DNA from: Escherichia phage EC100
Sequence record: NC_105587.1
DNA length: 64,000 nt
Direction: 5' to 3' (one strand)
The notes below the pieces were generated by a model. That model made no database searches. It was not told the DNA's origin and worked only from the letters and a program-made list of their open reading frames with translations. Positions 1-64,000 of this stretch are shown here, piece by piece. The position numbers and the translations under genes are program-made. How positions within the stretch are numbered: the stretch's first letter is position 1; every line of letters starts with the position of its first letter.

Positions 1-19
1 ACTATTTCAACCTTAATTA

Positions 20-754
20 TTATGCGACTTTTAATTTCTCAATATATTGTTGCGGGCTGCAACTATATTCTGCGCGTTCTTCTTCGGTCATACTTTCCCA
101 ACATAATTGCAGGCGGTCGGCTAGGAACTGATAATCATTATCATCCTCAAGAGATTCATCAATAAAGGTTTCGCCTATCAATGTGACACCGATTGATAGA
201 ATATCGTTAATAGCTTGCGCGTCCAGCGTTTTAAACCCGTATGATGCCGCCGCCGATAGCACGCCTTTATGATCGTCGATCATCGTAAAATCAGCGTTTG
301 GATATAGCTGTTTAAATAGCTCAAAGTAATGGCTTTTATATATAGCGTCTTTACTGTGGTATATTTCGCTAACTTTATCAGCTTCAAAATATTTGTGTAG
401 TGTATCACGGGAAAATACGCGGATATTACTATTACCACGACCACGCAAGCCTTGTTTGCGCAGGAAGTAATAATCTGATTTGCTCATTAGTCGAGCGGTA
501 CAAATAATGTTTAAAGTATTTGCGTCATTCATGCACTGGCGCATATATTCAACCAATGGCAATAAAGTATCCTGCATTATTAAATGATGTTTACACGCTT
601 CATTTTTATACTTATTTAAATCTAAATTGCCCTCATTATCAAAGCAAGGCGCGACACGATGGAAAGAATTAACGATAGTGCCGTCTAAATCCCAAATCAT
701 AACGCGGGAAATATGCGGGAAGCTGCGGGAAATATTCATAATAGCTTTATTCAT
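20..754 (-). CDS. dmp: 5'-deoxyribonucleotidase Dmp (HAD-family phosphatase)
   Basis: 244 aa; HAD motif I 'IWDLDGTIV' near N-terminus; GGAG RBS; size/position as T5 pre-early dmp. Confidence 0.8.
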   Translation of the reverse strand: MNKAIMNISRSFPHISRVMIWDLDGTIVNSFHRVAPCFDNEGNLDLNKYKNEACKHHLIMQDTLLPLVEYMRQCMNDANTLNIICTARLMSKSDYYFLRKQGLRGRGNSNIRVFSRDTLHKYFEADKVSEIYHSKDAIYKSHYFELFKQLYPNADFTMIDDHKGVLSAAASYGFKTLDAQAINDILSIGVTLIGETFIDESLEDDNDYQFLADRLQLCWESMTEEERAEYSCSPQQYIEKLKVA

Positions 755-841
755 TTTGTTACGTTCTCCATTAAAGGGATTAGATTAATTCAATCTAGCC
801 CACTAATTATATTTTATTAGTGGGCTATGTTCAATTAACTA

Positions 842-1240
842 TTAGAACGCCAGACCAAAAGCAAGAGCATCAGCGATAAAACTAACATCCTCACCTGATA
901 CATGGGAACGAATACCCGCGCAGGTATATACTTTTGCGCTGATCAATTGATCATCGAGGCAAGCGAGGCAAGGCGCGACAACTGCAAAGGCTAGACCGGA
1001 TTTTACGGCGTCAATGATAATCGTTTCTTGTTTCACTGTGTCAACATAAACACCTGCGGCCTTAATGTAGCTACTTGCGCGGCCTTGCGTATAGGCAAAG
1101 GTAGTAACCTGCAAAGCGTCATTGAAATCTAACAGATCATCAATAACGTGCCCCGCCTCGACGTGGTAACGTTCACCATTAGAATAAACCAGAACAATGG
1201 AAGACTGAGCGCGATCGAATGGAATATTTTGCTTTTTCAT
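842..1240 (-). CDS. hypothetical protein
   Basis: 132-aa ORF, compact spacing with neighbours. Confidence 0.5.
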   Translation of the reverse strand: MKKQNIPFDRAQSSIVLVYSNGERYHVEAGHVIDDLLDFNDALQVTTFAYTQGRASSYIKAAGVYVDTVKQETIIIDAVKSGLAFAVVAPCLACLDDQLISAKVYTCAGIRSHVSGEDVSFIADALAFGLAF

Positions 1241-1278
1241 ATTTATAAAACCCCAATTAGTTTAATAATGGATTTAAT

Positions 1279-1536
1279 TTATTTGATAATAATCTGCATC
1301 TGGTACGGCGTTAATTCACCGTTTACGGGTAAATTATTATCACTTAGCCACTCATAAAAAGCGCCATCGTCATCAAAAGGAACAATATCATTATCACGGG
1401 AATCGACGGAAATAATACCATCAGTATTAGTTTTGGCGGCTAGGATAGGCCCGAAGCTGTAAACTTTATCGGATTCCATTTCATCCGGTGAAATGAATAC
1501 TTTTTCGTCCAATGTTTTGGGTAATGTAACTTTCAT
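1279..1536 (-). CDS. hypothetical protein
   Basis: 85-aa ORF directly downstream of A1. Confidence 0.45.
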   Translation of the reverse strand: MKVTLPKTLDEKVFISPDEMESDKVYSFGPILAAKTNTDGIISVDSRDNDIVPFDDDGAFYEWLSDNNLPVNGELTPYQMQIIIK

Positions 1537-1591
1537 TTTTTGTGACTCCTGTAATAGCGGCTATATTTCAAGCCGCTAGGGAATAATTTAA

Positions 1592-3256
1592 TTACGCAAA
1601 GAATTTACCGTTCTTAAAGTCAATCAAAGTGCGTTGACCGTTTGCATAGGTAATTAAATGCGTTTGCGTCCAGCTTGACGCGCCAACGTTGTAACCCATA
1701 TCCAGACTACCCGCTACGCCAGCGGTATATACACCGCCGTAAATGCTGGCGGTGTGAGTGTGCCCCGTGTTTAACTTGCCCAATTTCTTAAACTGTTTAG
1801 GATTGCCACGGCTGCCGTTAATGCCATTGTGACCGTGTACGCCACATTCAATGCCTGCAATCTTGAAAGATTGATCAGTGGTCAGGAAAATGGCGTTAAA
1901 TTCACAACCTGCAACCTTGCGCAACGCATAATCTAGCACGTTGAACGTTTCGTCGTGTTCACCGATTGCCGCATAGATTGCAGCATTCAGGCGGTGATAC
2001 AGTTCCGCGTTCGCGGGATCGTCTTTGATGTTAGCATTACGATCATCAAGCCAACGGGATAGCGCCAAATCGTGATTAGATTCAACAATGATTGTTTGAG
2101 AAAAATCACGTTCCATTGATTCCAGCACGCGCCCAGTATCGATTAGATCATCCAAAACTTTATCACGTCCGGCGGCGTATTGTTTCGCTAGGAATACACC
2201 CGATGCGCGATTGTGATGGTTGCGCGATGTAAAATCATGCACGTCATGGATAAACTGATATTTTGGTTTAAGAATATCAAGCAAACTATTATCGCCAGCC
2301 CATGACGCAACGGCACAATCATCATCTAATTTTTCCGCATGAATATCGCCATACTGCAAGCCTAAAACATGCCCCGATGTCTCATAACATCCGGCGGGAG
2401 TAGCGCACACATTCAGATCATAAAACACCCCGCTTTCGTCCATTGTTTCAAGCTGGCGAACAAAAAATTCCCCATCCTCGTCGAACTCAACAATCAGCGC
2501 ACCGAAGTTATGCAGCGCCTCGGCCTTTTGTCCGGCTTTCTGCTGAATGTAGTTTTTGAGCGTTGCCGTTCCGGTTGAATACATACGGCGCACTACTTCA
2601 CCTTTTAAAGCTGGCACGCTTTCGGCGGTAATTTTAGCGTGACCAATCGCAAGCCCCTCAATATTGAGCGCGGTTGCAGTTTCTGCGAATCCTGAAAGCG
2701 GATAATCTGCGGTGGGCAAAACATTAATTTCAGCCATGAAAGCAAAACGGCGGTTATTTAAAAACACGTTTTTGCTGCAAATATATTTATCAAAAGCGGA
2801 ATCGTATTTAATACCGTCCGCACCTTCTCCATTCTGGAAGCCGTTTTTATTATAAATATACTTAGAAACAAGCAAATCAGCACCGATATATTCAGCGAAT
2901 TTTTCCAGACTTGCTAAAAAGTTTTTATGCGGGAAAGTATTATTCTGAATCGACGTAATAATAAAGCGTTTACCCTGTTTTACTTCCCATTGCTCAACCG
3001 TACTAGAAACAATTCCCGCCGCTTCTGGGCGCTCATCGTTTTTAATGGCTTTTGCTACTTTTGCCGCTTTCGGTTTAGCTGGTTTATTTGCTTCCAGCCA
3101 GTCGCAGATAGCGGTTGAATGCTTCGTTGTATCGTAGACCGCTTTTGATATATCGTCGCAGACTTCCAGTTTAGTAGCGCGCAGACGTTTACCATAGAAA
3201 TTAAAGTCAGCGGCCATTTTCAGGATAACAGTTTGCTTTTCTGCGGAAATAATCAT
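1592..3256 (-). CDS. A1: pre-early protein A1 (metallophosphatase-fold nuclease)
   Basis: 554 aa; calcineurin-like motifs 'GDIHAEKLD', 'GVHGHNG', 'GHTHTASIYGG'; size/position as T5 A1. Confidence 0.8.
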   Translation of the reverse strand: MIISAEKQTVILKMAADFNFYGKRLRATKLEVCDDISKAVYDTTKHSTAICDWLEANKPAKPKAAKVAKAIKNDERPEAAGIVSSTVEQWEVKQGKRFIITSIQNNTFPHKNFLASLEKFAEYIGADLLVSKYIYNKNGFQNGEGADGIKYDSAFDKYICSKNVFLNNRRFAFMAEINVLPTADYPLSGFAETATALNIEGLAIGHAKITAESVPALKGEVVRRMYSTGTATLKNYIQQKAGQKAEALHNFGALIVEFDEDGEFFVRQLETMDESGVFYDLNVCATPAGCYETSGHVLGLQYGDIHAEKLDDDCAVASWAGDNSLLDILKPKYQFIHDVHDFTSRNHHNRASGVFLAKQYAAGRDKVLDDLIDTGRVLESMERDFSQTIIVESNHDLALSRWLDDRNANIKDDPANAELYHRLNAAIYAAIGEHDETFNVLDYALRKVAGCEFNAIFLTTDQSFKIAGIECGVHGHNGINGSRGNPKQFKKLGKLNTGHTHTASIYGGVYTAGVAGSLDMGYNVGASSWTQTHLITYANGQRTLIDFKNGKFFA

Positions 3257-3346
3257 AGTAATAAAACTCCATTAAAGGGATTAGATTAATAATGGCAATA
3301 TTGCCAAATATAACGCCTCGAATAATAGGCGTTATAATTTGCAACA

Positions 3347-3544
3347 TTAATTTAAAGGCATCAGGCTAGAACTAACACCACAAGCAACGGCGGCAATAAA
3401 ACAAATCAGACCTAAACGCTTCGCTAACTTAGATTTACGTTTAAAATAATACGAATCTAAATCATTTTGAAAATAAGCGAATAATAGGGAGGCCGCCATA
3501 ATAAATAAGCCTAGAATTAAAGATTCAGTAGGGAAGAAAACCAT
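3347..3544 (-). CDS. small membrane protein
   Basis: 65 aa, two hydrophobic helices. Confidence 0.4.
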   Translation of the reverse strand: MVFFPTESLILGLFIMAASLLFAYFQNDLDSYYFKRKSKLAKRLGLICFIAAVACGVSSSLMPLN

Positions 3545-3598
3545 TTTTAAAACTCCTGATTTAAGGGAAGAAAATAACTATCGCTAAACAGTTATATT

Positions 3599-3623
3599 AT
3601 TGCCCCCTCACTAGAAGGGGGCA
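3599..3623 (-). terminator. hairpin terminator downstream of A2
   Basis: 9-bp stem TTGCCCCCT/AGGGGGCAA. Confidence 0.45.
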
Positions 3624-3634
3624 AGGTATAACTA

Positions 3635-4042
3635 TTATTCACCTGCGGCTTGTTTTACTTCATCTGCAACGCCTAACAGTTGCGCCACCGCGTCCAGCGT
3701 TTCCAGTTTAGCACTTTCAAGGCTTGCCAGATCATCGGCGTCTTTGATAATGCCGGAATCAATAGCATGTTTAGCGATAACGCGTACATAATGCGCTTTA
3801 CGGATTGAACTACCGCCGCCAACTTTGCGCGGCTTATCGCTTTTTTGATATGCTTTCGCGCTGGTCAATTTTGACCGAACGGATACAGGAGAAGCCGCGC
3901 CTACTGCTTTTGCAATCTCTTTCAGGCCGTCGCTATTTGCAAAATCTAAACCGTTTTCATTAATTAACTGCTGATACATGGAAACAGCTTTCTGAGTGTT
4001 TTCTTCATTCCATGCGAATTTTGCGGTTTTAGCGTTAGTCAT
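3635..4042 (-). CDS. A2: pre-early protein A2 (putative DNA-binding)
   Basis: 135 aa, immediately upstream of A1 in same orientation; shares leader motif with dmp and A1. Confidence 0.6.
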   Translation of the reverse strand: MTNAKTAKFAWNEENTQKAVSMYQQLINENGLDFANSDGLKEIAKAVGAASPVSVRSKLTSAKAYQKSDKPRKVGGGSSIRKAHYVRVIAKHAIDSGIIKDADDLASLESAKLETLDAVAQLLGVADEVKQAAGE

Positions 4043-4139
4043 GATAAAACTCCTATTAGTTTAATTTAAGGGATTAGATTAACTTAATGTTAATCGTTAT
4101 ATCCCCCTGAAATAAGAGGGATATAAAGTTAGCACTAAA

Positions 4140-4391
4140 TTATAAAACAGCTTCCCATTTTTCGTTGCGTTGAACAACCTTTACAACATCGCCGGATTTA
4201 ACGCGAACGCTAAAAACGGGTTTGCTGTTGTTACTGCGTTCCGTTTCAGCGTATACCGCGTCGATTGTATCAAACGGCATAAGCGCCGCGCCTTTAATAC
4301 GTTCGGCTTTTCCGGTTAATTCATCCGTTTTAGTAACGAAAGGAATAAAAACGGATTGACCAATTTTAGGCGCGGTAATAACGTTTTGCAT
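4140..4391 (-). CDS. hypothetical protein
   Basis: 83-aa ORF with AGGAG RBS. Confidence 0.5.
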   Translation of the reverse strand: MQNVITAPKIGQSVFIPFVTKTDELTGKAERIKGAALMPFDTIDAVYAETERSNNSKPVFSVRVKSGDVVKVVQRNEKWEAVL

Positions 4392-4617
4392 AATATAAAC
4401 TCCTAGTTATTTGGGGATTGTTCCGCATTACCTGCTAGAAAGTAGCAGGTAATAAGTAACAATCCGCTCGCCAATATAATCAATTTAAAGAACTCCACGT
4501 AGGCCGCTATATCCCGTTAGGGGGCGGGATGCTTTATGGTAAGCACCGACCGTCAAATTTTATCAAGTTATCGCTCTTTTCGAACTGGGTACATCTTAAA
4601 ACCTATCGGCTAGGCTG

Positions 4618-4821
4618 TCAAACAATTTTTTGAGATTTTTTATGATTTTCCCTCAGGTCAATCATAATGTTTCTCCAGATCATTTCTAAACCTTGCTGGC
4701 GACCTTGCAAATATTGCTTGAATCGCCATTTTACAGAATTTTGCGCTACTGTCAACAAGTTTTTTGTTTTGCTATCTAGTGCCTTGCTAGGCTTGCCAGT
4801 GATCAAAAGCGTTTGTTTCAT
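4618..4821 (-). CDS. hypothetical protein
   Basis: 67-aa ORF, weak RBS. Confidence 0.3.
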   Translation of the reverse strand: MKQTLLITGKPSKALDSKTKNLLTVAQNSVKWRFKQYLQGRQQGLEMIWRNIMIDLRENHKKSQKIV

Positions 4822-5332
4822 ATCGTCGATTCCTTATAATGAATAAGTTTACCGCCGATAGGCTTTAAGATATACCCAATTTTTAAAGAGCGTGGCGGTA
4901 AACTTCCCGCCGTGTAGTTCGTCATTGCCGCCCTACGAGATAAATAATAACAAACAACGAAAAAGGCGCAACCTTATTTTTGTAAAGAAATGTAAAGACA
5001 AACGCCACCGGACACCATGCGGCGATCTGGGCGCAGCGCATTAAAATTAAAAGAAACGGGCGCGCGATTACCACAAAATAAAGCAGATATGCAAGTAATT
5101 TTTTCATTTATATTTGCTTTGCCCTACTTGACAAAATCCAAAAAGCTCATGGCGGCGATAAACGGCTTATCCCCTTATGATGGGATGGCTAAAAACTTTA
5201 TTGCGTTCTGGAGCGTTTTAGGCCGCTTATTTTCGACTTAACAAATCATTAACATAAGCAAAATTGAAAAATAGTTTGAAAAGATCTTGACTTTTAAAAA
5301 TCAAGATCAAATGACTTATTTTATAAAATAAA

Positions 5333-5851
5333 TTAATTGACAATTCCATATTCAGCTTTTTTAATTTCAAGCCATAATAATAACTCTTGTAAATCATAAC
5401 CAGACTTACTAACACGCTTGTTAGTAATAGGATTCTTAATTTGAGCAGTCAAATAGTCACGCCCGTAATTATCACGGGGGCGAACTTTATTAACGTAAAT
5501 GTTTTTAGGGATACCATTAGCACGCTTACAGTTTTCATACTCACTAGGAGTGCGATTATAATTATTCTGCGAACTATCAACCGCGCGAAGATTCCAGATG
5601 TTATTATTACGAGTGTTACGATCAATATGGTCAATCATTAGCTCGCTATCTATACCGCCATTCATTATACAAAAGATAATTCTATGTACTTTGAATTGTC
5701 CCATGTCTAATAGTTCAACTTGCCAATAATTACCATTTAAACCACCTGCGATGGCGTGATCTTCTCGCCAACGTAAAAATGATAACGCTGTTTCATCATA
5801 ATAAAAGTAACTATTAAAAAGGTCATAGTCTATATCTTTATATTTAGGCAT
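5333..5851 (-). CDS. HNH homing endonuclease
   Basis: 172 aa; HNH motif 'IDHIDRNTRNNNIWNLRAV'. Confidence 0.7.
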   Translation of the reverse strand: MPKYKDIDYDLFNSYFYYDETALSFLRWREDHAIAGGLNGNYWQVELLDMGQFKVHRIIFCIMNGGIDSELMIDHIDRNTRNNNIWNLRAVDSSQNNYNRTPSEYENCKRANGIPKNIYVNKVRPRDNYGRDYLTAQIKNPITNKRVSKSGYDLQELLLWLEIKKAEYGIVN

Positions 5852-6040
5852 CTAATTGTTTCCTTATGTTATTACTTTAATCTCTATTATATTATATCAA
5901 AATGATTAGCAGACTAGCTAATGAGTTTTTCAGGATTAGTTAGCAGACTCATAATCACGGTAAAATCCTATTAGCCAACTAACTATATTTTACGATATAA
6001 TAACTTTATAAATTAGTTAGTGAGAAAAACTATCATTTAA

Positions 6041-6122
6041 GTTATCCACAGACTTAATCACAGCACAAAATAATTTGACACGATAGGCGGCGATATAAAG
6101 ACTTTTACACAGACTTATCCAC
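6041..6122 (+). promoter_or_regulatory. two DnaA-box-like sites (TTATCCACA)
   Basis: exact 9-mer at 6041-6049 and 6114-6122, both within ...CAGACTTATCCACAG... context. Confidence 0.5.
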
Positions 6123-6417
6123 AGCTTATTCTACTGTATAAATATACAAGGTAAAAAGGTAGTGTTAACAACTGCAATCAATTTTAAGCGGCCTAAAACG
6201 CTTTCTAACGAGCTAAATGCGGTGGGGTAATATTAAAGTAAAGCCTTCACCCGTCGCCCTGGTGGCTTCGCCGTGTTTTGCTCTTTATTGCACCGCTGCG
6301 CGGTTAGCATAAAATTAGGCGCTAGGCAAGGAGTAAAAAACATTTTCTTTTTTCTTGCCCCCAGCGAACAAATATCTATATCATTCACTCACCGATTAAC
6401 GAGGGAGGCCGAACAAA

Positions 6418-7427
6418 TGAGGCTGTATAAACCTGATAATGCCACCGTATTAAAGGGTGCATTGCGCAACCTGCTGGACGGTAGCAAGTCAACCAGCATT
6501 AAACATTTTATTAACAAGATTGAAACTACTCATCAAAACTTTTTTGATGACTATGATGCCTATGATATGGATAGTTTTTTGCCGTTGTATAAACAAGGGG
6601 CAACGCTTGTTTTATATAACCGTGATTGCCATATCTTTACAGGCAGGGGAGCAGGGCCGGATACCGATTTTATTGTTGCGCAGGGTAATAATATTGTTGC
6701 GTATCATAGCAATTCAGGCCGTCAATCATTTAATATAAATGTTTTTGAGCTTATTGGGCTTGATCTGATAAACGGACTTTCTAGCATTGAGGGATTTTTA
6801 GATGTTATCTGGAAGCATTTACCAGCTGGATGGTATAAGCCGGATAACGACGGATCTCAATATACTGGTATAATGGCTTTTGATGGCGATGGTAATTTTT
6901 TGTTACCACGGGAGTTATACCCGTATATTTATGATGGGGATATAGAAAGCGCTGGTTTTTCTTTCTGGAAAGATGAAGATCAGATTATTGACAGCGTAGA
7001 AAACCATGCTGTAAATTCTAACACTCAAAACGTTAATACTCAAACTACTGAAAACAAAGGAAAAAATACCATGACCAAGATTGCTAACATCGTTGCCGCC
7101 AATAAATCCGCTGTTGTAAACGCTGCAAAACTGGAAGCGGGTAAAATTGCATTAACTCAAATCACGAAAGTAGCGGCTAAAAAAGCACCGTTTATGATTA
7201 AAGGTTATATTGATACGCCTATCGGTCGAGTAGTAATTGCTAACCTGCTGAGTGTGGCGGTTGACCAGTACGCACCGACTAACCAAAAGGCGAAAGCGGT
7301 AGCAGGCGCGGCTATGGAAGCGGCAATGCTGGAAATGGTGCAAAGTTTTAACATCGCTGAAATGATTGATGAAATGGTGAAAGGTATTGATATTTCTACT
7401 TTTACCACTAGCACCGAAAGCGAGTAA
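6418..7427 (+). CDS. hypothetical protein
   Basis: ORF trimmed to ATG 6418 preceded by GAGGGAGG RBS; ~336 aa. Confidence 0.55.
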
Positions 7428-7436
7428 TAATATTTG

Positions 7437-7460
7437 GCGGGGATTGTTTCCCCGCTTTAC
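7437..7460 (+). terminator. rho-independent terminator
   Basis: GCGGGGA-loop-TCCCCGC then T-rich. Confidence 0.5.
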
Positions 7461-7492
7461 TATTCCCTTGTTAATTAATAGGAGGCTAATAA

Positions 7493-7987
7493 ATGGCTGA
7501 GGAAAAATACGGGTTTTCGCTAGGGGAGGAGAGCAAGGCAAAACATGATATGATCATTTTGGTCGATTGTCATACTGGCTATTGCGGTGAAGGGAATACT
7601 GAGGAATATTTTGTTCCTGCTGGTACGGATCTCGACGCTTTCGCCCATGAAATGGCTGTTGATAATGCTTCTCGTTTTGGTAGCGATGGTTACGAAGACG
7701 AAGAAACGGGCGATTGGTATGAGAATGATAATGTATATGCAAGCCTTTATCATTATCAATTAAGTAAATCCGGCACATATGTAAACGGCGGTGATCCTAT
7801 TAATTCCGTCATGAAATTAATTATTAAATATGGCGGCGTCGAGATAGTCGATAACAAAGCGGTAATATATGCAAACCGATTAAAACAGCTTGTTTATATC
7901 CCTGATAGTACCCGATGGGAGGAATATGCTGTTTTGCATGATGAATTAAAACGATGTTTCAATATTGAAACCTTACAAGTAGTTTAA
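7493..7987 (+). CDS. hypothetical protein
   Basis: 164 aa; AGGAGG RBS; followed by terminator. Confidence 0.55.
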   Translation: MAEEKYGFSLGEESKAKHDMIILVDCHTGYCGEGNTEEYFVPAGTDLDAFAHEMAVDNASRFGSDGYEDEETGDWYENDNVYASLYHYQLSKSGTYVNGGDPINSVMKLIIKYGGVEIVDNKAVIYANRLKQLVYIPDSTRWEEYAVLHDELKRCFNIETLQVV

Positions 7988-8000
7988 TGTAAAGTTTTGT

Positions 8001-8028
8001 AAAGGCCGCCTCTTATGGCGGCCTTTTT
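8001..8028 (+). terminator. rho-independent terminator
   Basis: AGGCCGCC-TCTTA-GGCGGCCT then TTTTTTGTT. Confidence 0.65.
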
Positions 8029-8094
8029 TGTTATAATGCCCTTACACCGTTTGAGGACGGTTGAAAATTTTCCCAAAAATTTTGGAGGCTTATA

Positions 8095-8325
8095 ATGGTT
8101 GCTTATTCTTCTTCTGACGCTCTTTTCACTGGAAAAGGTTGGGTATCAAATCGCTGGATCATTCAAGAAATGGTGCAAGAATACGGCATTGCTAAAACTT
8201 ACACTACCATTCAGGCGCTTTATGATAATGATCAAATCGATCAGCAAACGGCGGGCTTTTTACTGGATACCCTGAAGGCGGAACACTGTACTAAAAAACA
8301 AGCCGCAAAAATTATTTTAATGTAA
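8095..8325 (+). CDS. hypothetical protein
   Basis: 76 aa, GGAGG RBS. Confidence 0.5.
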   Translation: MVAYSSSDALFTGKGWVSNRWIIQEMVQEYGIAKTYTTIQALYDNDQIDQQTAGFLLDTLKAEHCTKKQAAKIILM

Positions 8326-8371
8326 CTAATAACGGGGCGTTACTTTCGCCCCACTAACTAGGGGAATAAAA

Positions 8372-8518
8372 ATGGTTATTTTTCGAGCTATTCTAGCAGG
8401 TATCTTGGGCGCTATTTTATCCTTTTTTGCTATAGCTTTCGACGTTCACGCGGTTATTATTGGTGCGGGTATCGCTGTTTTTTCTTATTTGCTGGGCTGC
8501 ATGAATAAAGGAGAATAA
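8372..8518 (+). CDS. tiny membrane protein
   Basis: 48-aa hydrophobic ORF (below ORF-track cutoff), GGGGAA RBS. Confidence 0.35.
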   Translation: MVIFRAILAGILGAILSFFAIAFDVHAVIIGAGIAVFSYLLGCMNKGE

Positions 8519-8520
8519 AA

Positions 8521-8733
8521 ATGATTCGTAACGTTTCCCTTGCTCGTTCAAAGGGTTTTAAGCTGGTGGACGTTAACACGTTCGAGCGGGAAGATTGTAA
8601 AATCGAATATGTAGCACGGAATAAAAACGCCTTTCGTGTTACAGAAAAGAGATTCGATAAGCGCGGCAACGTGATAGCTGAAACGGTTAAATATTTTGCC
8701 ACCTTTTACGCGGCCTTTCGTGGGGTGCTATGA
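8521..8733 (+). CDS. hypothetical protein
   Basis: 70 aa, start abuts previous stop. Confidence 0.45.
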   Translation: MIRNVSLARSKGFKLVDVNTFEREDCKIEYVARNKNAFRVTEKRFDKRGNVIAETVKYFATFYAAFRGVL

Positions 8734-8855
8734 AAAGCGTTGTTATTATTATCCTTGCAATGGTTGGCGGTTTTACCGCCACCTTATTTAAGAATGATCC
8801 CCTTTTACTGGGGATTTTTATGCTTTTATCTGGTTACCTGATTGGGAGGTTATAA
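8730..8855 (+). CDS. tiny membrane protein
   Basis: 41-aa hydrophobic ORF, ATG overlaps upstream stop (ATGA). Confidence 0.35.
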   Translation: MKSVVIIILAMVGGFTATLFKNDPLLLGIFMLLSGYLIGRL

Positions 8856-8856
8856 A

Positions 8857-9201
8857 ATGGTAATTTATGAGGGCAATCGCTTTGTTGCTAATTGCCGCCC
8901 GGCATTATTAGCAAACTACTTAAATCAGCTTTCACCTGAATATAAAGGCGTCATAAATATTTACGAGGGAAAGGCGCATTATAAGATCAACGCGGTCGTT
9001 GCCCGTGAACTAGCATTTCAATTTTTGACCTTCGCATCTTGTGATATTCAGGTCATGGGTGAGGCGTTAATTGCAGAAAATGAAGACGATTTTATTAATA
9101 TTTTTCGCAAGGTGTGCACCGAGCGCCTGATCATGAAAGGCGCGTATATTCAGTCAACTGCGGAAAGTATTGAAACAGCATTTAGGAAGGTGGCGCAATG
9201 A
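8857..9201 (+). CDS. hypothetical protein
   Basis: ORF trimmed to ATG 8857 (GGGAGG RBS). Confidence 0.5.
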   Translation: MVIYEGNRFVANCRPALLANYLNQLSPEYKGVINIYEGKAHYKINAVVARELAFQFLTFASCDIQVMGEALIAENEDDFINIFRKVCTERLIMKGAYIQSTAESIETAFRKVAQ

Positions 9202-9356
9202 AAAAAATTTTGATAGCTGGTATGTTTCCTTTGTTGCCTTATGTAATTTGCTGGGCTTTATATGCTCATGGTGCTAGTGTTCCCGGTGTGGCTTCATTTG
9301 GTGTATCGGCTGGTTTTCTAACCGGACTATTGGCAAGCGTATATTTACGCAAATAA
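9198..9356 (+). CDS. tiny membrane protein
   Basis: 52-aa hydrophobic ORF, ATG overlaps upstream stop. Confidence 0.35.
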   Translation: MKKILIAGMFPLLPYVICWALYAHGASVPGVASFGVSAGFLTGLLASVYLRK

Positions 9357-9374
9357 TTAATAACGGGAGTTATT

Positions 9375-9569
9375 ATGAGCAATAAAATTATTGTGACCAA
9401 AACTAGTACAATGGTTGATGTTTTTTACGTGCCCGATACGCCGGAAAACCGACAAGCGGTCGAGCGTGGCGAGTATGATAAAGTGATTTATGATCACGAT
9501 GGTTATTACCAGTATTTGGTCGATTCCTACGGGGAGGAGGAGAAGATCACGCATCAATTACCGGACTGA
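9375..9569 (+). CDS. hypothetical protein
   Basis: 64 aa, GGGAG RBS, followed by terminator. Confidence 0.5.
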   Translation: MSNKIIVTKTSTMVDVFYVPDTPENRQAVERGEYDKVIYDHDGYYQYLVDSYGEEEKITHQLPD

Positions 9570-9575
9570 CAACAA

Positions 9576-9598
9576 GCGGGGAGCAGATCCCCGTTTTT
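9576..9598 (+). terminator. rho-independent terminator ending + strand operon
   Basis: CGGGGA-GCAGA-TCCCCG then TTTTTC. Confidence 0.6.
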
Positions 9599-9750
9599 CA
9601 GGCCTGCAATCAGATACCCCTTTGTTTTAGTATCCCCGCCAAAATTAAACGCGTTAGAATGCGATTCAGGACGTTTTAAGCCTATATTAGAATTATTCAC
9701 TGCATAGGAATACTGTATATTTATACAGTAGAATAACCTGGGGATAAGTC

Positions 9751-9820
9751 TGTGGATAACGCTTCAAAATGGCTAGGATTCTGTCAAGTCAAATCGTGCT
9801 GTTGATAAGTCTGTGGATAA
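9751..9820 (-). promoter_or_regulatory. two DnaA-box-like sites (TTATCCACA on reverse strand)
   Basis: TGTGGATAA at 9751-9759 and 9812-9820, each within an 18-nt repeat GATAAGTCTGTGGATAAC. Confidence 0.5.
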
Positions 9821-9840
9821 CTTAAATAGCAGTGTTTCTC

Positions 9841-10020
9841 ACTTCCATTTTTAAATGAGAATCATTATCATTTGCATTTCACTATCTAACCGATAATCAT
9901 TCCACTTTTTAAATGAGAATCATTTCACTTCTTGAATAATTCTCATCCCCTTTCTTAAATGCAAATCATTATCATTCGCATTTCACTTTTTAAATGAGAT
10001 TGATTCTCATTATCATTCGT
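9841..10020. repeat. degenerate tandem repeats
   Basis: three copies of TTTTTAAATGAGAATCATT and two of ATCATTATCATT(T/C)GCATTTCAC. Confidence 0.6.
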
Positions 10021-10030
10021 ATTTAGGCGA

Positions 10031-10048
10031 GCAGGGCAATTGCCCTGC
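10031..10048. repeat. perfect 18-bp palindrome
   Basis: GCAGGGCAATTGCCCTGC. Confidence 0.7.
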
Positions 10049-10053
10049 GCTTT

Positions 10054-10655
10054 TGTGCAAATCCGACAATTGCTCCAAGGGTTACGTGCTAGCGTGTATG
10101 TGCGAATCCGACAATTTTTGGTAGTGTGCAAATCCGACCCTAAAAACTTTTGTGATGTGCAAATCCGACAATGAATTTTCCTAAAAACTCCAGCAATCAC
10201 GAACTGCGTTCGAATCCTGTGGAATTAGCTAGAGTATGTGCAAATCCGACATGTGTTGAGATGTGCGAATCCGACAAGATTTTTGTGACTTCGATTGGAG
10301 GGTGTGTGATTGTATAGGTTTGAGGAGAAGATGAGAGAGCGAGAAAAATTTGAGGGGCTAGAAGGATGTGGGCGCAGGATTGGTGCGGAGCACCTGATTT
10401 GCGGGGATTTTGGGGAAGATGTAAGATAATTTGGGAAGATTTGAGATAGGTGCAGAAAAAGTGAAATTTTATTAGCAAAATGGAGCAAAATAGCTTGACA
10501 AGTGAAAATTCTTGTGGCTCTAAAAACTCAGGCAATCATGGGCCTTCGGCCCGAAATAATGCTGCCATTTTCAGAAGATTATGTGTCCATGAAAACTTAG
10601 GCGATTGTGCAAATCCGACCATAAATTTCTAGAAACACAATGTGCAAATCCGACA
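10054..10655 (+). repeat. array of eight direct 15-nt iterons (consensus ATGTGCAAATCCGACA)
   Basis: copies at ~10054, 10098, 10126, 10155, 10236, 10261, 10605, 10640, all same orientation. Confidence 0.75.
10300..10500 (+). repeat. purine-rich (GA) tract
   Basis: ~200 nt of almost exclusively G/A/T with GAGA/GGGG runs on + strand. Confidence 0.5.
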
Positions 10656-10679
10656 GTAATTTCTGGAAATGTGTTTTCA

Positions 10680-10830
10680 AAAAAATGTCTCCTAGAAATA
10701 ACCGCCCTCCCAATAACCGCCCTGTATTAAACCGCCTAGTATATGTTCCTAGAAACTTAGGAGAACCGCCCACTAGGAGTGTGGTATCTCGTGAGAACTC
10801 TGGAGTTTCTAGGAAAGTGTTGTGCCATCC
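10680..10830. repeat. short repeats (AACCGCCC x4, (T)CTAGAAA x5)
   Basis: clustered short direct repeats adjacent to the iteron array. Confidence 0.45.
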
Positions 10831-11192
10831 TAGCAGAAGAGCGGCAATAGGTGTATCATCTTGAATGTAAATTATGTGGTCAAAAGTTTTACTTTTATTT
10901 TAAATATAAGATCCCCCAGGGTTCTCATATAGAGCTTTGCCCCCGCCAGAAGGTCTCGTGATGTTTCTAGCAATTTATATTAAATTACTTATTAACTTGT
11001 CCTGTCGCTCCGTATCCTCCGCTACAAGTTAGTAATTTTAAATTACTGAACCACCACACCTTCTGTGTGGCAACTCTAAATGGTTAATTCTATTAACTCA
11101 TAGAGTTATGATAACATACATTTAGCTATCTGTCAACGAGAGTTTGTATTTGAGTCTCGGTACAGGTATTGTGCACCGAGACTTGCAGGATC

Positions 11193-12077
11193 TTACAGTA
11201 ACTCTTGGTATGCTTTTTGATACGCCTCAGTGTCAGTAGGTGTATCTTTTGCTAGCGCAATTAGTTCATCTGTTATCTGAATATTCGTATTATAACGTGT
11301 GTGGAACTCGTTAGGAATTTCTAGGTATCTATTGATGAATGCTGCAGCAAGCGGTGTGACTAAACCAATCTCTAGAGATAGCTTAACTTGTTTTTCGTAG
11401 ATTAAATATTGAGAATCAGATGGGATTGGTGGGGTTACATCAATTTTCTCTGGTTCTTTTTCTGGAAGCAATGGATTATTATATAATGCTTCATCTGGAA
11501 GCACAGATTTACGCTCTTTAAATATATAAGTTTCTAGATCCGATGCTTTAGATCCTGAGTATACAGCGAAGATGCTAGCTTTACCTTGTGATGCCCTAAC
11601 TGGTAGATAACTAGTAGGATAACTTCTTAATGCATCATGGAATGGACTTCCTGAGTACTTGTATGTATCTCCATAGAGATCATCAATATTCATTCGTTCA
11701 TTTTCAAAAATGTGAAATGACTTAAATGGTGGAATGGTGAAGTATTCCATCTGTAACCCATAAACTAAGAAACGATGTGCATATGCACTGATTTTTAAGA
11801 CTGTGAATGCTTTTTCACCTTCTTTATGGGCGTTGCCTTTTGAAGTAACTTGGTAACGTTTACAAAACATCTCTACTAGACGTTTCTCATTAATACTAAG
11901 GGTGGAGTACAGTCGTCCACTTAATCCTATAAGTGCATCGAACATAAATGCTAGTTTATCTTTTTCTTCCGGGGTTAGTTCAGGAAATGGAAGTACTTTA
12001 GCATTAGGAACACTATTATTCTCCTTAGGTTTTGTTTTACCAGCGTTTTGTCTTAGTTTATCTTTAAAGTTATACAT
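11193..12077 (-). CDS. hypothetical protein
   Basis: 294-aa ORF, first gene right of the repeat region. Confidence 0.55.
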   Translation of the reverse strand: MYNFKDKLRQNAGKTKPKENNSVPNAKVLPFPELTPEEKDKLAFMFDALIGLSGRLYSTLSINEKRLVEMFCKRYQVTSKGNAHKEGEKAFTVLKISAYAHRFLVYGLQMEYFTIPPFKSFHIFENERMNIDDLYGDTYKYSGSPFHDALRSYPTSYLPVRASQGKASIFAVYSGSKASDLETYIFKERKSVLPDEALYNNPLLPEKEPEKIDVTPPIPSDSQYLIYEKQVKLSLEIGLVTPLAAAFINRYLEIPNEFHTRYNTNIQITDELIALAKDTPTDTEAYQKAYQELL

Positions 12078-12154
12078 TATTATCTCCCATTTTTAAGGTC
12101 TGGATGACCTTCTTTTTATTTTAGAGCCTCCGTAGAGGCTCATGTATTAGAGGA

Positions 12155-12763
12155 TTAGCTACCTCTCTTATCTTCATTAATAGCAGCTCCCAACGCCTCC
12201 ATAATAGCATCCTCTAAACTTCCATGTTTACCAGGATTATTAAAATGAATAGTACAAACAGAACTCCTAGAAACTCCAGCATCCGCAGGTGCTACGCTTC
12301 GCATATCAGATTCAAAAGCTTCTTGAGTATGTTTCAACTGCACAGAAGGGCCGTAATCTTCCCCAACTCGATAGGATTGGTTAGATGACAGCGTACCACC
12401 ACAGGGGACATTGTGCAGTTCCGACGTTATTTTAGGATTATTTAACAGTGCAATACCACCTTTTGACCACGGATCACTAACAGTGGTACTGGGACGATTC
12501 ACCTCAGTCTTCACAAGTTTGTACCCTGCATCGATTAATGAGTTAATAAGATTATCCGCTGGGATGCGAGCCTTACCAAAAATCTTACGAGCATCTTCAA
12601 GCTTACCTTCAAAATCTTTACACGCTCTAAGGTCGGTATGTGCAAATGTTAGTTTCATAGATTTGAATTGTACAGTAGCAGTTAAATCTTTAAAGCTATA
12701 ATCCCATGTATTCAATTCACGATCTGGTACTACTTGAATAGATTGTTGTGCATATAAAGTCAT
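12155..12763 (-). CDS. hypothetical protein
   Basis: 202-aa ORF. Confidence 0.55.
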   Translation of the reverse strand: MTLYAQQSIQVVPDRELNTWDYSFKDLTATVQFKSMKLTFAHTDLRACKDFEGKLEDARKIFGKARIPADNLINSLIDAGYKLVKTEVNRPSTTVSDPWSKGGIALLNNPKITSELHNVPCGGTLSSNQSYRVGEDYGPSVQLKHTQEAFESDMRSVAPADAGVSRSSVCTIHFNNPGKHGSLEDAIMEALGAAINEDKRGS

Positions 12764-12948
12764 TATTTATTCTCCAGTTTGTCTAACAGTTTATGGGCTG
12801 CTAGATTATATTGTTTAAGCTCACGATTAAGGATTTGGTTCTCACACTTTAGCTCTAGATTCTTATTATTAAGAATGTTGCAGATTAGTAGAAGTGCTAG
12901 TATTAGTAACAGAGAACCTACGAGCACTAAAAGAAAAAGAGTTTCCAT
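12763..12948 (-). CDS. small membrane/coiled-coil protein
   Basis: 61 aa, N-terminal TM helix. Confidence 0.4.
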   Translation of the reverse strand: METLFLLVLVGSLLLILALLLICNILNNKNLELKCENQILNRELKQYNLAAHKLLDKLENK

Positions 12949-13181
12949 TATTTGATTCCCATGTAACGTTTAAGATATACTATGAAGTCTTCCGCTGTAT
13001 GCTCTACGCTACCTTGAGCTACGAATAGCTTGAGAGCTTCACGTTGTAGTTTGAGACCCGCTACCTCACCACGCAATTTTATTAGATCTTCTGCTAGTTC
13101 TCTAGCTCTACGCATAATAGCAAAGGATATAAGTACTACGATGAATAACATAACTACTAAAATAATTGCTATGATTTCCAT
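12948..13181 (-). CDS. small membrane/coiled-coil protein
   Basis: 77 aa, N-terminal TM helix then charged helix. Confidence 0.45.
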   Translation of the reverse strand: MEIIAIILVVMLFIVVLISFAIMRRARELAEDLIKLRGEVAGLKLQREALKLFVAQGSVEHTAEDFIVYLKRYMGIK

Positions 13182-13459
13182 ATTAACATCCAGCTTTTAT
13201 CACACATTTGGGCATGATCTATCAGTTCATTCATTGATGTATTGTTATCATAAATGCACTCTAGTATATACCTTCTGTCAAATTCGTCAACCAAATATTC
13301 TACGTTATTTATTACTACTTTATACAGATCTGGGACTAGAGAGCATGTATTTGGTATGGGGCGGCTGCTTAATTCTATTTCATTATAGCCCCATGTTGTT
13401 TTAAATAGTTTGTTACTAAGTGCTGCTAATGGATTTGACCATATAATATAGCTACTCAC
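13169..13459 (-). CDS. hypothetical protein
   Basis: 96-aa ORF. Confidence 0.45.
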   Translation of the reverse strand: MSSYIIWSNPLAALSNKLFKTTWGYNEIELSSRPIPNTCSLVPDLYKVVINNVEYLVDEFDRRYILECIYDNNTSMNELIDHAQMCDKSWMLIWKS

Positions 13460-13898
13460 TATTTATCTCCATTCTTAACTTTGAAAACTTATTATACCAA
13501 ACTATATAATTATCGTCAATTACAAATTTATGATAACATGCTGGTACGGTATAGGTTCCATAATCCGTGACACGCTGCACAACCTTGTGTGCACACAGTC
13601 GACAACCGTGCCCTTCTAAATGAGATCTAGCAGTTTGCCAGTAATATCCTTCATGATCTGGACAATAGATTTCTACTTGCTGTTGCATTGTTTTGTAATT
13701 TACACGCTCATACCCAAAGAAAGCTCCATGAGCTGCAATAGCTTTCTTGATAAATATAAGGTTTAGCGCTTCTTGCTGGAAGTCTGGATGTAGCTGCTTA
13801 ATCTTAGTTCTATTAATAGATCCATCCGATTTGATAAACCTATTTATTGGGAAGTTGTTAGCTTCCTCGATTAATAATTCATTTACCTTTTCTCTCAT
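13452..13898 (-). CDS. hypothetical Cys/His-rich protein
   Basis: ORF trimmed to internal Met to avoid overlap; 'GHGCRLCAH' motif. Confidence 0.45.
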   Translation of the reverse strand: MREKVNELLIEEANNFPINRFIKSDGSINRTKIKQLHPDFQQEALNLIFIKKAIAAHGAFFGYERVNYKTMQQQVEIYCPDHEGYYWQTARSHLEGHGCRLCAHKVVQRVTDYGTYTVPACYHKFVIDDNYIVWYNKFSKLRMEINSE

Positions 13899-13899
13899 A

Positions 13900-14124
13900 T
13901 TAGATACTCTCACAACTAAGATGGAAACATTCGTAAGCGTCTCCAGTAAACTCTTTATCTTGTAGTATACACTTAGCCTGGTCTTCTGGTACTCCAGCAT
14001 CTAATAACTGTTGTTTACTTGGCTTTTCAGCGAATACTTTTACAAAATACTCACCATCCTGATTATACTCATTTATATCTCTAGTAAGGACATATACTTG
14101 CATTTGAAGTTCCTTGAAACACAA
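13900..14124 (-). CDS. hypothetical protein
   Basis: 74-aa ORF. Confidence 0.4.
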   Translation of the reverse strand: MCFKELQMQVYVLTRDINEYNQDGEYFVKVFAEKPSKQQLLDAGVPEDQAKCILQDKEFTGDAYECFHLSCESI

Positions 14125-14157
14125 AAGGCCAGAACAATTAAGTCCTGGCCCCTAGAA

Positions 14158-14529
14158 TTAATGAAGTTGTTTACCACTTCTTAAAATAGTGGCCGTTTCC
14201 ATAAGATTTAACGTTGTATCACGCTTTTTGATTTGTTTGTCAAGTTCATCGGTACGTTTGCCAATGTAAGCGTTAATAGCCATATTCATAGCTGAGGCGA
14301 GATCTTCTTTGGTTATCTCTTCATTATCTAAAGCTAATTTAGCTAAAGAATCGAAAGTACTAGAAAGTCCTATAAGATCTGAGGTTTCACTGGCCAAGAT
14401 AGGGTTAACATTATCTATTGTTATTTCTAGCATAGAGTTAACAATATCTTCTCCGTCTACTAGACCAGATTCAATATTACTCTCCCATTCCTTCATCTGC
14501 TCCAGCAATGGATTTTTCTTTTCTGTCAT
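14158..14529 (-). CDS. hypothetical acidic protein
   Basis: ORF trimmed to Met with AGGAAA RBS. Confidence 0.45.
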   Translation of the reverse strand: MTEKKNPLLEQMKEWESNIESGLVDGEDIVNSMLEITIDNVNPILASETSDLIGLSSTFDSLAKLALDNEEITKEDLASAMNMAINAYIGKRTDELDKQIKKRDTTLNLMETATILRSGKQLH

Positions 14530-14938
14530 GGTAGAGGTTTCCTGTGTCAGTTGGTAAGAATGATGATTGCATTTTAGGTGGATGTTGTTTAGCAATCCAG
14601 TTAAGAATCAGTACACGACTAGGAACAATATCAGTGTTGTACCAGAAATCGTGAACCCATTGACGAGCATCCTCAAACTTACCAAATTTATACGCTTTCT
14701 TAAACAATTCAAACCCAAAACAATCTGGTGTGAAGTCTACTTCACGATACTGAATTACTTTAGAACCCGTTAGGTCTTGGATCGCTGCATTAATTTCTGT
14801 ATGAGAGAATTTTGTTTCGTGAAACTTATTAAAGAATCGGTAGTTGAAGCGTCCGTTCGTTTCGACAAACAACTGGATGAAGAGATCGTTAAATTGGTTA
14901 TCAAACCAGTAATTCTGTAGTTGTTGTAGTGCTGTCAT
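14477..14938 (-). CDS. hypothetical protein
   Basis: 153-aa ORF. Confidence 0.5.
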   Translation of the reverse strand: MTALQQLQNYWFDNQFNDLFIQLFVETNGRFNYRFFNKFHETKFSHTEINAAIQDLTGSKVIQYREVDFTPDCFGFELFKKAYKFGKFEDARQWVHDFWYNTDIVPSRVLILNWIAKQHPPKMQSSFLPTDTGNLYHDRKEKSIAGADEGMGE

Positions 14939-15135
14939 TTACGAACTCCGTTAATTGCCACGATGATGCCTTCGTACATAAAAGGAAGTAGTTCAGAAGT
15001 GTAGAAGATATTTTCCGTTATTCCTAGATGTCGAAAAAGTATATTAAATAATGCTGTTAGAAATACAATCTGAGGCAGTAATACAAAATACTCAGTTACA
15101 ATCTTTGGTGCCTGATAAACAAGACGTTTTATCAT
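14935..15135 (-). CDS. small membrane protein
   Basis: 66 aa hydrophobic. Confidence 0.4.
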   Translation of the reverse strand: MIKRLVYQAPKIVTEYFVLLPQIVFLTALFNILFRHLGITENIFYTSELLPFMYEGIIVAINGVRK

Positions 15136-15234
15136 TGTTTTTAAGTCTCCTTATTACTTTGGCCTGCTCCACAATAATAAAAACTGCAAGCACTAATAGT
15201 GCTATTAGCCCCGCAGTAATTGGTACTAAATCAA

Positions 15235-15561
15235 TCATGGGAGACGCCATACGTAATTAGCTGTCTGTAGAATCTTAGCGGTATCATCATGGTACATTAC
15301 TACAGACTTTGGTGAATAGCTATCAGCTAGTTCTTTACGAATCATTTCACACTCTTCACCAGTATCAATATTTTTAACTATCACTTTCATATTAAGTGGT
15401 GTTAATACAGAAAGTGGTTTCCAGGAGTCCTCAATCTCAATTCCTACCTTTTTCTCGATTAACATGAGAACTTCTAGTGTATCATCTGGAATACTAATAT
15501 TGTTATTCACAAACTGTAATATCTCATGTAAGGTATTTAATTCATTAAAATTAAGCTTCAT
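15235..15561 (-). CDS. hypothetical protein
   Basis: 108-aa ORF. Confidence 0.5.
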   Translation of the reverse strand: MKLNFNELNTLHEILQFVNNNISIPDDTLEVLMLIEKKVGIEIEDSWKPLSVLTPLNMKVIVKNIDTGEECEMIRKELADSYSPKSVVMYHDDTAKILQTANYVWRLP

Positions 15562-15796
15562 CTTTAAGAATATCCTCTACCATATCACAAGACTGTTGCA
15601 ATTCATCAGCAATACGTTTAACATCGGTTTTTGTTACTTTACCAATTAGCATTACCAGTAACATAGAGAAGATAATAAAAGGTACTGGAATAACAAATAA
15701 AGCTACCTTAGCTACATTCTTTGGTGTCCATGTGTGGTATTTAGTAACTAGTACACCAACCACAACTAAATAAAATGCGAGAATAAACATCATCAT
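15551..15796 (-). CDS. small membrane protein
   Basis: 81 aa, two TM helices. Confidence 0.45.
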   Translation of the reverse strand: MMMFILAFYLVVVGVLVTKYHTWTPKNVAKVALFVIPVPFIIFSMLLVMLIGKVTKTDVKRIADELQQSCDMVEDILKDEA

Positions 15797-16074
15797 TTTT
15801 TAATCTCCGTAATTATCTGCGCACGCATTACTTTAGCAGGCAATTTGTTATTTCCAACTATTACTTCAATATTATTTAACTTCTCTTTAAGAATATCTGA
15901 GCGTCTTTGGGCCAGTTCAATATCCTGTTCTTGCTCTAGTAAACGGTGGTGCAATCCGCTGTTAGTAATGAGCATACCTTCCATATTTTTTCGTATGCTT
16001 ACAATACCAATAATTCCACCAATCGCTGCTAGTGTCATAAGCACTAGCAGTCCAATAAGAATTTCTATAATCAT
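15793..16074 (-). CDS. small membrane protein
   Basis: 93 aa, N-terminal TM helix. Confidence 0.45.
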   Translation of the reverse strand: MIIEILIGLLVLMTLAAIGGIIGIVSIRKNMEGMLITNSGLHHRLLEQEQDIELAQRRSDILKEKLNNIEVIVGNNKLPAKVMRAQIITEIKK

Positions 16075-16496
16075 TTGTCCGTTACTCCATTACTACATTT
16101 AATGTAGGGGCTTACAGTTTCGTAGAATTTAATCTTGACTAAAGATCCGTTAACTGCTCTACAAAATCTCTTACCCTCTTCAATTTGAAGTTTGGCCTCA
16201 ATTGAATCTTCCATTTTGTAGGCATCTACTACTTCAACCCCAGAATCTTTAGATAATGCTTCATCTAGTTTTATTTGCTTGAGCACAAGATCTGCTTCTG
16301 CAAGCATTATTTTATGTTCTGATAGTAATTTATTGCGTTCTGCCATAGCTTTAATTTCTGGACTGATATGTTCCCCCACTACAACTTCCTTCGCTTCGTC
16401 ACGTTGATTAAGTATATAGTCGGTAACACCAATCGATATTGCTAAAGAAAGCAGCGAGTTAACTGCTATAGTATAGAAAAATTGGCCATTAGTCAT
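16071..16496 (-). CDS. hypothetical membrane-anchored protein
   Basis: 141 aa, N-terminal hydrophobic segment. Confidence 0.5.
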   Translation of the reverse strand: MTNGQFFYTIAVNSLLSLAISIGVTDYILNQRDEAKEVVVGEHISPEIKAMAERNKLLSEHKIMLAEADLVLKQIKLDEALSKDSGVEVVDAYKMEDSIEAKLQIEEGKRFCRAVNGSLVKIKFYETVSPYIKCSNGVTDK

Positions 16497-16765
16497 TATT
16501 TCTTACCTTTCAGTTGCTTAACTTCACGCTCAAAAGATGCTGCACGACGTTCGGCAGTTGCCTGATGCTCTTTCGCAAAACGTGCTTCCTGTTTTGCGAG
16601 GTTGAACGCCATAGCATTCTTATTCAGAGAATCATACATCTTTTTCATTGCCGGAATAGACATCTTCATGAGCTGACCCTCAAAACCCTGCATGTCGAGG
16701 AGAATTGCCAGAACGTTAGCCATTTCATTTTTAGTCATGTTTTCCATTAGAATTTCCTCTCTCAT
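16496..16765 (-). CDS. hypothetical protein
   Basis: 89 aa; strong promoter upstream. Confidence 0.5.
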   Translation of the reverse strand: MREEILMENMTKNEMANVLAILLDMQGFEGQLMKMSIPAMKKMYDSLNKNAMAFNLAKQEARFAKEHQATAERRAASFEREVKQLKGKK

Positions 16766-16779
16766 TAATTTATGAACTT

Positions 16780-16808
16780 ATTATACAGAATTTTAAGGCT
16801 TAAAGCAA
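16780..16808 (-). promoter_or_regulatory. strong sigma70 early promoter
   Basis: reverse strand TTGCTT/17 bp/TATAAT plus upstream A-tract. Confidence 0.6.
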
Positions 16809-16825
16809 CTGAATTTTTTAATTAC

Positions 16826-17257
16826 TTACCAATCGTTAACAACGCCGGAGAACCCAGAAGCAAAAACCTTTTCAAATTTCTCTGCAATTTCAGGATGATC
16901 TTTGCAGATCAGCTCAATACATGCTTCTGGAGTCATTCCTTCATCTTCAGGATCACCATAGTATTTATCCCAAAGATCATCAGGGATGATATGCTCCGCC
17001 AAATCTTGGAAAGAGATTAACTGATAACGTTCTGCTTCCTCAGCGATAAGAATTTCGCACAGATCTTTATCTATATCGCTACGATAATCCGCAATTAATA
17101 GGGCATTGCAAGCATGGCATTCCCAGACCATCAAACGTTCAGAGATAGGATTAGACTTATCCTGAACGTAAGACTGGAACAAGGTTCGGAAAGTTGCCTT
17201 AACTTGTTCAAACTTATCTGCTGCTGCGAAAACTAGAGCTTTATCAACTTTGTTCAT
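16826..17257 (-). CDS. hypothetical protein
   Basis: 143 aa; strong promoter upstream. Confidence 0.5.
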   Translation of the reverse strand: MNKVDKALVFAAADKFEQVKATFRTLFQSYVQDKSNPISERLMVWECHACNALLIADYRSDIDKDLCEILIAEEAERYQLISFQDLAEHIIPDDLWDKYYGDPEDEGMTPEACIELICKDHPEIAEKFEKVFASGFSGVVNDW

Positions 17258-17297
17258 TTTGATTCCTTCTCATCAATTTATAAAGTAATTATACAGA

Positions 17298-17326
17298 AAC
17301 TTAAGCATTTTAGCAAATAAAACTTT
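17298..17326 (-). promoter_or_regulatory. strong sigma70 early promoter
   Basis: TTGCTA/17 bp/TATAAT, A-tract. Confidence 0.6.
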
Positions 17327-17424
17327 TAATTAAAATGCCTAATCCTGTACCAATAGCAATACAAATGATTATAAGTATTGCTATCGCTTGTATGATTCGT
17401 TTAATAATAGCCTCAGCTATATAC

Positions 17425-18015
17425 TCAGACATTTATATCACCACGTAATACAGCAGCTACGTCTTCCCCTATTTGTAATACCTCGCCGGTAGTACAATTA
17501 ACTACTCTATCATAGCTAGTAAACTTACCAGACACAATATCCTCTAGCGGAATTGGAGTTTTACTCATTTCAAATGAAACGTTGATATAACGTGGATCAC
17601 GTAGAGAAGTAGTATGTACGTGTCCATGAATATTTAGTTTGCCACGAAGTTCATTGGGGTGCAAAGGGCAGTGAGATAGCCAAAACTTTTTGCCACCTCC
17701 AGTCTGTTTACCTAGAGCCTGAATATCATCATAAACTTCTGCTAAGTCCCTAATGCTCAGTCCTTGACGTTCCGCATCATGATTACCCATAATGAGTTGG
17801 TTAGGAACATTGTGGATAACCGACTTTAATTTGGCCAGACCTTCACGACCTACTGCAATATCCCCTAGCAAAATAAGTTTTGTTCGTTTACCAATATGCT
17901 TGGACAAAGTGTCTAGAATATACTCATCGTGCTCCTTCATGTTCTTAAACCACGGACGGAAACGTAACGCTCCAGGGTGGTCTAGGTGCAAGTCTGACCA
18001 GAATTTAACTTTCAT
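17425..18015 (-). CDS. metallophosphoesterase (calcineurin-like)
   Basis: 196 aa; 'DLHLDHP', 'GDIAVG', 'GNHD', 'GHVH' motifs. Confidence 0.7.
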   Translation of the reverse strand: MKVKFWSDLHLDHPGALRFRPWFKNMKEHDEYILDTLSKHIGKRTKLILLGDIAVGREGLAKLKSVIHNVPNQLIMGNHDAERQGLSIRDLAEVYDDIQALGKQTGGGKKFWLSHCPLHPNELRGKLNIHGHVHTTSLRDPRYINVSFEMSKTPIPLEDIVSGKFTSYDRVVNCTTGEVLQIGEDVAAVLRGDINV

Positions 18016-18304
18016 TACTCTTTTCCTTATTCTGTATTAAGCTATCAACCCAAGAGGTTAACACTTTGGTTTTAAACTCCTCGGGAGTCTCTCCTTCCTT
18101 AAGGTCTACCTCATTAAGATAGGTAGTAAGCCTTGTTTCTATCTCTATTTCAGTAGGAGAATTAAAACAAAAATTGACTGCTATTCCAGAATATATTACT
18201 CCAGTATCTCCTTTGACGAAAGCATTAACTAATGCCCTCCAACGAAGGGCATCAATACGCATTGCTCGTAATTCTTCTCGTACTTCTTTCATTCTATCAT
18301 TCAT
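18005..18304 (-). CDS. hypothetical protein
   Basis: 99-aa ORF. Confidence 0.45.
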   Translation of the reverse strand: MNDRMKEVREELRAMRIDALRWRALVNAFVKGDTGVIYSGIAVNFCFNSPTEIEIETRLTTYLNEVDLKEGETPEEFKTKVLTSWVDSLIQNKEKSNES

Positions 18305-19179
18305 TAAAGAATCCTCTGTACACCACAGCTATTATTTTTGTCTGTGGTAAATGTGGTGATTTTGCCAGTTTCATCATTAACCTGCGCAACCGTCAACTGC
18401 CCGTTGAAAACACCGCCAGTATCCAGATAAACACGGTTTTTATGAAGAAGTGGGTAAGGTACTCCAGTATGTCCATGAAACACGAAATCTACCCCTTTAA
18501 CTTCTGGCACTTCTACCATGTATTTTTCTTTAAATCCTGCATAACGCTGGAAATACGGATGTTCCTCACCATTTTTGGATAAGTAGAAGCCTATTTCTTG
18601 GATTACATCTCGATCCCATAAATATGGTTCAATATGGTATCCAGGATGGTCATGTGGGTCTTCCTTAGCTGCTTCTACTTGTGCAATAAGATTATCCCAT
18701 ACTGGGGTTTCTACTTCATTACCACATTTTTTGTATGTAAAAGGTACACCACCGTGAACAACACCATACTTCTTACCACGATGTCTAACAGTTAGGAATA
18801 CTGGCATTTTTTCAGCCATATCTTCGGCGATATTTTTAATGGTGTCTGCATCCAGCTCATTCATAGCCCATATACCACCGTTATACATCCAATTAGCCCA
18901 ATCTCCTGCAATCATAAATTGGTCGTGATTACCACGGACACTGATAAAATGTGGATTATATAGGAATTTGGCTAAAACTTGTAGGTTTTGTGTGCCTCGG
19001 TCAATTAAGTCACCAACACATACTAAGCAATCTTTTTTGCTATTATACCCAGCTAATTTCAACGCATCTTCTAGTAAATCGTTGCATCCATGAATATCAC
19101 CAACGAAAAACAAGTTGGCATCATCCGGCACTACTAGAGTTTTATGTACATTAAATTCTTTTTTCATAATTATTCCCAA
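18304..19179 (-). CDS. Ser/Thr protein phosphatase (PPP family)
   Basis: 291 aa; 'GDIHGC', 'GDLIDRG', 'RGNHD' signature motifs. Confidence 0.8.
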   Translation of the reverse strand: MGIIMKKEFNVHKTLVVPDDANLFFVGDIHGCNDLLEDALKLAGYNSKKDCLVCVGDLIDRGTQNLQVLAKFLYNPHFISVRGNHDQFMIAGDWANWMYNGGIWAMNELDADTIKNIAEDMAEKMPVFLTVRHRGKKYGVVHGGVPFTYKKCGNEVETPVWDNLIAQVEAAKEDPHDHPGYHIEPYLWDRDVIQEIGFYLSKNGEEHPYFQRYAGFKEKYMVEVPEVKGVDFVFHGHTGVPYPLLHKNRVYLDTGGVFNGQLTVAQVNDETGKITTFTTDKNNSCGVQRIL

Positions 19180-19415
19180 ATAACAGTTAAAATAGTTGTG
19201 CCATAATCATTAGATAGTTGGAAGGTATAACCCTCTTTATAGAGGGCTTTTATAGCTTCATAACTAATTTCATCGCGATTAAACTGTACAAAAGAACCTC
19301 CAATCTCCACAGAAGAAACTATTCTCTTTTTAACATACTTATATGGTTTCTTTCTGCTCTTAAGAAGCGTAGCTCTATTTATCCTGGCTAAACGTTTTGC
19401 TTGTTCCGCTAACAT
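19170..19415 (-). CDS. hypothetical protein
   Basis: 81-aa ORF. Confidence 0.45.
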   Translation of the reverse strand: MLAEQAKRLARINRATLLKSRKKPYKYVKKRIVSSVEIGGSFVQFNRDEISYEAIKALYKEGYTFQLSNDYGTTILTVIWE

Positions 19416-19442
19416 TTAATCCTCCGGTCAATTTATATAAAT

Positions 19443-19471
19443 ATTATACCAAAATTTTTAGCAAAAAGCAA
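19443..19471 (-). promoter_or_regulatory. strong sigma70 early promoter
   Basis: TTGCTT/17 bp/TATAAT, A-tract. Confidence 0.6.
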
Positions 19472-19478
19472 GTAAAAT

Positions 19479-19505
19479 AAAAGCCTGATCCGCTAAGATC
19501 AGGCT
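19479..19505 (-). terminator. hairpin terminator
   Basis: AGCCTGATC-loop-GATCAGGCT with flanking T-runs. Confidence 0.5.
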
Positions 19506-19512
19506 TTGTTTA

Positions 19513-19803
19513 TTAGTCCTCTGGATTATCGTCCAGGAAATTTTTAATAGCTTCGTGCATAGTTTCTTTACGAAGCTGACGTCCAATCAAAATATGATTG
19601 GCTTCTACTCGACCATTAGGTAAGCGATCTGCCAGAACTACTACAGGAACTTGGCGCACACCAAATTTCTGCATTAATTCTGTATTATCAGTCTCTTTAT
19701 GGATTTCCAAATTATAGTCATTGACTACTTTATCAAATACTGGCTCAAACATTTTGCAAGGATTGCAAGTGGAACCTTTCAATAGATATACTAATTTACT
19801 CAT
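19513..19803 (-). CDS. thioredoxin/glutaredoxin-like protein
   Basis: 96 aa; CxxC active site 'CNPC' near N-terminus. Confidence 0.6.
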   Translation of the reverse strand: MSKLVYLLKGSTCNPCKMFEPVFDKVVNDYNLEIHKETDNTELMQKFGVRQVPVVVLADRLPNGRVEANHILIGRQLRKETMHEAIKNFLDDNPED

Positions 19804-20227
19804 AGTTATTAATGGCCTCTAAGAAGTTTTTCATAGTTTTTACGGTTGCGGTGCTTAGATCAAGATTTACACCCAAACACTCGGTTAATGCTTCCTGATA
19901 AGGAGCCTTTAATCTGCCTTCCGGGACTTCTACCTTTTTATACTCTTTATTTTTGACCTTTTTAATCATAGTCTCTAGTACAAGAAGCGGTAATTTAGCA
20001 CCTTCAATATCAGTACCCAAAAGTTCAGTTAAAATTTTATTAAGATCAAGACGAGTTAACTTTTTGCCCTTAGACATAGATGCACCTACCTTTGTATCAA
20101 TAGATTTTTCCGCTTTCTTTTCGAGCTTTTTGTACTCAGGAGAGTCATGATCACGGAGTGCAATGTTTAGCTCGTAATGTGGTATACGAAAATGTTCCGC
20201 CATTTGAGTATAGAAACGATCAGACAT
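19796..20227 (-). CDS. hypothetical protein
   Basis: 143-aa ORF; promoter upstream. Confidence 0.5.
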   Translation of the reverse strand: MSDRFYTQMAEHFRIPHYELNIALRDHDSPEYKKLEKKAEKSIDTKVGASMSKGKKLTRLDLNKILTELLGTDIEGAKLPLLVLETMIKKVKNKEYKKVEVPEGRLKAPYQEALTECLGVNLDLSTATVKTMKNFLEAINNYE

Positions 20228-20260
20228 AATATATACCTCTCTTAACTAATTTATGTATAT

Positions 20261-20289
20261 ATTATATAATAACTAGGGCTAAAAGTCAA
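20261..20289 (-). promoter_or_regulatory. sigma70 early promoter
   Basis: TTGACT/17 bp/TATAAT. Confidence 0.55.
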
Positions 20290-20302
20290 CTACTTTTTTA
20301 TC

Positions 20303-20719
20303 TTAATCTACTGCATGTATAAATTTTTTCCTAACTAGATACATAGTTATTGGGTAAATTGAGTACATAAGTATCGGGGAGAAAAGGGTGAAATACGCTG
20401 TAACTCCCCCAGCTAACATCAAAGGTATTAATGCTAGAGTAAGGGCCATAAGAATCATACCGAATGAAACAGCCAAAGCTATGGATATAGGATTCTCTAG
20501 TTCCATCCATAACCAACAATATTTCGTATCTCTATGGCAATTGCATTTACAAACGCCGAATGAACCCATAATTATATACTCTAGTCCGTGAATAACCTTT
20601 ATTAATAAGCTATTTCGGGTAGTTAATGCAATGATAGTAAAGACTATCATTAAAACGAATACTACTAGACTTATTTTCCAGATACCTAGCAGCATCATAG
20701 TGAATAGTTCTGCAAACAT
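20303..20719 (-). CDS. integral membrane protein
   Basis: 138 aa, about four hydrophobic helices. Confidence 0.5.
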   Translation of the reverse strand: MFAELFTMMLLGIWKISLVVFVLMIVFTIIALTTRNSLLIKVIHGLEYIIMGSFGVCKCNCHRDTKYCWLWMELENPISIALAVSFGMILMALTLALIPLMLAGGVTAYFTLFSPILMYSIYPITMYLVRKKFIHAVD

Positions 20720-20797
20720 GGCTTTCTCCTATCTTCAAAAAATTATTAAAGCCCCCTTTGCCTAAAAAGGCGGGAATATTCCCGCCTCAGTTATTAA

Positions 20798-21211
20798 TTA
20801 AACTAGTTCGACATGACCGCCATCATAGGTACCACGTTTTATTTCGTCGTGATAATCTCCCGAAGCATTCCAATCAGCACCAAAACGAAGTTTAATGCCC
20901 AGTTCTTTACCCGCTTGTTCAAAAGCCTTTTTAACTGCCCAAAATGCTTCTAAATCATTCCAATCAATTTTGCCATTAATGTATGGAGCAAAATCAAGTG
21001 CATCCCCAGTAATATGCTTGCTTTTACTAGGATCTTTTAAAAATGAAGTACCATTAGCAATATTCTGGGCACTTTGTGCTACTGTACGAATACCCTGTAC
21101 GATCGTGAAATCATATGGAGATAATTCTAAAGCTCTACGAGCTACTTTTTGTAGCTCTGGCTTAACGGTAGCTAATTGTTTTTCGCTATTTTTACCAAAT
21201 TTAAAACTCAT
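20798..21211 (-). CDS. endolysin (L-alanyl-D-glutamate peptidase, M15-like)
   Basis: 137 aa; 'SKHITGDALD' and 'DGGHVEL' zinc-peptidase motifs; immediately downstream of holin. Confidence 0.75.
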   Translation of the reverse strand: MSFKFGKNSEKQLATVKPELQKVARRALELSPYDFTIVQGIRTVAQSAQNIANGTSFLKDPSKSKHITGDALDFAPYINGKIDWNDLEAFWAVKKAFEQAGKELGIKLRFGADWNASGDYHDEIKRGTYDGGHVELV

Positions 21212-21864
21212 ATTGATCTACCTAAAGATCTCTGTTGTGGGGAACAGAGCTTTGTTAAATACTCGTTAAATTTCTCAGAATCGGCTGTATCTACAGGATT
21301 ATCTTTCCAAGCAATACCAATATATCCAGCATAGATATTGTTTAGATTGAAATACGGACAAGTGTATATGTAATTAAAAGTAACGTTCTTAAACGCAGGT
21401 ATATTTAACCCCATGTATTTATTTACTTTTACACTTAAATCCGATGCGTAGTTAAAGCCTTCCAAGTGACGTCTATATAGCTCAGACGTTTTATTTACCG
21501 CTTTATCGGCCAAGTCAGCCCTATCTAATTGCGCATTGCTTTCCCATGCAATAATGTTAGAATAATCATTAATGGCATCGGGTTTATACTTGACGACAAA
21601 AACAGCATCCGCACCCGTTTGAGAAAAGAGTACCATGCTCTTTTCTCTAGCTACATTAGGAAAGTTATCTATCCTTTGAGTTTGAACATCCTGTAGAACC
21701 GCAGACGTGGAGAAAGTCTTTAAGAATGACATCACCTCGCTAGTATTACTAACAAATAAGAAAATAATGACAGCAACTAAGATAGTTAGCAGACGTTTAA
21801 GAAGCGATGCTGGATCTTTCGCTTCTTGGAGCAGTACTGTTAATAATTGTAAGAACTTTTCCAA
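21208..21864 (-). CDS. holin
   Basis: 218 aa with N-terminal TM helix, start/stop-coupled to endolysin. Confidence 0.65.
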   Translation of the reverse strand: MEKFLQLLTVLLQEAKDPASLLKRLLTILVAVIIFLFVSNTSEVMSFLKTFSTSAVLQDVQTQRIDNFPNVAREKSMVLFSQTGADAVFVVKYKPDAINDYSNIIAWESNAQLDRADLADKAVNKTSELYRRHLEGFNYASDLSVKVNKYMGLNIPAFKNVTFNYIYTCPYFNLNNIYAGYIGIAWKDNPVDTADSEKFNEYLTKLCSPQQRSLGRSI

Positions 21865-21980
21865 TTGTAACCTCCTCTAACCATTACCATTATACTAATT
21901 TTGGAGGAAAATTACAATGTGTTTTTAAAGATCACTTCTGGAGCATAAAATTTTGTCGTTGTCAAGAAGAATTTTAGATA

Positions 21981-22010
21981 AAAGAAAAGCCAGGGTCGTT
22001 AAACCCTGGC
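21981..22010 (-). terminator. rho-independent terminator downstream of ClpP-like gene
   Basis: GCCAGGGT-loop-ACCCTGGC then TTTTCTTT on reverse strand. Confidence 0.6.
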
Positions 22011-22020
22011 TTAAAATTAC

Positions 22021-22620
22021 TTACTCTTCATTGTGCTCCTCGGACTGAGGTAACTGGGCTTTATTATATTGCTCAGATCGATATTTTGCCAAGATTTCAA
22101 TACGCTTATGGATTTCCTTGCTATCTAGATAGATATTTTTGTTGTCTTTTACCATCTCGTCGATTTCATCTATTGAGAAGAACGGATAGTAGACATCTAA
22201 CATCATATCTTCTACGAACTTGTTGTAAGATTCATAGGCTTTCTTGATTTCTTGACCTTTCTCACAGAACCCACCAGAGAACGTATGTCCCATTAGCGTA
22301 GCATGTGGATGTACTACCCATCCATGACAGGATAGGAAAATTGTGCAGTAAGCAGAAGCACTAGGACCAACCAGATGTCCTATAACTGTTCCACGGCAAT
22401 TAGCAATTAAGTTAGATAACTGTGCCGCAGTATCAACATAACCACCCGGGCCATTAATCATCAGATTAATTTCGTCGTCCTCATTTGCCTGCATAAGTAC
22501 CATTGATAAATCACGGTATTCATCCGGCGGGCCTAATTCTTCATCAAAGAAAAAGGTATACTCATTAGATTGGCGAATGGAGTGAAACAGGTTAGTCTTT
22601 TCTTCTTTTTTATTAGTCAT
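22021..22620 (-). CDS. ClpP-like serine peptidase
   Basis: 199 aa; 'NGPGGYVDT', 'GPSASAYCT', 'HPHATLMGH' resemble ClpP Ser/His regions. Confidence 0.55.
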   Translation of the reverse strand: MTNKKEEKTNLFHSIRQSNEYTFFFDEELGPPDEYRDLSMVLMQANEDDEINLMINGPGGYVDTAAQLSNLIANCRGTVIGHLVGPSASAYCTIFLSCHGWVVHPHATLMGHTFSGGFCEKGQEIKKAYESYNKFVEDMMLDVYYPFFSIDEIDEMVKDNKNIYLDSKEIHKRIEILAKYRSEQYNKAQLPQSEEHNEE

Positions 22621-22632
22621 AGCGATCCTTGA

Positions 22633-23385
22633 TTATCCAACTAGTGGTTCTAGCTCTAAGTCACAGAAGTTATAAACTTCTAGTTTAAGGTTATTGATAC
22701 CATCGAATTTATTAACTAATTCGTGAGTAATATATTTTGCAGGAATACCACTTTCAGATGGATGATCTGATTTAATAGTGAACTTCTGCTCAGCGGGTAC
22801 TACATTTACTATCAAAGAATCCATATCTAAATGGTTTGTTTCTCTGAGTAACTCTCCTTCATTGGGGAATCTAACATCTGTTATTACGGCGACATCTGGG
22901 TCGTCTTTAGCGATGGATTGCTCCAGAATTATGAGCCAAATGCGTTCATGCACCAGCTGCCTTCCTAGCTCTGTCCCTACGAGCTGTAACATTTTTCTCG
23001 GAGAAATAAATAAACTATAAAGTCCGTCTTCTTTATTCTCTGAGATAAGTTGTTGAGGATTAAGATATTTTTCCTCAAAAATAGGCCAAACGTACGAGAA
23101 GTCTTCAAACTTATCGATACCGTACTTAAACCACACATCCCTGGCTCGTTCCAACTGAGATTGTGTGACCGTAAACCATTGGTCAATCTCTTTCCCCCTG
23201 CGCTCTCCTAGAAACTCTGGAGTTACACCGAGGATTACGGATGCAAGTTCATAAACGGGCTTAGCAAAACTATAACGACGAGATAAACACGTTGGATACG
23301 TGTCATTACACCAATCGATAATTAATTTTGCAACGGTATCTTTTCCCGAACCAGCTTCACCATGTAAACCGACTAATACTGACAT
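22633..23385 (-). CDS. dnk: deoxynucleoside monophosphate kinase
   Basis: 250 aa; P-loop 'GEAGSGKDT' at N-terminus. Confidence 0.75.
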   Translation of the reverse strand: MSVLVGLHGEAGSGKDTVAKLIIDWCNDTYPTCLSRRYSFAKPVYELASVILGVTPEFLGERRGKEIDQWFTVTQSQLERARDVWFKYGIDKFEDFSYVWPIFEEKYLNPQQLISENKEDGLYSLFISPRKMLQLVGTELGRQLVHERIWLIILEQSIAKDDPDVAVITDVRFPNEGELLRETNHLDMDSLIVNVVPAEQKFTIKSDHPSESGIPAKYITHELVNKFDGINNLKLEVYNFCDLELEPLVG

Positions 23386-23738
23386 TAATCTTTCCTATTG
23401 TTAATTGGTGGATAATATACTAAACAACGTTTTTCTTGTAAATCTTGACGATAGAAGCAAACCATACTTGTCAGTCGTGAAATATATGAGTATTCTGCCT
23501 CACGGCATTTTGCCAACATATTCCAATCTTTATATGGTACAACAACTACTACGCCATCTTCTCCATTTGTAGCTAATTTCTTTTCAAACTTAAAGTCAAA
23601 GCTACAAGGTTGAAGTCCTTTAGGCCAGTCTACATGAGCTTGCTTTAACTCATGAGATGGCTCTGGTTTTATTTCTTCTGCACAGCCTGTGATTGTGATT
23701 GCGGCTGCGAGCAGTATTCCAAGTTTCCAGTTAAACAC
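23385..23738 (-). CDS. putative lipoprotein (o-spanin-like)
   Basis: 117 aa; signal peptide with lipobox 'ITGC'; overlaps 3' end of upstream TM/coiled-coil gene in another frame. Confidence 0.45.
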   Translation of the reverse strand: MFNWKLGILLAAAITITGCAEEIKPEPSHELKQAHVDWPKGLQPCSFDFKFEKKLATNGEDGVVVVVPYKDWNMLAKCREAEYSYISRLTSMVCFYRQDLQEKRCLVYYPPINNRKD

Positions 23739-24112
23739 GCTAATCTTTCCTCGAACTCTTTACTCTGCTTTTTAGCAATTAATGTTACCAATCCAGGCTT
23801 TGCAGCTATAATATCTTGTCGACTAAGAGCTTTATCTAACTGCTTAATCTTTTTGTCTAGATCTGCTTGCGAAATATTATTCATTGTGAAATACTGATTC
23901 ATTCTAGTCTCACGAAGTTCGCTTTCAGCTTTCACCTTATTAAGGGAGGTTTCTAGAGAAGAAATCTTTTTAGTAGCTACTGCAAGATCACCTGCTAGAG
24001 TTTCAACCTTATTAACTAAGTGATAGGCACCGAACCCGATGCCTATCGCTAGACCTGCTCCCAAGATATACCACTTACCTTGCCATAGAGAACTAATAAA
24101 GTTTTTTATCAT
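23669..24112 (-). CDS. membrane-anchored coiled-coil protein (i-spanin-like)
   Basis: 147 aa; N-terminal TM helix then long helical region. Confidence 0.45.
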   Translation of the reverse strand: MIKNFISSLWQGKWYILGAGLAIGIGFGAYHLVNKVETLAGDLAVATKKISSLETSLNKVKAESELRETRMNQYFTMNNISQADLDKKIKQLDKALSRQDIIAAKPGLVTLIAKKQSKEFEERLACLTGNLEYCSQPQSQSQAVQKK

Positions 24113-24801
24113 CTTTTCATATTCCTAAATGATGTAACCGTATCAAATCCATGTGCTGCTAGGCGGTCTTTATCAGAAGTGGTAATAATATCTGGTTCTC
24201 CAGTTCCAAGCACCCCCCAGATATATTGCTCAACCCTCTGGTGTAATCGGTATAAGTTGCTTTCAACTTCCTGCCACGGAATACCTGATAGATGTAGGCG
24301 TGGGTTAGTTATAGCCTTGAAATACTTATTACTATCTTTATTACTATCTTTATTATTTGGAACTACTGAGTCTAGAACCGCTAAGGGTACTCTTAACTCA
24401 GCTAAGGCTTCTTCAGCTTTAGAGGTAACTTCCTCTTGCCAGGATAGGATAGATTCTTTTGGCTTCCCCCTATTTATATCTAGCAGAGAAAACCCCGTTG
24501 ACCATCCATTCTCTTTCAGAACTTCTAATGCTTTGTCTAGGTTGAAAGTTTTTACTTGAGTATCCAATACATCAATATGGTACATCCAGTAAATCTCTCC
24601 TGCTAGGAAAAACGGTAGAATTTTAAAGTAGCCGTTCTTTTCACCAACACGAGCAATTATACGTTCTTGCATAATCATGTAGTTGCCATCATCTGGAGCC
24701 TTTATTGTTAGCTCTTCAGTTTTACGCTCCCAAACACGATCTGGGTCGAACAAACTGTTCTGCAAATCATACACATCGGCGAACTTAGAAATAATCCTCA
24801 T
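24109..24801 (-). CDS. hypothetical protein
   Basis: 230 aa; internal 'NKDSNKDSNK' repeat. Confidence 0.5.
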   Translation of the reverse strand: MRIISKFADVYDLQNSLFDPDRVWERKTEELTIKAPDDGNYMIMQERIIARVGEKNGYFKILPFFLAGEIYWMYHIDVLDTQVKTFNLDKALEVLKENGWSTGFSLLDINRGKPKESILSWQEEVTSKAEEALAELRVPLAVLDSVVPNNKDSNKDSNKYFKAITNPRLHLSGIPWQEVESNLYRLHQRVEQYIWGVLGTGEPDIITTSDKDRLAAHGFDTVTSFRNMKR

Positions 24802-24832
24802 ATTTAATCCTCTTGCCTCAATCTATAAACAT

Positions 24833-24861
24833 ATTATACAAAAGTTTGGGCATCTAAGCAA
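24833..24861 (-). promoter_or_regulatory. strong sigma70 early promoter
   Basis: TTGCTT/17 bp/TATAAT. Confidence 0.6.
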
Positions 24862-24883
24862 CTAAAATTTTATTATAAAAATA

Positions 24884-24910
24884 GCCCAGTCGCAAAAGTG
24901 CAGGCTGGGC
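24884..24910 (-). terminator. hairpin terminator
   Basis: GCCCAG/CTGGGC stem, T-rich both sides. Confidence 0.45.
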
Positions 24911-24955
24911 TTTGTCATTATTTGCTTTTGCTAGTAAGTTGATTTAGTATCAATC

Positions 24956-25336
24956 TTATGTAATATTAGTTTCTCTAGCTTTGCGTAGTACCCCTGCATT
25001 TCTCCACAATTTGATGTCAGCAACTGTTTCTTTATATGGAGCAATGGTAGAACCAATTGGGCCAGCAACTAATAGTCCAAAGAACCCTACAATACGCATG
25101 TAGAACAAGCATTCTTTGGCTGTCATATTATTTACTGCTTTTTTCTGCTTTTCATCTTTAAACTTCTGTTCTTGATCATCAATACGTAGATACTTAACAA
25201 ACCATTCAGCAGAATGTTCATCCAAATGTCTAATAATAGCTATCGCATATACAGCACCGATTAAAAACCAAGTTGTAACAAGAATTAGTAATATAATCAT
25301 ATTATCTCCAGTTATGGCTAGCAGCCACCTCACCAC
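24956..25336 (-). CDS. membrane protein
   Basis: 126 aa, hydrophobic helices. Confidence 0.45.
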   Translation of the reverse strand: MVRWLLAITGDNMIILLILVTTWFLIGAVYAIAIIRHLDEHSAEWFVKYLRIDDQEQKFKDEKQKKAVNNMTAKECLFYMRIVGFFGLLVAGPIGSTIAPYKETVADIKLWRNAGVLRKARETNIT

Positions 25337-25410
25337 TTACCGCACTAAGGGGCACGACTCCCTTATCCGTAACAGTTGCAGGTGACGCAACTCGGTCCTA
25401 CGCGAGTTCT

Positions 25411-25695
25411 TTAGGTATTCTGCATTTCAGCTTTAAATTTTTTCATATTACGAGTCTTTCTATAAAAGAAAAACACAGATGTTGGGCCTAGAAGAATATC
25501 CACAATAAATATCATAGATCTAGCACATCTGAGTAATGTTTTATCATCAAGAGGAGGCAGATCTAACGGTCGAGTTTTATGTATAACGTATAATATTACA
25601 TCTTTATTCTTAGAAATATACAGATCATCAACCAAGCTGTAAATAGCTACTATAGATCCAATGACGAACCAAAGAGCAAATGGAGAGATAATCAT
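25411..25695 (-). CDS. membrane protein
   Basis: 94 aa, hydrophobic helices. Confidence 0.45.
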   Translation of the reverse strand: MIISPFALWFVIGSIVAIYSLVDDLYISKNKDVILYVIHKTRPLDLPPLDDKTLLRCARSMIFIVDILLGPTSVFFFYRKTRNMKKFKAEMQNT

Positions 25696-25988
25696 TTCAG
25701 ATCCTTTTCATTAATTAGAATATTAGTAAACAGTGGAGTAACTCCTAGACTCATAGTAGGTCCAAACGTATTCATGGCTACCCACAATTGCATAGTGATC
25801 ATCCCATCTTTAATCTCTGGATCTTTATATTCTTCGATACGTTTTTTGGCAAAGGCAACTACATCTGGAATACTACCGTTCTTTACAACATGATCATGCC
25901 AAAACTGAGCGTTTTCACTTCGTAGGAATGTTAAAACATCCTTAGTTGCCGGAATCTGCACTGTGCTATTGATGTTTAGTCTTTTCAC
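25692..25988 (-). CDS. hypothetical protein
   Basis: 98-aa ORF. Confidence 0.45.
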   Translation of the reverse strand: MKRLNINSTVQIPATKDVLTFLRSENAQFWHDHVVKNGSIPDVVAFAKKRIEEYKDPEIKDGMITMQLWVAMNTFGPTMSLGVTPLFTNILINEKDLK

Positions 25989-26385
25989 GTTCTTCTCTCC
26001 GACGTTTAGATTCTTTCATCATATGAGCTGCTACAACTTCGTGGTAGTAGTCATTAATGTTATCTTCTGGCAAGAAATGCTTAATAGTCTCTAGCTGACA
26101 AATAACTCGATGAAGATGGTTATTTGGTAGACACAATTTTATACCTGCAACAAATCCAGAGAAGCCTGGAACACTGAACATGGGTTGGGCTTCTACTCTG
26201 CCTTCAGAGTTGATATTAAGCTCAATTGAGATACCCATTTTCATGCTATAAAGCTGGCAATATTCTCCATTACCAGACCTTGACCAAACAGTGAAGTCCT
26301 CATCAATTTGATCTTGGATTTCTGTAATTGCAAATTTAATTCTAGGGTCTAAATTATTCATCTTCACCTTCAAAGTCGCAATCAT
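25966..26385 (-). CDS. hypothetical protein
   Basis: 139-aa ORF. Confidence 0.5.
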   Translation of the reverse strand: MIATLKVKMNNLDPRIKFAITEIQDQIDEDFTVWSRSGNGEYCQLYSMKMGISIELNINSEGRVEAQPMFSVPGFSGFVAGIKLCLPNNHLHRVICQLETIKHFLPEDNINDYYHEVVAAHMMKESKRRREEREKTKHQ

Positions 26386-26653
26386 AACGACAAGTAAAAG
26401 AACTGGAGCTATTAGTACGTTGAGTGGTTATTTCACCGCGTTTGCTAATAGTAACGGCTGGAGTAGAGAAGTTTTTATTAGTATAGATTTCTACTTTACC
26501 ATTACGTTCCTTAACATCACGAACTTTACCATACTCGGTAATAATGCCGTTCTGTTGGACTTTAACATTACCATTTTTCATAGAAACTTTGGTAGACGCC
26601 AGAGAACCGAAACTAACTGCGGAGATCATCAGTGCAATAATAAACTTATTCAT
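26354..26653 (-). CDS. secreted protein
   Basis: ORF trimmed to Met after GGAGG; predicted signal peptide. Confidence 0.45.
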   Translation of the reverse strand: MNKFIIALMISAVSFGSLASTKVSMKNGNVKVQQNGIITEYGKVRDVKERNGKVEIYTNKNFSTPAVTISKRGEITTQRTNSSSSFTCRYDCDFEGEDE

Positions 26654-26927
26654 CTTCATCCTCCCCACTACAATCACGACATACATCATAATCATTGAAA
26701 GAACGTTCGTGAGCTTCACACCACCAAGAACAAGAATCGCAGAGGAACATTTCGGTTTTCTCCAGTGCTTGACCTAAAAGATCATCAGCTTCCTCAGCAG
26801 TAATCTTCAATCCGCACACATCTGCCACACGTTCTTTAATTAAACGACCTGCTTCATGGTAGGACATACAGGTTCCCGCAACATCGTGTTCAAGAACATG
26901 AATGGCACAGTCTAGGCGATTTTTCAT
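26646..26927 (-). CDS. Cys-rich acidic protein
   Basis: 93 aa; 'CDSCSWWCEAHE' and 'CRDC' motifs. Confidence 0.45.
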   Translation of the reverse strand: MKNRLDCAIHVLEHDVAGTCMSYHEAGRLIKERVADVCGLKITAEEADDLLGQALEKTEMFLCDSCSWWCEAHERSFNDYDVCRDCSGEDEDE

Positions 26928-26957
26928 TTCAAACCTCTCTCATCAATTTATAAATAT

Positions 26958-26986
26958 ATTATAGCAAGAAAAGAGAGGTTTAGCAA
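26958..26986 (-). promoter_or_regulatory. strong sigma70 early promoter
   Basis: TTGCTA/17 bp/TATAAT. Confidence 0.6.
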
Positions 26987-27003
26987 ATGAATTATTTCAG
27001 AAT

Positions 27004-27351
27004 TTAGTCATAGCACCACCATAACCCACGCTTACGCATGTCATGATCGCGATTATAATCGTAATTTTCTGGATCTTTCATCACGCGGTGGAGTTCTTGA
27101 CGATTCCCTTGACGAACCATTTTATTAGAGTGCCACTTAACATTCTTACTAATGGAATTCCAGTTATAACCATCCTTTTTCTCATTACGAATGGTTGCTT
27201 CCTTCATTTCTTTTTTGATGTCGTCCCAGGATTTGGCATAAATAACACGAATCCAGTAGCCATTTTCTTTGAAGAAAGAATATTCTTGAGAGAAGTGTTC
27301 TTTAGACTTCCACCACTGATCACCAGATTGTTTACGATAAGTACGGCTCAT
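27004..27351 (-). CDS. hypothetical protein
   Basis: 115-aa ORF. Confidence 0.5.
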   Translation of the reverse strand: MSRTYRKQSGDQWWKSKEHFSQEYSFFKENGYWIRVIYAKSWDDIKKEMKEATIRNEKKDGYNWNSISKNVKWHSNKMVRQGNRQELHRVMKDPENYDYNRDHDMRKRGLWWCYD

Positions 27352-27424
27352 ATTACCTCCATTAAGTCTTTTAAATTAACCTAATGTGGATGAATTTTGT
27401 TATACATATATTATGTACCTTTAT

Positions 27425-27461
27425 ACAGAAAAACCCCAGACTACTTATTCAATAGCTGGGG
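27425..27461 (-). terminator. rho-independent terminator
   Basis: CCCCAG...CTGGGG then TTTTTCTGT on reverse strand. Confidence 0.6.
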
Positions 27462-27472
27462 TTTGTTATTAA

Positions 27473-27778
27473 TTACAGATCGGGGCGTTCATCTTCGAAC
27501 GACACAAAGCCATCAAATTCATCATTTGAAATACCACCAGTATAGGTGATGTCCGCAATCATCGCTTCCATTTTTCTAATCTCCGAAATTTTCATGCCTG
27601 CTTTACTATTCTTATAGTATTTGCGAGGGTTCCCGCACATCCAACAAGAACAGATGCAAGGAGTAGTAGTGATAATACCTAACCGCTTAGGGCTTTCTTC
27701 ATGTGGAAAGACTGTCCAGTACTTCTTGCGGTTGTTCTTCACACGTTGCCGGTGATGACGTCTTAATGCTCGATCCAC
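27473..27778 (-). CDS. Cys-rich hypothetical protein
   Basis: 101 aa; 'CICSCWMCGNPRKY'. Confidence 0.45.
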   Translation of the reverse strand: MDRALRRHHRQRVKNNRKKYWTVFPHEESPKRLGIITTTPCICSCWMCGNPRKYYKNSKAGMKISEIRKMEAMIADITYTGGISNDEFDGFVSFEDERPDL

Positions 27779-27859
27779 ACATTTCTCCTAAAACTTGGGA
27801 GATAAATGGAGTTTGCTCGACTACCTTGCGTAGCTGGGAAAAATCGTATCCAAACCCCA

Positions 27860-28228
27860 TTACATCGCCTGAGTAAATGTACGACTAATAACGTCGTTCT
27901 GTTGTTCACGCGTCAATGCGTTAAAACGTACAGCGTACCCTGAAACACGGATAGTTAATTGAGGGTATTTTTCAGGATGTTTCTGCGCATCCAAAAGCTG
28001 ATCACGGCTTAATACATTGACATTTAGGTGCTGACCACCTTCGATTTGAGGGGCGACTTCCACTTTGACTTCACGGAAGGCTTCGGGATCGAATTGTGGT
28101 GTGATACCTTCTAGATCTTCAACTAGAACTTTCTGTTTAAGTTCACCATTGTCGGAGTATAGCTGAATAATCTGATTTTCATGAACAAGGTTAATTACGC
28201 CAGATTTAAGATTTTGATATGCTTTCAT
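27860..28228 (-). CDS. autonomous glycyl-radical cofactor (GrcA/YfiD-like)
   Basis: 122 aa; C-terminus '[11 protein letters not shown]...[35 protein letters not shown]' nearly superimposes on E. coli GrcA. Confidence 0.8.
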
Positions 28229-28251
28229 TAGATCTCCCCGATGTTAGAATT

Positions 28252-28327
28252 TGGTAGTTAGTAGTGGATTTGAACCACTGTAGTCGCTCCGTATGAAGGA
28301 GGTGCATAACCACTCTGCCAACTAACT
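28252..28327 (-). tRNA. tRNA-Met/Ile2 (anticodon CAT)
   Basis: 7-bp acceptor stem, T-arm, anticodon loop with CAT, encoded CCA; hand-folded. Confidence 0.65.
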
Positions 28328-28423
28328 GTTATGTTTTACTAGACTAAGTAAGTATTCTTTATACTCTTTAGACCAATTAGCTTTTTTAAACTTTCCTGGA
28401 CGCATAGTCTTAATTCCTAAATT

Positions 28424-28500
28424 TGGTACTCCGGGAGGGATTTAAACCCCCGATCTCTCGGTTATCAGCCGAGTGCTTTAGATCGCTAAGCTACCGAAGC
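28424..28500 (-). tRNA. tRNA-Ile (GAT)
   Basis: acceptor stem with G-U pairs, anticodon stem CTCGG/CCGAG, loop with GAT. Confidence 0.6.
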
Positions 28501-28501
28501 A

Positions 28502-28729
28502 TTAACATTTCACAGCAGAACGTTTGCCATTTCTAGGTGCACCTGGAAGTCGTGCACGTTCTGTCATTCTTCGCTTAATCTTTGAGATATTTTCTAGTGT
28601 TTGTTTTTCAGGCTTAATACCTGAAACACTACACCACTGATTACCGTCCCATGCGGTAATGATCATAACACCATTACTCATGATCTTTTCTGTAAAAGTA
28701 ATCCTCATTATAGCAACTCGTCTAAGCAA
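28502..28729 (-). CDS. hypothetical protein
   Basis: 75-aa ORF between tRNA genes. Confidence 0.4.
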   Translation of the reverse strand: MLRRVAIMRITFTEKIMSNGVMIITAWDGNQWCSVSGIKPEKQTLENISKIKRRMTERARLPGAPRNGKRSAVKC

Positions 28730-29001
28730 GAGGTATATTTAAGTTTACCATCTTTATCTACTTTGATTTCGACTTCCGCCCGTGGTACTTGACGAACTAC
28801 ACCATGAATCATCTTATAGCGAATGCCTTTAGCTAGTTCATGATCTTTTGGAAAGACTTGCTTAACCGTTACTACCTTGTACCCATCACGCGGTGTTAGT
28901 ACAACTACTTGATCACCTTCTTTGATTTTCCAAGAGCCAGGAAATTCGTAAGTATAGCGTTGACCACCAGTTTGGAACACAACAGAAAGATAACGTTTCA
29001 T
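28708..29001 (-). CDS. hypothetical protein
   Basis: 97 aa; promoter upstream. Confidence 0.5.
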   Translation of the reverse strand: MKRYLSVVFQTGGQRYTYEFPGSWKIKEGDQVVVLTPRDGYKVVTVKQVFPKDHELAKGIRYKMIHGVVRQVPRAEVEIKVDKDGKLKYTSCLDELL

Positions 29002-29031
29002 TTGGCTTCCCTCTCATTATTTTATATAAAT

Positions 29032-29060
29032 ATTATAACAATAAATAAGAGAGAAAGCAA
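29032..29060 (-). promoter_or_regulatory. strong sigma70 early promoter
   Basis: TTGCTT/17 bp/TATAAT. Confidence 0.6.
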
Positions 29061-29075
29061 ATGAATTTTTAAATT

Positions 29076-29150
29076 TGGTGCTCCCACCAGGAATCGAACC
29101 CGGTTCAGATGCTTACAAGGCAACTGCATCGCCAACAATGCTTTAGGAGC
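29076..29150 (-). tRNA. tRNA-Thr (TGT)
   Basis: acceptor stem, T-arm CCGGG-TTCGATT-CCTGG, anticodon loop with TGT. Confidence 0.6.
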
Positions 29151-29161
29151 GATAGCCCGTT

Positions 29162-29326
29162 ATTTCAACGGGATTTCTTTTTCAATAACAGGAGACTTAT
29201 CAGTCATAACTGTCATTGCCATTTGTTGTAGAAATTCAAAGGTGAAGGCTACACGTTCTTCACCAATCTCTACTTCGACACGTTTCTTTTGTTTATCGAT
29301 CTTGACTTTTAGGTTATCAGCCATCT
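29162..29326 (-). CDS. small hypothetical protein
   Basis: ~54-aa ORF found manually, start overlaps upstream gene end. Confidence 0.35.
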
Positions 29327-29538
29327 TCGGGTTCTCGTTGCTGCGCTACTTCTAGCCAGTCTGGTAGAAGAAACTTTGTACGAAATTCTTCGTAAGTTTC
29401 TTTGGGATAAAAGCTAAAACCTCCTTTTTCGTCATTCAGGATAACAGAGCCGTCAGTTTGTTCATATGCTCGGTATGTTTCTCCAATAACAATAACTCGT
29501 TTATCGGTACTTTTATTACGAAATTCAAAAACGTGCAT
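29317..29538 (-). CDS. hypothetical protein
   Basis: 73-aa ORF. Confidence 0.45.
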   Translation of the reverse strand: MHVFEFRNKSTDKRVIVIGETYRAYEQTDGSVILNDEKGGFSFYPKETYEEFRTKFLLPDWLEVAQQREPEDG

Positions 29539-29554
29539 AACATTTCCTTAAAGT

Positions 29555-29630
29555 TGGAGCGGCTAGAGGGAATCGAACCCTACTCAGCGAGGCTTGGAAG
29601 GCCTGCGACACAACCCGTGTGCTTAACCGC
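29555..29630 (-). tRNA. tRNA-Gly (TCC)
   Basis: acceptor stem, anticodon loop CTTCCAA. Confidence 0.6.
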
Positions 29631-29638
29631 TTATTATT

Positions 29639-29714
29639 TGGCTGGAGAAGGAGGAATCGAACCTACCATTAACGGAGTCAAAGGCCGCTGTGCTAACCGT
29701 TACACTACTCTCCA
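29639..29714 (-). tRNA. tRNA-Gln (TTG)
   Basis: U1-A72 acceptor start typical of tRNA-Gln, anticodon loop with TTG. Confidence 0.6.
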
Positions 29715-29720
29715 ATTATT

Positions 29721-29796
29721 TGGCTGGGATGCCACGGATCGAACGTGGAACCTTCGGAGTCAGAGGCCGACGATCTGCCAATTGATCTACATCCCA
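29721..29796 (-). tRNA. tRNA-Gln (CTG)
   Basis: acceptor TGGGATG/CATCCCA, anticodon loop CTCTGAC. Confidence 0.6.
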
Positions 29797-29808
29797 ATAA
29801 TTTTTATT

Positions 29809-30003
29809 CTACGGAAAAATTGTTGTTGGCTCAGATTCTTCCAAACGTTTGCCTTCATGATCTACTCGAATAACTCCGCATCCCTCGCAAATCACAACAG
29901 CACCGTAGCCTTCTTTAACTTCAGCTTCTGTAATCAAACCAGAAAGATCACCAGTATCTCTGCCCCACATATCAATGGAGCATTGTTTGCAGAAATCAGC
30001 CAT
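29809..30003 (-). CDS. small Cys-rich (zinc-ribbon-like) protein
   Basis: 64 aa; 'CKQCS...CEGCG'. Confidence 0.45.
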   Translation of the reverse strand: MADFCKQCSIDMWGRDTGDLSGLITEAEVKEGYGAVVICEGCGVIRVDHEGKRLEESEPTTIFP

Positions 30004-30028
30004 ATTTTATTTCCTATTTAAGTTAATT

Positions 30029-30105
30029 TGGGGTGGCTAGTGGAATTCGAATCCACATAGGCCTGATTCACAATCAGGATCATTAACCAATTATGATATA
30101 GCCAC
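30029..30105 (-). tRNA. tRNA-His (GTG)
   Basis: acceptor GTGGCTA/TAGCCAC, anticodon arm CCTGA-TTGTGAA-TCAGG. Confidence 0.7.
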
Positions 30106-30470
30106 AATTGAAAACTCGCAGGGTTAGCGAAACCTTCCTCAATTAGCATGTTCTAGAATACTAATCAAGTTATCTCCTATTGCACGCAGCTCAAGACGAG
30201 TACGAATTTTCAATTGTGGCGGCTCTCAGAAACTCTTCTACTCTAGCCTTAGCAGCTTACTCCCGAACGCATGTCGGGGAAGTCTTACTAAGCGCATCAA
30301 ATAGCACCGTTACACTTTGAGCCATTGGTGTATCAAGAAGCAGAAGGACTTGAACCTTCACGAGATAGACCATTTATCTCAGCCGCTTTATGAGGTATGT
30401 TGCAGGGAGTGGATGTTCCCTATAAACCTTTTAGGCAGCCCCGTCTACCGATTCCGGCATACTTCAAGAT

Positions 30471-30565
30471 TTGGAGGTAGGTAAGGGGATCGAACCCTTA
30501 CACCGTATCACTACGATCAACCGATTTCAAGTCGGAGTCCAGCGCCAGCCATTGGATTGACCTAC
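30471..30565 (-). tRNA. tRNA-Ser (TGA), class II
   Basis: acceptor GGTAGGT/ACCTACC, long variable arm, anticodon loop CTTGAAA. Confidence 0.6.
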
Positions 30566-30577
30566 CATATAAGTTAT

Positions 30578-30668
30578 TTGGCGGAAGAGGAGGGATTTGA
30601 ACTCTCAAGCCGTTTTACCAGTCAGCCACTTTCCAAGCGGTTTTCGTCGCCAATTCGATTTGCTCTTC
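30578..30668 (-). tRNA. tRNA-Ser (GGA), class II
   Basis: acceptor GGAAGAG/CTCTTCC, long variable arm, anticodon loop TTGGAAA. Confidence 0.5.
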
Positions 30669-30689
30669 CAATAATAAGATGATGCCTCT

Positions 30690-30765
30690 ATCACACCAGG
30701 CAGTTACGCCTCGCTGGGATTCGAACCCATTAAAACAGCTCAACCGAGATAGTAGGTTTAATTTA
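30690..30765 (-). tRNA. tRNA-like element, identity unresolved
   Basis: canonical T-arm but no pairing acceptor partner found by hand. Confidence 0.3.
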
Positions 30766-30771
30766 CTCTGA

Positions 30772-30848
30772 CCATCAAATTTGGTGCGTGACAAGGGATT
30801 CGAACCCTCAAAACCCGACTTCTAAGGACGGTATGTATGCCAATTCCA
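30772..30848 (-). tRNA. tRNA, anticodon probably TAG (Leu?)
   Basis: acceptor GCGTGAT/GTCACGC and T-arm clear; D-arm atypical. Confidence 0.45.
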
Positions 30849-30853
30849 TCAAT

Positions 30854-30928
30854 CACGCGTATTTGGTGGACAAAGAGGGACTCGAACCCTCCCTACCAGA
30901 TTGCAAGTCTGGTGTGCTCCCGCTGACA
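30854..30928 (-). tRNA. tRNA-Ala (TGC)
   Basis: acceptor with G3-U70, anticodon arm CCAGA-CTTGCAA-TCTGG. Confidence 0.7.
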
Positions 30929-31176
30929 CTATTCGCCCAAATTCTTTAGTTTACTAAGGCTATTAGCTCGGCGTAACTACAGCACCTTCGCTTCGAGCGG
31001 AAGGAACTGCGTCATCTCGCAAACCCAATACACTATTCAGTTGCCACTGAATCTAGTGGACTAATCTAGAACTTCTCCCAAATCGTAGGGATCGTGCTTT
31101 TTGGCAGCCAGTCCTAGGTCGAGCTAATACCTTAGTGAACTATGATGAGGATTTCTCCTCATCAATTTATATAAAT

Positions 31177-31205
31177 ATTATAACAAGAAATTAAGCATCA
31201 AGCAA
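31177..31205 (-). promoter_or_regulatory. strong sigma70 early promoter
   Basis: TTGCTT/17 bp/TATAAT; reads into a tRNA/small-ORF block. Confidence 0.6.
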
Positions 31206-31223
31206 CTGCGTTTTTCTTGAAAT

Positions 31224-31302
31224 TGGTAGATCGCCTGGGACTCGAACCCAGAACCTTCCGATTAAAAGTCGGATGCTACTAAACCTATTGAGCTAGCGAT
31301 CT
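31224..31302 (-). tRNA. tRNA-Lys (TTT)
   Basis: acceptor AGATCGC/GCGATCT, anticodon arm TCCGA-CTTTTAA-TCGGA. Confidence 0.65.
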
Positions 31303-31303
31303 A

Positions 31304-31471
31304 TTAGTAACCATTGTATACTTCTTTAATAGAGTGAACTTTCAAGTAAGGGTGATTAGTATTAAACTCTGACATTACTTCATCCCAATTTTTACCATAA
31401 TGGGCAAGTAAAGATTTTGATGTATTCTTACCTAAACGTTTGTCACTTACTACTAATCGAAATACTTTCAT
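31304..31471 (-). CDS. small hypothetical protein
   Basis: ~55-aa ORF found manually between tRNA-Lys and tRNA-Met. Confidence 0.35.
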   Translation of the reverse strand: MKVFRLVVSDKRLGKNTSKSLLAHYGKNWDEVMSEFNTNHPYLKVHSIKEVYNGY

Positions 31472-31491
31472 TTCGAAATCCTCTATTAAAA

Positions 31492-31569
31492 TGGAAGCGG
31501 GTGCAGGAATCGAACCTACCTCTTTCTAGCTTATGAGACTAGCGATCTCTACCAGAGATCTAACCCGCA
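31492..31569 (-). tRNA. tRNA-Met/fMet/Ile2 (CAT)
   Basis: T-arm and anticodon arm CTAGT-CTCATAA-GCTAG; 5' acceptor register uncertain by 1 nt. Confidence 0.55.
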
Positions 31570-31575
31570 GTTGTT

Positions 31576-31653
31576 TGGTCTCCGTGGGAGGATTTGAACC
31601 CCCGACCCTATCGCCCCAAACGAAACGCTCTGGCCAAACTGAGCTACACGGAG
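31576..31653 (-). tRNA. tRNA-Pro (TGG)
   Basis: acceptor CTCCGTG/CACGGAG, anticodon loop TTTGGGG. Confidence 0.6.
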
Positions 31654-31814
31654 AATATTATTTCTTCAACCACAACAAAGATAAGCCCAGCATACTAAAG
31701 CTGCTAACTAATCCAATACATTTTTCTTCTATAGTAAAAGTATCTAGATTAAATGCTGTTATAGCTATTGGTATACACCATAATGCCATAAAAACTTGAG
31801 CTATCTTGTGTTTC
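31653..31814 (-). CDS. small membrane protein
   Basis: ~53-aa hydrophobic ORF found manually; promoter upstream. Confidence 0.4.
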
Positions 31815-31848
31815 ATTTTGCTTTCCTTCTCTTCACTTTATAAAATAT

Positions 31849-31877
31849 ATTATACAGAGAATTAAGCATAATAGCAA
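31849..31877 (-). promoter_or_regulatory. strong sigma70 early promoter
   Basis: TTGCTA/17 bp/TATAAT. Confidence 0.6.
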
Positions 31878-32269
31878 ATAAATTTTTAATAAATTTACTT
31901 ATTGTGTAGGCCACCTGGAGGCTATGAACCCCACGGCTGACAAAGAAGTTTGCGAGACCTCTCTTAAATGCCAGAATAGACCCGCCGATCTATCGGAACC
32001 TACATAATAAGTAAACTTTATAGTGTCATTCTAGACAGGACTCGAACCTGTTATCACTTGTGCGGACTTACGAGAACCATTCTTTCACTCGAATCGAACG
32101 AGCTTCTGCCCTCGCCAAGCTGGTTTCCCCATCAACCACGCTAGAATGTTTGATTGTTTTCAGTGCAAGAGTCCGAGTCTTGGACACGACCGCTTCGCAA
32201 GTACATAGGCAGCTTATCATGAGTCAGCACTTCCGAATTGCTAGCTCCGTGTTCTGCACTGAAATTTTG

Positions 32270-32617
32270 TTAATTTAATAGTAATGTATGATCTACTTCA
32301 CCATTAATTGTTCGGCATTCCTCTGGAATTGCTGGTGTAGTCTTATATTCCCACCATTCAGAACCATCATATTCACCACGTTCTAACCAAGTTCCATCAG
32401 TAAACCATACGTTACCATAAAGCAATTGTCCACCGAAACCAGAATCATATTTAAAGTCTAGATTATTTAGAAAATCTTCAATATCTTTTTCTGTATAACC
32501 TACGGGTAATACCCAAACTTCTTTGTCCCCATAATAACCGAATTCTATTTTAATACACTTAATTTCAGAATTAATATTCTTTAGGGCAAGTAATAATTCT
32601 TCTTTAGCATTAATCAT
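32270..32617 (-). CDS. hypothetical protein
   Basis: 115-aa ORF. Confidence 0.5.
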   Translation of the reverse strand: MINAKEELLLALKNINSEIKCIKIEFGYYGDKEVWVLPVGYTEKDIEDFLNNLDFKYDSGFGGQLLYGNVWFTDGTWLERGEYDGSEWWEYKTTPAIPEECRTINGEVDHTLLLN

Positions 32618-32643
32618 AGCATATTTCTCGTGCTAGTTTAGTT

Positions 32644-32719
32644 TGGTACACCCACTAGGACTTGAACCTAGAACCCTCCGCTTAAGAGGCGGTAGCTCTA
32701 ACCATTGAGCTATGGATGT
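32644..32719 (-). tRNA. tRNA, anticodon CTT (Lys?)
   Basis: acceptor ACATCCA/TGGGTGT, D-arm GCTC/GAGC, anticodon loop CTCTTAA. Confidence 0.5.
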
Positions 32720-32720
32720 A

Positions 32721-32879
32721 TTAAATTACTTTTTCCAGTTCATCAGCTATGGCTTTGATTTTTTCAAAGTTTACATCACTAATAATGATACCTTCCAGTG
32801 ATAGAGATATTCTAGCATTTTTCGTAGCAGATTCTTTTATCTGCTCTATATCTTCTGGAGTAAACTCTCTACGTTCCAT
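32721..32879 (-). CDS. small acidic protein
   Basis: ~52-aa ORF found manually next to a tRNA. Confidence 0.35.
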   Translation of the reverse strand: MERREFTPEDIEQIKESATKNARISLSLEGIIISDVNFEKIKAIADELEKVI

Positions 32880-32896
32880 AGCTAACCTACCTTATT

Positions 32897-32973
32897 TGGC
32901 GCGACCGATGGGATTTGAACCCACATTCCCTCCCGTGACAGGGGAGTACCATTACCAAGCCAGCCCCGGTCGC
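32897..32973 (-). tRNA. tRNA-Asp (GTC)
   Basis: acceptor GCGACCG/CGGTCGC, anticodon arm CTCCC-CTGTCAC-GGGAG. Confidence 0.65.
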
Positions 32974-32982
32974 ATAATTCAT

Positions 32983-33168
32983 TTACTCAGCTTTGAGTTT
33001 TTCAATAGCTGCATTAAGTTCTTTAAGAAACTCTTTTCGTACATTAAGACGGTTGAGACTTACTAGTATATCATGTTTAAGTTCTTCGATGTATTTCTTC
33101 TCAACTTCAATATTGTTGATAGTGCTATCACGATGAACTTCTAGCTGCGCAATTACATTCTTGGACAT
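32983..33168 (-). CDS. small coiled-coil protein
   Basis: 61-aa ORF. Confidence 0.4.
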   Translation of the reverse strand: MSKNVIAQLEVHRDSTINNIEVEKKYIEELKHDILVSLNRLNVRKEFLKELNAAIEKLKAE

Positions 33169-33270
33169 GCTTGTTTCCTCAGTTATTAATGAAAATGGTA
33201 TCTGTGGCTGGATTCGATGTCAGCAATGATAGCTGGTTGGCTACCGGTTTACTTAACTCTACACAGAATT

Positions 33271-33353
33271 TGGCGGGCCGTGTAGGATTCGAACCTACGT
33301 TGTCTTTCGACATGGATTAACAGTCCACCGCCAAACCGCTTGGCTAACGACCC
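33271..33353 (-). tRNA. tRNA, anticodon GTT (Asn?) with unusually long variable arm
   Basis: acceptor, D-arm, anticodon loop CTGTTAA, 13-nt variable region. Confidence 0.5.
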
Positions 33354-33505
33354 TGAATTTGTATTGCTGACTAGGATTTTCACCTAGACGGAGTTAGCAC
33401 CGTAGCGTGTAGCGGCATACCTCTCCAAACCGTGCCTCATCTTTCAATTACGGAGACAGTGTTCCTACGCGTGCCTGAATTGATTTAACAATTCTTTCAG
33501 CAAAT

Positions 33506-33581
33506 TGGACGACCGCATGAGATTTGAACTCACATAAAAAGGATTTGCAATCCTTCGCCTAAGCCATTCAGCCAACGGTCG
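33506..33581 (-). tRNA. tRNA-Cys (GCA)
   Basis: acceptor, anticodon arm AGGA-TTGCAAA-TCCT. Confidence 0.6.
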
Positions 33582-33629
33582 GTTTATCTTGTTCTGTCAT
33601 GTTGCTTCTCCAGTTCAATTTATGTAATT

Positions 33630-33658
33630 ATTATACAGAACTTTTGGAAACTAAGCAA
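33630..33658 (-). promoter_or_regulatory. strong sigma70 early promoter
   Basis: TTGCTT/17 bp/TATAAT. Confidence 0.6.
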
Positions 33659-33938
33659 CTACATTTTTTAAGAATTTGATGCCTTTCTTTTTCTTCTTAT
33701 ATTTCCACGTTAATGGATTCTGTCGATTATGAACGCTTGAGATCTTTGTCTCGTCAAAGTTCTTCAATACCATGTAATCACAAGATAATTGTTTTAATGG
33801 AATGTGATCACCGTCAAAAGCGTATACATAAGGCTGTTGACTAGCACGATAATGATAGACTTTGTTAATTCTACGTTTCAGCAACTTATCCGCGCAGTAA
33901 ATAAAGAAGTTTTCAGGATGCATCAGCAGCTCCCTCAA
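33651..33938 (-). CDS. hypothetical protein
   Basis: 95 aa; promoter upstream. Confidence 0.5.
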   Translation of the reverse strand: MRELLMHPENFFIYCADKLLKRRINKVYHYRASQQPYVYAFDGDHIPLKQLSCDYMVLKNFDETKISSVHNRQNPLTWKYKKKKKGIKFLKNVVA

Positions 33939-33940
33939 TT

Positions 33941-34015
33941 TGGTGCACCCTGTTCGTATCGAACGAACCTCTCAAGCTCTTCAGGCAAGCGCTAATCCAT
34001 CTCAGCTAAAGGTGC
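33941..34015 (-). tRNA. tRNA-Phe (GAA), tentative
   Basis: acceptor and D-arm fit; anticodon loop CTGAAGA but stem has two U-U mismatches. Confidence 0.45.
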
Positions 34016-34101
34016 AAATTTTGGCAGGGGTAAAGGTATTCGAAACCTTTTCATGGGTTTTGGAGGCCCATTTGCAACCTATGCGTACCCCAATTATTAA
34101 T

Positions 34102-34176
34102 TGGCACACCCAACGAGGATCGAACTCGTGTTCCCACTGTGAAAGAGTGGTGTCCTAACCGCTAGACGATAGGTGC
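34102..34176 (-). tRNA. tRNA-Glu (TTC)
   Basis: acceptor, anticodon arm CCACT-CTTTCAC-AGTGG. Confidence 0.6.
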
Positions 34177-34183
34177 ATTAAAT

Positions 34184-34271
34184 TGGTGGGCGTTAATGGA
34201 GTCGAACCACTCGAGTCGCAATGACCAGGGATTTACAATCCCCTCCGCTACCACTTACGGAATAAACGCCC
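34184..34271 (-). tRNA. tRNA-Tyr (GTA), class II
   Basis: acceptor GGGCGTT/AACGCCC, long variable arm, anticodon loop TTGTAAA. Confidence 0.6.
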
Positions 34272-34399
34272 ATATTTAGAAGTATTCAAATACTAGTTTA
34301 AACACTTTTAAATATGTTTCCAAATTAGATAACTATTATATCAAGTTTTAAGGCACTGAGCAAGTAAGATTTTGAAGAACTTGCTCAGTGCTGTATTAG

Positions 34400-34675
34400 T
34401 TAGTCGAACTTAGGAGTGACAGATAAGGAGAACGGAAGTTCAAAAACTTCTTCACCCTCATTACTAACGGTAACTACACGACCTTTAAGTTCAGACATTG
34501 AAATATCAATATCAGCTTTTGCATCTGGAGACATGCCAGCTTCAACACATTTAGCTTTAACTTCCGGAAGGAGTTCTACATCGTAGAAATAAAGCCATTC
34601 AATCTCACCTTCCCAGCCTTCCCAGGATTTACAGATTGCACTTTCAATACCAGTTGCTATAACACGATTTTGCAT
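34400..34675 (-). CDS. hypothetical protein
   Basis: 91 aa; promoter upstream. Confidence 0.5.
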   Translation of the reverse strand: MQNRVIATGIESAICKSWEGWEGEIEWLYFYDVELLPEVKAKCVEAGMSPDAKADIDISMSELKGRVVTVSNEGEEVFELPFSLSVTPKFD

Positions 34676-34705
34676 TCGTTAACTCCTTCATCAATTTATA
34701 TAACT

Positions 34706-34735
34706 ATTATACCAGAAATTTAAAGCAAAAGGCAA
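34706..34735 (-). promoter_or_regulatory. sigma70 early promoter
   Basis: TTGCCT/18 bp/TATAAT. Confidence 0.5.
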
Positions 34736-34765
34736 GTACATTTTTAAAAATTCTGTTCGGAGGAG

Positions 34766-34972
34766 CTAAACTCCAGATTCTTCTGCCAAGTCTAGACTAA
34801 TAAGAGTTATAGCCATAATTGCTGCACCGTGTTCTTTTTCTCCGGTGTTTTTAGCAGAGTCTATAATAGTCTTAATCTGTTCGTAATAGCCTTTTACTTC
34901 TTGTTCAATACCTGCCTCGGCTATCATGCCTTTAGTCATGATTCGTTGCATAGTAATTTCACGGTTAGCCAT
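34766..34972 (-). CDS. hypothetical protein
   Basis: 68-aa ORF. Confidence 0.45.
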   Translation of the reverse strand: MANREITMQRIMTKGMIAEAGIEQEVKGYYEQIKTIIDSAKNTGEKEHGAAIMAITLISLDLAEESGV

Positions 34973-35132
34973 GTTGTTTCTCCAGCTTCATTTTTAATAG
35001 TTTACAAATGAAATCAACGTCTTCATCTGTACCTAGATCTCTATCTTCAAGGGTTGCCTTGAAATTTTTCGTTAGTTCCATAAGAATAACTTCCCTAGAA
35101 CGACGTGTTGGCGGAGGTGGATGTCTATACAT
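34965..35132 (-). CDS. small proline-rich protein
   Basis: ~55-aa ORF found manually; AAGGA RBS; stop overlaps downstream start. Confidence 0.4.
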   Translation of the reverse strand: MYRHPPPPTRRSREVILMELTKNFKATLEDRDLGTDEDVDFICKLLKMKLEKQHG

Positions 35133-35161
35133 CTTAATTCCTTAACTTGGTAGGGGTTATA

Positions 35162-35845
35162 TCATCTATTTTTCTTAATACTTTTAGGATCTTTCCCTGT
35201 TAGGGACTTATACCTTTTCCTTAATCCAGTATCAGACAATCCTAGTTCTTTGGAGGCACGAATCCAGGAATATTTAGATACCCAGTACTCTATTTGCTCC
35301 ACAGTAATATCTGGATTTATAGTTATCTCTTTAGGAGTACATGATTTACAGTGTGTTGCTCTTGAGCTAATTTCGCAGTGACAAATAGCACACGTATTTA
35401 CAGTCCTTTCTGTATACCTGCCAATATTTTTGCCTGCATGAGTAGGTGTTAGTGCATGGCAATTTGGGCATAGGAAGGCTAAGTTATCCCATTCATTATT
35501 ATAGTGATTTCCATCCTTGTGTTCAAGTTCTAAAGGAATTGGTTTATCTAACCAACTTTCTAAGCCACAACTCTCACATTTATGTGGTTTTAGCCCCTCG
35601 TTAAGAATTTTATTCTTTAGTTTATAGGAAGAAATAGGGCTGCCGTTATATAAATACTCTGTTGCAGACTTATATTTATTATCATACTGCCTATTCGCAG
35701 GAATAACTACTATTCCTAGTTTTCCTAAATATGCTTCCAAAGTGTTCGAGGAGCAGGATAGCATTCTTGCTATCTCTGCTTTAGATTTTCCCTGAGCTAT
35801 CCACTGAGCTATTTCTTCCTTTCTATCTAGTATATCAGTTCTCAT
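35162..35845 (-). CDS. HNH homing endonuclease with N-terminal HTH
   Basis: 227 aa; 'ELEHKDGNHYNNEWDNLAFLCPNCH' plus extra Cys pairs; embedded in tRNA cluster. Confidence 0.7.
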   Translation of the reverse strand: MRTDILDRKEEIAQWIAQGKSKAEIARMLSCSSNTLEAYLGKLGIVVIPANRQYDNKYKSATEYLYNGSPISSYKLKNKILNEGLKPHKCESCGLESWLDKPIPLELEHKDGNHYNNEWDNLAFLCPNCHALTPTHAGKNIGRYTERTVNTCAICHCEISSRATHCKSCTPKEITINPDITVEQIEYWVSKYSWIRASKELGLSDTGLRKRYKSLTGKDPKSIKKNR

Positions 35846-35868
35846 AGTTTATGACTTTATAATTAAGT

Positions 35869-35946
35869 TGGTGGCTCCCCGAGGATTCGAACCTACGTAC
35901 CTTCCGGTTATGAGCCGGGTGCTCATACCATATGAGCTTGAGAACC
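35869..35946 (-). tRNA. tRNA-Met/Ile2 (CAT)
   Basis: acceptor GGTTCTC/GGGAGCC with G-U pairs, anticodon arm CCGG-CTCATAA-CCGG; weak T-stem. Confidence 0.5.
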
Positions 35947-35951
35947 AAAAT

Positions 35952-36041
35952 CTGGCGGAAGAAGTGGGAATCGAACCCACAAGGCTATATTTCAAACCGA
36001 CAGATTAGCAATCTGCTGCAATACCGTTATGCTATTCTTCC
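35952..36041 (-). tRNA. tRNA-Ser (GCT), class II
   Basis: acceptor GGAAGAA/TTCTTCC, long variable arm, anticodon loop TTGCTAA. Confidence 0.6.
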
Positions 36042-36056
36042 GAATTTATAAGATAT

Positions 36057-36085
36057 ATTATATTAGAAATTTAGCTTCATAGCAA
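36057..36085 (-). promoter_or_regulatory. strong sigma70 early promoter
   Basis: TTGCTA/17 bp/TATAAT; reads into tRNA-Ser/tRNA-Met. Confidence 0.6.
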
Positions 36086-44153: not shown

Positions 44154-44454
44154 ATAAGAGGGGCTTTCGCCCCCTGATTTAAATCATTTGCCCAGCAGTT
44201 TAAGGATATTTTCCATAATAGTTTGGGCAGATTTTTCACTCTTGCTGGTTTCAGCCAACTTTAAAGCTAGTTCTTCCTGCTGTTTCTGAATATCCGCAGC
44301 AATTTTTTGATCAGCCTCAATACGAGCTTGAAGCTCATCAGTGATAGTGGTAAAGGAAGCAACGATTTCAGCAACGGAACGTGGTTTCTTAGAGAACATA
44401 AAAATATCCTTGATTAGTTAGAGAATTAGTCGATTGTAAGGGGCTTTCGCCCCT
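44154..44454. repeat. two copies of GC hairpin AGGGGCTTTCGCCCCT
   Basis: identical 16-nt palindromic hairpins at ~44158-44173 and ~44439-44454 flanking gene 44184..44399. Confidence 0.6.
44184..44399 (-). CDS. hypothetical protein
   Basis: 71-aa ORF flanked by hairpins. Confidence 0.45.
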   Translation of the reverse strand: MFSKKPRSVAEIVASFTTITDELQARIEADQKIAADIQKQQEELALKLAETSKSEKSAQTIMENILKLLGK

Positions 44455-44463
44455 ATTTATCTG

Positions 44464-44979
44464 TTACTTCGCTTTACGCTTGCGCGCTGGTTTAGCAGAT
44501 TTACGAGCAGAATCACCCGTGAACTTAATGCCTACACCGTAGCACAGAGCACGAACATTATCTTTACTATACTCTACGCCAAAGATATTTGGCTTAACAG
44601 ACCCAAACTGTCCATGAGTATCACGCAATACATCTGCTGTTGGTTTACGCTTCTGGTTAACTGCCTTCTCATAGTCTTTCATAGACATACCATTACGAGA
44701 GAACAACTCAGCCCCAGCGTTGAAGCTCAGGGAAACTGGGACAGATTTGTGGCCGTAATTTTCTACATACATAACCATTTTGTAAGATTTACGGGTGGCA
44801 TTTTTAGCTTTAGGCTTCTGACGAATCGGAGCCGGATTATTCAGTGCTTGCGCAGCCTGAGCATCGGTAGGGTGCTTACGCAGGTGGCGTTCCAGACGAG
44901 CTTTGCGATTAGCCTCGGTCTGTGGGAAAGTTTTAACTGTAGTAGCTGCTTGAGTTTTTGCGTTTTTCTGCTTAGCCAT
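44464..44979 (-). CDS. basic protein (possible nucleic-acid binding)
   Basis: 171 aa; Lys/Arg-rich termini. Confidence 0.5.
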   Translation of the reverse strand: MAKQKNAKTQAATTVKTFPQTEANRKARLERHLRKHPTDAQAAQALNNPAPIRQKPKAKNATRKSYKMVMYVENYGHKSVPVSLSFNAGAELFSRNGMSMKDYEKAVNQKRKPTADVLRDTHGQFGSVKPNIFGVEYSKDNVRALCYGVGIKFTGDSARKSAKPARKRKAK

Positions 44980-45017
44980 TATTTGTTTTCCTTTTTGTTT
45001 ATCAATTTATGAAGTAT

Positions 45018-45046
45018 ATTATACGAGAATTTGAAGCGTTTAGCAA
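45018..45046 (-). promoter_or_regulatory. strong sigma70 early promoter
   Basis: TTGCTA/17 bp/TATAAT. Confidence 0.6.
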
Positions 45047-45054
45047 ATGAATTT

Positions 45055-45504
45055 TTAATTTATTAACTGTAAGCTTCTTTTAATTTCAGACCTTACCTGC
45101 ATCAAAAGAACTCCCAAAGTATTATCCCCGATGCCTCGGCAAACACCCCAATATGTATCTCCCCAGGTATTTCCTTCAATCAAAGTTGCATTTTCTGTTG
45201 CTAACAGTTTATCTCTCAAATCAGGGAGTGCAAACTTTAACCGTAAAAGCTCTAGCATTACATCATCTTTTACCTTATCCCAGTCAGAGCGTAGAGTTAA
45301 TTTACGTCCTCTACGTTTAGCAACTCCTGCATTTAGGGAGCGTAGTACATGAGCTACATCATCTTTTTGGTCGGATTTCATAGCCTGAAAAGCATGTTCT
45401 ACAGTATCAGCATGCCATATTTCATTTAGATATTCGAAAGTAATTGGTGATAAATAAAAGTTAGATAAGAAACTATAAGCACCTTTAAATTCAGTAATCT
45501 TCAT
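45055..45504 (-). CDS. NADAR (YbiA-like) domain protein
   Basis: 149 aa; 'FLSNFYLSPI', 'EHAFQAMK', 'AKRRGRK', 'DWDKVKDDVM', 'TWGDTYWG', 'NTLGVLLMQVR' align with E. coli YbiA/NADAR blocks. Confidence 0.8.
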   Translation of the reverse strand: MKITEFKGAYSFLSNFYLSPITFEYLNEIWHADTVEHAFQAMKSDQKDDVAHVLRSLNAGVAKRRGRKLTLRSDWDKVKDDVMLELLRLKFALPDLRDKLLATENATLIEGNTWGDTYWGVCRGIGDNTLGVLLMQVRSEIKRSLQLIN

Positions 45505-45785
45505 TTTTTACGCCCCGCATCTTTGGCCTCTTCGGCTGTATAGATATACTGGTAAGCCCCTTTGGAGTAGGCTGGAGCAGTACACAGTTTCTTACGCTCA
45601 ATCTCTTCTTGAGCTTTTCTTTCGCGTTCAGCTAATTCTTCATCCAGATAAACTAAACGTTGTTCTGGAGGAGGTGGAAGACGTGTTTCTGGCTCACCAA
45701 TATTAGCCTTTCTTATTTGACGAGGTGATTGTGCACGTTTTCTCAATGATTTAAACCCTAGTGAATTTGAGTTATAAATTCGCAT
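45501..45785 (-). CDS. hypothetical protein
   Basis: 94-aa ORF, start/stop-coupled. Confidence 0.45.
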   Translation of the reverse strand: MRIYNSNSLGFKSLRKRAQSPRQIRKANIGEPETRLPPPPEQRLVYLDEELAERERKAQEEIERKKLCTAPAYSKGAYQYIYTAEEAKDAGRKK

Positions 45786-45861
45786 AAAGCCCTCCTCACT
45801 TTCAATACGAATATTATACTAAATTAGAGAGCTTTAAGCAAGAAGATTTTTAATTTATTTA

Positions 45862-46338
45862 TCACATCTCAGCCATTTCAGCTTCAGTAATAACTGTGTT
45901 ACACAAAGCATCTACAGCTTCATTACCACTAATACCAGAATGTCCTTTAACCTTAATAAAGGTAGGATTAGTATTATGAAAGTTGATATACTGCTGTGTT
46001 AATTTAAATGCTTCCTGCCAAAGTTCTAGATTAAGAGGAACTTCACCATCTGCTTTCTTCCAGCCTTTTCTTTGCCAAGAAAACATCCAACTTTCCATAC
46101 CATTTTTGCAATAAGCAGAGTCAGTATAGATAATAATTGGTCTATTATCTTTTTTAACGGACCAACGTAGAGCTTCTACAATAGCCGTGAGTTCCATCTC
46201 ATTATTTGTAGTTTTAGGACTATACCCAGATTTAGAACCTAAACGATCGTCGTTATCATCATAGACAATAAAACCCCAAGCACCTAAACCCGGATTGCCT
46301 TTACATGCACCATCTGTGTAAATGTGGAAAACCGACAT
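45862..46338 (-). CDS. rnh: ribonuclease H
   Basis: 158 aa; 'IYTDGAC', 'NEMEL', 'IYTDS', 'GH..N...D' RNase HI signature. Confidence 0.8.
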   Translation of the reverse strand: MSVFHIYTDGACKGNPGLGAWGFIVYDDNDDRLGSKSGYSPKTTNNEMELTAIVEALRWSVKKDNRPIIIYTDSAYCKNGMESWMFSWQRKGWKKADGEVPLNLELWQEAFKLTQQYINFHNTNPTFIKVKGHSGISGNEAVDALCNTVITEAEMAEM

Positions 46339-46538
46339 TATTTTTCACCTTCTGTTATCTCTTTAGTTTTTGACTGGGTAGGAGACTTGGGTTTTATAGC
46401 CTCTAACTCTCTATCCAGAAATTCCTCTATTGCTCTATCTACAAAATAATCATATGGTAAATGATAATATTCTGATAGAGTAAGAAGTTTGAGTTCTTGC
46501 TTTTCTGTTAAATAAACTTTCTTTCTAAAGAGTCCCAT
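46338..46538 (-). CDS. hypothetical protein
   Basis: 66-aa ORF. Confidence 0.45.
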   Translation of the reverse strand: MGLFRKKVYLTEKQELKLLTLSEYYHLPYDYFVDRAIEEFLDRELEAIKPKSPTQSKTKEITEGEK

Positions 46539-46564
46539 ATGTGTATCTCCAATTTATAAAATAT

Positions 46565-46593
46565 ATTATATTTAAATTTCACTAAATAAGCAA
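46565..46593 (-). promoter_or_regulatory. strong sigma70 early promoter
   Basis: TTGCTT/17 bp/TATAAT. Confidence 0.6.
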
Positions 46594-46605
46594 ATGAAAT
46601 TTAAA

Positions 46606-46626
46606 TATAATAGCCCCGAAGGGCTA
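46606..46626 (-). terminator. hairpin terminator downstream of thy
   Basis: TAGCCC-CGAA-GGGCTA then T-rich. Confidence 0.5.
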
Positions 46627-46632
46627 TTTAAG

Positions 46633-47472
46633 TTAAGAGGACATTTTAGCTTTAAGAGCTGGATGAGGATCGTACCCCTCTAAATGGAATGACCAAGCTG
46701 CCGTATTATTTTCTAGTAAGTCGTAAAGATCTACAAACTCTGGCATTACTAGAGTTGGTAAAGAACGAGGTTTACGTTTTACCTGTTCTTCTACCTGTTC
46801 CATATGGTCATTATAGATATGAGTATCACCACCACTAAAGATAAGATAACGAGGTTTTAATCCTGTCAGTTTTGCTAATATATGTGTTAATAAAGCATAA
46901 CTAGCAATATTGAAAGGTAAACCGAGGAAACAATCTACAGAACGTTGTGTCCATTTAAGGTCTAGGTATCCATCGTTACTTACATAGCATTGGAAGCCGT
47001 AGTGACAGGGTGGTAATGCCATCTTATCCAGTTCAGCAACGTTCCATGCAGAAACTAGATGTCTGCGGCCATGAGGATTATTCTTGAGTCCCTCAATAAG
47101 TTCTAGAATCTGATCTCGCCCACCAAAGTTACGCCACTGTTTGCCATATACTGGTCCTAGATTACCCTTATCATACCCCATACTTATAGCTTGGTCTTCA
47201 TAATTTGGAGTCCAGATGGTCCACTGCCCTTCGTCACGACCAAATGTGAATACACGTAGATCATGAAGATTTGTGGAACCAGACAAGAACCATAAAAGTT
47301 CTCCTACTACTGATTTCCAGGCCAGGCGTTTGGTAGTTACAGCTGGGAACCCTTCACGTAGGTCGAACTTAGCATAGGAATCAAAAATTGAAACTGTGCC
47401 TGTTCCTGTACGGTCATTACGGGGTTCACCTAGTAAAATTACATCTGTCAAAATTTTTAAATATTGTTGCAT
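46633..47472 (-). CDS. thy: thymidylate synthase
   Basis: 279 aa; 'LPPCHYGFQCYV' active-site region. Confidence 0.85.
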   Translation of the reverse strand: MQQYLKILTDVILLGEPRNDRTGTGTVSIFDSYAKFDLREGFPAVTTKRLAWKSVVGELLWFLSGSTNLHDLRVFTFGRDEGQWTIWTPNYEDQAISMGYDKGNLGPVYGKQWRNFGGRDQILELIEGLKNNPHGRRHLVSAWNVAELDKMALPPCHYGFQCYVSNDGYLDLKWTQRSVDCFLGLPFNIASYALLTHILAKLTGLKPRYLIFSGGDTHIYNDHMEQVEEQVKRKPRSLPTLVMPEFVDLYDLLENNTAAWSFHLEGYDPHPALKAKMSS

Positions 47473-48005
47473 TAATAAGTAACCAATTCCTGTACAAATC
47501 GCAGGCTGTTATCACTGTTTGCGCCAACTGCATAGACTAATCGGGTGGATTCATAATTATAATCCAGTATCATACTATCTAGGTGTATATCTGCCTCTAG
47601 CTTCTGTTCGCTAAAGATTGTAGATACAAAAGCACTTTCTATATGCCCATGTTGGTACATTTCTAGAAGAAGATTAGCTCCGCCTAGAACTACTGTTTGC
47701 TGATCTTTTAGAAAAGTAGGTAATGTATCACCTATCATTGATATGGGAGTGTAAATATCATGTGTAATATCGTCTGGCAGTGGACGATCAGCACGAATAA
47801 ATAGGTCAGAAGCTCCAATCATACGTTCCCTAACGGCGTATGGAAGAGCTAAATAAGTACCTGCCCCAATAATAATATTATCAGGATTTAGTACATCTAA
47901 TTGTGAATAAAAAGCATCTAGTTCTTCTTTAAAAGAACCCCAGGGAAGCTTACCTCGGAGGCCGAACTCCCCATTCGGCCCAACTGCATATATTGCTGTA
48001 ATCAT
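47472..48005 (-). CDS. frd: dihydrofolate reductase
   Basis: 177 aa; N-terminal 'MITAIYAVGPNGEFGLRGKLPW'; coupled to thy. Confidence 0.75.
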   Translation of the reverse strand: MITAIYAVGPNGEFGLRGKLPWGSFKEELDAFYSQLDVLNPDNIIIGAGTYLALPYAVRERMIGASDLFIRADRPLPDDITHDIYTPISMIGDTLPTFLKDQQTVVLGGANLLLEMYQHGHIESAFVSTIFSEQKLEADIHLDSMILDYNYESTRLVYAVGANSDNSLRFVQELVTY

Positions 48006-49147
48006 AGGAAATCTCCAAATTCATTGCCCAGATCTTTCAGAGTATCAGTAGAGGTCTCAGTTACCTGACCTACACGGTAAGCTGCACCAATCTGGATTTC
48101 TTGTGGAGCAGGCTGTAGAGAAGTAGTATCCAACCAGTTCATGATCCACGGAATAGGGTTTTTGGTGATTACTGGTAAGTGACTAGGCCATTCTACACCA
48201 ATGTGCATAAATGCGTTACGTCCCACAAAGTACAAGTATTCTTCTAGAAGTTCTGCATTCAAACCAATCAGACTACGACCTTTGAAGATGAAATGACCCC
48301 ATTCAATTTCAGTTTTCAGAGTTTTCAGGAGCTGTGCTGGTGCTTTAGCCACTGCTTCATCTACCAGATCTTTGTCAAACTGCTGGAACATAATCTGGAT
48401 GATTGTTTTAGACATCTGAGTATGTAGGGCTTCATCTTTAGCAATCAACTGCAGATTTTTAGCAATACCTTGCAGAATATCGTTCTCTGCTAACGCAAAG
48501 GTACATGCAAAGGATGCGTAGAACTGCATTGCTTCTAGACCGTAGATTGCAAAATAAGCGTCTAATAACTTAGCCTGAGTTTCACGTTTAACTTCAGGAA
48601 ACTCTGTTTCTGGGTAAGTATTATCACCACGATGATCGCGTACTGCGATGAAATACTGACCTAACTGGTACAATTCATCGAACAGTTCAACAGAATCAGC
48701 GATACGTGCGAATGCTTCTTGGTTTTTAGTTACAGAATCAATAAATTCTGCCGGATCAGTCAGCACATTACGGATAATATTGCTATACGCACGACTATGC
48801 AGGTCTTCAAAATAGCTCCACTGCTTGAGCATACCTTCCAATTCTGGACGGCTTACAAGCGGCATAATAGCTGCTTCAGGAGCACGACTGATAAAGGAAT
48901 CTGTTTGAGTCTGCCATGCTAAGTTCAGGAGTGTGATTTCCTGGATTTCACGTGGGAGATTGGGCCATTGTTTCTTATCTGCTTCCAGACTGATTTCAGT
49001 TTCAGTCCAAAATTGAGAGCGTTGCAGAAGTGCCAGACGTTCTAGTTCTGGATGTGCTACACGTACATAATCTGCGATACCTAGAGAATCGCCCAGGAAA
49101 AGATCAGCGTTAGTATGATCCCAATTCAGGTTTAGTAAAGTAGTCAT
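48002..49147 (-). CDS. nrdB: ribonucleotide reductase small subunit
   Basis: 381 aa; class Ia R2-like; downstream of nrdA. Confidence 0.8.
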   Translation of the reverse strand: MTTLLNLNWDHTNADLFLGDSLGIADYVRVAHPELERLALLQRSQFWTETEISLEADKKQWPNLPREIQEITLLNLAWQTQTDSFISRAPEAAIMPLVSRPELEGMLKQWSYFEDLHSRAYSNIIRNVLTDPAEFIDSVTKNQEAFARIADSVELFDELYQLGQYFIAVRDHRGDNTYPETEFPEVKRETQAKLLDAYFAIYGLEAMQFYASFACTFALAENDILQGIAKNLQLIAKDEALHTQMSKTIIQIMFQQFDKDLVDEAVAKAPAQLLKTLKTEIEWGHFIFKGRSLIGLNAELLEEYLYFVGRNAFMHIGVEWPSHLPVITKNPIPWIMNWLDTTSLQPAPQEIQIGAAYRVGQVTETSTDTLKDLGNEFGDFL

Positions 49148-49178
49148 TGATTTTCCTCTTTCTCACTATTTCAGGAAT

Positions 49179-49207
49179 ATTATAGCAAATCAGGTAGCGA
49201 TTAGCAA
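49179..49207 (-). promoter_or_regulatory. strong sigma70 early promoter
   Basis: TTGCTA/17 bp/TATAAT upstream of nrdB. Confidence 0.6.
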
Positions 49208-49254
49208 GTAAAATTTCAAAGAAAAAGGAGACCCGAAGATCTCCTTGTTTTTTA

Positions 49255-51585
49255 TTATAACTGGCAACCACCAGAAGCACAACCCGCTGCTTCTTCACCA
49301 GCTCCTCCACCATTCGCAGTGTTAAAGTTAGCATAATACCAAGTTTTTATACCGTACTTAACAGCAGTCATGAAATCACGAACTACTACTGGGCCAGGGA
49401 TGATTTCATTCTCGAATTTAGAGTAATCATAATACATCTGGAAACTTGATGACTGATTCAAGAATTTTTGGTAAACGGCGTTCCACTTGATCCACTCAGT
49501 GCGATCAATATCATAGGCCAGTTTATAGCTCATTAATGTTTCCCAATCAGTCGCACCTGGGGCAATTGCAATTACTTTATTCACTGCACTACCCTTGATA
49601 GATACAATCTTACGAGGTGGCTCAATTGAGTTGGTAACACCTAACAGAACAGAGGAACTTTCTCCCGGCATCTGAGCAGTCAGAACAGAGTTACGCATAC
49701 CGTATTTCAGAATATCTGCACGGAGAGATTCCCAATCCATTTCTAGACCTACGGATACCAGCTCATCAACAGTTTTCTTATACGTGTCGATTACCAGAAT
49801 TCCTTTGGATGGTTTAGTACGATTAAACCATTCACATGCACCTTGTTCTTTAGCCAGACGTACAGAGGCTTTATGTAGGAAGTAAGACAGTTTTTCAGCC
49901 TCACGGTGAATCCAGTTACGTGCTTCAACGCCTTCATAAGCCAGACCTTCTGCTGCCATTGCACCTGCTGCGTTCATAAGGCCAATACCAACGTTACGAC
50001 GTTTCTTAGCTGTATATTCCATAGTTGGGAACGGATAGTCCTGAATTTCAATAATTGTATCAACGAATTTCAGGAGGATGTAGCAAGTTTTTTCCCACTC
50101 AGCCAGAGATTCCATGCGTCCTAGTACAACACCACCTAAGTTACACAGAGATACTTCCCCAATATCCTCCGGCTTCATTTGATCAAGTTGTTCTTTTGTT
50201 TTATACAGTTCCGTGATATGATGGAGCGGGCGTGTAGGCTGAGTAATTTCAACACAAAGGTTTGTCATACGGATTGGATCAAGGAAGTTACCGTGACGAT
50301 TAGATTCCCCAATGTGGTGCGCATACATGCGTCCTGTTTCCATTCGGATACGTAGCCAGGTATCTAGGATTTCTTTTGCAGAGACTTTAGGAGCTGCTGG
50401 AACTGTTTTTCCTTCGTGGTCGATCTTTGTAAGAGATGCCACACGTTTCTCCGCTGCCACATAGATTTCTTCAAATTTAGCCTCGTCATCACTATAAAAC
50501 GCTTCATGAACTTCTGGAGCATAGAAGTATGACATTAGCGTAATATCTTCATTTTTCAGATAACGTTTTAACAAAAGATTGTTGAAACTCAGAGAATAAT
50601 CCATCTTATCGATTTTATTCTCATCTGTAGCACGTTGTTGCTTAACCTGCATCAACTGGATGATTTCAGGGTCAAAGTAAGGATAGGATACAGTAGCAGA
50701 ACCACCACGAGTTTGCTGAGTATTAGCCTTTACTGATCGGTCAATGTGTCGATAATATGGCAGTTTTCCGGAATGCGGGAATGCCCCATTTCGCACCGGA
50801 TCAGCAATTGATCGGCTTTCAAGATGATACCCGATTCCCGCTCTGGCTGCGACCATTTTAAAAACGATGTGCTCGGCTGTGTCGATTGAATCCAATGTGT
50901 CAGTGGAATCCACGAGGCAGCAACTAGCAAATCCACGGTCACTAGAGCGCAAGCCAACCAATGGCGGCGTAGGAACGTTGATTTTGTGGAGCGACATTGC
51001 ATTGTAGAGGTCGATTGCATCTAGAATTGTCCAGTTAGGTTGAGATAACATCGCCATTGCCATGCCCATATAGGCAAATTGCGGGGTTTCGTAAATTTCG
51101 CCAGTTGCGATATTACGACGGGAATACTTATCAAAGAATTGTTTCAGTCCTCCGCTAGTGAAAAGACGGTCACGATCATGATCAATAACCTGATTCAAAG
51201 CCTCAAACTGCTCATCGGTAATCCATGCACTCATGTCTTCCCATGCACCTACACTAACCATATGATCGTGGAAAAAGCGTAGAGAAGGTGGTTCGAAGGA
51301 ATCATAAAGGCGTTTACGCATCTGCGCAAGACGTAATTCCTTTGCAGGCACGTCGTATGCTGGATTATCTTTGATAAGACTTTCAGCAGCTTTAATTAAC
51401 GCATCCATCAGAGTATCGGAATCTACAACCCCTTTAGGCAGAGTTTTTTGAGCAGCCATAGTAATGGCTGACCAACTTACATCAACTGTTTTGCAACCAT
51501 ACTCTGCCCAACCATTGAGTTTTTCAGGAGCAAAGTCTTCTACAGTACCGTCACGTTTAATTACTTTTTCAATGCGATGGCTCAT
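49255..51585 (-). CDS. nrdA: ribonucleotide reductase large subunit
   Basis: ORF trimmed to 'MSHRIEKVIKRDG' (ATP-cone) with AAGGAAA RBS; ~776 aa. Confidence 0.85.
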   Translation of the reverse strand: MSHRIEKVIKRDGTVEDFAPEKLNGWAEYGCKTVDVSWSAITMAAQKTLPKGVVDSDTLMDALIKAAESLIKDNPAYDVPAKELRLAQMRKRLYDSFEPPSLRFFHDHMVSVGAWEDMSAWITDEQFEALNQVIDHDRDRLFTSGGLKQFFDKYSRRNIATGEIYETPQFAYMGMAMAMLSQPNWTILDAIDLYNAMSLHKINVPTPPLVGLRSSDRGFASCCLVDSTDTLDSIDTAEHIVFKMVAARAGIGYHLESRSIADPVRNGAFPHSGKLPYYRHIDRSVKANTQQTRGGSATVSYPYFDPEIIQLMQVKQQRATDENKIDKMDYSLSFNNLLLKRYLKNEDITLMSYFYAPEVHEAFYSDDEAKFEEIYVAAEKRVASLTKIDHEGKTVPAAPKVSAKEILDTWLRIRMETGRMYAHHIGESNRHGNFLDPIRMTNLCVEITQPTRPLHHITELYKTKEQLDQMKPEDIGEVSLCNLGGVVLGRMESLAEWEKTCYILLKFVDTIIEIQDYPFPTMEYTAKKRRNVGIGLMNAAGAMAAEGLAYEGVEARNWIHREAEKLSYFLHKASVRLAKEQGACEWFNRTKPSKGILVIDTYKKTVDELVSVGLEMDWESLRADILKYGMRNSVLTAQMPGESSSVLLGVTNSIEPPRKIVSIKGSAVNKVIAIAPGATDWETLMSYKLAYDIDRTEWIKWNAVYQKFLNQSSSFQMYYDYSKFENEIIPGPVVVRDFMTAVKYGIKTWYYANFNTANGGGAGEEAAGCASGGCQL

Positions 51586-51729
51586 TTGGTTTTCCTTTTT
51601 ATAGTTATCAGGATTTAGGAAATAGTTTACTTTATTCTCAGTCATTTGGCAAATAAAATTTTCTGATAGAAAAGGCCCGAGTATTTTCATACCCAGGCCT
51701 TCTGTGTTGTCAGTCTAGTTTTTGGCCAC

Positions 51730-51927
51730 TTAAGTTCTCAGCAGAATATCTATTGAGGTACTTAGTTCATTATAATTGAAGGGCCGATTTGGATTTGAGG
51801 TTACAATTTTCCACGCTAGGGTAGTCTTAGGACTATCTTCCCCTTCCTTACGTGTAATCATATTAGCAGCACTCAGTGAAGTACGATGTATTTTTGTTTT
51901 ACGGTGTAGATGTACGACGTTTCCCAT
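51730..51927 (-). CDS. hypothetical protein
   Basis: 65-aa ORF. Confidence 0.4.
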   Translation of the reverse strand: MGNVVHLHRKTKIHRTSLSAANMITRKEGEDSPKTTLAWKIVTSNPNRPFNYNELSTSIDILLRT

Positions 51928-51928
51928 A

Positions 51929-52690
51929 TTACACCTTCCCCATGTCTTTAAAAATATCGTAGAATGCTTTAGACTCAGCAGAACGAACGTTATCGATCAA
52001 TTCGATCATTGAGAATGGAGCATTTTCATATTTCTCATAAACTTCCATAAGAAGTGCTAGACCTGAGTCACCTTTAATGTCTTTCTGAGCTATATCTCCG
52101 CAGATAATTAAACGGCAGTCTTGTCCTACACGAGTTAGGAGACAAACCATTGCCTCAACGGAAATATTCTGAGCTTCATCGACAATTACATAGGAGTTGT
52201 TGAAAGTTCTGCCACGAGCATGTTCTATAGCCAAAAATTTAATTTTCTGGCGTTCGACATATCCCTTATAGGCATGATCACCGATGGCCCATTTCATACC
52301 ATCAGCTATTGGCTCCAACCAAGGCTCTAGCTTTTCTGCTAGATCACCAGGAAGCATACCAAGAGACTTACCTAGAGGTTCATTAGGACGTACGAGAATC
52401 ACTTGCTCAATATCTGAGTGAATGTCTACGAGTTCCTGAGCTGCAAGAACGGACGGGATAAAGGTTTTACCTGTACCTGGTTCACCGATACCTACAGTCA
52501 CTGTGTTGTTCTTGATCATATTGATATATGATTTTTGCTCTCGGTTTTTACCTACTAGGGATTTAGCAACTGGGTTAGCGTAATCATTAGAAAAATCAGC
52601 CTGAATTACGTTATTCTCATATTTGTTGCCACGCTTTCTTGAACCATTGCGGTTCTCTCTTTTTTGACGTGCTTTTCCCATAAATAACAC
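51929..52690 (-). CDS. phoH: PhoH-like ATPase
   Basis: 253 aa; Walker A 'GEPGTGKTF', Walker B 'VIVDEAQN'. Confidence 0.8.
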   Translation of the reverse strand: MLFMGKARQKRENRNGSRKRGNKYENNVIQADFSNDYANPVAKSLVGKNREQKSYINMIKNNTVTVGIGEPGTGKTFIPSVLAAQELVDIHSDIEQVILVRPNEPLGKSLGMLPGDLAEKLEPWLEPIADGMKWAIGDHAYKGYVERQKIKFLAIEHARGRTFNNSYVIVDEAQNISVEAMVCLLTRVGQDCRLIICGDIAQKDIKGDSGLALLMEVYEKYENAPFSMIELIDNVRSAESKAFYDIFKDMGKV

Positions 52691-52754
52691 TCCTATAGTG
52701 TACTTCGCTAACAGAGGATCAACAAAAAGATCTTGTTTATCAACTTACAAATAT

Positions 52755-52783
52755 ATTATACCAGTATATGCAGTAAAAAGCAA
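52755..52783 (-). promoter_or_regulatory. strong sigma70 early promoter
   Basis: TTGCTT/17 bp/TATAAT upstream of phoH. Confidence 0.6.
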
Positions 52784-52993
52784 CTACAATTTTAAATAAG
52801 CCTATGATATTGCATTTAAATAAAAAATTTGCTTGCTTTTAACGGGAAATGTATGGTATTAGATAATCATTTTATACCGCGTACATAGGTGCGTGATTAT
52901 ACTATTTTAAGTACAAAATAGCAAATAAATTTTTTAACAATTTGCTAACCTTTTAGCACAGATCAAAATACAATATCTAAGAGAAAAATTATA

Positions 52994-53022
52994 TTGACAT
53001 TTGCCCTTGAATAAGCTATAAT
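52994..53022 (+). promoter_or_regulatory. consensus sigma70 promoter
   Basis: TTGACA/17 bp/TATAAT, 30 nt upstream of nrdD start. Confidence 0.65.
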
Positions 53023-53051
53023 AGTAGTCTTAGCTAGAGAAGGAGAGTATA

Positions 53052-54926
53052 ATGAATCGCAATGATGAACTAAAGTACAAGGAAATGCAGTCCTTGATTA
53101 GAAACTGCAAAGAAATTATTGAGGGTTCTGCTGATGAAGAGCTTCTCTTTAATAATGCGAATAAACCCTCTGAGCGTTTCCCTACACAAAGGGATATGCT
53201 TGCAGGGGAATTGAGTAAATATCTGATTCTAGAAGAAATGCCAATTCAGATTCGAAATGCTCATATGATTGGTGATATTCACTTTCATGATGCTGATTAC
53301 GCTGCTTTAGGCATGACTAACTGTTGCCTAGTAGCCCTGGAAGATATGTTGAAAAATGGTATGAAAGTTGGTAATGCTGAAATTAGCACTCCAAACTCTA
53401 TCACTACTGCGGCTGCTATTACAGCTCAGATTATCACACAGGTTAGTTCCCATCAGTATGGAGGTACTTCTGTAGACCGATTAGATGAGGTATTGGCTCC
53501 TTATGTTCGTAAGTCTTATGATAAGAATCATGCGTTTGCAAAACGTTGGACTAAGGATGAAGCCAAAGCATCAGTAATGGCTACGGAGATGACTGAAAAA
53601 GAAGTCTATGATGCTTGTCAAGGTCTAGAGTATGAAATCAATACGATGTTCAACTCTAATGGTCAGAGTCCATTTATTACCTTTGGTTTTGGTCTAGGAA
53701 CTTCTTGGGAAGCACGTCTAGTACAGAAAGCAATACTGAAAGTACGTATGGATGGCTTAGGCATCAATAAACGTACAGCTATCTTTCCGAAACTGGTGTT
53801 TGTTCTGCGTGATGGCGTAAATATGAAGCCAGGAGATGTTAATTATGACATCAAGAAGTTAGCTATGAAATGTACTGCTGAACGTATGTATCCGGACTAT
53901 ATAAGCTATGATAAGGTTGTGGAAGTTACGGGCGACTATAAAGTTTCTATGGGCTGCCGTTCATTCCTAGCTGCTACAGAAGATGGTGAAACTGCCGGTC
54001 GTAATAACTTAGGTGTTGTTTCTATAAACTTGCCTAGAATTGCTATCGAAGCTGAGGGGAATATTGATCTATTCTTTGATTTGCTTGAGTTACGTGTGGA
54101 TACAGCGTTAAAAGCATTGGAGTGGAGGGTTGATCGCTTAAAATACATTCAAGCTAAAGCCGCACCCATCCTCTATATGTCAGGAGCCTTTGGATTACGC
54201 TTAGGGCCTGATGAGTATGTATTCGATCATTTCTATAACCGTGCTTCTGTATCTCTGGGGTATATTGGTTGCCATGAAATGTTACAGTTCATGTTTGGCA
54301 AAGATGTGGATACAATGTCAGACACCTGTATTAAGTTTGTACAACGTGTTCTACAGTATATGCGGGATAGAGTGGATCAGAAGAAGGAAGAGACTCAGTT
54401 AGGCTATAGTCTGTATGCTACACCATCAGAGTCCCTATGTGATCGCTTTTGTCGTCTAGACCATGAATATTTCCCGGAGCATGAAGATATTCTGTCCAAA
54501 GGTTACTACACTAACTCACACCACCTCGATGTGGAGCGTAAGGTTGCTCCAAACGTGAAGTTTGACTATGAATCTAATTTTACTCCAATTGCATCTGGTG
54601 GGTGTATTTCCTACGTGGAATTACCAGACATGAAACGATTCCCAGATGCACTGGAATGGGTTATTAACTATGCTGCTAGTAAGGTTCATTACTTTGGTAT
54701 TAATACTCCAGTGGATTCTTGTGGTAAATGTGGATTCTTAGGTGAAACAGTAGCATCCGAAGATGGATTCAAGTGCCCTATCTGTGGTAATCATGACCCT
54801 GAAACTCTTGAAGTAACTCGTCGAGTTTGTGGGTATCTTGGAAATCCAGGTGCTCGTCCGTTTAACCCAGGCAAACAACATGAGGTTATGGGCAGGGTGA
54901 AACATCAGGATATTCTAGCTAAATAA
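53052..54926 (+). CDS. nrdD: anaerobic ribonucleoside-triphosphate reductase
   Basis: 624 aa; C-terminal Zn ribbon 'CGKCGF...CPICG' and glycyl-radical motif 'RVCGYLG'. Confidence 0.85.
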   Translation: MNRNDELKYKEMQSLIRNCKEIIEGSADEELLFNNANKPSERFPTQRDMLAGELSKYLILEEMPIQIRNAHMIGDIHFHDADYAALGMTNCCLVALEDMLKNGMKVGNAEISTPNSITTAAAITAQIITQVSSHQYGGTSVDRLDEVLAPYVRKSYDKNHAFAKRWTKDEAKASVMATEMTEKEVYDACQGLEYEINTMFNSNGQSPFITFGFGLGTSWEARLVQKAILKVRMDGLGINKRTAIFPKLVFVLRDGVNMKPGDVNYDIKKLAMKCTAERMYPDYISYDKVVEVTGDYKVSMGCRSFLAATEDGETAGRNNLGVVSINLPRIAIEAEGNIDLFFDLLELRVDTALKALEWRVDRLKYIQAKAAPILYMSGAFGLRLGPDEYVFDHFYNRASVSLGYIGCHEMLQFMFGKDVDTMSDTCIKFVQRVLQYMRDRVDQKKEETQLGYSLYATPSESLCDRFCRLDHEYFPEHEDILSKGYYTNSHHLDVERKVAPNVKFDYESNFTPIASGGCISYVELPDMKRFPDALEWVINYAASKVHYFGINTPVDSCGKCGFLGETVASEDGFKCPICGNHDPETLEVTRRVCGYLGNPGARPFNPGKQHEVMGRVKHQDILAK

Positions 54927-54928
54927 GC

Positions 54929-54960
54929 TAATCAGCCAGGTTGCTAGTCGACCTGGCTTT
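54929..54960 (+). terminator. rho-independent terminator downstream of nrdD
   Basis: AGCCAGGT-loop-ACCTGGCT then TTTTATTTT. Confidence 0.65.
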
Positions 54961-54968
54961 TATTTTAT

Positions 54969-54997
54969 TTGCTTTCAGCTAAAAATTTATGTATAAT
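54969..54997 (+). promoter_or_regulatory. strong sigma70 early promoter (PN25 type)
   Basis: TTGCTT/17 bp/TATAAT followed by 'AGATTTATAAATTTGAGAGGAG' leader. Confidence 0.65.
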
Positions 54998-55025
54998 AGA
55001 TTTATAAATTTGAGAGGAGAAAGAT

Positions 55026-55238
55026 ATGAGGATTCATAAGGTAGATAAAGATCGTATCTATTTTGTTATGGACTCAGGAGCATATGGTTCCATTCTCTGT
55101 GAGGATATAACTAAATTATGTTTAGTAAATACTTGGATGGACGAAGAGAAGATTGATCCTAGGGCGGGATTGTGCTTATCTGAGCCCGCCCTTTCTATTG
55201 CTAATGCAGAAATTGAAATGTTTGAGGAACAAGAATGA
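55026..55238 (+). CDS. hypothetical protein
   Basis: 70 aa; GGAGA RBS; promoter upstream. Confidence 0.5.
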   Translation: MRIHKVDKDRIYFVMDSGAYGSILCEDITKLCLVNTWMDEEKIDPRAGLCLSEPALSIANAEIEMFEEQE

Positions 55239-55438
55239 AAAACGTAAAACATCTTAAATATCGCTTAATTTACAACGGACGTATGGAAACAGAAGATCTG
55301 GCCCAACTAGCTATTAATTCTAATGAGGTTACAGTGCGTGCACTGGCAATTGAAAAGTTGCGTGCTTCTTATGAAAATCGTGTTATGGAACTAGAGGAGA
55401 AACTTTATGGACTTCTTGAATCAGAATCTAAAAAGTAA
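55235..55438 (+). CDS. hypothetical protein
   Basis: 67 aa, start overlaps upstream stop. Confidence 0.45.
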   Translation: MKNVKHLKYRLIYNGRMETEDLAQLAINSNEVTVRALAIEKLRASYENRVMELEEKLYGLLESESKK

Positions 55439-55601
55439 TCCAGAAAACATGCTTATTGAGCAGTGGAACTTTGGTTATAATGCTGGTGTAGCTACTTGTA
55501 TTGCTAGATTGGATATGCTTATTAAACAAGAAAAGGTACGCCCGGAGGAAGCAATTTTACTCCGAAATATTATCGAAGGATTTAAGCAAGGAATCGTATA
55601 G
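55407..55601 (+). CDS. hypothetical protein
   Basis: 64-aa ORF. Confidence 0.4.
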   Translation: MDFLNQNLKSNPENMLIEQWNFGYNAGVATCIARLDMLIKQEKVRPEEAILLRNIIEGFKQGIV

Positions 55602-56437
55602 TGCGTAGATTAATTATTATTAGCGGTGCGGGTTTGAGTGTTGAAAGTGGTGTACGAGCTTTTCGTACTGATACTGCTAGTGGTAAAGCATTGTGGGATG
55701 ATTATGACTTAGAAGAGGTATGTAATATTCATGCCTTTCGTGGTAATTTTTATCATAAAACTCATATGTTTTACAACAAGCGTCGTGAAGAGCTAAAAAC
55801 TGTTGAACCCAATCTTGCACACTTGCGTATTGGTGAATGGTATAAGAAATATCCGGGTCAAGTAGTAAACTTGACTACCAACGTTGATGACCTTATTGAG
55901 CGTGCTGGCGTTCCACATAGTGACATTCTGCACATTCATGGGTATTTAAAAGAGGTTGTTGTAGCTGATAGCTACAATAGTAGCAATAAACGAATTATTG
56001 ATATTGGGTATAGCTCTATTGACCCAGATGATTATAAATGGGTTAAACCTAATGTAATCTTCTTCGGGGAACATGCTCCAGCATATGCAGAAATGTACAA
56101 TGTTTTTGATGGTATTACCAGTCAAGATATGATCATTGTGGTTGGTTGCTCTAATCAAGTAATTAACTTCTACTGGGAATTATTCCCTGTTCTTAATCTG
56201 ACTTCTGCAAAACTTATGGTAGTTAACTACTATGATAGTGCTCTAGCGGTGGAACCAGGCTATCAAGGTATGACTCGTAGTGAGATGTACCAATTGGAAG
56301 AACGCGGTATCCCTTACTGGAGTAAAGGTGCGGTAGATGCTTTCAGTGACCCTGGTTTTATTGCTCGTGTAGAAGCCCATTTAGAGGGTAGACCTTATGT
56401 GCCGGAGAGAATGGGGAACAAATATGTCCATAGTTAA
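55601..56437 (+). CDS. Sir2-family (sirtuin-like) NAD-dependent enzyme
   Basis: 278 aa; 'GAGLSVESGVRAFR', 'NVDDL...AG', catalytic-His 'HIHG', 'NVIFFGE'; no Zn-ribbon cysteines. Confidence 0.65.
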   Translation: MRRLIIISGAGLSVESGVRAFRTDTASGKALWDDYDLEEVCNIHAFRGNFYHKTHMFYNKRREELKTVEPNLAHLRIGEWYKKYPGQVVNLTTNVDDLIERAGVPHSDILHIHGYLKEVVVADSYNSSNKRIIDIGYSSIDPDDYKWVKPNVIFFGEHAPAYAEMYNVFDGITSQDMIIVVGCSNQVINFYWELFPVLNLTSAKLMVVNYYDSALAVEPGYQGMTRSEMYQLEERGIPYWSKGAVDAFSDPGFIARVEAHLEGRPYVPERMGNKYVHS

Positions 56438-56606
56438 ATCTGTGTATACACATCCCGATGATATATTTGTATGGGCGGATGGTAGTTGGTGTTATCGATG
56501 TGAGCTATGGGAAATGGACTATAAATCCGATGACTATGGTGTCATATATGTTGATACGGCTGAGTATGATACGTTCTTAGAAAGGAACAAAAATGGAAAT
56601 AAGTAA
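56424..56606 (+). CDS. hypothetical protein
   Basis: ORF trimmed to internal Met. Confidence 0.35.
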   Translation: MSIVKSVYTHPDDIFVWADGSWCYRCELWEMDYKSDDYGVIYVDTAEYDTFLERNKNGNK

Positions 56607-57099
56607 TACTCCAATTATTTTTCTAGACATTGATGGGGTGCTTAATTCGAGCATCTCCCACCATCATGCACCTGATGATGAAAAGATTTTCTTTGGAAGT
56701 GACTGGGTTTTTAAACCACTTCTCAAGGCTTTTCAGGACTTTATTCGTCCTTCTCCAATAATGATTGTTGGGGTATCTTCATGGTTCTCTGTCAAGAATG
56801 AGATGGAGAACGTTCAGATTATGGCCGGATTAGATCTTATCGATCGTTTTCTTGGTACAACGGATTTTACTGGTGGTGGGCTATCTAGAGGTAATTCTGT
56901 TCTTCGCTTCGTTGAAAAGCATAAGCTCAAACATTGGTGTGTGCTGGATGACGCTGGTGCTATGATGTATCAGTATCCAACGGTTATAGTCAACGGTAGA
57001 ACTGGAATAAATCTTCAAGATTTAAGAGCTGTTAGCTATATGTTAGAATTTAGTCCAGATCTTGAAATGTGTAAAGCCCTACAACAATTTAAGGTGTAA
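56593..57099 (+). CDS. HAD-like phosphatase (tentative)
   Basis: 168 aa; 'IIFLDIDGVLNS' DxDGV motif I. Confidence 0.5.
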   Translation: MEISNTPIIFLDIDGVLNSSISHHHAPDDEKIFFGSDWVFKPLLKAFQDFIRPSPIMIVGVSSWFSVKNEMENVQIMAGLDLIDRFLGTTDFTGGGLSRGNSVLRFVEKHKLKHWCVLDDAGAMMYQYPTVIVNGRTGINLQDLRAVSYMLEFSPDLEMCKALQQFKV

Positions 57100-57101
57100 A
57101 T

Positions 57102-57530
57102 ATGTTCAATAATGTATTCTCTAAAGAAGCTAACCCAATATTGGTTAATTTTTGGCGTACTCTTCCAGACAACCTGTACAATGAGGCTATTAATGCTCTG
57201 AAAATATGGTGTGAGAATAATGAAATCTCCTTTGCTTTTAAAGGTGAGATTGAAGAAGCTCCCTGTATTGGTTTAATTGTGCAGGTAGAGGATGGCTTTG
57301 AAGAGATTGTCGGCTGGAAAGAGTTAGATGAAATGGGCTTGGTTTTTGCGTTAAACTATAAGCTGTTTATGCCTAATAAGCACCGTATTGTTGTTAACTA
57401 TAAAACCAGTGAATCTCCGGGCTTTCAAGTTAATGAACATTACGGTTGGTCTTACTCACCGGAAGAAGTAAATGATGGTATACAAAAACTTCGTCGTTTT
57501 GGTTATCAAATTCCGGGTTTAACCGCCTAA
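57102..57530 (+). CDS. hypothetical protein (paralog of next gene)
   Basis: 142 aa; shares 'W.ELDEMGL..ALN..LF' and C-terminal 'G..IPGL' with 57541..57933. Confidence 0.5.
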   Translation: MFNNVFSKEANPILVNFWRTLPDNLYNEAINALKIWCENNEISFAFKGEIEEAPCIGLIVQVEDGFEEIVGWKELDEMGLVFALNYKLFMPNKHRIVVNYKTSESPGFQVNEHYGWSYSPEEVNDGIQKLRRFGYQIPGLTA

Positions 57531-57540
57531 AGGGGGCACA

Positions 57541-57933
57541 ATGGAACAAGTATATTGGCGTCAGATTGATCCTAGTTTGGTGAAGCGTGCGGAGAAGCTG
57601 CTACAACGTTGGTTGGGGGTAAGACAAGCCTCCTTCACTTTTCCGGAGCAGCAAATAGACGATCCCTGTGTTGGTGTTTTCCTATCAGGCTACGCTAGGG
57701 AATGGGAATTGGATTGGAATGAATTGTCTGCTATGGGTTTAATTGTTGCACTAAATTTCTCTTTGTTCCATCCACGTGGTTTGGCCATATGTCGTGTGCC
57801 TGATGACGGTTGTTCGCCCCATCTTTTACAGGTGGAAGATGATATTTGGGAGTACACTCCAGATATTCTCAAAGAAGCCAAAGAACAATTAAACCGTGTT
57901 GGGATCTATGTTCCGGGGCTAAATGATAAATGA
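57541..57933 (+). CDS. hypothetical protein (paralog of previous gene)
   Basis: 130 aa; GGGGG RBS; terminator follows. Confidence 0.5.
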   Translation: MEQVYWRQIDPSLVKRAEKLLQRWLGVRQASFTFPEQQIDDPCVGVFLSGYAREWELDWNELSAMGLIVALNFSLFHPRGLAICRVPDDGCSPHLLQVEDDIWEYTPDILKEAKEQLNRVGIYVPGLNDK

Positions 57934-57957
57934 TTTTTATTAGTTGACCTCTGATTA

Positions 57958-57985
57958 CCGAGTCATTTTGGCTCGGTTTTCTCTA
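57958..57985 (+). terminator. rho-independent terminator
   Basis: CCGAGTCA-TTTTG-GCTCGG then TTTTCT. Confidence 0.55.
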
Positions 57986-58024
57986 TGCTCAAAGACACTG
58001 ATAGCACCATCCGGAAAATTTTAC

Positions 58025-58053
58025 TTGCAGGATGCCCAAAATCTTGATATAAT
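58025..58053 (+). promoter_or_regulatory. putative extended -10 sigma70 promoter
   Basis: TTGCAG/17 bp/TGaTATAAT; ~490 nt upstream of GTG 58551. Confidence 0.4.
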
Positions 58054-58550
58054 ATTTATATTGAATTGAGAGACATTAGTAAAAATTGATTTTGCTAATT
58101 TTTCTTGTTTACAATCCGCGATACGGAACAGTTAGGCTGCCCCATTAAGGGTTGTTTTAACTATTACTAGTGTTTATATTGCATTAGTTAATCTTCAATT
58201 AAGTGATCTGTGTACCCTGAATTCGGAAAGGTAAATCCAAACCGTGCATATTTAGCTCGTTATATAGGCAGAGTTTTATATGGGGGTGCGAACGAAAAGA
58301 GCAGCGAATGGCGGCACGTACAGTAGTCACCTACCAATAGGATAGTGAGGACAAATAGAATCGGCTTAGCGGCCAATGACCTAGGTTCTATTCTGTATAT
58401 GAGCGAAGAGAGCACAGCACTGAGATATGATAACTTATTCATATTGTTTGATGATAATTGATGTTTACGTAAATAGTAGTAATAGTTGTTCTATTCTTTC
58501 TGAATAGTCCTAAAGAAAAGATTTCGATTAACCAACACAGGAGTATTGTT

Positions 58551-60389
58551 GTGTTTTCTATCCTTCAAGGTCACGCCGGATTTTCTCGTGATTTAGCAAC
58601 AGGTATTTGGCGAGAAATCAAAGCGGAAGATTATACCTTTGCCAAGCGATTCTCGAAAGAGCATCCAGAAGGTAAACCAGCTTCTATGCCCTTCAAATTT
58701 GATGTAATAGAAGAGCACGACCCACAAAGCCTTGCCGAAATGTTACCCCTTATGAGACGTTTAACGTCTGACCCTCATATCGTTGCGGTACGAGGTCGAT
58801 GTCTTGCACCTAAAAATAATGTGCGACGTAAGAAAGGTAACTTTAATGTATCTAATCCTAGTAATATTATTGCTATGGACGTGGATGGTATCCTAGATAC
58901 CGGTGGGTACGACAAATTTAATCTTGTTGGTATGGCCCGCCACATTATTAAGATGTTGAATAGTATTAGTGAGGATATGTTTCCTCTTGATGCAGGCTTT
59001 ATAGCTCATGCATCATCTTCGGCTGGGCTAAAACCAGGTATCCGAATGCACTTAATGCTAGAATCTAACGTCAAGGTAACTCAGGGTCAGCTAAAGTTCT
59101 TATTTACATCTATCAACGATAGTAGTAAGCAAAAATTTGGTTTTGATATTGCCGACCTAGCTTATTATTCATCTGTCCAGCTCCACTATTTTGCCGACCC
59201 CTTATTTAGCGATGGTATTGTTGATCCGTTTAAAGCGGAGAGTAAGCCACGTCTGGTGTATGTTAAAGGTTCGAAAGTAAATTTGCCCAATAATCTAGTT
59301 GACTATGAAACAACTAGAGGGGAGTTTAAGGAAGAGTTTTATTCTTTACTTGATCAAATTAAAGGCAAAAAGATTGCTTCTGATAAAGTAGAAGAAACCA
59401 TCAGCGAGTTAGAAGAGGCTGATGATGGAGTGTATTTGCGTATTATCCCCAAACTATACCATAGAGCATTAGAGGATGGTGTTGATTTTGCATGGCTAGA
59501 ACGTGAGATTAAACCAGCTTTATCTGAATATATTGCAACTAAAGATAACAGTCGTAATATTCAAGATTACTTTAATAACGGTCGTAAGCAGGCTCTCAAA
59601 GCGTTTGTTAATAATTCTAAACGTGAGATTCCATTAAATCTGAAAGGTGTTCCACTTAAGAAATTAGAAGTGGATTCTCCACCAGAAGTTCCATACCTGA
59701 AGATTAATATTGTGCCCCCAAAAGGCCATATAACATTTGTTAAGGCAAGTCTTGGTACGGGTAAAACTACGGCAGTAACTAAATGGCTGGACGCAGGTGT
59801 TCTTCCGGGCAACTTTTTAGCAGTTACAAATACTAGAGCACTGGTATCTTCAAATGCCAAGAAATTTAGTGCAGGACAATACGATAAGTCTGTAGATATG
59901 CTCAACTTTAAGCGTGGAGCTATTGATCGTATGTCCACAACTATTCACTCTTTGCATAAGTTCAAAAGTTTTATTGGGCAAATAGACACCATTTTTATTG
60001 ATGAATGTGACGCTGTAATGAATGACCTATTATTCGCCCCTGTTGTTAAACAACGTCGTGAGTGTATTCAAGTTCTACGTGACATCCTCATGACAGCTAA
60101 GACTGTAATCTTATCCGATGGTGATATTAGTGCTGAGACGATTGAAGCATATGGTTCTCTAATTGATTTTGATAAACCGGTTGCATTTTATAATCATCAC
60201 CGTAAAATGCTGTCAAAAGCTCATGCTTATGAGTTCCCTGATGAGTCCAGTATTTGGGTTGCACTTCAGACTTCTCTAGAGATGGGTGAGAAATCTATTC
60301 TAGTATCTGATTGTGGCCCGGATGAGCTAAATGAGAAAGGTATGGCACTGCGTCGTAATACGGGTGCGTTAGTTAAGGAAATCCATTGA
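58551..60389 (+). CDS. replication protein, N-terminal part (primase-polymerase-like plus P-loop NTPase)
   Basis: GTG start after ACAGGAG RBS; 'IAMDVDG' and 'HASSSAG..IRMHLM' (AEP-like), Walker A 'SLGTGKTT', Walker B 'IFIDECD'; ends at TGA 60387-60389. Confidence 0.6.
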   Translation: MFSILQGHAGFSRDLATGIWREIKAEDYTFAKRFSKEHPEGKPASMPFKFDVIEEHDPQSLAEMLPLMRRLTSDPHIVAVRGRCLAPKNNVRRKKGNFNVSNPSNIIAMDVDGILDTGGYDKFNLVGMARHIIKMLNSISEDMFPLDAGFIAHASSSAGLKPGIRMHLMLESNVKVTQGQLKFLFTSINDSSKQKFGFDIADLAYYSSVQLHYFADPLFSDGIVDPFKAESKPRLVYVKGSKVNLPNNLVDYETTRGEFKEEFYSLLDQIKGKKIASDKVEETISELEEADDGVYLRIIPKLYHRALEDGVDFAWLEREIKPALSEYIATKDNSRNIQDYFNNGRKQALKAFVNNSKREIPLNLKGVPLKKLEVDSPPEVPYLKINIVPPKGHITFVKASLGTGKTTAVTKWLDAGVLPGNFLAVTNTRALVSSNAKKFSAGQYDKSVDMLNFKRGAIDRMSTTIHSLHKFKSFIGQIDTIFIDECDAVMNDLLFAPVVKQRRECIQVLRDILMTAKTVILSDGDISAETIEAYGSLIDFDKPVAFYNHHRKMLSKAHAYEFPDESSIWVALQTSLEMGEKSILVSDCGPDELNEKGMALRRNTGALVKEIH

Positions 60390-60404
60390 AACTCTACCTC
60401 AGAT

Positions 60405-61340
60405 GTGGATATTCGACGTATTCTGGATTACACAACTAATGAACTAATTGATCAACAAATTGATTGCTTATTATGTAGTCCATCCGTAACGAGTGGTGTT
60501 GACTTTAACTATTTTGATAACGTATTTGTGATTACTAGAACTAGTAATCAAGCGCCAAACATGCGTTTCCAAGCAATCAGGCGCGACCGTGGTGCTCAGA
60601 ATATCTATTATTTTATTGATAAATCCACTAGTGGATTCTCCGCAGGTTCTGAACAATATAATATTGATGAGGGTTGGCTGGAGTTAGCACAGCAATTATA
60701 TGCACGTCGCAGGGAGCTGGAATCTAGGAACTATACTAGTACTTTACGTTATTACTTGCTTGATCAGGGTGCAACTATTGATATTTTCAGTGAAAGCTGG
60801 GGAACTATTGAAGGTGCTGGTAAAGAGTACACAGAAGAGCGAATCAAAGCTATTCTGCACTCAACTCCTGATTATTGTGCTCCACGTCATGCGGATGCGT
60901 ATGAAGCTAAGCTACTTCTTGTTCGCTATTATCATCTCGAGTCTATTAAAGATGTAACAGTTGAGCATGTTGAACAATATATAAAAGATAAACCGAATGA
61001 TCGAGCTGCATTCTTCCATAAGATGCACGAGATGTTCTGGGAAGATATTAAGAAGTGTTCAAATGTGACCATTAAACCATTCATAGAGGCTCTGAAAGGT
61101 AAGAAGAAAGATTTCTTCCTTAAAACCGGTCAGAGTGCTAACCCAAAATATGCTAGAATGTATCTTGGCATGATGGGTATTGGTAAGGATATGAACACGG
61201 AGAATATCGTAGACTGGTACAGAACCTACTGTAAAATCGAGTGTATGCCAATTCCTTATAAATTCATGACTGACGAGGAAAAACATATGCACGATGAAGC
61301 AATGTCAGAGCTAGGTGCTAGAAATGACAGTGAAGAATAA
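60405..61340 (+). CDS. replication protein, C-terminal part (same frame as 58551..60389)
   Basis: 311 aa; in frame with upstream ORF, separated by a single TGA plus 5 codons. Confidence 0.5.
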   Translation: MDIRRILDYTTNELIDQQIDCLLCSPSVTSGVDFNYFDNVFVITRTSNQAPNMRFQAIRRDRGAQNIYYFIDKSTSGFSAGSEQYNIDEGWLELAQQLYARRRELESRNYTSTLRYYLLDQGATIDIFSESWGTIEGAGKEYTEERIKAILHSTPDYCAPRHADAYEAKLLLVRYYHLESIKDVTVEHVEQYIKDKPNDRAAFFHKMHEMFWEDIKKCSNVTIKPFIEALKGKKKDFFLKTGQSANPKYARMYLGMMGIGKDMNTENIVDWYRTYCKIECMPIPYKFMTDEEKHMHDEAMSELGARNDSEE

Positions 61341-61557
61341 AAAATGGGAAACAAGGAAGTTTCCAGTAAAAGAACGTAAAGTTCCTGTTTATGATACTTC
61401 GGAAAAGCTATGTAGGGTGGTACCACATAGATTAGCTGGTATCCCTAACATATCCGAGTGGTTACTTAAACAACGGAGGACTAACGTATCTCTTCGCATA
61501 GGGTTTGAGTTAGATAAAGTATATGCTGAACTTTCTTCTTTGCTCAAGGAATCGTAA
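61324..61557 (+). CDS. hypothetical protein
   Basis: ORF trimmed to internal Met; overlaps end of previous gene. Confidence 0.35.
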   Translation: MTVKNKKWETRKFPVKERKVPVYDTSEKLCRVVPHRLAGIPNISEWLLKQRRTNVSLRIGFELDKVYAELSSLLKES

Positions 61558-61565
61558 AAATTTAT

Positions 61566-61594
61566 TTGCTTTCAGGAAAATTTTTCTGTATAAT
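61566..61594 (+). promoter_or_regulatory. T5 PN25-type early promoter
   Basis: 'TTTATTTGCTTTCAGGAAAATTTTTCTGTATAATAGATTCATAAATTTGAGAGAGGAG' matches remembered PN25 sequence. Confidence 0.75.
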
Positions 61595-61625
61595 AGATTC
61601 ATAAATTTGAGAGAGGAGTTTAAAT

Positions 61626-62330
61626 ATGGCTGGTTCTCGCAGAAAGAAACATATCCATGAAATCCCGGATGAAGTCTTTAAAAAAGTTATAGAGCATCTG
61701 GAGAATGGTGGTACTAAGAAAGCAGCATGTGAAATGCTCGGCGTATCATCCAATCCAACTATGGAAAGGATGATTGAAGAATGGCAAGACCGCCAGATTC
61801 AAGTTGCCGAAATGAAGAAAAAGAAACGTGGCACACTTATTGAAGGCATAGAGTTAGCCAACGTTATTGAGCAGTATTTATCTGGTGATTCTTTTGAAGA
61901 AATTGCCGATCGTAATTATCGCTCTGTAGCAATGGTTAAATCTGTTCTGGAACGATATGGTGCTCTACTTCGTTTTAACGATATTGTAGATCCATTGAAT
62001 CCTCCAATTATTCCTGATGATGCTGTAGCAGAAGAATTTGCAGTTGGTGAGCTTGTTTGGGTTCCTGGATACCAGTGTATCGGTGAAATCAAAAAAGCAA
62101 TGGATAATCCTGTTGGTTGTTACCGTGTTTGGCTTCTATCAGAAGGCAAACAACAGAACGTTCATTATATGAATTACGAGCTGGCTTCTGTTAAACATCT
62201 GGAAAAGTTAGGAGTAGACGTAAAATCTTTAGGATATAAGTGGACTCGTGAAGAAATTATTACGTTGATTAACGAAGCTGTTAAGGCCGCCTTGAAACTT
62301 GATAAAGAAAAAGGAAAACGCCGTGAGTAA
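61626..62330 (+). CDS. hypothetical protein with N-terminal HTH-like region
   Basis: 234 aa; GAGGAG RBS; PN25-type promoter upstream. Confidence 0.6.
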   Translation: MAGSRRKKHIHEIPDEVFKKVIEHLENGGTKKAACEMLGVSSNPTMERMIEEWQDRQIQVAEMKKKKRGTLIEGIELANVIEQYLSGDSFEEIADRNYRSVAMVKSVLERYGALLRFNDIVDPLNPPIIPDDAVAEEFAVGELVWVPGYQCIGEIKKAMDNPVGCYRVWLLSEGKQQNVHYMNYELASVKHLEKLGVDVKSLGYKWTREEIITLINEAVKAALKLDKEKGKRRE

Positions 62331-62586
62331 ACTAACAGATTTGCTTAAAGATGGAGATGTAAAATATCTCCAGCGGGATAGCTGGGGTAACTGGGATGCT
62401 CGTACTTATTACTCTACTATTATAAAAGTAGATGTTGATAATAATGATATTGTCGAGTTTACCTGGTGGCCCAATGAAGATGGGTATACCAAGTTCGGTA
62501 TAAAAGACGCAACATGGAAAACCACCTCCCTAACCCTAGAAGAAGCTCTGGCGGATGATTGGGAGATCGTTGAGCTAGATGTGTAG
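62323..62586 (+). CDS. hypothetical protein
   Basis: ORF trimmed to GTG 62323 preceded by AAGGAAAA. Confidence 0.4.
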   Translation: MSKLTDLLKDGDVKYLQRDSWGNWDARTYYSTIIKVDVDNNDIVEFTWWPNEDGYTKFGIKDATWKTTSLTLEEALADDWEIVELDV

Positions 62587-62606
62587 CAATTACTGAAAAA
62601 TTTCAG

Positions 62607-62635
62607 TTGCTTAATCCTATAATTCTTGATATAAT
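62607..62635 (+). promoter_or_regulatory. strong sigma70 early promoter
   Basis: TTGCTT/17 bp/TATAAT. Confidence 0.6.
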
Positions 62636-62692
62636 ATTCTCATAGTTTGAAAGAACTATTCTGTTTAATTCTTAATTAAGGAAATATAAAAT

Positions 62693-63103
62693 ATGACTAC
62701 TCCAACTCAGTGGACTGATGAACTGTTTGAAAAAATGTCTTCCGAATATGTTGCTCGTATGGAGCAATTCCCAGAGGATGAACGTCCGGGCGTTAGCATG
62801 GAAATTGTTAGTGAAATTGCCCAGGAAAATGGTGTAACTCCGAACGGTTTTCGTATGAAGCTGACTAAAGCAGGTTTGTATATCAAGAAAGCTGCTGGTT
62901 CTACTTCTAAATCTAGCGCATCTACTGGAGAAAAAGCTTCCGGTGGTTCTCGTACCTCCAAAGCTCAAGCCCATGCCGACCTTCGTTCAGCGTTCTCTGA
63001 TGCTGGCTTAGCACCAGATTTTCTGGATGATGCAATTATCGACAAATTGACCGGTAAAGCGGCTGCTCATCTGGCAGAAGCAATCCGAGCTATCACTAAG
63101 TAA
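62693..63103 (+). CDS. hypothetical protein
   Basis: 136 aa; promoter upstream; Ser/Thr/Ala-rich linker. Confidence 0.55.
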   Translation: MTTPTQWTDELFEKMSSEYVARMEQFPEDERPGVSMEIVSEIAQENGVTPNGFRMKLTKAGLYIKKAAGSTSKSSASTGEKASGGSRTSKAQAHADLRSAFSDAGLAPDFLDDAIIDKLTGKAAAHLAEAIRAITK

Positions 63104-63138
63104 TTTTAGATAAATCCACCACAAAAGGAACTATAGCT

Positions 63139-63435
63139 ATGACTAAAGCTGAAATTATTGCACAGTGCGAAAAATTTGGTGAGTTTTATCTTCATTACGA
63201 GAAACTTCGTCAGAAAGGAACCACGTACCTTCAGGGTACAATGGAATTTGATCCAGCCCAAGATAAATATCTGGCTGAGCGTATTAAACGTGAACGTATT
63301 CGTAAAGCGAAAGATGATGAAATCCTTGTCTTCTCTCGTACTAATGATAGCTTCCGTTTTATTCCTGTCGAGAAAGTTCGTCGTGTGACTAGCCTCCAAT
63401 CAGAGTTAGATCGTGCTTCTCCAGTAGGCCGATAA
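63139..63435 (+). CDS. hypothetical protein
   Basis: 98 aa; terminator follows. Confidence 0.5.
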   Translation: MTKAEIIAQCEKFGEFYLHYEKLRQKGTTYLQGTMEFDPAQDKYLAERIKRERIRKAKDDEILVFSRTNDSFRFIPVEKVRRVTSLQSELDRASPVGR

Positions 63436-63445
63436 GAAAACAATT

Positions 63446-63470
63446 AGCCCCTATATGGGGCTTTTTGTGT
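63446..63470 (+). terminator. rho-independent terminator
   Basis: AGCCCCTATATGGGGCT then TTTTGT. Confidence 0.6.
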
Positions 63471-63485
63471 ATTTGGGATATGTAA

Positions 63486-63794
63486 ATGAGCGAACAGGTA
63501 AATCAAAACTATGAAGGACACGTTGATGACCAGTCCATCATACTTTGGGAGAAGGAGGGAGAACAAGTAAGATTAACAGTATCTGAATTTCGTGGGAATC
63601 TATACATGGGTATTCGTTACTGGCTTCTTGATATTAATGATGAATGGTTTCCAACGAAATCTGGCTTCTCTTTTCCTTACACCCTAGAAACAACATCACA
63701 GCTTTTCTATGCGTTTACACAGATTCTCAGCGAATCTGAGGTTTTACATGAAGTACAGAAACGAGCTGAAGAACTCAAAGCCAAGAATGCCTAG
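63486..63794 (+). CDS. hypothetical protein
   Basis: 102 aa; terminator follows. Confidence 0.5.
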   Translation: MSEQVNQNYEGHVDDQSIILWEKEGEQVRLTVSEFRGNLYMGIRYWLLDINDEWFPTKSGFSFPYTLETTSQLFYAFTQILSESEVLHEVQKRAEELKAKNA

Positions 63795-63805
63795 TTCTTG
63801 GCTTT
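63776..63805 (+). terminator. rho-independent terminator
   Basis: GCCAAGAA-loop-TTCTTGGC then TTTTTCTTT. Confidence 0.6.
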
Positions 63806-63821
63806 TTCTTTATAAATGTAT

Positions 63822-63850
63822 TTGCTTTCAACTCAGTTTTGATATATAAT
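63822..63850 (+). promoter_or_regulatory. strong sigma70 early promoter
   Basis: TTGCTT/17 bp/TATAAT upstream of ligase-like gene. Confidence 0.6.
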
Positions 63851-63881
63851 ATTTATATAAATTAATGAGAGATATAAATAA

Positions 63882-64000
63882 ATGACCAATGTAAAAGAAT
63901 TTATTAAACGCTGTCAAGAAGCATATTATCAAGGCATGTCTTTAATCTCTGATGAAGAATATGATCGCCTGGTAAAACGCTTCCCGTTAGAGGAAGAGAT
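63882..64000 (+). CDS. NAD-dependent DNA ligase, N-terminal fragment (runs off window)
   Basis: 'MTNVKEFIKRCQEAYYQGMSLISDEEYDRLVKRF' resembles LigA N-terminal domain; promoter upstream. Confidence 0.55.
   Translation, partial: MTNVKEFIKRCQEAYYQGMSLISDEEYDRLVKRFPLEEE

What the first reader, a model, noticed from the sequence alone, without database searches (positions are those of the whole stretch)
9600..11190. 1.6-kb non-coding region with layered repeat architecture (injection-stop/terminal-repeat boundary-like)
Between the + strand operon terminator and the first early gene there is no convincing ORF. Instead there are DnaA boxes, ~60-bp degenerate tandem repeats (9841-10020), a perfect 18-bp palindrome GCAGGGCAATTGCCCTGC (10031-10048), a 200-nt purine-rich tract (10300-10500) and clusters of short repeats (10680-10830). 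As I recall, T5 has a repeat-rich injection-stop region near the end of its left terminal repeat, and this fits that description. The exact repeat boundary and the proteins bound here cannot be read from this window alone.
Basis: partly seen in the sequence, partly recalled or inferred. Interest (0 to 1): 0.5.

Follow-up and report, generated by a model that had tools for sequence, protein, structure and literature searches.

The report
T5-type injection-stop and terminal-repeat boundary
This non-coding stretch is the already-described "injection stop signal"/terminal-repeat boundary of a T5-like phage, but it also holds conserved, near-consensus binding sites for the host proteins LexA and Fur next to the known DnaA boxes, which gives testable candidates for what halts T5 DNA entry.

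Summary
The window is Escherichia phage EC105/EC104, a Tequintavirus. Region 9600-11190 is about 92% identical to T5 9298-10933. [quoted passage not shown] Davison described it as 'Repeat Region 3'. No ORF in it behaves like a gene. By homology, the repeat boundary is at window 10520 and the nick at 10050/10051.

Two points are absent from every iss description I could read. The '~60-bp repeats' (T5 'DRE') are a cluster of Fur boxes scoring up to 28.6 bits, the best Fur matches in all 64 kb. The palindrome at 9711-9730 matches the LexA box consensus at 19 of 20 positions.

The order LexA box, DnaA boxes, Fur boxes, GCGC nick site, DRD array holds across 28 T5-like region versions. It also holds in Klebsiella and Pantoea relatives, and in Pectobacterium except for the LexA box.

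As a region this is already known. What stops DNA entry is still unproven.

The parts
9577..9598 (+). Intrinsic terminator closing the rightward pre-early operon (hairpin CGGGGAGCAGATCCCCG followed by TTTTT)
   Evidence: Sequence. Hairpin detected. T5 annotates a terminator at the homologous 9275-9296.
9711..9730 (.). LexA (SOS) box-like palindrome TACTGTATATTTATACAGTA, 19 of 20 matches to the consensus taCTGTatatatatACAGta
   Evidence: It is the only match in the 64 kb at up to 3 mismatches, against 0.00 expected. Consensus taken from PMC5101192. A copy with at most 2 mismatches is present in 25 of 28 T5-like region versions, and with 2-4 mismatches in Pantoea, Proteus, Aeromonas and Vibrio relatives. 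The CTGT/ACAG columns are about 100% conserved.
9714..9843 (.). Right arm (T5 IRD'-spacer-IRC') of a 130-nt inverted repeat. Its partner is at 6019-6148, on the other side of the rightward pre-early operon.
   Evidence: 78% complementary, 3565 nt apart. Described for T5 in 10.1101/866236.
9739..9759 (-). DnaA box pair 1: TTATCCCCA (variant) and TTATCCACA (consensus), 3 bp apart
9800..9820 (-). DnaA box pair 2: TTATCAACA (variant) and TTATCCACA (consensus), 3 bp apart
   Evidence: The 9812-9820 box is 98% conserved.
9836..10024 (.). DRE repeats (2 x 67 nt plus sub-repeats), read here as a Fur-box cluster. Sites: 9851-9875 (28.6 bits), 9955-9979 (17.8), 9961-9985 (15.1), 9990-10014 (19.9), 9996-10020 (15.8); weaker site 9909-9933 (11.0).
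   Evidence: Repeats. The Fur matrix was built from 22 published sites (PMC3055841), which themselves score 18.6-30.2 bits. The top five hits in the whole 64 kb all lie here. The best score in 40 Markov simulations was 17.1. The best score from 2000 column-permuted matrices was 16.7, and other AT-rich windows score at most 11.6. Overlapping sites sit 6 bp apart, as in E. coli Fur clusters (PMC2189734). The estimated T5 shear point (FST end) maps to about window 10000 (plus the mapping; my arithmetic).
10031..10048 (.). Perfect 18-bp palindrome GCAGGGCAATTGCCCTGC. On the + strand, together with the following GCTTTTG, it has the form of an intrinsic terminator.
   Evidence: 94% conserved.
10047..10051 (-). 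GCGC nick site: homolog of the T5 '7.9%' major single-chain interruption, between 10050 and 10051 on the - strand
   Evidence: T5 feature 9748/9749 (complement) maps here. GCGC is 100% conserved in 28 region versions. CCTGCGC also precedes the first DRD in the Proteus and Vibrio relatives.
10055..10275 (+). Array of six DRD repeats GTGCRAATCCGAC, starting at 10055, 10100, 10126, 10157, 10238 and 10263. All are on the same strand and irregularly spaced.
   Evidence: The same motif in the same orientation follows the nick site in T5, Seafire, Sugarland, DU_PP_V, AAS21 and Vibrio phage Cody. DRD1-3 are 97-99% conserved, against 77% for the sequence between DRDs.
10287..10500 (+). C-depleted, purine-rich tract (67% purine, 16 C in 214 nt). 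It includes a 20-nt tandem TTGGGGAAGATGTAAGATAA / TTTGGGAAGATTTGAGATAG.
10520..10521 (.). Right boundary of the left terminal repeat, i.e. the site corresponding to the physical right genome end: ...TTGTGGCTC | TAAAAACTCAGG
   Evidence: The last 40 nt of the HASG4 genome match window 10481-10520 exactly. The T5 right end maps to the same base. Homology stops at this position in the right-end loci of six or more further genomes that carry both repeats. This is inferred by homology and not measured for EC105.
10541..10553 (.). GC hairpin GGGCC-TTC-GGCCC just outside the repeat. 10525-10574 is 97-99% conserved.
10607..10654 (+). Two further DRD copies (10607, 10642) in unique DNA, beyond the repeat boundary
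10692..10816 (.). Short-repeat cluster: AATAACCGCCCT x2 plus two more ACCGCC, and CTAGAAACT direct and inverted copies (10746-10757 / 10804-10815). This is the least conserved part and carries a ~45-bp indel relative to T5.
10866..11190 (-). Near-invariant 325-nt block downstream of the first early gene. It holds a strong sigma-70-type promoter on the - strand (TTGACA-17-TATCAT with TG, 11136 to 11108) pointing into the non-coding region. It also holds a ~120-nt nested hairpin (10947-11065) and a hairpin at 11153-11183.
   Evidence: RNA fold z = -4.6; 92-100% identity in 22 loci. No Rfam family and no tRNA. Function unknown.

Best explanation
Shown: the region is the EC105 counterpart of the non-coding control region at the right end of the T5 left terminal repeat. 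[quoted passage not shown] It is cis-acting DNA that binds proteins, not a gene.

Inferred: I read it as three modules.

Module 1 (9711-10020) lies at the end of the DNA that enters in the first step. It is a dense pad of high-affinity sites for host proteins already present in the cell: one LexA box, four DnaA boxes and four to five overlapping Fur boxes. A weaker inverted copy sits 3.6 kb upstream at 6019-6148. Host factors fit the role because the stop happens without phage protein synthesis. I propose that these proteins load as the DNA emerges and build a looped or anchored nucleoprotein complex, with DnaA supplying the membrane anchor that Davison proposed, and that this complex holds the DNA.

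Module 2 runs from the GCGC nick site through the six same-strand DRD repeats and the C-poor tract to 10520. It stays outside the cell, or in the channel, during the pause. The DRD repeats most likely bind a conserved phage protein. The candidates are the pre-early A1/A2 pair, which are needed to restart transfer, or a packaging protein that sets the repeat end.

Module 3 (10521-11190) is the border of the early region and carries its own promoter and hairpin block.
For: Identity of the region:
- 100% match to EC105 and about 92% to T5.
- T5 annotations of iss, nick and LTR end map into the region.
- The literature description matches (10.1101/866236). The 2026 papers still describe the iss only as repeats, palindromes and DnaA boxes.
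- Non-coding.
- Boundary at 10520.

Host-factor sites:
- Fur matrix hits of 15-28.6 bits occur only here in the 64 kb, far above the Markov, permuted-matrix and AT-rich controls. Overlapping sites are 6 bp apart.
- The site TTAAATGAGAATCATTATCATTTGC matches a published Fur site at 22 of 25 positions.
- The LexA box matches the consensus at 19 of 20 and is unique in the window.
- DnaA boxes are paired.

Conservation:
- 28 distinct region versions keep a LexA box (at most 2 mismatches in 25 of 28). They keep 2-6 Fur sites of at least 15 bits (median 4) and 3-6 DRD copies.
- The motif order persists where overall DNA similarity is low or nearly absent: Sugarland, DU_PP_V (Fur, DnaA, DRD) and AAS21.
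- The boxes are better conserved than the sequence between them.
- The strongest Fur site sits in DRE1 here and in DRE2 in T5, which is turnover with retention.

The estimated shear point falls in the last Fur cluster (plus the mapping).
Against: - No binding or genetic data exist for any of these sites. Consensus-predicted Fur sites can fail to bind (PMC2189734).
- The Fur matrix comes from A. baumannii sites seeded from an E. coli matrix, not from E. coli footprints.
- The Vibrio phage Cody has the LexA-like box, DnaA boxes, CCTGCGC and DRD array but no Fur box; it carries three CACTAATATAGGGATC repeats instead. The Proteus phage has only weak Fur-like sites (13.5 bits). So Fur boxes are not universal in the family.
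- It is physically unclear how proteins bound to DNA that has already entered could halt DNA pushed by capsid pressure.
- The position of the first-step end (7.9%) is only an estimate, and it coincides with the nick.
- From memory: T5 mutants lacking nicks still transfer in two steps, so the nick itself is probably not the stop.
- I could not read Davison 2015, Wang 2005 or Heusterspreute 1987. The Fur/LexA reading may already have been made there.
Confidence: 0.6

Rival explanations
1. Replication-origin-like element. DnaA boxes, an AT-rich repeat block and same-strand direct repeats (DRD acting as iterons) resemble iteron-type plasmid origins and oriC. On this reading the region fires replication rather than stopping injection.
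For: Four DnaA boxes lie next to a 29%-GC repeat block, followed by six same-strand 13-mers. Davison also notes the oriC resemblance.
Against: - The AT-rich block matches the Fur matrix specifically (28.6 bits, against at most 16.7 for permuted matrices), not merely as an AT-rich unwinding element.
- DRD spacing is irregular: 45, 26, 31, 81, 25 nt.
- No initiator gene is adjacent.
- According to the literature summarised in 10.1101/866236, T5 origins were mapped near the genome centre, and the replication genes are not expressed while only the first-step DNA is in the cell.
Confidence: 0.08
2. Packaging / end-formation signal. The DRD array, the C-poor tract and the CTAAAAACT motif that straddle 10520 are recognition and cleavage signals used by terminase to generate the right end of the terminal repeat from concatemers. 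This could hold alongside the injection-stop role of the left module.
For: - The repeat end falls at the same homologous base in eight or more genomes.
- It coincides with the first base of a CTARAAACT copy. That motif occurs 11 times in the window against 2.5 expected, five of them within 10140-10812.
- DRD copies lie on both sides of the boundary, six to the left and two to the right.
- The DRD motif is conserved out to a Vibrio phage whose A1 protein is only about 31% identical.
Against: No DRD and no CCTGCGC lie near the other cut site, the junction between the unique right end and the repeat start. A symmetric terminase signal is therefore not present. The array starts 465 bp from the boundary, immediately after the nick. 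There are no experimental data.
Confidence: 0.25
3. Transcriptional control region. The LexA, DnaA and Fur boxes are ordinary operators that repress or insulate promoters here, giving small RNAs or read-through control of the pre-early operon. They have no direct role in DNA entry.
For: - About 83% of E. coli Fur clusters overlap sigma-70 promoters (PMC2189734).
- Promoter-like sites overlap the boxes: + strand 9913-9940 and 9989-10016, - strand 9719 to 9692 across the LexA box.
- The palindrome at 10031-10048 followed by a T-run has terminator form.
- The inverted copy of the module lies just upstream of the rightward pre-early operon.
Against: - The promoter-like matches are weak (9 of 12) and no more numerous than in shuffled sequence (13 found against 10.1 +/- 2.8).
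- A transcript starting near 10023 would terminate within about 30 nt.
- No Rfam family matches.
- There is no obvious target gene. Host DNA is destroyed within minutes of infection (background), which limits the value of host-state regulation.
Confidence: 0.15
4. The region encodes small proteins, for example the annotated 39-aa CDS at 10310-10429 or the 112-aa - strand ORF at 10197-10535.
For: EC105 annotates one CDS here, and Seafire, AAS21 and others annotate several.
Against: Variable columns are evenly spread over codon positions. Relatives carry 1-2-nt indels and internal stops in every candidate frame. The long - strand ORFs are what a C-poor + strand would produce by composition alone.
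Confidence: 0.02

Closest known systems
Bacteriophage T5 injection stop signal / 'Repeat Region 3' at the right end of the left terminal repeat (Heusterspreute 1987; Wang 2005; Davison 2015 and 10.1101/866236)
   Same: It is orthologous DNA at about 92% identity, in the same position between the rightward pre-early operon and the first early gene. It has the same IRD'-spacer-IRC' element with paired DnaA boxes and an inverted partner 3.6 kb upstream. It also has the same DRE repeats, palindrome, nick site, DRD array and repeat end.
   Different: - EC105 has 8 DRD copies against T5's 9-10.
- It lacks a ~117-bp segment after the last pre-early gene and a ~45-bp segment near 10780.
- Both right-hand boxes of the DnaA pairs are consensus here, whereas one is a variant in T5.
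- The strongest Fur-type site is in DRE1 rather than DRE2.
E. coli Fur-box clusters at iron-regulated promoters (19-bp GATAATGATAATCATTATC; overlapping dimer sites 6 bp apart)
   Same: The sequences match a published Fur matrix at training-set level (28.6 bits against 18.6-30.2 for the training sites). There are several overlapping sites 6 bp apart, spread over about 170 bp.
   Different: The cluster is not at the promoter of an iron gene. It lies in a phage terminal repeat with no downstream gene. Binding is untested. Fur boxes are absent from the Vibrio relative.
LexA (SOS) boxes, CTGT-N8-ACAG
   Same: 19 of 20 matches to the consensus palindrome, conserved across genera.
   Different: There is no SOS gene or clear promoter under it. 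It sits beside DnaA boxes inside a long inverted repeat. Binding is untested.
Concatemer-junction repeat arrays of phages with direct terminal repeats, such as T7 (from memory)
   Same: Arrays of short direct repeats flank a sequence-specific terminal-repeat boundary.
   Different: The T5-type repeat is about 10 kb rather than 160 bp. The DRD array is found only at the right boundary. No homology was tested.

Membership tests
T5-type injection stop signal / Repeat Region 3 | Sequence homology to the T5 iss region and the same genomic position (after the rightward pre-early operon, before the first early gene) | tested here: met
   About 92% identity to T5 9298-10933. The T5 iss feature 9140-10149 maps to window 9561-10450.
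T5-type injection stop signal / Repeat Region 3 | IRD'-spacer-IRC' element with paired DnaA boxes and an inverted partner (IRC-spacer-IRD) in the repeat region upstream | tested here: met
   130-nt inverted repeat 6019-6148 / 9714-9843. Five DnaA consensus boxes lie in the two arms.
T5-type injection stop signal / Repeat Region 3 | Two ~66-bp DRE repeats followed by a series of DRD repeats | tested here: met
   67-nt copies at 9836 and 9940. Eight GTGCRAATCCGAC copies.
T5-type injection stop signal / Repeat Region 3 | Function: DNA entry pauses here until A1/A2 are made | not testable with these tools
   This needs infection experiments. Even for T5, the site is assigned by position only.
Long direct terminal repeat boundary (T5 type) | The sequence to the left is duplicated at the right genome end, and the duplication stops at a fixed base | tested here: inconclusive
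   The EC105 record holds one repeat copy only. By homology, the right ends of T5, HASG4 and six or more other two-copy genomes stop at window 10520. Seafire and Sugarland records place the end at the nick site instead.
Fur-box cluster | Match to the Fur recognition matrix / 19-bp consensus above chance | tested here: met
   28.6, 19.9, 17.8, 15.8 and 15.1 bits. Simulated maximum 17.1, permuted-matrix maximum 16.7.
Fur-box cluster | Overlapping sites spaced 3 or 6 bp apart | tested here: met
   Site starts at 9955/9961 and 9990/9996. Criterion from PMC2189734.
Fur-box cluster | Metal-dependent Fur binding and Fur-dependent effect | not testable with these tools
   Needs a gel shift or footprint and a fur mutant host.
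LexA (SOS) box | CTGT-N8-ACAG palindrome close to the 20-bp consensus | tested here: met
   19 of 20, unique in the 64 kb, against 0.00 expected.
LexA (SOS) box | Overlaps a promoter that it represses; LexA binding | tested here: inconclusive
   Only a weak - strand promoter-like site (9 of 12) overlaps it. Binding was not tested.
Iteron-type replication origin | DnaA boxes plus an AT-rich unwinding element plus regularly spaced iterons, with a cognate initiator gene nearby | tested here: not met
   DnaA boxes and an AT-rich block are present. However, DRD spacing is irregular (45/26/31/81/25 nt), the AT-rich block is specifically Fur-like, and there is no adjacent initiator gene.
Known RNA families / tRNA | Match to an Rfam covariance model or a tRNA | tested here: not met
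   No Rfam match at E <= 1 in 9000-12000. ARAGORN finds nothing.

The most novel reading that the evidence does not exclude
The T5 injection stop signal is a composite landing pad for three resident host DNA-binding proteins: LexA, DnaA and Fur. The DRE repeats are Fur boxes and palindrome 9711-9730 is a LexA box. On this reading, these proteins bind the emerging DNA, perhaps looping it to the inverted copy 3.6 kb upstream and anchoring it through membrane-bound DnaA. That binding arrests DNA entry until A1/A2 act. The same-strand DRD array just beyond the nick is the restart or end-formation site bound by a conserved phage protein.

A wider corollary follows. Unrelated virulent coliphages (Stephanstirmvirinae) also carry Fur-box arrays, so phage use of Fur sites may be a general, unrecognised theme.
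Probability: 0.25. Interest if true: 0.8.

Novelty: already known. Interest (0 to 1): 0.4.

Why it matters
How T5 stops DNA entry after 8% of the genome has been an open question since the 1960s. Papers from 2026 still say the mechanism is poorly understood, and they describe the signal only as repeats, palindromes and DnaA boxes.

The region itself is not new. The new element is the assignment of two more of its conserved repeat elements to specific, abundant host proteins, Fur and LexA. That turns 'a complicated repeat region' into a short list of experiments with standard mutants and purified proteins.

There are also two practical points for genome annotation.
- CDSs called inside this region in several records are probably spurious.
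- Terminal-repeat lengths predicted from read starts in some T5-like records end exactly at the conserved nick site, and may be about 470 bp too short.

Tried and rejected
- Protein coding: rejected for all eight candidate ORFs.
- Known RNA family or tRNA: none found.
- BLAST of the DRE block against E. coli genomes, to look for a captured host promoter: only chance-level hits.
- Pfam on A1, A2, the flanking early gene and the last pre-early gene, looking for a DNA-binding domain that might read the DRD: no hits.
- DRD as a symmetric terminase signal: no DRD near the left cut site.
- DnaA-box enrichment over the whole window: not significant (10 against 7.8 expected). Only the clustering in the two inverted-repeat arms is notable.
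- Promoter scan: the total number of promoter-like sites is not above shuffled expectation. Only the 11136 to 11108 site is strong.
- Covariation analysis of the 10947-11065 hairpin: not possible, because the block is 92-100% identical wherever it occurs.
- Literature checks for prior mention of Fur or LexA at the T5 iss: none found in the searchable library. Davison 2015 (PMC4743489) and the 1987 and 2005 primary papers were not available.
- E. coli Fur site sequences were not retrievable from PMC2189734, so the matrix rests on the A. baumannii set.
Full report
IDENTITY OF THE WINDOW. Region 9600-11190 is 100% identical, at the same coordinates, to Escherichia phages EC105 and EC104 (Demerecviridae, Tequintavirus). 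It has matches in 447 phage records, nearly all T5-like phages of Escherichia and Salmonella. A pairwise alignment with T5 (NC_005859) gives about 92% identity.

The T5 record annotates the left terminal repeat (LTR) as 1-10219 and an 'injection stop signal (iss)' at 9140-10149. It also annotates a terminator at 9275-9296 and a 'major DNA single-chain interruption' at 9748/9749 on the complementary strand. Mapped through the alignment, these are window 10520 (LTR end), 9561-10450 (iss), 9577-9598 (terminator) and 10050/10051 (nick).

CHECK OF THE OBSERVATION.
- ORFs in the region are short. In a 13-genome alignment, none has more variation at third codon positions, and all are broken by 1-2-nt indels and stop codons in relatives. 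This includes the CDS annotated in EC105 at 10310-10429.
- The DnaA boxes are two pairs (9739-9759 and 9800-9820), each pair 3 bp apart.
- The '~60-bp tandem repeats' are two 67-nt copies at 78% identity, 104 nt apart, with 23-35-nt sub-repeats.
- The 18-bp palindrome at 10031-10048 is perfect, and it is one of two perfect palindromes that long in the 64 kb.
- The tract at 10300-10500 is 68% purine, the most strand-biased 200 nt in the window, and really C-depleted.
- The short repeats at 10680-10830 are real.

Eight copies of GTGCRAATCCGAC, all on the + strand, lie at 10055-10275 (x6) and 10607-10654 (x2). They occur nowhere else in the 64 kb, against 0.09 expected.

WHAT IS ALREADY KNOWN. 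Davison's preprint (10.1101/866236) describes this stretch of T5 as 'Repeat Region 3'. He lists:
- the 131-bp IRD'-spacer-IRC' element with DnaA boxes, and its inverted partner in Repeat Region 2;
- two 66-bp DRE repeats;
- nine DRD repeats;
- many palindromes.

He notes that the calculated end of the first-step-transfer DNA (7.9%, about 9618 in AY587007 coordinates) falls in DRE2. He proposes that membrane-bound DnaA holds the DNA.

The window has the partner arm at 6019-6148, 78% complementary to 9714-9843. Two 2026 papers still describe the signal only as a non-coding region of repeats, palindromes and DnaA boxes, and call the mechanism poorly understood.

THE TERMINAL-REPEAT BOUNDARY. The EC105 record carries one repeat copy, so the boundary cannot be read directly. 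The last 40 nt of the HASG4 genome, a record with both copies, match window 10481-10520 exactly, and the T5 right end maps to the same base. In six or more further genomes with both copies, the right-end locus stops at the position homologous to 10520. The boundary is ...TTGTGGCTC|TAAAAACTCAGG and coincides with the first base of a CTARAAACT copy. That motif is enriched in the window (11 copies against 2.5 expected) and clustered here.

The window's position 1 is not the physical left end. The T5 left-terminus homolog lies 91 bp before the end of the EC105 record.

NEW READING OF TWO SUB-ELEMENTS: FUR BOXES. The DRE repeats contain AAATGAGAATCATTATCATT. This resembles the Fur box GATAATGATAATCATTATC (consensus cited from PMC4506495).

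I built a weight matrix from 22 published Fur sites (PMC3055841 Table 1) and scanned the whole window.
- The top five hits in the 64 kb all lie in 9851-10020: 28.6, 19.9, 17.8, 15.8 and 15.1 bits.
- The training sites themselves score 18.6-30.2 bits.
- Forty Markov simulations of the window reached 17.1 bits at most.
- Two thousand column-permuted matrices reached at most 16.7 bits on this stretch.
- The 38 other windows of 30% GC or less reached at most 11.6 bits.

The match is therefore specific and not an effect of AT-richness. Overlapping sites start 6 bp apart (9955/9961 and 9990/9996), which is the spacing typical of footprinted E. coli Fur clusters (PMC2189734). The strongest site matches a published Fur site at 22 of 25 positions.

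NEW READING OF TWO SUB-ELEMENTS: LEXA BOX. The palindrome TACTGTATATTTATACAGTA at 9711-9730 matches the LexA box consensus taCTGTatatatatACAGta (PMC5101192) at 19 of 20 positions. It is the only such match in the window, against 0.00 expected.

Davison's preprint contains no mention of Fur, iron, LexA or SOS. Four literature searches found nothing linking them to T5 injection. I could not read Davison 2015, Wang 2005 or Heusterspreute 1987, so prior notice cannot be excluded.

CONSERVATION. In 28 distinct versions of the region from T5-like genomes:
- 25 have a LexA box with at most 2 mismatches at a fixed distance from the nick site;
- all have 2-6 Fur sites of at least 15 bits (median 4; best site 16.6-28.6 bits);
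- all have 3-6 DRD copies in the next 520 nt.

The order LexA box, DnaA boxes, Fur boxes, CCTGCGC, DRD array holds in several genera.
- It holds in Epseptimavirus (Seafire), Sugarlandvirus (Klebsiella) and the Pantoea phage AAS21.
- Hongcheonvirus (Pectobacterium DU_PP_V) keeps DnaA, Fur and DRD. BLAST aligns only 50 nt there, and no strict LexA box was found.
- An Aeromonas relative has DnaA boxes plus a 20-23-bit Fur site at both inverted-repeat positions, but no DRD.

There are exceptions. A Vibrio relative keeps the LexA-like box, DnaA boxes, CCTGCGC and a DRD array, but has three CACTAATATAGGGATC repeats where the Fur boxes would be. A Proteus relative has only weak Fur-like repeats of 13.5 bits. 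Fur boxes are therefore widespread in the family but not universal.

Column conservation looks like a footprint.

| Element | Conservation |
|---|---|
| LexA CTGT/ACAG | about 100% |
| GCGC | 100% |
| DRD1-3 | 97-99% |
| Fur boxes | 84-88% |
| Sequence between Fur boxes | 63-71% |
| Sequence between DRD copies | 77% |

The strongest Fur site is in DRE1 here and in DRE2 in T5. That is what turnover under selection for binding would produce.

HOW IT MOST LIKELY WORKS. Shown: this is the T5-type iss and repeat-boundary region. It is non-coding, and it consists of conserved short motifs in a fixed order.

Inferred: the left module (9711-10020) is a pad for host proteins that exist before infection. 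This fits the known fact that the pause needs no phage protein synthesis (background). The estimated first-step end maps to about window 10000, inside the last Fur cluster. This comes from my conversion of Davison's 9618 using the 80-bp offset between the two T5 records and the mapping, and the estimate itself is coarse.

The DRD array begins 4 nt after the nick and runs towards the repeat end. The candidates are A1/A2 (restart of transfer) or a packaging factor that forms the end.

The main weaknesses of the model are these.
- It is unclear how proteins bound to DNA already inside the cell could arrest DNA that is being pushed in.
- There is no binding evidence at all.
- Fur boxes are absent from the Vibrio relative.

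RIVALS.
- An iteron-type origin is unlikely. DRD spacing is irregular, there is no initiator gene nearby, the AT-rich block is specifically Fur-like, and the literature places T5 origins near the genome centre.
- A packaging role for the right-hand module is plausible and not exclusive. It is not symmetric, however: no DRD lies at the other cut site.
- A purely transcriptional role for the boxes cannot be excluded. Weak promoter-like sites overlap them, and the palindrome plus T-run has terminator form.
- Coding is rejected.

THE LAST 325 bp. Block 10866-11190 lies outside the repeat. It is 92-100% identical in all 22 loci that carry the T5.018-like early gene and 96-100% conserved per column. 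It contains a near-consensus sigma-70 promoter on the - strand (TTGACA-17-TATCAT with TG, 11136 to 11108), pointing away from the gene into the non-coding DNA. It also contains a ~120-nt nested hairpin (RNA fold z = -4.6). No Rfam family matches. Its function is unknown. It is not part of the iss.

VERDICT. The region is already known as the T5 iss / Repeat Region 3 and LTR boundary. This analysis adds:
- the boundary and nick coordinates for this genome;
- the assignment of the DRE repeats to Fur boxes, and of one palindrome to a LexA box, both conserved across genera.

This last point is computational only. It converts an old open question into specific experiments.

Noticed in passing
window 10047-10051; L061 (Seafire MK050846) 2927; L059 (Sugarland NC_042093) 3270: The terminal-repeat ends that PhageTerm predicted for Seafire (...CCCTGCG|CTTTTGTGCAAATCCGAC) and Sugarland (...CCTGCGC|TTATGTGCGAATCCGAC) fall exactly on the conserved GCGC nick site. 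That site is homologous to the T5 major nick. They do not fall on the T5/HASG4-type repeat end about 470 bp further right. The nick was probably read as a genome terminus, so repeat lengths in some T5-like records may be too short.
   Followed up: partly
L057 (ESCO37 OM386659) 1505-1590; L058 (inny MN850601) 1490-1590: Unrelated ~148-kb coliphages (Stephanstirmvirinae) carry 3-4 Fur-matrix sites of 18-29 bits in an intergenic region, next to iteron-like AAAATGAAAAGTTCAA / TATTTAAAGTTTTT repeats. BLAST found them through similarity to the DRE repeats.
   Followed up: partly
window 10866-11190: A 325-nt block, 92-100% identical wherever the T5.018-like gene occurs. It has a strong - strand sigma-70 promoter (11136 to 11108) firing into non-coding DNA and a ~120-nt nested hairpin (10947-11065). 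It may be an unannotated small RNA or a DNA-level element.
   Followed up: partly
window 1; L066 (ON185582) about 108641/108642: Position 1 of the EC105 record, and of the window, is not the physical left end. The homolog of the T5 left terminus lies 91 bp before the end of the record, so the repeat would be about 10.6 kb long.
   Followed up: partly
window 124-148: A Fur-box-like palindrome, GGAACTGATAATCATTATCATCCTC (14.7 bits; 16 of 19 to the consensus on both strands), lies close to the left genome end. It is the best Fur match outside the DRE cluster.
   Followed up: no
window 770-794, 3271-3295, 4064-4088: A 25-nt repeat (ATTAAAGGGATTAGATTAA...) sits 15-22 nt upstream of the start codons of three - strand pre-early genes: the dmp-like gene 20..754, A1 1592..3256 and A2 3635..4042. 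It may be a shared leader or regulatory element.
   Followed up: no
window 10310-10429; also L061, L062: CDSs annotated inside this non-coding region show no coding signature in the alignment. They include URN70781 in EC105, several in Seafire, and many 25-70-aa CDSs in AAS21. They are probably spurious.
   Followed up: partly
window 6016-6150: The inverted partner arm carries three DnaA consensus boxes (6042, 6103, 6115). It also has a degenerate LexA-like box (TACTGTATAAATATACAAGG) and a weak Fur-like site (11.6 bits). It is therefore a mirrored, weaker copy of the same host-factor module, on the other side of the rightward pre-early operon.
   Followed up: partly
L065 (Vibrio phage Cody MT460515), flipped coordinates 19330-19380: Where the enterobacterial phages have Fur boxes, this Vibrio relative has three CACTAATATAGGGATC repeats that form a 25-bp palindrome. 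What binds them is unknown.
   Followed up: no

What the first reader, a model, noticed from the sequence alone, without database searches (positions are those of the whole stretch)
10054..10655. Eight same-orientation copies of a 15-nt iteron ATGTGCAAATCCGACA
The motif (variants GTGCGAATCCGACA and ...CCGACC) recurs at 10054, 10098, 10126, 10155, 10236, 10261, 10605 and 10640 with irregular spacing of 25-344 bp. This is the pattern of a protein-binding iteron array, not a CRISPR or coding repeat. The binding factor, whether A1/A2, a host protein or a replication/partition-like factor, is unknown.
Basis: seen in the sequence. Interest (0 to 1): 0.55.

Follow-up and report, generated by a model that had tools for sequence, protein, structure and literature searches.

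The report
T5 "direct repeat D" iteron array
The eight repeats are real, but they are the already annotated "direct repeat D" copies of phage T5's injection-stop region, which straddle the end of the terminal repeat; no one knows what protein reads them, and the phage's own DNA-binding protein A2 is the best candidate.

Summary
Eight same-strand copies of TGTGC(A/G)AATCCGAC(A/C) lie at 10054-10655, against 0.3 expected by chance. The window is the left end of a T5-like phage (100% Escherichia phage EC105). In T5 record AY587007 the same sites are annotated "direct repeat D copy 1-9", and Davison's "Repeat Region 3" lists "nine DRD repeats" with no function assigned. So the feature is known and its reader is not.

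New here:
- The array brackets the right end of the terminal repeat (window 10520|10521) at offsets identical in Tequintavirus and Epseptimavirus.
- Copy 1 follows a terminator-like hairpin and the GCGC nick consensus (T5 7.9% nick) by 3 bases.
- The 12-bp core is kept in Klebsiella, Erwinia and Pectobacterium T5-like phages whose flanks no longer align. It is altered in Vibrio phages and reduced to one degenerate copy in a Proteus phage.
- That pattern, and the tolerated A/G position, argue against DnaA or another universal host protein.
- A2's predicted helix-turn-helix and basic linker are kept wherever the core is kept. The small terminase's recognition helix is not.

Best guess (0.35): A2 docking sites that restart second-step DNA transfer. 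Main rival: packaging or terminus recognition.

The parts
10054..10068 (+). DRD copy 1 (TGTGCAAATCCGACA), 3 bases after the GCGC nick consensus
   Evidence: homologous to T5 'direct repeat D copy 1'
10099..10113 (+). DRD copy 2 (TGTGCGAATCCGACA)
   Evidence: T5 DRD copy 2
10125..10139 (+). DRD copy 3 (TGTGCAAATCCGACC)
   Evidence: T5 DRD copy 3
10156..10170 (+). DRD copy 4 (TGTGCAAATCCGACA)
   Evidence: T5 DRD copy 4
10237..10251 (+). DRD copy 5 (TGTGCAAATCCGACA)
   Evidence: T5 DRD copy 5
10262..10276 (+). DRD copy 6 (TGTGCGAATCCGACA); last copy of cluster A, 258 bp before the terminal-repeat end
10606..10620 (+). DRD copy 7 (TGTGCAAATCCGACC); first copy of cluster B, 86 bp past the terminal-repeat end, in unique DNA
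10641..10655 (+). DRD copy 8 (TGTGCAAATCCGACA), 121 bp past the terminal-repeat end
10031..10050 (+). Terminator-like hairpin GCAGGGCAATTGCCCTGC (T5 'palindrome J') followed by GC, giving CCCTGCGC, the consensus of the T5 major nick at 7.9%; marks the first-step/second-step boundary
   Evidence: terminator scan; T5 annotation; nick 1 and nick 4 share TTG-CCC(T)GCGC
10495..10552 (+). Right end of the direct terminal repeat, inferred at 10520|10521 (TTGACAAGTGAAAATTCTTGTGGCTC|TAAAAACTCAGGCAATCAT), followed by the hairpin GGGCCTTCGGCCC
   Evidence: the T5 LTR end (10139), the Sepoy PhageTerm end, the EscoHU1 LTR end and the end of the HASG4 record all map to this base; the context is conserved in Spivey and KEY
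3635..4042 (-). Gene A2 (135 aa, pre-early DNA-binding protein essential for second-step transfer): proposed reader of the array (inference)
   Evidence: (phrog_1725); literature
9739..9820 (-). Context: two pairs of DnaA / DnaA-like boxes (TTATCCCCA+TTATCCACA, TTATCAACA+TTATCCACA), the element Davison proposes as the stop signal proper, about 235 bp left of the array

Best explanation
The eight repeats are the "direct repeat D" (DRD) family of the T5 injection-stop region, Repeat Region 3. They are a conserved array of asymmetric 13-bp sites, (T)GTGC(A/G)AATCCGA(C/T). I propose they are read by a phage-encoded sequence-specific DNA-binding protein, most likely the pre-early protein A2, probably together with A1.

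Proposed mechanism (inferred, not shown):
1. [quoted passage not shown]
2. A1 and A2 are made from this first-step DNA.
3. A2 then docks on the DRD copies, which begin 3 bases past the first-step boundary and continue for about 600 bp.
4. This capture, by ratchet or by recruiting A1, gets the next stretch of DNA moving, so second-step transfer resumes.

Shown here: the sites exist, are non-random, are all on one strand, are conserved across the family, and the A2 DNA-binding segments are kept wherever the core is kept. Inferred: that a protein binds at all, that the protein is A2, and that binding restarts transfer.
For: (1) The sites are real and annotated in T5 as DRD copies 1-9.
(2) Copy 1 follows the terminator-like hairpin and the GCGC nick consensus by 3 bases in this phage and T5, 4 bases in Spivey, KEY and Proteus phage Stubb, and 8-14 bases in two Vibrio phages. 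This is at the 7.9% first-step boundary.
(3) The 12-bp core is invariant in Tequintavirus, Epseptimavirus, Sugarlandvirus, Erwinia phage KEY and Pectobacterium phage DU_PP_V, while the flanks no longer align. Vibrio phages carry altered versions (GTGCGGATTCTA, GTGCGAAACCTA). Proteus phage Stubb has a single degenerate copy. This follows phage lineage rather than a universal host factor.
(4) A2 is a DNA-binding protein essential for second-step transfer, and its mechanism is still unknown in 2026.
(5) In A2, the predicted recognition helix S-x-V-(S/K)-VRSKL and the basic linker (P/A)RKVGGG(S/T)SxRKxH(Y/F)VR are kept in all four lineages that keep the core, although overall identity falls to 50%. 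The linker is changed in the Vibrio lineages whose iteron right half is changed.
(6) The small terminase's N-terminal recognition helix differs among phages with the identical motif.
(7) No arrays of this word occur in Enterobacterales chromosomes.
Against: No binding data exist. The A2/iteron co-variation rests on seven or eight lineages and is confounded by phylogeny. [quoted passage not shown] The array also brackets the terminal-repeat end in almost every lineage examined, which the A2 model does not explain. Relatives with an HNH gene inserted in cluster A, and lacking two copies, are presumably viable, so copy number and spacing are not critical. The A2 fold search gave no significant match. 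Other conserved phage DNA-binding proteins were not examined.
Confidence: 0.35

Rival explanations
1. Packaging or terminus recognition. The two DRD clusters are binding sites for the terminase (small subunit or another late protein). They position the cut that creates the right genome end at 10520|10521 in the concatemer, in the way lambda cosB R sites or the P1 pac hexamers flank their cut.
For: The array brackets the terminal-repeat end: six copies at -467 to -258 and two (three in T5) at +86, +121 (+258). The offsets are identical in T5, Sepoy, EscoHU1 and HASG4. The same order (cluster A, G-rich tract, TTGACA...GTGGCTC|TAAAAA, hairpin, cluster B) is seen in Spivey and KEY, and partly in DU_PP_V and VspSw_1. 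One orientation would suit a directional motor. By the last-in-first-out rule (general knowledge), packaging should start at this right end.
Against: The nearest copies are 86 and 258 bp from the cut, and other conserved elements lie closer. The small terminase's predicted recognition helix varies among phages that share the identical 12-bp core. Vibrio phage D308 shows six copies on one side and none found on the other. No DRD lies near the left terminus, which must also be cut. An HNH insertion splits cluster A in some relatives.
Confidence: 0.2
2. Host-protein sites that are part of the stop signal itself. A pre-existing host DNA-binding protein (DnaA acting on weak boxes, or an unidentified factor) binds the DRD copies as they emerge and helps anchor and stall the DNA without phage protein synthesis.
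For: The stop needs no phage protein synthesis (literature summarised). The reverse complement of the A-variant, ATTTGCACA, matches the DnaA consensus TTWTNCACA at 8 of 9 positions. The variant GTGCAAAACCGA, found in DU_PP_V and Sepoy, gives a 9 of 9 match. True DnaA-box pairs lie about 235 bp upstream.
Against: A third of the Tequintavirus/Epseptimavirus copies carry G at the variable position, which drops the match to 7 of 9 while selection tolerates it. The equally conserved ATCCGA half is not explained by a 9-bp DnaA box. The Vibrio VspSw_1 version (GAGTGCGGATTCTA) is not DnaA-like, and Proteus phage Stubb lacks the array, although DnaA, IHF, Fis and similar proteins have the same specificity in those hosts (host specificity is general knowledge). 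No paired cores occur in Enterobacterales chromosomes.
Confidence: 0.12
3. Replication-related iterons. The array is an origin-type or polar fork-barrier-type element read by a phage replication protein, for example the UL9-like D2 helicase. Its layout resembles plasmid oriV regions: iterons plus DnaA boxes plus AT-rich repeats.
For: The layout of same-orientation iterons, DnaA boxes and AT-rich repeats within 900 bp resembles theta-plasmid origins (the plasmid comparison is from general knowledge). D2 is proposed as an origin-binding initiator and T5 shows multiple origins.
Against: The published origins map near the genome centre (cited). There is no initiator gene next to the array. Spacings (25-344 bp) are not helically phased. 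The element lies in DNA that is duplicated at both genome ends.
Confidence: 0.08

Closest known systems
T5 'direct repeat D' copies 1-9 (annotation of AY587007.1; 'nine DRD repeats' of Repeat Region 3 in Davison, bioRxiv 10.1101/866236)
   Same: Same sequence, same order, same offsets, same strand. The window is 88% identical to T5 over this 1.2-kb region and every copy aligns with an annotated DRD copy.
   Different: This phage lacks T5's degenerate ninth copy (TGTGCAAATCCGATG), which lies in a 45-bp segment absent here. The literature read here assigns no function to DRD in T5.
Iterons of theta-replicating plasmids (e.g. RK2 oriV, pSC101, P1)
   Same: Several same-orientation copies of a 13-17-bp asymmetric word in non-coding DNA, near DnaA boxes and AT-rich repeats.
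   Different: No adjacent initiator gene, irregular unphased spacing, a position at the end of a phage terminal repeat, and published T5 origins elsewhere.
Terminase recognition arrays: lambda cosB R sites, P1 pac hexamer repeats, SPP1 pacL/pacR (general knowledge)
   Same: Repeated short words on both sides of the site where the genome end is cut.
   Different: Distances to the cut are much larger (86-467 bp). The T5-type small terminase recognition helix is not conserved among phages sharing the word. Binding is untested.
DnaA boxes and low-affinity DnaA site arrays of oriC
   Same: TGTGCAAAT is the reverse complement of an 8/9 match to TTWTNCACA; the copies share one orientation; genuine DnaA-box pairs are nearby.
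   Different: The G variant, the conserved ATCCGA extension and the Vibrio versions do not fit DnaA.

Membership tests
T5 direct repeat D (DRD) of Repeat Region 3 / injection-stop region | Sequence TGTGC(A/G)AATCCGAC(A/C) at positions homologous to the annotated T5 copies | tested here: met
   Alignment with T5 and the T5 feature table: copies 1-8 correspond one to one.
T5 direct repeat D (DRD) of Repeat Region 3 / injection-stop region | Location right of the 7.9% nick and palindrome J, running past the end of the left terminal repeat | tested here: met
   Hairpin and CCCTGCGC at 10031-10050. The terminal-repeat end maps to 10520, between copies 6 and 7.
Replication-origin iterons (Rep-type) | Adjacent gene for the initiator that binds them | tested here: not met
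   Only small unannotated ORFs and unrelated early genes flank the array.
Replication-origin iterons (Rep-type) | Origin activity at this locus | not testable with these tools
   The literature cited places T5 origins near the genome centre.
DnaA boxes | Match to TTWTNCACA in all functional copies | tested here: not met
   The A variant matches 8/9 and the G variant 7/9. 11 of 34 Tequintavirus/Epseptimavirus copies carry G. The Vibrio VspSw_1 version does not match.
Terminase recognition site (pac/cos-type repeats) | Repeats flank the terminus-generating cut | tested here: met
   Copies at -467 to -258 and at +86, +121 relative to the terminal-repeat end, in four phages.
Terminase recognition site (pac/cos-type repeats) | Bound by the small terminase subunit | tested here: inconclusive
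   Binding cannot be tested here. The predicted recognition helix of the small terminase varies among phages with the identical core, which speaks against it.
CRISPR array | Regularly spaced repeats of 23-50 bp with unique spacers and nearby cas genes | tested here: not met
   15-bp unit, spacings of 25-344 bp, no cas genes in the annotation.
Structured RNA family | Match to an Rfam covariance model | tested here: not met
   Only one chance-level hit (E 0.76, 12.7 bits against a gathering score of 627) in 9400-11300.

The most novel reading that the evidence does not exclude
The DRD array is the missing cis element for restarting T5 DNA entry. [quoted passage not shown]
Probability: 0.3. Interest if true: 0.75.

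Novelty: already known. Interest (0 to 1): 0.38.

Why it matters
How T5 stops after injecting 8% of its DNA, and how A1 and A2 restart transfer, has been open since the 1960s. A 2026 preprint still calls A2's mechanism unknown. The repeats themselves are not a discovery. What this analysis adds is a concrete, cheap experiment: a sharply defined 13-bp word, conserved across subfamilies, starting at the first-step boundary, paired with a candidate reader (A2) whose DNA-binding segments are kept wherever the word is kept. If A2 binds DRD specifically, the restart step gains a defined cis/trans pair. If the terminase binds instead, the array defines how T5 makes its terminal repeat.

Tried and rejected
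- DnaA boxes: 8/9 at best. The G variant, the conserved ATCCGA half and the Vibrio versions do not fit.
- Universal host factor: the motif changes in Vibrio phages and is nearly absent in Proteus phage Stubb. A scan of 185,579 species genomes for paired cores returned 18 stretches. These are unrelated tandem or coding repeats, plus two T5-like fragments in metagenome bins. None is from an Enterobacterales chromosome.
- Nick-site determinant: T5 nick 4 has the same CCC(T)GCGC word but no DRD next to it.
- tRNA T-arm relation: the window hits at 32909 and 33281 (GTTCAAATCC, GTTCGAATCC) look like tRNA T-arms. The DRD has no matching stem (own reading).
- Functional second locus inside the SbcC-like D13 gene (T5 'DRD copies 11, 12'): absent at the homologous position in Klebsiella phage JIPh_Kp127, so it is lineage-specific.
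- Sigma-70 promoter at the terminal-repeat end (conserved TTGACA): no acceptable -10 at 16-18 bp (and own reading).
- Structured RNA: no Rfam match.
- A2 fold assignment: Foldseek against the PDB gave nothing with E below 0.1. The weak top hits are transposase, Myb and homeodomain-type helix-turn-helix domains.
- Papers: Davison 2015 (PMC4743489) and Bourguignon 1976 (PMC515544) are not held.
- Shared words between the left-terminus and right-terminus neighbourhoods: only a lone CTAAAAACTC at genome 108,246, inside a coding region; judged chance.

Full report
**What the window is.** Bases 9000-12000 are 100% identical, at the same coordinates, to Escherichia phage EC105 (ON185582.1, Tequintavirus, 108,732 bp). 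They are 85-94% identical to many T5-like phages. The window is therefore the left end of a T5-like genome. Genes dmp, A1 (1592-3256, minus strand) and A2 (3635-4042, minus strand) are present.

**Check of the observation.**
- GTGCAAATCCGACA with at most one mismatch occurs eight times, all on the + strand, at 10055, 10100, 10126, 10157, 10238, 10263, 10607 and 10642. Shuffles give 0.32 matches at the looser two-mismatch threshold.
- The preceding T is invariant, so the unit is TGTGC(A/G)AATCCGAC(A/C). Spacings are 45, 26, 31, 81, 25, 344 and 35 bp.
- The stretch between 9570 and 11192 has no credible gene and no Rfam match.
- In the complete genome the only other perfect copy is at 76,954, with a degenerate tandem neighbour at 76,939, inside the SbcC-like D13 gene.

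**It is already described.**
- T5 record AY587007.1 annotates exactly these sites as "direct repeat D copy 1" to "copy 9" (9672-10409). It also annotates palindrome J, the "major single-stranded nick 1, 7.9%" immediately to their left, and the end of the left terminal repeat at 10139, between copies 6 and 7. The D13 pair is annotated as copies 11 and 12.
- The window aligns with T5 copy for copy. Only T5's degenerate ninth copy is missing.
- He proposes the DnaA-box-bearing inverted repeats further left as the injection stop signal. He states that his model assigns no role to the many other repeats.

**Anatomy, and what is new here.** From left to right the locus contains:
- Two pairs of DnaA or DnaA-like boxes (9739-9820).
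- AT-rich repeats (9848-10025).
- A terminator-like hairpin, GCAGGGCAATTGCCCTGC, followed by GCTTTT (10031-10053). Its CCCTGCGC is the nick consensus shared with T5 nick 4.
- DRD copies 1-6 (cluster A, 10054-10276).
- A purine- and G-tract-rich 200 bp.
- The sequence TTGACAAGTGAAAATTCTTGTGGCTC|TAAAAACTC, then the hairpin GGGCCTTCGGCCC.
- DRD copies 7-8 (cluster B, 10606-10655).

The bar marks the right end of the terminal repeat. The T5 annotation, the PhageTerm-based annotation of Sepoy, the EscoHU1 annotation and the physical end of the HASG4 record all map to this base, window 10520. The copies lie at -467, -421, -395, -364, -283, -258 | +86, +121 (and +258 in T5 and Sepoy) from that end. 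The offsets are identical in Tequintavirus and Epseptimavirus.

Within these two genera the DRD columns are somewhat more conserved than the rest of the non-coding region (0.97 against 0.88 mean column conservation). Two relatives carry an HNH endonuclease gene inserted in cluster A and lack two copies. Exact copy number and spacing are therefore not essential.

**Deep conservation.**
- BLAST aligns Klebsiella T5-like phages to the window only over the DnaA-box and AT-rich part.
- Even so, GTGC(A/G)AATCCGA is the most frequent 12-mer of the equivalent non-coding region in three phages: Klebsiella phage Spivey (Sugarlandvirus), Erwinia phage KEY and Pectobacterium phage DU_PP_V (Mccorquodalevirinae).
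- In these three it is always on the same strand and has the same layout: a cluster of 5-9 copies, a gap of 266-355 bp, then 1-4 copies. In Spivey and KEY the first copy again follows GCGC by 4 bases.
- The terminal-repeat end context (GTGGCTC|TAAAAA) is also present in the gap in Spivey and KEY.
- Pooling 61 copies gives the word a-T-GTGC-R-A-A-T-C-C-G-A-Y. Thirteen positions are informative, and the flanks carry no information. The set was selected at two or fewer mismatches, which inflates the figure somewhat.
- The word is asymmetric. The TGT...ACA dyad seen in this phage is not kept in KEY or DU_PP_V.
- Vibrio phages have related but different words at the same place. VspSw_1 has GTGCGAAATCTA after GCGC, and GTGCGGATTCTA twice, 338 bp further on. 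D308 has GTGCGAAACCTA and GTGCGAATTCAA, six copies, partly as 13-bp tandems.
- Proteus phage Stubb has no array, only CCCTGCGC-CTAT-GTGCGTAATCGAC.
- Arrays of the T5-type word occur in 48 stretches of IMG/VR, mostly on contigs of T5 size.
- In 185,579 bacterial species genomes, paired cores occur only in unrelated tandem repeats and in two T5-like fragments inside metagenome bins.

**Who reads it.**
- A word kept unchanged across subfamilies, while its surroundings diverge, implies a reader with an unchanged DNA-binding surface.
- Universal host proteins are unlikely. The word changes in Vibrio phages and nearly vanishes in a Proteus phage, although DnaA, IHF, Fis and similar proteins keep their specificity in those hosts (general knowledge).
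- The DnaA-box resemblance (ATTTGCACA, 8 of 9) fails for the G variant, which makes up about a third of copies. It also fails to explain the equally conserved ATCCGA half, and it fails for VspSw_1.
- Among phage proteins I compared two.
- The small terminase (phrog_3802) is 63% identical between this phage and Spivey or DU_PP_V. Its N-terminal helix-turn-helix recognition helix differs in all three (SEIAFRDIMNR, EEPKFREIMRK, TEVQCRMMLQK).
- A2 (phrog_1725, "DNA binding protein") falls to 50-66% identity in KEY, DU_PP_V and Spivey. It keeps S-x-V-(S/K)-VRSKL, which the AlphaFold model (mean pLDDT 84.6) places in helix 52-61 after helix 38-47. It also keeps the basic linker (P/A)RKVGGG(S/T)SxRKxH(Y/F)VR.
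- In the Vibrio lineages, where the right half of the iteron differs, the helix is kept but the linker is changed.
- This is compatible with a bipartite reading, in which the helix reads the invariant TGTGCRAA half and the linker reads the variable half. It rests on few lineages and is confounded by phylogeny.
- The A2 model has no significant PDB neighbour. The weak top hits are transposase, Myb and homeodomain-type helix-turn-helix domains.

**Most likely mechanism.**
- A2 is essential for second-step transfer, binds DNA, associates with A1 and the membrane (literature), and has no known target.
- The DRD array starts 3 bases beyond the first-step boundary.
- I therefore propose that the copies are A2 docking sites that capture the DNA just distal to the stall and restart its entry, by ratcheting or by recruiting A1.
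- My confidence is 0.35. That the sites bind some phage-encoded sequence-specific protein I would put near 0.7.

**Rivals.**
- Packaging (0.2) is the only model that explains why the array brackets the terminal-repeat end in most lineages. It is weakened by the distances to the cut, by the variable terminase helix, by D308, where no copies were found on the far side, and by the absence of DRD at the left terminus.
- A host factor (0.12) and a replication role (0.08) are discussed above and in the rival entries.

**Novelty and score.**
- The feature is already known and annotated.
- My additions are the family-wide conservation of the core, the fixed offsets to the terminal-repeat end, the arguments against DnaA and the small terminase, and the A2 correlation. 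These sharpen a testable hypothesis on an old open problem but are not a discovery in themselves.
- Interest: 0.38.

Noticed in passing
window 10495-10552: The right end of the direct terminal repeat maps by homology to 10520|10521 (GTGGCTC|TAAAAACTC), preceded by a conserved TTGACA and followed by the hairpin GGGCCTTCGGCCC. The cut context is also conserved in Klebsiella phage Spivey and Erwinia phage KEY. The EC105 record carries only one repeat copy and does not annotate it.
   Followed up: yes
window 9851-9875, 9955-9979, 9996-10014 and 124-148: The AT-rich repeats left of the array (T5 'direct repeat C' region) contain Fur-box-like 19-mers matching GATAATGATAATCATTATC at 14-16 of 19 positions. 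Another 16/19 match lies near the left terminus. The window has 19 such matches against a mean of 6.7 (maximum 17) in shuffles. The one paper returned by a search for 'Fur box' with 'phage T5' has an unrelated title and was not opened.
   Followed up: partly
window 10290-10460: A purine- and G-tract-rich stretch on the + strand between the two DRD clusters, including TTTGGGGAAGAT and TTTGGGAAGAT (T5 'direct repeat A' copies 2 and 3). A comparable G-tract stretch is present in Spivey, KEY and DU_PP_V. Function unknown.
   Followed up: partly
window 10692-10770: Four copies of AACCGCC (10700, 10715, 10730, 10764), interleaved with CTAGAAA words, just right of DRD copy 8. The first three are conserved among Tequintavirus and Epseptimavirus relatives.
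   Followed up: no
window 11136-11108 (minus strand): A near-consensus sigma-70-type promoter (TTGACA, 17 bp, TATCAT, with TG) lies downstream of the last early gene and points leftward into the non-coding region towards the DRD array. No gene or Rfam RNA was found for it.
   Followed up: no
genome 76,939-76,967 (L003 16939-16967; outside the window): A tandem pair of DRD words (one perfect, one with 2 mismatches) lies in frame inside the SbcC-like D13 gene. T5 annotates it as DRD copies 11 and 12, 370 bp right of the 64.7% nick. It is absent at the homologous position in Klebsiella phage JIPh_Kp127, so it is probably lineage-specific.
   Followed up: yes
L007 5960-6553 (relative; also L009): Some Tequintavirus relatives carry a 197-aa HNH endonuclease ORF inserted inside DRD cluster A, on the opposite strand, and lack copy 4 and one of copies 5/6.
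   Followed up: partly
L022 11401-11430 (Proteus phage Stubb): The PhageTerm-predicted terminal-repeat end (11415) falls exactly after CCCTGCGC, the T5 nick consensus, followed by a single DRD-like word. The software may have taken the conserved nick for a terminus.
   Followed up: no
L032 4034-4063 and L033 4271-4300 (Bacteroidales genome bins): Two different Bacteroidales assemblies share a conserved pair of GTGC(A/G)AATCCGA words 18 bp apart in similar flanking sequence. They are unrelated to T5-like phages as far as seen.
   Followed up: no
window 12413-12426 and 46324-46337: Degenerate DRD-like words: GTGCAGTTCCGACG inside the ORF at 12155-12763, and GTGGAAAACCGACA. The first has two or fewer mismatches in relatives, including T5 (L008), and may be T5's 'copy 10'.
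   Followed up: no

What the first reader, a model, noticed from the sequence alone, without database searches (positions are those of the whole stretch)
17425..19179. Two distinct metallophosphoesterases encoded 300 bp apart
17425-18015 is a calcineurin-like phosphoesterase and 18304-19179 is a classical PPP-family Ser/Thr phosphatase (GDIHGC/GDLIDRG/RGNHD), with a thioredoxin-like gene just downstream. Two phosphatases in one early operon suggests manipulation of host phospho-signalling or nucleotide second messengers, not simple redundancy.
Basis: partly seen in the sequence, partly recalled or inferred. Interest (0 to 1): 0.35.

Follow-up and report, generated by a model that had tools for sequence, protein, structure and literature searches.

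The report
Two known T5-phage phosphoesterase genes
The window comes from a T5-like coliphage, and the two flagged genes are the long-annotated T5 pair of a lambda-phosphatase-like enzyme and a small metallophosphoesterase; both look catalytically intact and are co-transcribed, but neither has been characterised, so the finding is real and ordinary.

Summary
The window is bases 1-64000 of Escherichia phage EC122 (Tequintavirus), where both genes are already annotated. T5 records have carried the same pair (T5.035 and T5.034) since 2004-5.

Both genes are on the minus strand:
- **18304-19167:** a 287-aa lambda-phosphatase-family PPP enzyme (1g5b E=3e-33) with every catalytic residue and a clade-specific helical insertion.

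The two are related only at superfamily level, so they are not duplicates.

They share one early transcription unit: an 81-aa ORF, the PPP, a 99-aa ORF, the MPE, and an unannotated 40-aa membrane ORF. The "300 bp gap" is the 99-aa ORF. The thioredoxin gene lies upstream, behind a terminator.

All 26 T5-like loci examined keep PPP then MPE. However, the MPE slot is a swapped cassette: 53% aa identity to T5.034 and no nucleotide similarity, between flanks that are 88-94% identical. Both genes are under strong purifying selection (dN/dS 0.02-0.07).

In distant phages the small MPE sits in DNA-replication modules. No evidence ties either enzyme to second messengers. Interest is low.

The parts
19480..19507 (-). 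Hairpin terminator that ends the upstream thioredoxin transcription unit
   Evidence: 12-bp stem with 5 GC pairs, followed by a T-run. T5 records annotate a terminator at the equivalent place.
19443..19451 (-). Extended -10 promoter element TGgTATAAT, the equivalent of T5 early promoter T5P10
   Evidence: Read from the sequence. A promoter is annotated at the homologous position in three T5 records. The consensus scan missed it because the -35 element is weak.
19170..19415 (-). 81-aa ORF, first gene of the unit (T5.036 homologue, function unknown)
   Evidence: PHROG 7354 at 1.8e-53. The PHROG name 'major head protein' is implausible for an 81-aa early-region product.
18304..19167 (-). 287-aa lambda-phosphatase-family (PPP) metallophosphatase, orthologue of T5.035
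   Evidence: 91% aa identity to T5.035. Lambda PP 1g5b: E=3e-33 and target-normalised TM-score 0.79-0.82. Invariant D24, H26, D53, N80, H138, R186, H233; R57 and H81 nearly invariant (at least 90%). AF2 pLDDT 94.2.
18005..18304 (-). 99-aa ORF between the two enzymes, translationally coupled to both; absent from T5 itself
   Evidence: PHROG 14979 at 5.9e-62, function unknown. It is part of the swapped cassette.
17425..18015 (-). 196-aa minimal metallophosphoesterase of the aq_1665/COG4186 family; a divergent allele of T5.034
17310..17432 (-). Unannotated 40-aa hydrophobic ORF that overlaps the MPE stop codon by 8 nt
   Evidence: A small hydrophobic ORF sits at this position in 24 of 26 T5-like loci (a near-identical peptide in 22, a different 33-aa one in 2), and in T5.
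17288..17316 (-). Next sigma-70 promoter (TTGCTA-17-TATAAT), the equivalent of T5 P-F30, driving the DUF7020 gene
   Evidence: T5 annotation.

Best explanation
This is the T5.036-T5.035-T5.034 early transcription unit of a T5-like phage. It encodes two unrelated-in-detail binuclear metallophosphoesterases.

**The 287-aa protein.** It is a lambda-phosphatase/PrpA/PrpB-clade PPP enzyme. Its active site is complete: metal ligands D24, H26, D53, N80, H138 and H233; general acid H81; phosphate-binding R57 and R186. It also carries an extra helical segment of about 50 residues plus a C-terminal extension that are specific to T5-like phages. Inferred: it hydrolyses phosphomonoesters, most likely on phosphoproteins of the infected cell. 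Lambda PP, its closest characterised relative, is broadly specific. The enzyme may therefore contribute to host takeover or to the early-to-late switch.

**The 196-aa protein.** It is a minimal metallophosphoesterase of the uncharacterised aq_1665/COG4186 family, with an Mre11/SbcD/LpxH-like DLHLGH motif I. Inferred from its recurrent placement in phage replication modules: it is a phosphodiesterase or phosphatase acting on nucleic-acid ends or nucleotides, not on proteins.

**Shown versus inferred.** Family membership, intact catalytic residues, co-transcription signals, conserved synteny, purifying selection and the cassette swap are shown. All substrates and biological roles are inferred.
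For: - **Identity of the locus:** 100% identity to EC122, with both genes annotated there. The same pair is annotated in three T5 records.
- **PPP enzyme:** lambda PP E=3e-33, with residue-by-residue alignment of the catalytic motifs. PrpA and PrpB models score better than ApaH or Pnkp. Catalytic residues are invariant or nearly invariant across 51 homologues. Foldseek top hit is 1g5b.
- **Operon anatomy:**
- **Synteny:** 26 of 26 T5-like loci keep PPP immediately upstream of the MPE.
- **Selection:** dN/dS is 0.067 for the PPP and 0.024 and 0.066 for the two MPE alleles.
- **Context of the MPE elsewhere:** in distant phages and in a Motiliproteus prophage, its neighbours are Pol A, Pol B, 5'-3' exonuclease, DnaB-like helicase and dCMP deaminase.
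- **Literature:** a published statement places T5 gene C2 (late-transcription defect) in the phosphatase ORF.
Against: - No biochemical data exist for either protein or for any aq_1665-family member.
- Lambda-PP-type enzymes also hydrolyse non-protein substrates, and weaker matches to ApaH and Pnkp exist, so the protein-phosphatase assignment is not secure.
- A CRISPRi-ART knockdown of T5.034 and T5.035 scored 'Not Fit', which sits badly with an essential C2 role. That screen also missed the primase and helicases, so it weighs little.
- The replication-module context for the MPE is guilt by association. It does not hold in T5-likes themselves, where the neighbours are small unknown ORFs.
Confidence: 0.6

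Rival explanations
1. Counter-defence module. The two enzymes would jointly erase host immune signals, either phosphorylation marks laid down by defence kinases or nucleotide second messengers. The swappable MPE allele would reflect an arms race.
For: - The MPE slot is a precise cassette replacement between flanks that are 88-94% identical. Several different insert architectures occur among T5-like phages.
- The pair is also adjacent, in either gene order, in two unrelated phage contigs, L034 and L037.
- Both genes look accessory in a laboratory screen yet are strongly constrained in nature.
Against: - There is no significant PADLOC match.
- No metallophosphoesterase or phosphatase is mentioned in the text of the paper describing a 268-protein anti-defence catalogue.
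- Only 4 of 54 distant MPE loci have a PPP within 10 kb.
- The known signal-degrading phage enzymes, Acb1 and Apyc1, use other folds (own knowledge; the paper is listed).
- Within each MPE allele, dN/dS is very low (0.02-0.07), so there is no sign of diversifying selection.
Confidence: 0.15
2. Nucleic-acid end healing. The lambda-PP-like enzyme would act as a 2',3'-cyclic phosphodiesterase and 3'-phosphatase, like the Pnkp phosphatase domain. The small MPE would act as a partner nuclease or phosphodiesterase. Together they would repair tRNA or DNA ends damaged by host nucleases.
For: - Weak domain-level matches to bacterial Pnkp (TIGR04075, 4.6e-10), to a PHROG 'RNA ligase' fusion family (5e-13) and to the PnkP phosphatase domain 4j6o.
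- Motif I and the fold of the MPE resemble Mre11, SbcD and nuclease MPE.
- The MPE sits in replication modules in other phages.
Against: - Lambda PP and PrpA/PrpB score much higher than Pnkp.
- No kinase or RNA ligase partner lies in the operon.
- The PdeM model scores 24.8 bits against a cut-off of 150.
Confidence: 0.12
3. The PPP enzyme is an ApaH-like dinucleoside polyphosphate hydrolase or Np4-RNA decapping enzyme that resets host alarmone or cap status.
For: ApaH models and structures are the second-best matches: NF001204 at 8.8e-18 and 9t9n at 6.8e-10.
Against: - The ApaH matches are well below those to lambda PP and PrpA, and cover mainly the N-terminal motifs.
- ApaH equivalog cut-offs are not approached: 64.6 bits against 176.
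Confidence: 0.08
4. Decaying or redundant passenger genes with no current function.
For: - Frameshifted copies occur in deposited genomes: the PPP is split in IME178 and the MPE is split in SH9.
- Both genes scored 'Not Fit' in CRISPRi-ART.
Against: - dN/dS is 0.02-0.07.
- Catalytic residues are invariant.
- Synteny holds in 26 of 26 T5-like loci.
- The screen has low sensitivity.
- The frameshifts may be sequencing errors.
Confidence: 0.05

Closest known systems
Bacteriophage T5 T5.035 (Ser/Thr protein phosphatase, 'orf5c') and T5.034 (phosphoesterase)
   Same: They are orthologous genes in the same early transcription unit and the same order. The PPP is 91% identical in amino acids. The flanks are 88-94% identical in nucleotides.
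   Different: The EC122 MPE is only 53% identical to T5.034. It is 23 aa longer, and a 99-aa ORF that T5 lacks precedes it, because the slot is a replaced cassette.
Bacteriophage lambda Ser/Thr phosphatase (NinI/ORF221, PDB 1g5b) and E. coli PrpA/PrpB
   Same: The three PPP signature motifs, both downstream His ligands and both Arg residues are all present. The fold is the same.
   Different: The T5-type enzyme is 66 residues longer (287 against 221). It has helical insertions between the H138 strand and H233, and a C-terminal beta extension. It scores far below the PrpA and PrpB equivalog cut-offs.
Aquifex aeolicus aq_1665 (PDB 1xm7; COG4186)
   Different: aq_1665 is a cellular protein of unknown function, so the match transfers no substrate information.
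Mycobacteriophage cluster A metallophosphoesterases (A10ZJ24 gp48; Bxb1 gp47)
   Same: They are early-expressed phage metallophosphoesterases with the same five motifs. Gp48 is reported to have phosphodiesterase activity, to damage host DNA and to act as a counter-defence.
   Different: There is no specific relationship: hhalign probability is 1.2-1.4% against either EC122 profile. The function cannot be transferred.

Membership tests
PPP family, lambda-phosphatase/PrpA/PrpB clade (287-aa protein) | Motif I, GDxHG | tested here: met
   G23-D24-I25-H26-G27. D24, H26 and G27 are invariant in 51 homologues. They align to lambda PP D20 and H22.
PPP family, lambda-phosphatase/PrpA/PrpB clade (287-aa protein) | Motif II, GDxxDRG | tested here: met
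   G52-D53-L54-I55-D56-R57-G58.
PPP family, lambda-phosphatase/PrpA/PrpB clade (287-aa protein) | Motif III, GNH[D/E], plus the downstream His ligands and the second Arg | tested here: met
   G79-N80-H81-D82. H138, R186 and H233 are invariant and align to lambda H139 and H186.
PPP family, lambda-phosphatase/PrpA/PrpB clade (287-aa protein) | Full-length sequence and fold similarity to lambda PP | tested here: met
   phmmer E=3e-33 in two stretches. Foldseek target-normalised TM-score 0.79-0.82 at 32% identity.
PrpA / PrpB equivalogs (NCBIfam NF008516, NF007425) | Score above the curated equivalog cut-off | tested here: not met
   102.5 bits against 326, and 83 bits against 332. It is a relative, not an equivalog.
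PPP family (287-aa protein) | Phosphoprotein phosphatase activity | not testable with these tools
Calcineurin-like metallophosphoesterase superfamily (196-aa protein) | Motifs DxH, GD, GNH[D/E], H and GHxH, plus the alpha/beta sandwich fold | tested here: met
aq_1665 / COG4186 family (196-aa protein) | Specific similarity to aq_1665 beyond the superfamily level | tested here: met
PdeM ligase-associated nuclease (TIGR04123) | Score above the curated cut-off | tested here: not met
Mycobacteriophage cluster A MPE (Bxb1 gp47-like) | Profile-level homology | tested here: not met
   hhalign probability 1.2%.
Known phage enzymes that degrade immune signals (Acb1, Apyc1) | 2H-phosphoesterase fold or metallo-beta-lactamase fold | tested here: not met
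   Both EC122 proteins have the calcineurin-like MPE fold. The Acb1 and Apyc1 folds are from my own knowledge.

The most novel reading that the evidence does not exclude
The lambda-PP-like enzyme is the product of the classical T5 gene C2. It would control the early-to-late transcription switch by dephosphorylating an RNA-polymerase-associated factor. Alternatively, together with the swappable small MPE cassette, it forms a counter-defence module that erases host phosphorylation or nucleotide signals. Either reading would give the first physiological role for a phage lambda-phosphatase-type enzyme.
Probability: 0.15. Interest if true: 0.55.

Novelty: already known. Interest (0 to 1): 0.15.

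Why it matters
Lambda phosphatase is a standard laboratory reagent. Yet as far as I know, no phage enzyme of this type, and no aq_1665-family metallophosphoesterase, has an established biological role, and my literature searches found none.

T5-like phages keep both genes under strong constraint, so a real function exists. If the C2 link holds, it would connect a protein phosphatase to temporal control of phage transcription.

As a scan finding, however, it only re-detects genes that are already annotated in this genome and in T5.

Tried and rejected
- **Bxb1 gp47 / A10ZJ24 gp48 as a functional model for the small MPE.** Rejected: hhalign probability is about 1%.
- **PADLOC defence models.** Only one insignificant hit, E=0.003.
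- **Literature on COG4186, aq_1665 and 1xm7.** No functional study found.
- **Literature on metallophosphoesterase or phosphatase anti-defence proteins.** Only the mycobacteriophage paper turned up. None is mentioned in the text of the EVADES catalogue paper.
- **Primary C2 paper (PMC355262).** Not held. The Davison T5 review does not mention C2 or the phosphatase. T5 RefSeq has no C2 label between 9.5 and 27 kb. The C2 assignment therefore rests on one sentence in PMC7472727.
- **Genome-contig scan with the MPE alignment.** One cellular homologue, looked up instead, proved to lie in a prophage.
- **CRISPRi-ART 'Not Fit' calls as proof of dispensability.** Down-weighted after finding that the primase, the D6 and D10 helicases and tail genes were also 'Not Fit'.
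- **Recent-duplication origin of the pair.** Rejected.

Full report
**Origin of the window.** Bases 16800-20300 are 100% identical, at the same coordinates, to Escherichia phage EC122 (ON185583.1; Demerecviridae, Tequintavirus). A further 440 T5-like records match. In EC122 the two ORFs are already annotated as 'phosphoesterase' (17425-18015) and 'putative serine/threonine protein phosphatase' (18304-19167). All three T5 genome records annotate the same pair, T5.034 and T5.035. Their notes cite COG4186 and COG0639, and Ser/Thr-phosphatase InterPro families.

**Check of the observation.** Both ORFs are on the minus strand.
That ATG is the one used in EC122 and T5, and it matches the N-termini of homologues.
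- The '300 bp' between the genes is a 99-aa ORF (18005-18304; PHROG 14979, function unknown). Its ATG overlaps the phosphatase stop (TAATG), and its end overlaps the MPE start by 11 nt.
- A 40-aa hydrophobic ORF (17310-17432) overlaps the MPE stop by 8 nt.
- Upstream, the thioredoxin gene (19513-19803) ends in a strong hairpin terminator (19507-19480). A TGgTATAAT extended -10 element follows at 19451-19443, where T5 records place an early promoter.
- The next promoter (17316-17288, TTGCTA-17-TATAAT) corresponds to T5 P-F30.

The transcription unit is therefore: 81-aa ORF, PPP, 99-aa ORF, MPE, 40-aa ORF. The thioredoxin gene is upstream in a separate unit, not 'just downstream'.

**The 287-aa enzyme.**
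- It matches Pfam Metallophos (5e-16), PHROG 246 'NinI-like serine-threonine phosphatase' (9e-94) and lambda phosphatase 1g5b (3e-33).
- PrpA and PrpB NCBIfam models score 102.5 and 83 bits. ApaH scores 65 and Pnkp 38. All are far below the equivalog cut-offs.
- In an alignment of 51 homologues, D24, H26, D53, N80, H138, R186 and H233 are invariant, and R57 and H81 nearly so. In the HMMER alignment these correspond to the lambda PP metal ligands, general acid and phosphate-binding arginines.
- The AF2 model is confident (pLDDT 94.2). Its best structural match is 1g5b (target-normalised TM-score about 0.8).
- Compared with lambda PP (221 aa), the T5 clade has extra helices in the 150-225 region and a C-terminal beta extension.
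- It is 91% identical to T5.035.

**The 196-aa enzyme.**
- Pfam support is marginal: PF00149 scores 21.5 bits, equal to its cut-off. Other evidence is strong.
- PHROG 547 gives 1.8e-56.
- D8, H10, D52, N78, H79, H115, H130, H132 and H134 are invariant across 38-39 homologues. This is the full DxH / GD / GNHD / H / GHxH motif set.
- AF2 pLDDT is 94.8.
- I found no functional literature on this family.
- It is not a PdeM (24.8 bits against a cut-off of 150). It is not a relative of the mycobacteriophage cluster A MPE, which has reported counter-defence activity.

**The two enzymes are distinct.** BLASTP finds only a 45-residue motif II-III match (E=0.006). Profile-profile comparison aligns only the N-terminal half (prob 88.7%).

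A third Metallophos protein, the SbcD-like 'recombinase', lies at record position 74814-75791, outside the window. Within the window, no other ORF matches either profile.

**Comparative genomics.**
- Of 80 IMG/VR loci that encode a relative of the small MPE, all 26 T5-like ones have the PPP gene immediately upstream on the same strand. Only 4 of the 54 distant ones have a PPP within 10 kb.
- Two of those four, L034 and L037, are otherwise unrelated phages in which the two genes are adjacent in opposite orders.
- A Vibrio member of the Demerecviridae has the PPP without an adjacent MPE.
- In the distant loci, the recurrent same-strand neighbours of the MPE are 5'-3' exonucleases, family A and B DNA polymerases, a DnaB-like helicase and dCMP deaminase.
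- A 'cellular' homologue in Motiliproteus lies in a prophage replication module.
- Both families are common in phages: 1389 and 1459 of 50,697 records.

**A cassette swap.**
- At nucleotide level, window 18300-19599 aligns to T5 at 88.5% and window 16708-17435 at 94%.
- The 864 bp between them (99-aa ORF plus MPE) has no detectable similarity to the 506 bp that hold T5.034.
- The two MPE alleles are 53% identical in protein.
- Among the 26 T5-like loci, 14 have the 173-aa allele abutting the PPP. Nine have the 196/197-aa allele preceded by a 76-99-aa ORF, and two more have that allele with no ORF of at least 40 aa detected between. Epseptimavirus-type loci carry 122-aa and 68-aa ORFs in between.
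- Both genes are under strong purifying selection. Median dN/dS is 0.067 for the PPP, 0.024 for the 196-aa MPE and 0.066 for the 173-aa MPE.
- Frameshifted copies exist in two deposited genomes, IME178 (PPP) and SH9 (MPE). They may be sequencing errors.

**Functional literature.**
- Klimuk et al. 2020 state that the T5 C2 mutation maps to the putative Ser/Thr phosphatase ORF. C2 is classically linked to late transcription and to a 90-kDa RNAP-associated protein. They infer that its effect on RNAP is indirect.
- I could not verify the mapping. The primary paper is not held, and RefSeq carries no C2 label in this region.
- In the CRISPRi-ART genome-wide knockdown of T5, T5.034 and T5.035 scored 'Not Fit' (fitness -3.90, p=0.76; and -4.78, p=0.98).
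- That screen called only 17 genes Fit. It also scored the primase, the D6 and D10 helicases and tail genes as Not Fit. It is therefore weak evidence for dispensability.
- No defence-related model matches either protein significantly. The text of the paper describing a 268-protein anti-defence catalogue mentions no phosphatase or metallophosphoesterase.

**Conclusion.**
- **Shown:** two catalytically intact but distinct metallophosphoesterases are co-transcribed in a conserved early unit of T5-like phages. The PPP gene is stable, and the MPE occupies a replaceable slot.
- **Inferred:** the PPP enzyme is a lambda-PP-like phosphomonoesterase acting most likely on phosphoproteins, possibly the C2 function. 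The small MPE acts on nucleic-acid or nucleotide substrates.
a role in second-messenger or phospho-signalling manipulation is not excluded, but nothing found here supports it.
- **Novelty:** the finding re-detects known annotation, so novelty and interest are low.

Noticed in passing
window 17310-17432 (-): An unannotated 40-aa hydrophobic ORF (MSEYIAEAIIKRIIQAIAILIIICIAIGTGLGILIKSFIC) overlaps the MPE stop codon. A small hydrophobic ORF sits at this position in 24 of 26 T5-like loci: a near-identical peptide in 22 and a different 33-aa hydrophobic peptide in the two Epseptimavirus-type loci. It is also present in T5, and no CDS is annotated there in EC122 or the three T5 records. It is probably a real small membrane protein gene.
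   Followed up: partly
window 17436-18299: The MPE gene plus the 99-aa ORF form a precisely bounded replacement cassette. It has no nucleotide similarity to the T5.034 segment, although the flanks are 88-94% identical. At least four insert architectures exist among T5-like phages.
   Followed up: yes
window 19170-19415 (-): The 81-aa first gene of the unit belongs to PHROG 7354, and T5 RefSeq names it 'major head protein'. That is implausible for an 81-aa early-region product. The annotated T5 major head gene is D20-21/T5.149, 1377 bp, in the late region. This looks like a propagated misannotation.
   Followed up: no
L087 (IME178) 1705-2569; L088 (SH9) 2501-3092: The PPP gene is split into two CDS in phage IME178, and the MPE gene is split in phage SH9. 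These are either frameshift pseudogenes or sequencing errors.
   Followed up: no
ON185583.1 74814-75791 (outside the window; L090 24815-25792): A third Metallophos-domain protein in the same genome, annotated 'recombinase'. It is probably the SbcD/Mre11-like subunit next to an SbcC-like gene.
   Followed up: partly
window 55601-56437 (+): An annotated SIR2-family NAD-dependent deacetylase gene lies in the early region. It is another potential modifier of host proteins or consumer of NAD.
   Followed up: no
window 63882-64000 and beyond (record 63882-64853, 65056-65835): The DNA ligase is annotated as two separate CDS about 200 bp apart. This could be a split gene or an intervening element.
   Followed up: no
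window 22021-22620 (-): A ClpP-like protease homologue (Pfam CLP_protease 4e-8) lies next to the dNMP kinase, between the lysis cassette and the nucleotide-metabolism genes.
   Followed up: no

What the first reader, a model, noticed from the sequence alone, without database searches (positions are those of the whole stretch)
20798..24112. Lysis functions appear split: holin-endolysin pair plus a separate candidate spanin pair
Holin (21208-21864) and an M15-like endolysin (20798-21211) are adjacent. About 1.5 kb away, a TM/coiled-coil protein (23669-24112) overlaps out of frame with a lipoprotein gene carrying a lipobox ITGC (23385-23738), which is the embedded/overlapping arrangement typical of i-spanin/o-spanin pairs. 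They are separated from the lysis cassette by ClpP-like and dNMP kinase genes.
Basis: inference. Interest (0 to 1): 0.45.

Follow-up and report, generated by a model that had tools for sequence, protein, structure and literature searches.

The report
T5-type spanin pair, already known
The window is the T5-like coliphage EC122, and the overlapping membrane-protein and lipoprotein genes are the already described T5-family spanin pair, which sits about 1.5 kb from the holin-endolysin pair in all relatives examined, so the reading is correct but ordinary.

Summary
The window is 100% identical to Escherichia phage EC122 (Tequintavirus), with the same coordinates.

- **Holin-endolysin pair:** 21208-21864 is a T4 gpt-type holin (PF11031, 7.6e-114). 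20798-21211 matches the solved T5 L-alanyl-D-glutamate peptidase (PDB 2MXZ, 1.3e-90).
- **Spanin candidates:** 23669-24112 and 23385-23738 overlap by 70 nt. They hit the PHROG families phrog_739 and phrog_812, which also hold T4 PseT.3 and PseT.2.
- **Conserved residues:** the lipobox Cys19 and the two C-terminal cysteines essential in T4 PseT.2 are invariant in all six sequences I aligned.
- **Prior description:** T5 RefSeq calls the orthologues T5.045 and T5.044 "Rz-like spanin". Kongari et al. 2018 (PMC6139136) describe a "T5 family" of spanins overlapping by 70 bp, and show that the T4 pair complements lambda Rz/Rz1.
- **Gene order:** i-spanin, o-spanin, dNMP kinase, Clp-like protein, terminator, holin, endolysin. 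Five relatives examined keep it, including Klebsiella phage Sugarland.

The arrangement is "overlapped", not embedded. One small correction emerges: the GenBank record of EC122 truncates the o-spanin to 43 aa, probably because its start codon is GTG.

The parts
23669..24112 (-). i-spanin (orthologue of T5.045, homologue of T4 PseT.3). It is 147 aa, with an N-terminal Gly-rich TM segment around residues 15-33, a long periplasmic helix, a conserved AAKPGLV motif, and two C-terminal cysteines (C126, C134) encoded inside the overlap.
   Evidence: ORF. phrog_739 at 4.5e-38, the family that also contains T4 PseT.3. BLASTP to PseT.3 at 3e-6. Alignment A2. Best 19-residue hydropathy window is 1.55 at residues 15-33, with a net +2 N-terminal flank. 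Single-sequence AF2 gives a helix over residues 3-77, with mean pLDDT per 10-residue block of 72-91 over residues 31-90. Annotated i-spanin or Rz-like spanin in relatives.
23385..23738 (-). o-spanin (orthologue of T5.044, homologue of T4 PseT.2). It is a 117-aa prolipoprotein with a GTG start and lipobox ITG|C19. The mature form is 99 aa with Ala at +2 and four further cysteines (C45, C78, C94, C105).
   Evidence: ORF. phrog_812 at 5e-30, the same family as T4 PseT.2. BLASTP to PseT.2 at 3e-7. C19, C94 and C105 are invariant in A1. PROSITE-type lipobox. Start column is ATG in T5, Sugarland and Eos. 539 phage records hold it. No similarity to the T5 Llp lipoprotein.
23669..23738 (-). The 70-nt dual-coding overlap. 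It encodes i-spanin residues 125-147 (ACLTGNLEYCSQPQSQSQAVQKK) and, in the +2 frame, the o-spanin signal peptide with lipobox (MFNWKLGILLAAAITITGCAEEIK).
   Evidence: The same 70-bp overlap is reported for T5 in PMC6139136.
21208..21864 (-). Class III (T4 gpt-type) holin, 218 aa. It has one TM segment around residues 20-48 and a large periplasmic domain. The start codon is TTG.
   Evidence: PF11031 at 7.6e-114. phrog_860 at 2e-78. Hydropathy. T5.041 is annotated as holin.
20798..21211 (-). Endolysin, an L-alanyl-D-glutamate peptidase of the M15C type. It has no hydrophobic segment that could serve as a signal or anchor, so its export is presumably holin-dependent. Its start overlaps the holin stop by 4 nt.
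   Evidence: PDB 2MXZ/8P3A at 1.3e-90 over residues 1-137. phrog_465 at 2.2e-54. No 19-residue window with mean hydropathy above 1.6.
21987..22012 (-). Intrinsic-terminator-like hairpin (11 pairs, 6 of them G-C, then a T-run). It ends the spanin/dnk/Clp-like transcription unit upstream of the holin gene.
   Evidence: It corresponds in position to the terminator annotated in T5 at 21114-21143 and in Sugarland.
21889..21917 (-). Promoter-like site (TTGTAA, 17 nt, TATAAT) in front of the holin-endolysin pair.
   Evidence: It corresponds in position to the promoter annotated in T5 at 20998-21071. The consensus match alone is not evidence of function.
22021..23385 (-). The two intervening genes: dNMP kinase (22633-23385) and a Clp-like protein (22021-22620). 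They lie in the same transcription unit as the spanin genes. No lysis role is indicated for either.
   Evidence: PF21448 at 1.5e-11 and PF00574 at 4.2e-08. phrog_139 and phrog_1827. The same order occurs in T5, APCEc03, IrisVonRoten, Shivani and Sugarland, and in Eos to judge by gene sizes.

Best explanation
The two overlapping genes encode the two-component spanin of a T5-like phage (Escherichia phage EC122).

**The two proteins.**
- The 147-aa protein is a type II inner-membrane protein, with its N-terminus in the cytoplasm, one TM helix and a helical periplasmic domain.
- The 117-aa protein is cleaved by signal peptidase II at ITG|C and lipidated on Cys19. Position +2 is Ala, so the Lol pathway should send it to the outer membrane.

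**Inferred mechanism, by homology to T4 PseT.3/PseT.2 and lambda Rz/Rz1.** The two periplasmic domains bind each other and form a bridge through the peptidoglycan mesh, stabilised by disulfide bonds. The class III holin at 21208-21864 triggers and lets the cytoplasmic endolysin (20798-21211) reach the wall. Once the peptidoglycan is gone, the spanin complexes are free to cluster and change shape, and they fuse the inner and outer membranes. That removes the last barrier to phage release.

**Gene organisation.** The spanin genes lie in an upstream transcription unit: the 230-aa ORF, i-spanin, o-spanin, dnk, the Clp-like gene, then a terminator. The holin-endolysin pair has its own promoter. The spanins can accumulate harmlessly before the holin fires.

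**Shown here:** the ORFs, the sequence features, homology to T4 and conserved synteny. **Inferred:** localisation, complex formation, membrane fusion and timing.
For: - **Identity of the window:** 100% match to EC122 at the same coordinates.
- **Family assignment:** phrog_812 and phrog_739, both named 'Rz-like spanin', at 5e-30 and 4.5e-38. T4 PseT.2 and PseT.3 hit the same two families at 5e-42 and 1.3e-37.
- **Pairwise BLASTP to the T4 proteins:** 3e-7 and 3e-6.
- **Invariant residues:** C19 (lipobox), C94 and C105 in the o-spanin alignment. The latter two align with PseT.2 C87 and C98, which are essential for lysis (PMC6139136). K105-P106-x-L108 are invariant in the i-spanin.
- **Sequence features:** lipobox and +2 Ala. 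TM segment, positive-inside N-terminal flank and long helix.
- **Prior annotation:** T5.044 and T5.045 are 'Rz-like spanin' with a note of similarity to PseT.2 and PseT.3. They are called i-spanin and o-spanin in the BASEL phages and others.
- **Literature:** Kongari et al. describe the T5 family, its 70-bp overlap and the complementation of lambda RzamRz1am by the T4 pair.
- **Synteny and regulatory signals:** conserved from Tequintavirus to Sugarlandvirus.
Against: - I found no direct experiment on any T5-family spanin.
- There is no Pfam or NCBIfam model hit for either protein, and no solved structure.
- Identity to T4 is only 22-28%.
- The i-spanin TM segment is Gly-rich, with moderate hydropathy (best 19-residue window 1.55).
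- The single-sequence model of the o-spanin is unusable (pLDDT 48.8).
- The cysteine pattern differs from T4. There are two Cys in the i-spanin where T4 has none, and four periplasmic Cys in the o-spanin where T4 has two. The disulfide scheme therefore cannot simply be copied from T4.
Confidence: 0.93

Rival explanations
1. The lipoprotein is a superinfection-exclusion or receptor-blocking lipoprotein, like T5 Llp or the Cor proteins, rather than a lysis protein. The upstream TM protein would then be unrelated.
For: T5-like phages do encode such a lipoprotein (T5.158, annotated 'Cor superinfection exclusion protein'). The spanin genes lie in a unit with the nucleotide-metabolism gene dnk, not with the holin-endolysin pair.
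Against: There is no detectable similarity to T5 Llp (no alignment at E <= 100). In T5, Llp is encoded elsewhere, next to the receptor-binding protein gene. The protein is homologous to T4 PseT.2, including both essential cysteines. It stays next to an i-spanin homologue in all six phages aligned, even where a homing endonuclease gene has split the overlap.
Confidence: 0.02
2. The TM/helical protein is a generic bitopic coiled-coil membrane protein, for example FtsL-like and interfering with cell division. The overlapping lipoprotein frame would be a fortuitous ORF.
For: There is a weak NCBIfam hit to the FtsL domain (E 1.7e-4, 21.2 bits, against a cut-off of 50). EC122's own GenBank record does not call the full lipoprotein ORF.
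Against: The FtsL hit is far below the cut-off and covers only the TM segment plus the first helix. The lipoprotein frame is conserved as protein in 539 records, down to 39% identity, with invariant Cys residues and a conserved start column and Shine-Dalgarno sequence. Both proteins hit spanin PHROGs strongly.
Confidence: 0.02
3. The pair is a degenerate or redundant spanin remnant. Outer-membrane disruption in T5-like phages would then be done by something else, such as a disruptin-type peptide or an endolysin with intrinsic outer-membrane activity.
For: No experimental test of T5 spanins was found. The genes are separated from the holin-endolysin pair.
Against: Both genes are intact and conserved across Demerecviridae genera with all key residues. 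The dual-coding overlap is maintained, and where a homing endonuclease gene was inserted both genes were repaired to full length (PMC6139136). That pattern argues for continued selection.
Confidence: 0.03

Closest known systems
Phage T5 T5.045/T5.044, the 'T5 family' of two-component spanins of Kongari et al. 2018 (PMC6139136)
   Same: Orthologues, at 90% identity for the i-spanin and 97% for the o-spanin. The lengths are the same (147 and 117 aa), the overlap is the same 70 nt, the neighbours are the same (dnk, Clp-like, terminator, holin, endolysin), and so is the lipobox.
   Different: The o-spanin starts with GTG here and ATG in T5. The change is synonymous in the i-spanin frame. T5 has the homing endonuclease gene hegF immediately upstream of the i-spanin, which is absent here. 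A few N-terminal cytoplasmic residues of the i-spanin differ.
Phage T4 PseT.3/PseT.2 spanins, experimentally validated by complementation of lambda Rz/Rz1 amber mutants (PMC6139136)
   Same: Same PHROG families. The topology is the same, the KPGLV motif is shared, and the C-terminal C-x-YR-x-x-L-x-E-x-x-C motif carries both essential cysteines. In T4 too the spanin genes lie away from the holin and endolysin genes, next to a nucleic-acid enzyme gene (pseT) (PMC6139136). Both phages use a gpt-type class III holin (PMC12894885).
   Different: Identity is only 22-28%. The T4 genes are 'separated' (a 4-nt overlap), while these are 'overlapped' by 70 nt. The T4 i-spanin has no cysteine; this one has two conserved C-terminal cysteines. 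The T4 o-spanin has two periplasmic cysteines; this one has four. T4 holin and endolysin are also unlinked from each other, whereas here they are adjacent. The endolysin is an M15C peptidase here and a lysozyme in T4 (the latter from my own knowledge).
Lambda Rz/Rz1
   Same: Same functional design: a type II inner-membrane protein with a helical periplasmic domain, plus an outer-membrane lipoprotein encoded in another frame of overlapping DNA, with periplasmic cysteines.
   Different: No sequence similarity was detected; there are no Pfam Rz or Rz1 hits. Lambda Rz1 is fully embedded in Rz, short, proline-rich and unstructured. This o-spanin is 99 aa when mature, and the low-confidence model hints at strand-helix-strand structure, as predicted for PseT.2 (PMC6139136). 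The lambda genes sit directly after S and R in one late operon (my own knowledge).

Membership tests
Two-component spanin, T5/T4 (PseT.3/PseT.2) type | The i-spanin has a single N-terminal TM segment with an N-in/C-out (type II) layout, followed by a helical periplasmic domain. | tested here: met
   Hydrophobic segment at residues 15-33 (best 19-residue hydropathy window 1.55), N-flank net +2 and C-flank net 0. AF2 helix over residues 3-77 and a second over 82-97. Heptad a/d positions are 8 of 8 hydrophobic in windows starting at 31-36. Topology itself is inferred, not measured.
Two-component spanin, T5/T4 (PseT.3/PseT.2) type | The o-spanin has a signal peptidase II lipobox with the lipidated Cys, and no Asp at +2 (the outer-membrane sorting rule). 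| tested here: met
   LLAAAITITG|C19 matches the PROSITE-type pattern, and positions +2/+3 are Ala/Glu. Cys19 is invariant in 6 of 6 aligned homologues.
Two-component spanin, T5/T4 (PseT.3/PseT.2) type | Sequence homology of both subunits to validated spanins. | tested here: met
   phrog_739 at 4.5e-38 and phrog_812 at 5e-30. T4 PseT.3 and PseT.2 hit the same two families. BLASTP gives 3e-6 and 3e-7.
Two-component spanin, T5/T4 (PseT.3/PseT.2) type | Periplasmic cysteines for disulfide linkage. In the T4 family this means the two C-terminal o-spanin cysteines. | tested here: met
   C94 and C105 align with PseT.2 C87 and C98 and are invariant. Their essentiality in T4 is reported in PMC6139136. 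Disulfide formation was not tested.
Two-component spanin, T5/T4 (PseT.3/PseT.2) type | The i-spanin gene lies immediately upstream of the o-spanin gene, in an embedded, overlapped or separated layout. | tested here: met
   The 70-nt overlap, +2 frame, makes this the 'overlapped' class. T5 is the same.
Two-component spanin, T5/T4 (PseT.3/PseT.2) type | Required for outer-membrane disruption: a spherical-cell lysis block when absent, or complementation of lambda Rz/Rz1. | not testable with these tools
   This needs genetics. I found no published test for a T5-family pair. It has been done for the T4 homologues.
Class III (T4 gpt-type) holin | Match to the Phage_holin_T family, with one TM segment and a large C-terminal periplasmic domain. 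| tested here: met
   PF11031 at 7.6e-114, 379 bits against a cut-off of 22.2, covering residues 3-217. There is a single hydrophobic stretch, with 19-residue windows starting at residues 17-30.
M15C L-alanyl-D-glutamate peptidase endolysin (EndoT5) | Full-length similarity to the solved T5 enzyme. | tested here: met
   2MXZ/8P3A at 1.3e-90 over residues 1-137. The Pfam Peptidase_M15_4 hit alone is below the cut-off (23.2 vs 25 bits).
Lambda Rz/Rz1 family (embedded spanins) | Sequence membership in the Rz and Rz1 Pfam families, with the o-spanin fully embedded in the i-spanin gene. | tested here: not met
   No Pfam hit at E <= 0.01 for either protein. The o-spanin gene extends 284 nt beyond the i-spanin stop. 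This pair works like Rz/Rz1 but is not a member of that family.
Llp/Cor superinfection-exclusion lipoproteins | Sequence similarity to T5 Llp, and a location next to the receptor-binding protein gene. | tested here: not met
   No BLASTP alignment at E <= 100. In T5, llp lies at 110429-110662 next to oad.

The most novel reading that the evidence does not exclude
The T5-family spanin may use a disulfide architecture different from both lambda and T4. Its i-spanin carries a conserved C-terminal Cys pair (C126 and C134, C-x7-C). Both are encoded inside the dual-coding overlap, and both are retained when a homing endonuclease gene splits the overlap. Its o-spanin carries an extra conserved Cys pair (C45, C78) that T4 lacks. 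In addition, the conserved 4-TM, Cys-rich protein just downstream of the endolysin gene (20303-20719) could be an undescribed regulator of the gpt-type holin in phages that lack rI. Neither idea is tested here.
Probability: 0.12. Interest if true: 0.35.

Novelty: already known. Interest (0 to 1): 0.08.

Why it matters
It matters little beyond annotation hygiene. The spanin pair of T5-like phages, its 70-bp overlap and its separation from the holin-endolysin pair are already in RefSeq annotation and in the spanin census of Kongari et al. 2018.

The practical point is that the deposited EC122 record, and several other records of T5-like phages, leave these genes as 'hypothetical protein' or truncate the o-spanin. 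In EC122 and APCEc03 the cause is probably its GTG start and its overlap with the preceding gene. Phage-therapy and biocontrol genome descriptions that list lysis genes should include them.

The T5 family remains experimentally untested, so a complementation test would close a small gap.

Tried and rejected
- **Pfam and NCBIfam** gave no family for either spanin. The only hit was a sub-threshold FtsL-domain match for the i-spanin, which I rejected as generic similarity between a TM segment plus coiled coil.
- **PDB sequence search** found nothing meaningful for either spanin.
- **Single-sequence AlphaFold2.** The o-spanin model has pLDDT 48.8 and was not used for fold search. The i-spanin model has pLDDT 64.2 and is informative only for the long helix. 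Alignment-based prediction was not possible, because only window sequences and homologous-protein hits may be submitted. I judged the 13-CPU-hour search not worth it for a settled question.
- **Llp/Cor-type exclusion lipoprotein** was considered and rejected: no similarity, and a different locus.
- **Literature search** for direct experiments on T5.044 and T5.045 found none.
- **First attempt to locate T4 pseT.2/pseT.3** used the wrong coordinates. The second attempt succeeded.


Full report
**What the window is.** A megablast of 20700-24200 matches Escherichia phage EC122 (ON185583.1; Demerecviridae, Tequintavirus) at 100% identity and at the same coordinates. Another 451 T5-like records from Escherichia, Salmonella, Klebsiella and other hosts also match. 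The window is therefore the left 64 kb of a T5-like genome.

- **Holin, 21208-21864.** This is a full-length member of the T4 gpt holin family (PF11031, 7.6e-114; phrog_860), with one hydrophobic segment.
- **Endolysin, 20798-21211.** It matches the solved T5 L-alanyl-D-glutamate peptidase (2MXZ/8P3A) at 1.3e-90. The Pfam M15_4 hit on its own is just below the cut-off.
- **Intervening genes.** 22021-22620 is Clp-like and 22633-23385 is a dNMP kinase.
- **The candidate pair.** The 147-aa ORF (23669-24112) and the 117-aa ORF (23385-23738, GTG start) overlap by 70 nt, with the second in the +2 frame.
- **Lipoprotein features.** The 117-aa product begins MFNWKLGILLAAAITITG|C, which fits the PROSITE lipobox pattern. 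Ala at +2 is compatible with outer-membrane sorting.
- **Membrane-protein features.** The 147-aa product has a Gly-rich hydrophobic segment at residues 15-33, a positively charged N-terminal flank and a long helix.

**Is it more than chance?** Yes.

- The lipoprotein frame is found as protein in 539 phage records, down to 39% identity.
- In a DNA alignment of EC122, T5, APCEc03, Sugarland and Eos, the start column is ATG in three phages and GTG in two. It lies behind a conserved AGGA-type ribosome-binding site.
- The A-to-G change that makes GTG is synonymous in the i-spanin frame (GCA to GCG).

**What it is.**

- **Family hits.** Both proteins hit PHROG families named 'Rz-like spanin' (phrog_739 at 4.5e-38, phrog_812 at 5e-30). 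T4 PseT.3 and PseT.2 hit the same two families (1.3e-37 and 5e-42).
- **Pairwise comparison.** BLASTP gives 3e-6 to PseT.3 and 3e-7 to PseT.2.
- **Invariant residues, o-spanin.** I aligned EC122, T5, Shivani, Sugarland, Eos and T4. The invariant o-spanin residues include the lipobox Cys19, C94 and C105. The latter two align with PseT.2 C87 and C98, which Kongari et al. showed to be essential for lysis (PMC6139136).
- **Invariant residues, i-spanin.** The K-P-x-L motif is invariant.
- **Prior annotation.** T5 RefSeq annotates the orthologues T5.044 and T5.045 as 'Rz-like spanin' and notes similarity to PseT.2 and PseT.3. The BASEL phages, Sugarland, Seabear, the GEC phages and others call them i-spanin and o-spanin.
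- **Literature.** Kongari et al. 2018 define a 'T5 family' of spanins and state that the T5 genes overlap by 70 bp. In Shivani and phiR201 the two genes are separated by about 700 bp that hold a homing endonuclease gene. The same paper shows that T4 pseT.3/pseT.2 complement lambda RzamRz1am.

**The 'split'.** The gene order is 230-aa ORF, i-spanin, o-spanin, dnk, Clp-like, terminator, promoter, holin, endolysin, 4-TM protein. It is the same in T5, APCEc03, IrisVonRoten, Shivani and Klebsiella phage Sugarland. Eos appears to share it, judging by gene sizes.

In the window, a strong terminator-like hairpin (22012-21987; 11 pairs, then a T-run) follows the Clp-like gene. A promoter-like site (21917-21889; TTGTAA, 17 nt, TATAAT) precedes the holin gene. 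Both coincide with features annotated in T5. The holin-endolysin pair and the spanin pair therefore belong to different transcription units, and this holds in every relative I examined.

Within the upstream unit the genes abut or overlap: 24109-24112 is a 4-nt overlap (stop codon TGA on the ATG of the next gene), and at 23385 the last base of the TAA stop is the first base of the next ATG. This suggests translational coupling, which is an inference.

A KPP105 genome paper describes the same endolysin-holin-x-x-o-spanin-i-spanin block as one lysis module (PMC12136712). In T4 the spanin genes also lie away from t and e (PMC6139136, Fig. 8 legend). [quoted passage not shown] The T5 lysis system thus shares the holin and spanin types with T4 but uses a different endolysin.

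**Mechanism.** This part is inferred from established spanin biology, not tested here. The i-spanin is anchored in the inner membrane and the lipidated o-spanin in the outer membrane. Their periplasmic domains bind across the peptidoglycan mesh, stabilised by disulfides. Once the holin has released the endolysin and the wall is degraded, the complexes can cluster and fuse the two membranes.

**Differences from T4.** These are seen directly in the alignments. The Demerecviridae i-spanin has two conserved C-terminal cysteines (C126, C134; T4 has none). They are encoded within the overlap and kept in Shivani after the homing endonuclease insertion. The o-spanin has an extra conserved pair, C45 and C78. 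The disulfide scheme may therefore differ in detail from T4.

**Rivals.**

- **Llp/Cor-type exclusion lipoprotein.** Excluded: there is no similarity to T5 Llp, which is encoded next to the receptor-binding protein gene.
- **FtsL-like protein.** This rests only on a sub-threshold hit (21.2 bits against a cut-off of 50).
- **Chance ORF.** Excluded by conservation.

**Limits.**

- I found no experiment on a T5-family spanin.
- Neither protein has a Pfam or NCBIfam family or a solved structure.
- The single-sequence models are weak.

**Verdict.** 'Overlapped' is the correct architectural term, not 'embedded'. The only new item is a correction to the deposited EC122 record. That record annotates the i-spanin as hypothetical and truncates the o-spanin to a 43-aa ORF at 23385-23516. 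The RefSeq record of APCEc03 similarly shortens it to 82 aa, although the full 117-aa GTG-started ORF is present there too.

Noticed in passing
window 23385-23738 (GenBank ON185583.1 CDS 23385-23516): EC122's deposited annotation truncates the o-spanin to a 43-aa 'hypothetical protein' and leaves the i-spanin as hypothetical. RefSeq APCEc03 shortens the o-spanin to 82 aa. The probable cause is the GTG start, which is ATG at the same column in T5, Sugarland and Eos. The A-to-G change is silent in the overlapping i-spanin frame.
   Followed up: yes
L003 4526-5224 (IrisVonRoten); L009 1815-2513 (Shivani); L004 5246-5743 (T5 hegF); window 24109-24112: The spanin locus is a hot spot for homing endonuclease genes. 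One sits between the i- and o-spanin genes in IrisVonRoten and Shivani, replacing the last residues of the i-spanin and the first residues of the o-spanin signal peptide. Another (hegF) sits just upstream of the i-spanin in T5. This window has neither. The Shivani case is already described in PMC6139136.
   Followed up: partly
window 20303-20719 (-): A 138-aa protein lies immediately downstream of the endolysin gene. Two long hydrophobic stretches show up here, and the T5 record says four TM domains. A C-x-C-x-C-x6-C cluster occupies residues 57-68. It belongs to phrog_5944 (unknown function). A same-sized gene holds this position in T5 (T5.039), APCEc03, IrisVonRoten and Sugarland, and a slightly longer one (447 nt) in Eos. 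It could be linked to lysis or holin control, but nothing tested here says so.
   Followed up: no
window 22021-22620 (-): The 'ATP-dependent Clp protease proteolytic subunit' scores far below every curated ClpP cut-off (15.9-40.9 bits against cut-offs of 120-475, NCBIfam). It resembles ClpP-related head-maturation proteases about as well, although T5 has a separate head protease (T5.150). The product name is probably an over-annotation, and the function is unknown.
   Followed up: partly
whole window; one site at 23200-23204 (-): RGCGC is the nick-site consensus quoted in the T5 record. It is under-represented, with 77 sites against 123 +/- 14 in shuffles, and very unevenly spread. About two thirds of the sites lie in the first 11.3 kb, and few lie in the remaining 53 kb. 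The AGCGC inside dnk at 23200-23204 is at the position equivalent to T5's annotated 'major DNA single-chain interruption'.
   Followed up: no
L008 4324-6980 (Bacteriophage Eos, MN478377.1): Product names in this record look shifted by one gene. The dnk-sized gene is called 'protease', the Clp-like-sized gene 'holin', and the holin-sized gene 'endolysin'. This is judged from gene sizes and order only.
   Followed up: no
L004 304-549 (T5 RefSeq T5.036); window 19170-19415 (-): An 81-aa early-region ORF is labelled 'major head protein' in T5 RefSeq. T5's real major head protein is T5.149 (Pb8), so this looks like an annotation error. The equivalent window ORF is 'hypothetical protein' in EC122.
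   Followed up: no
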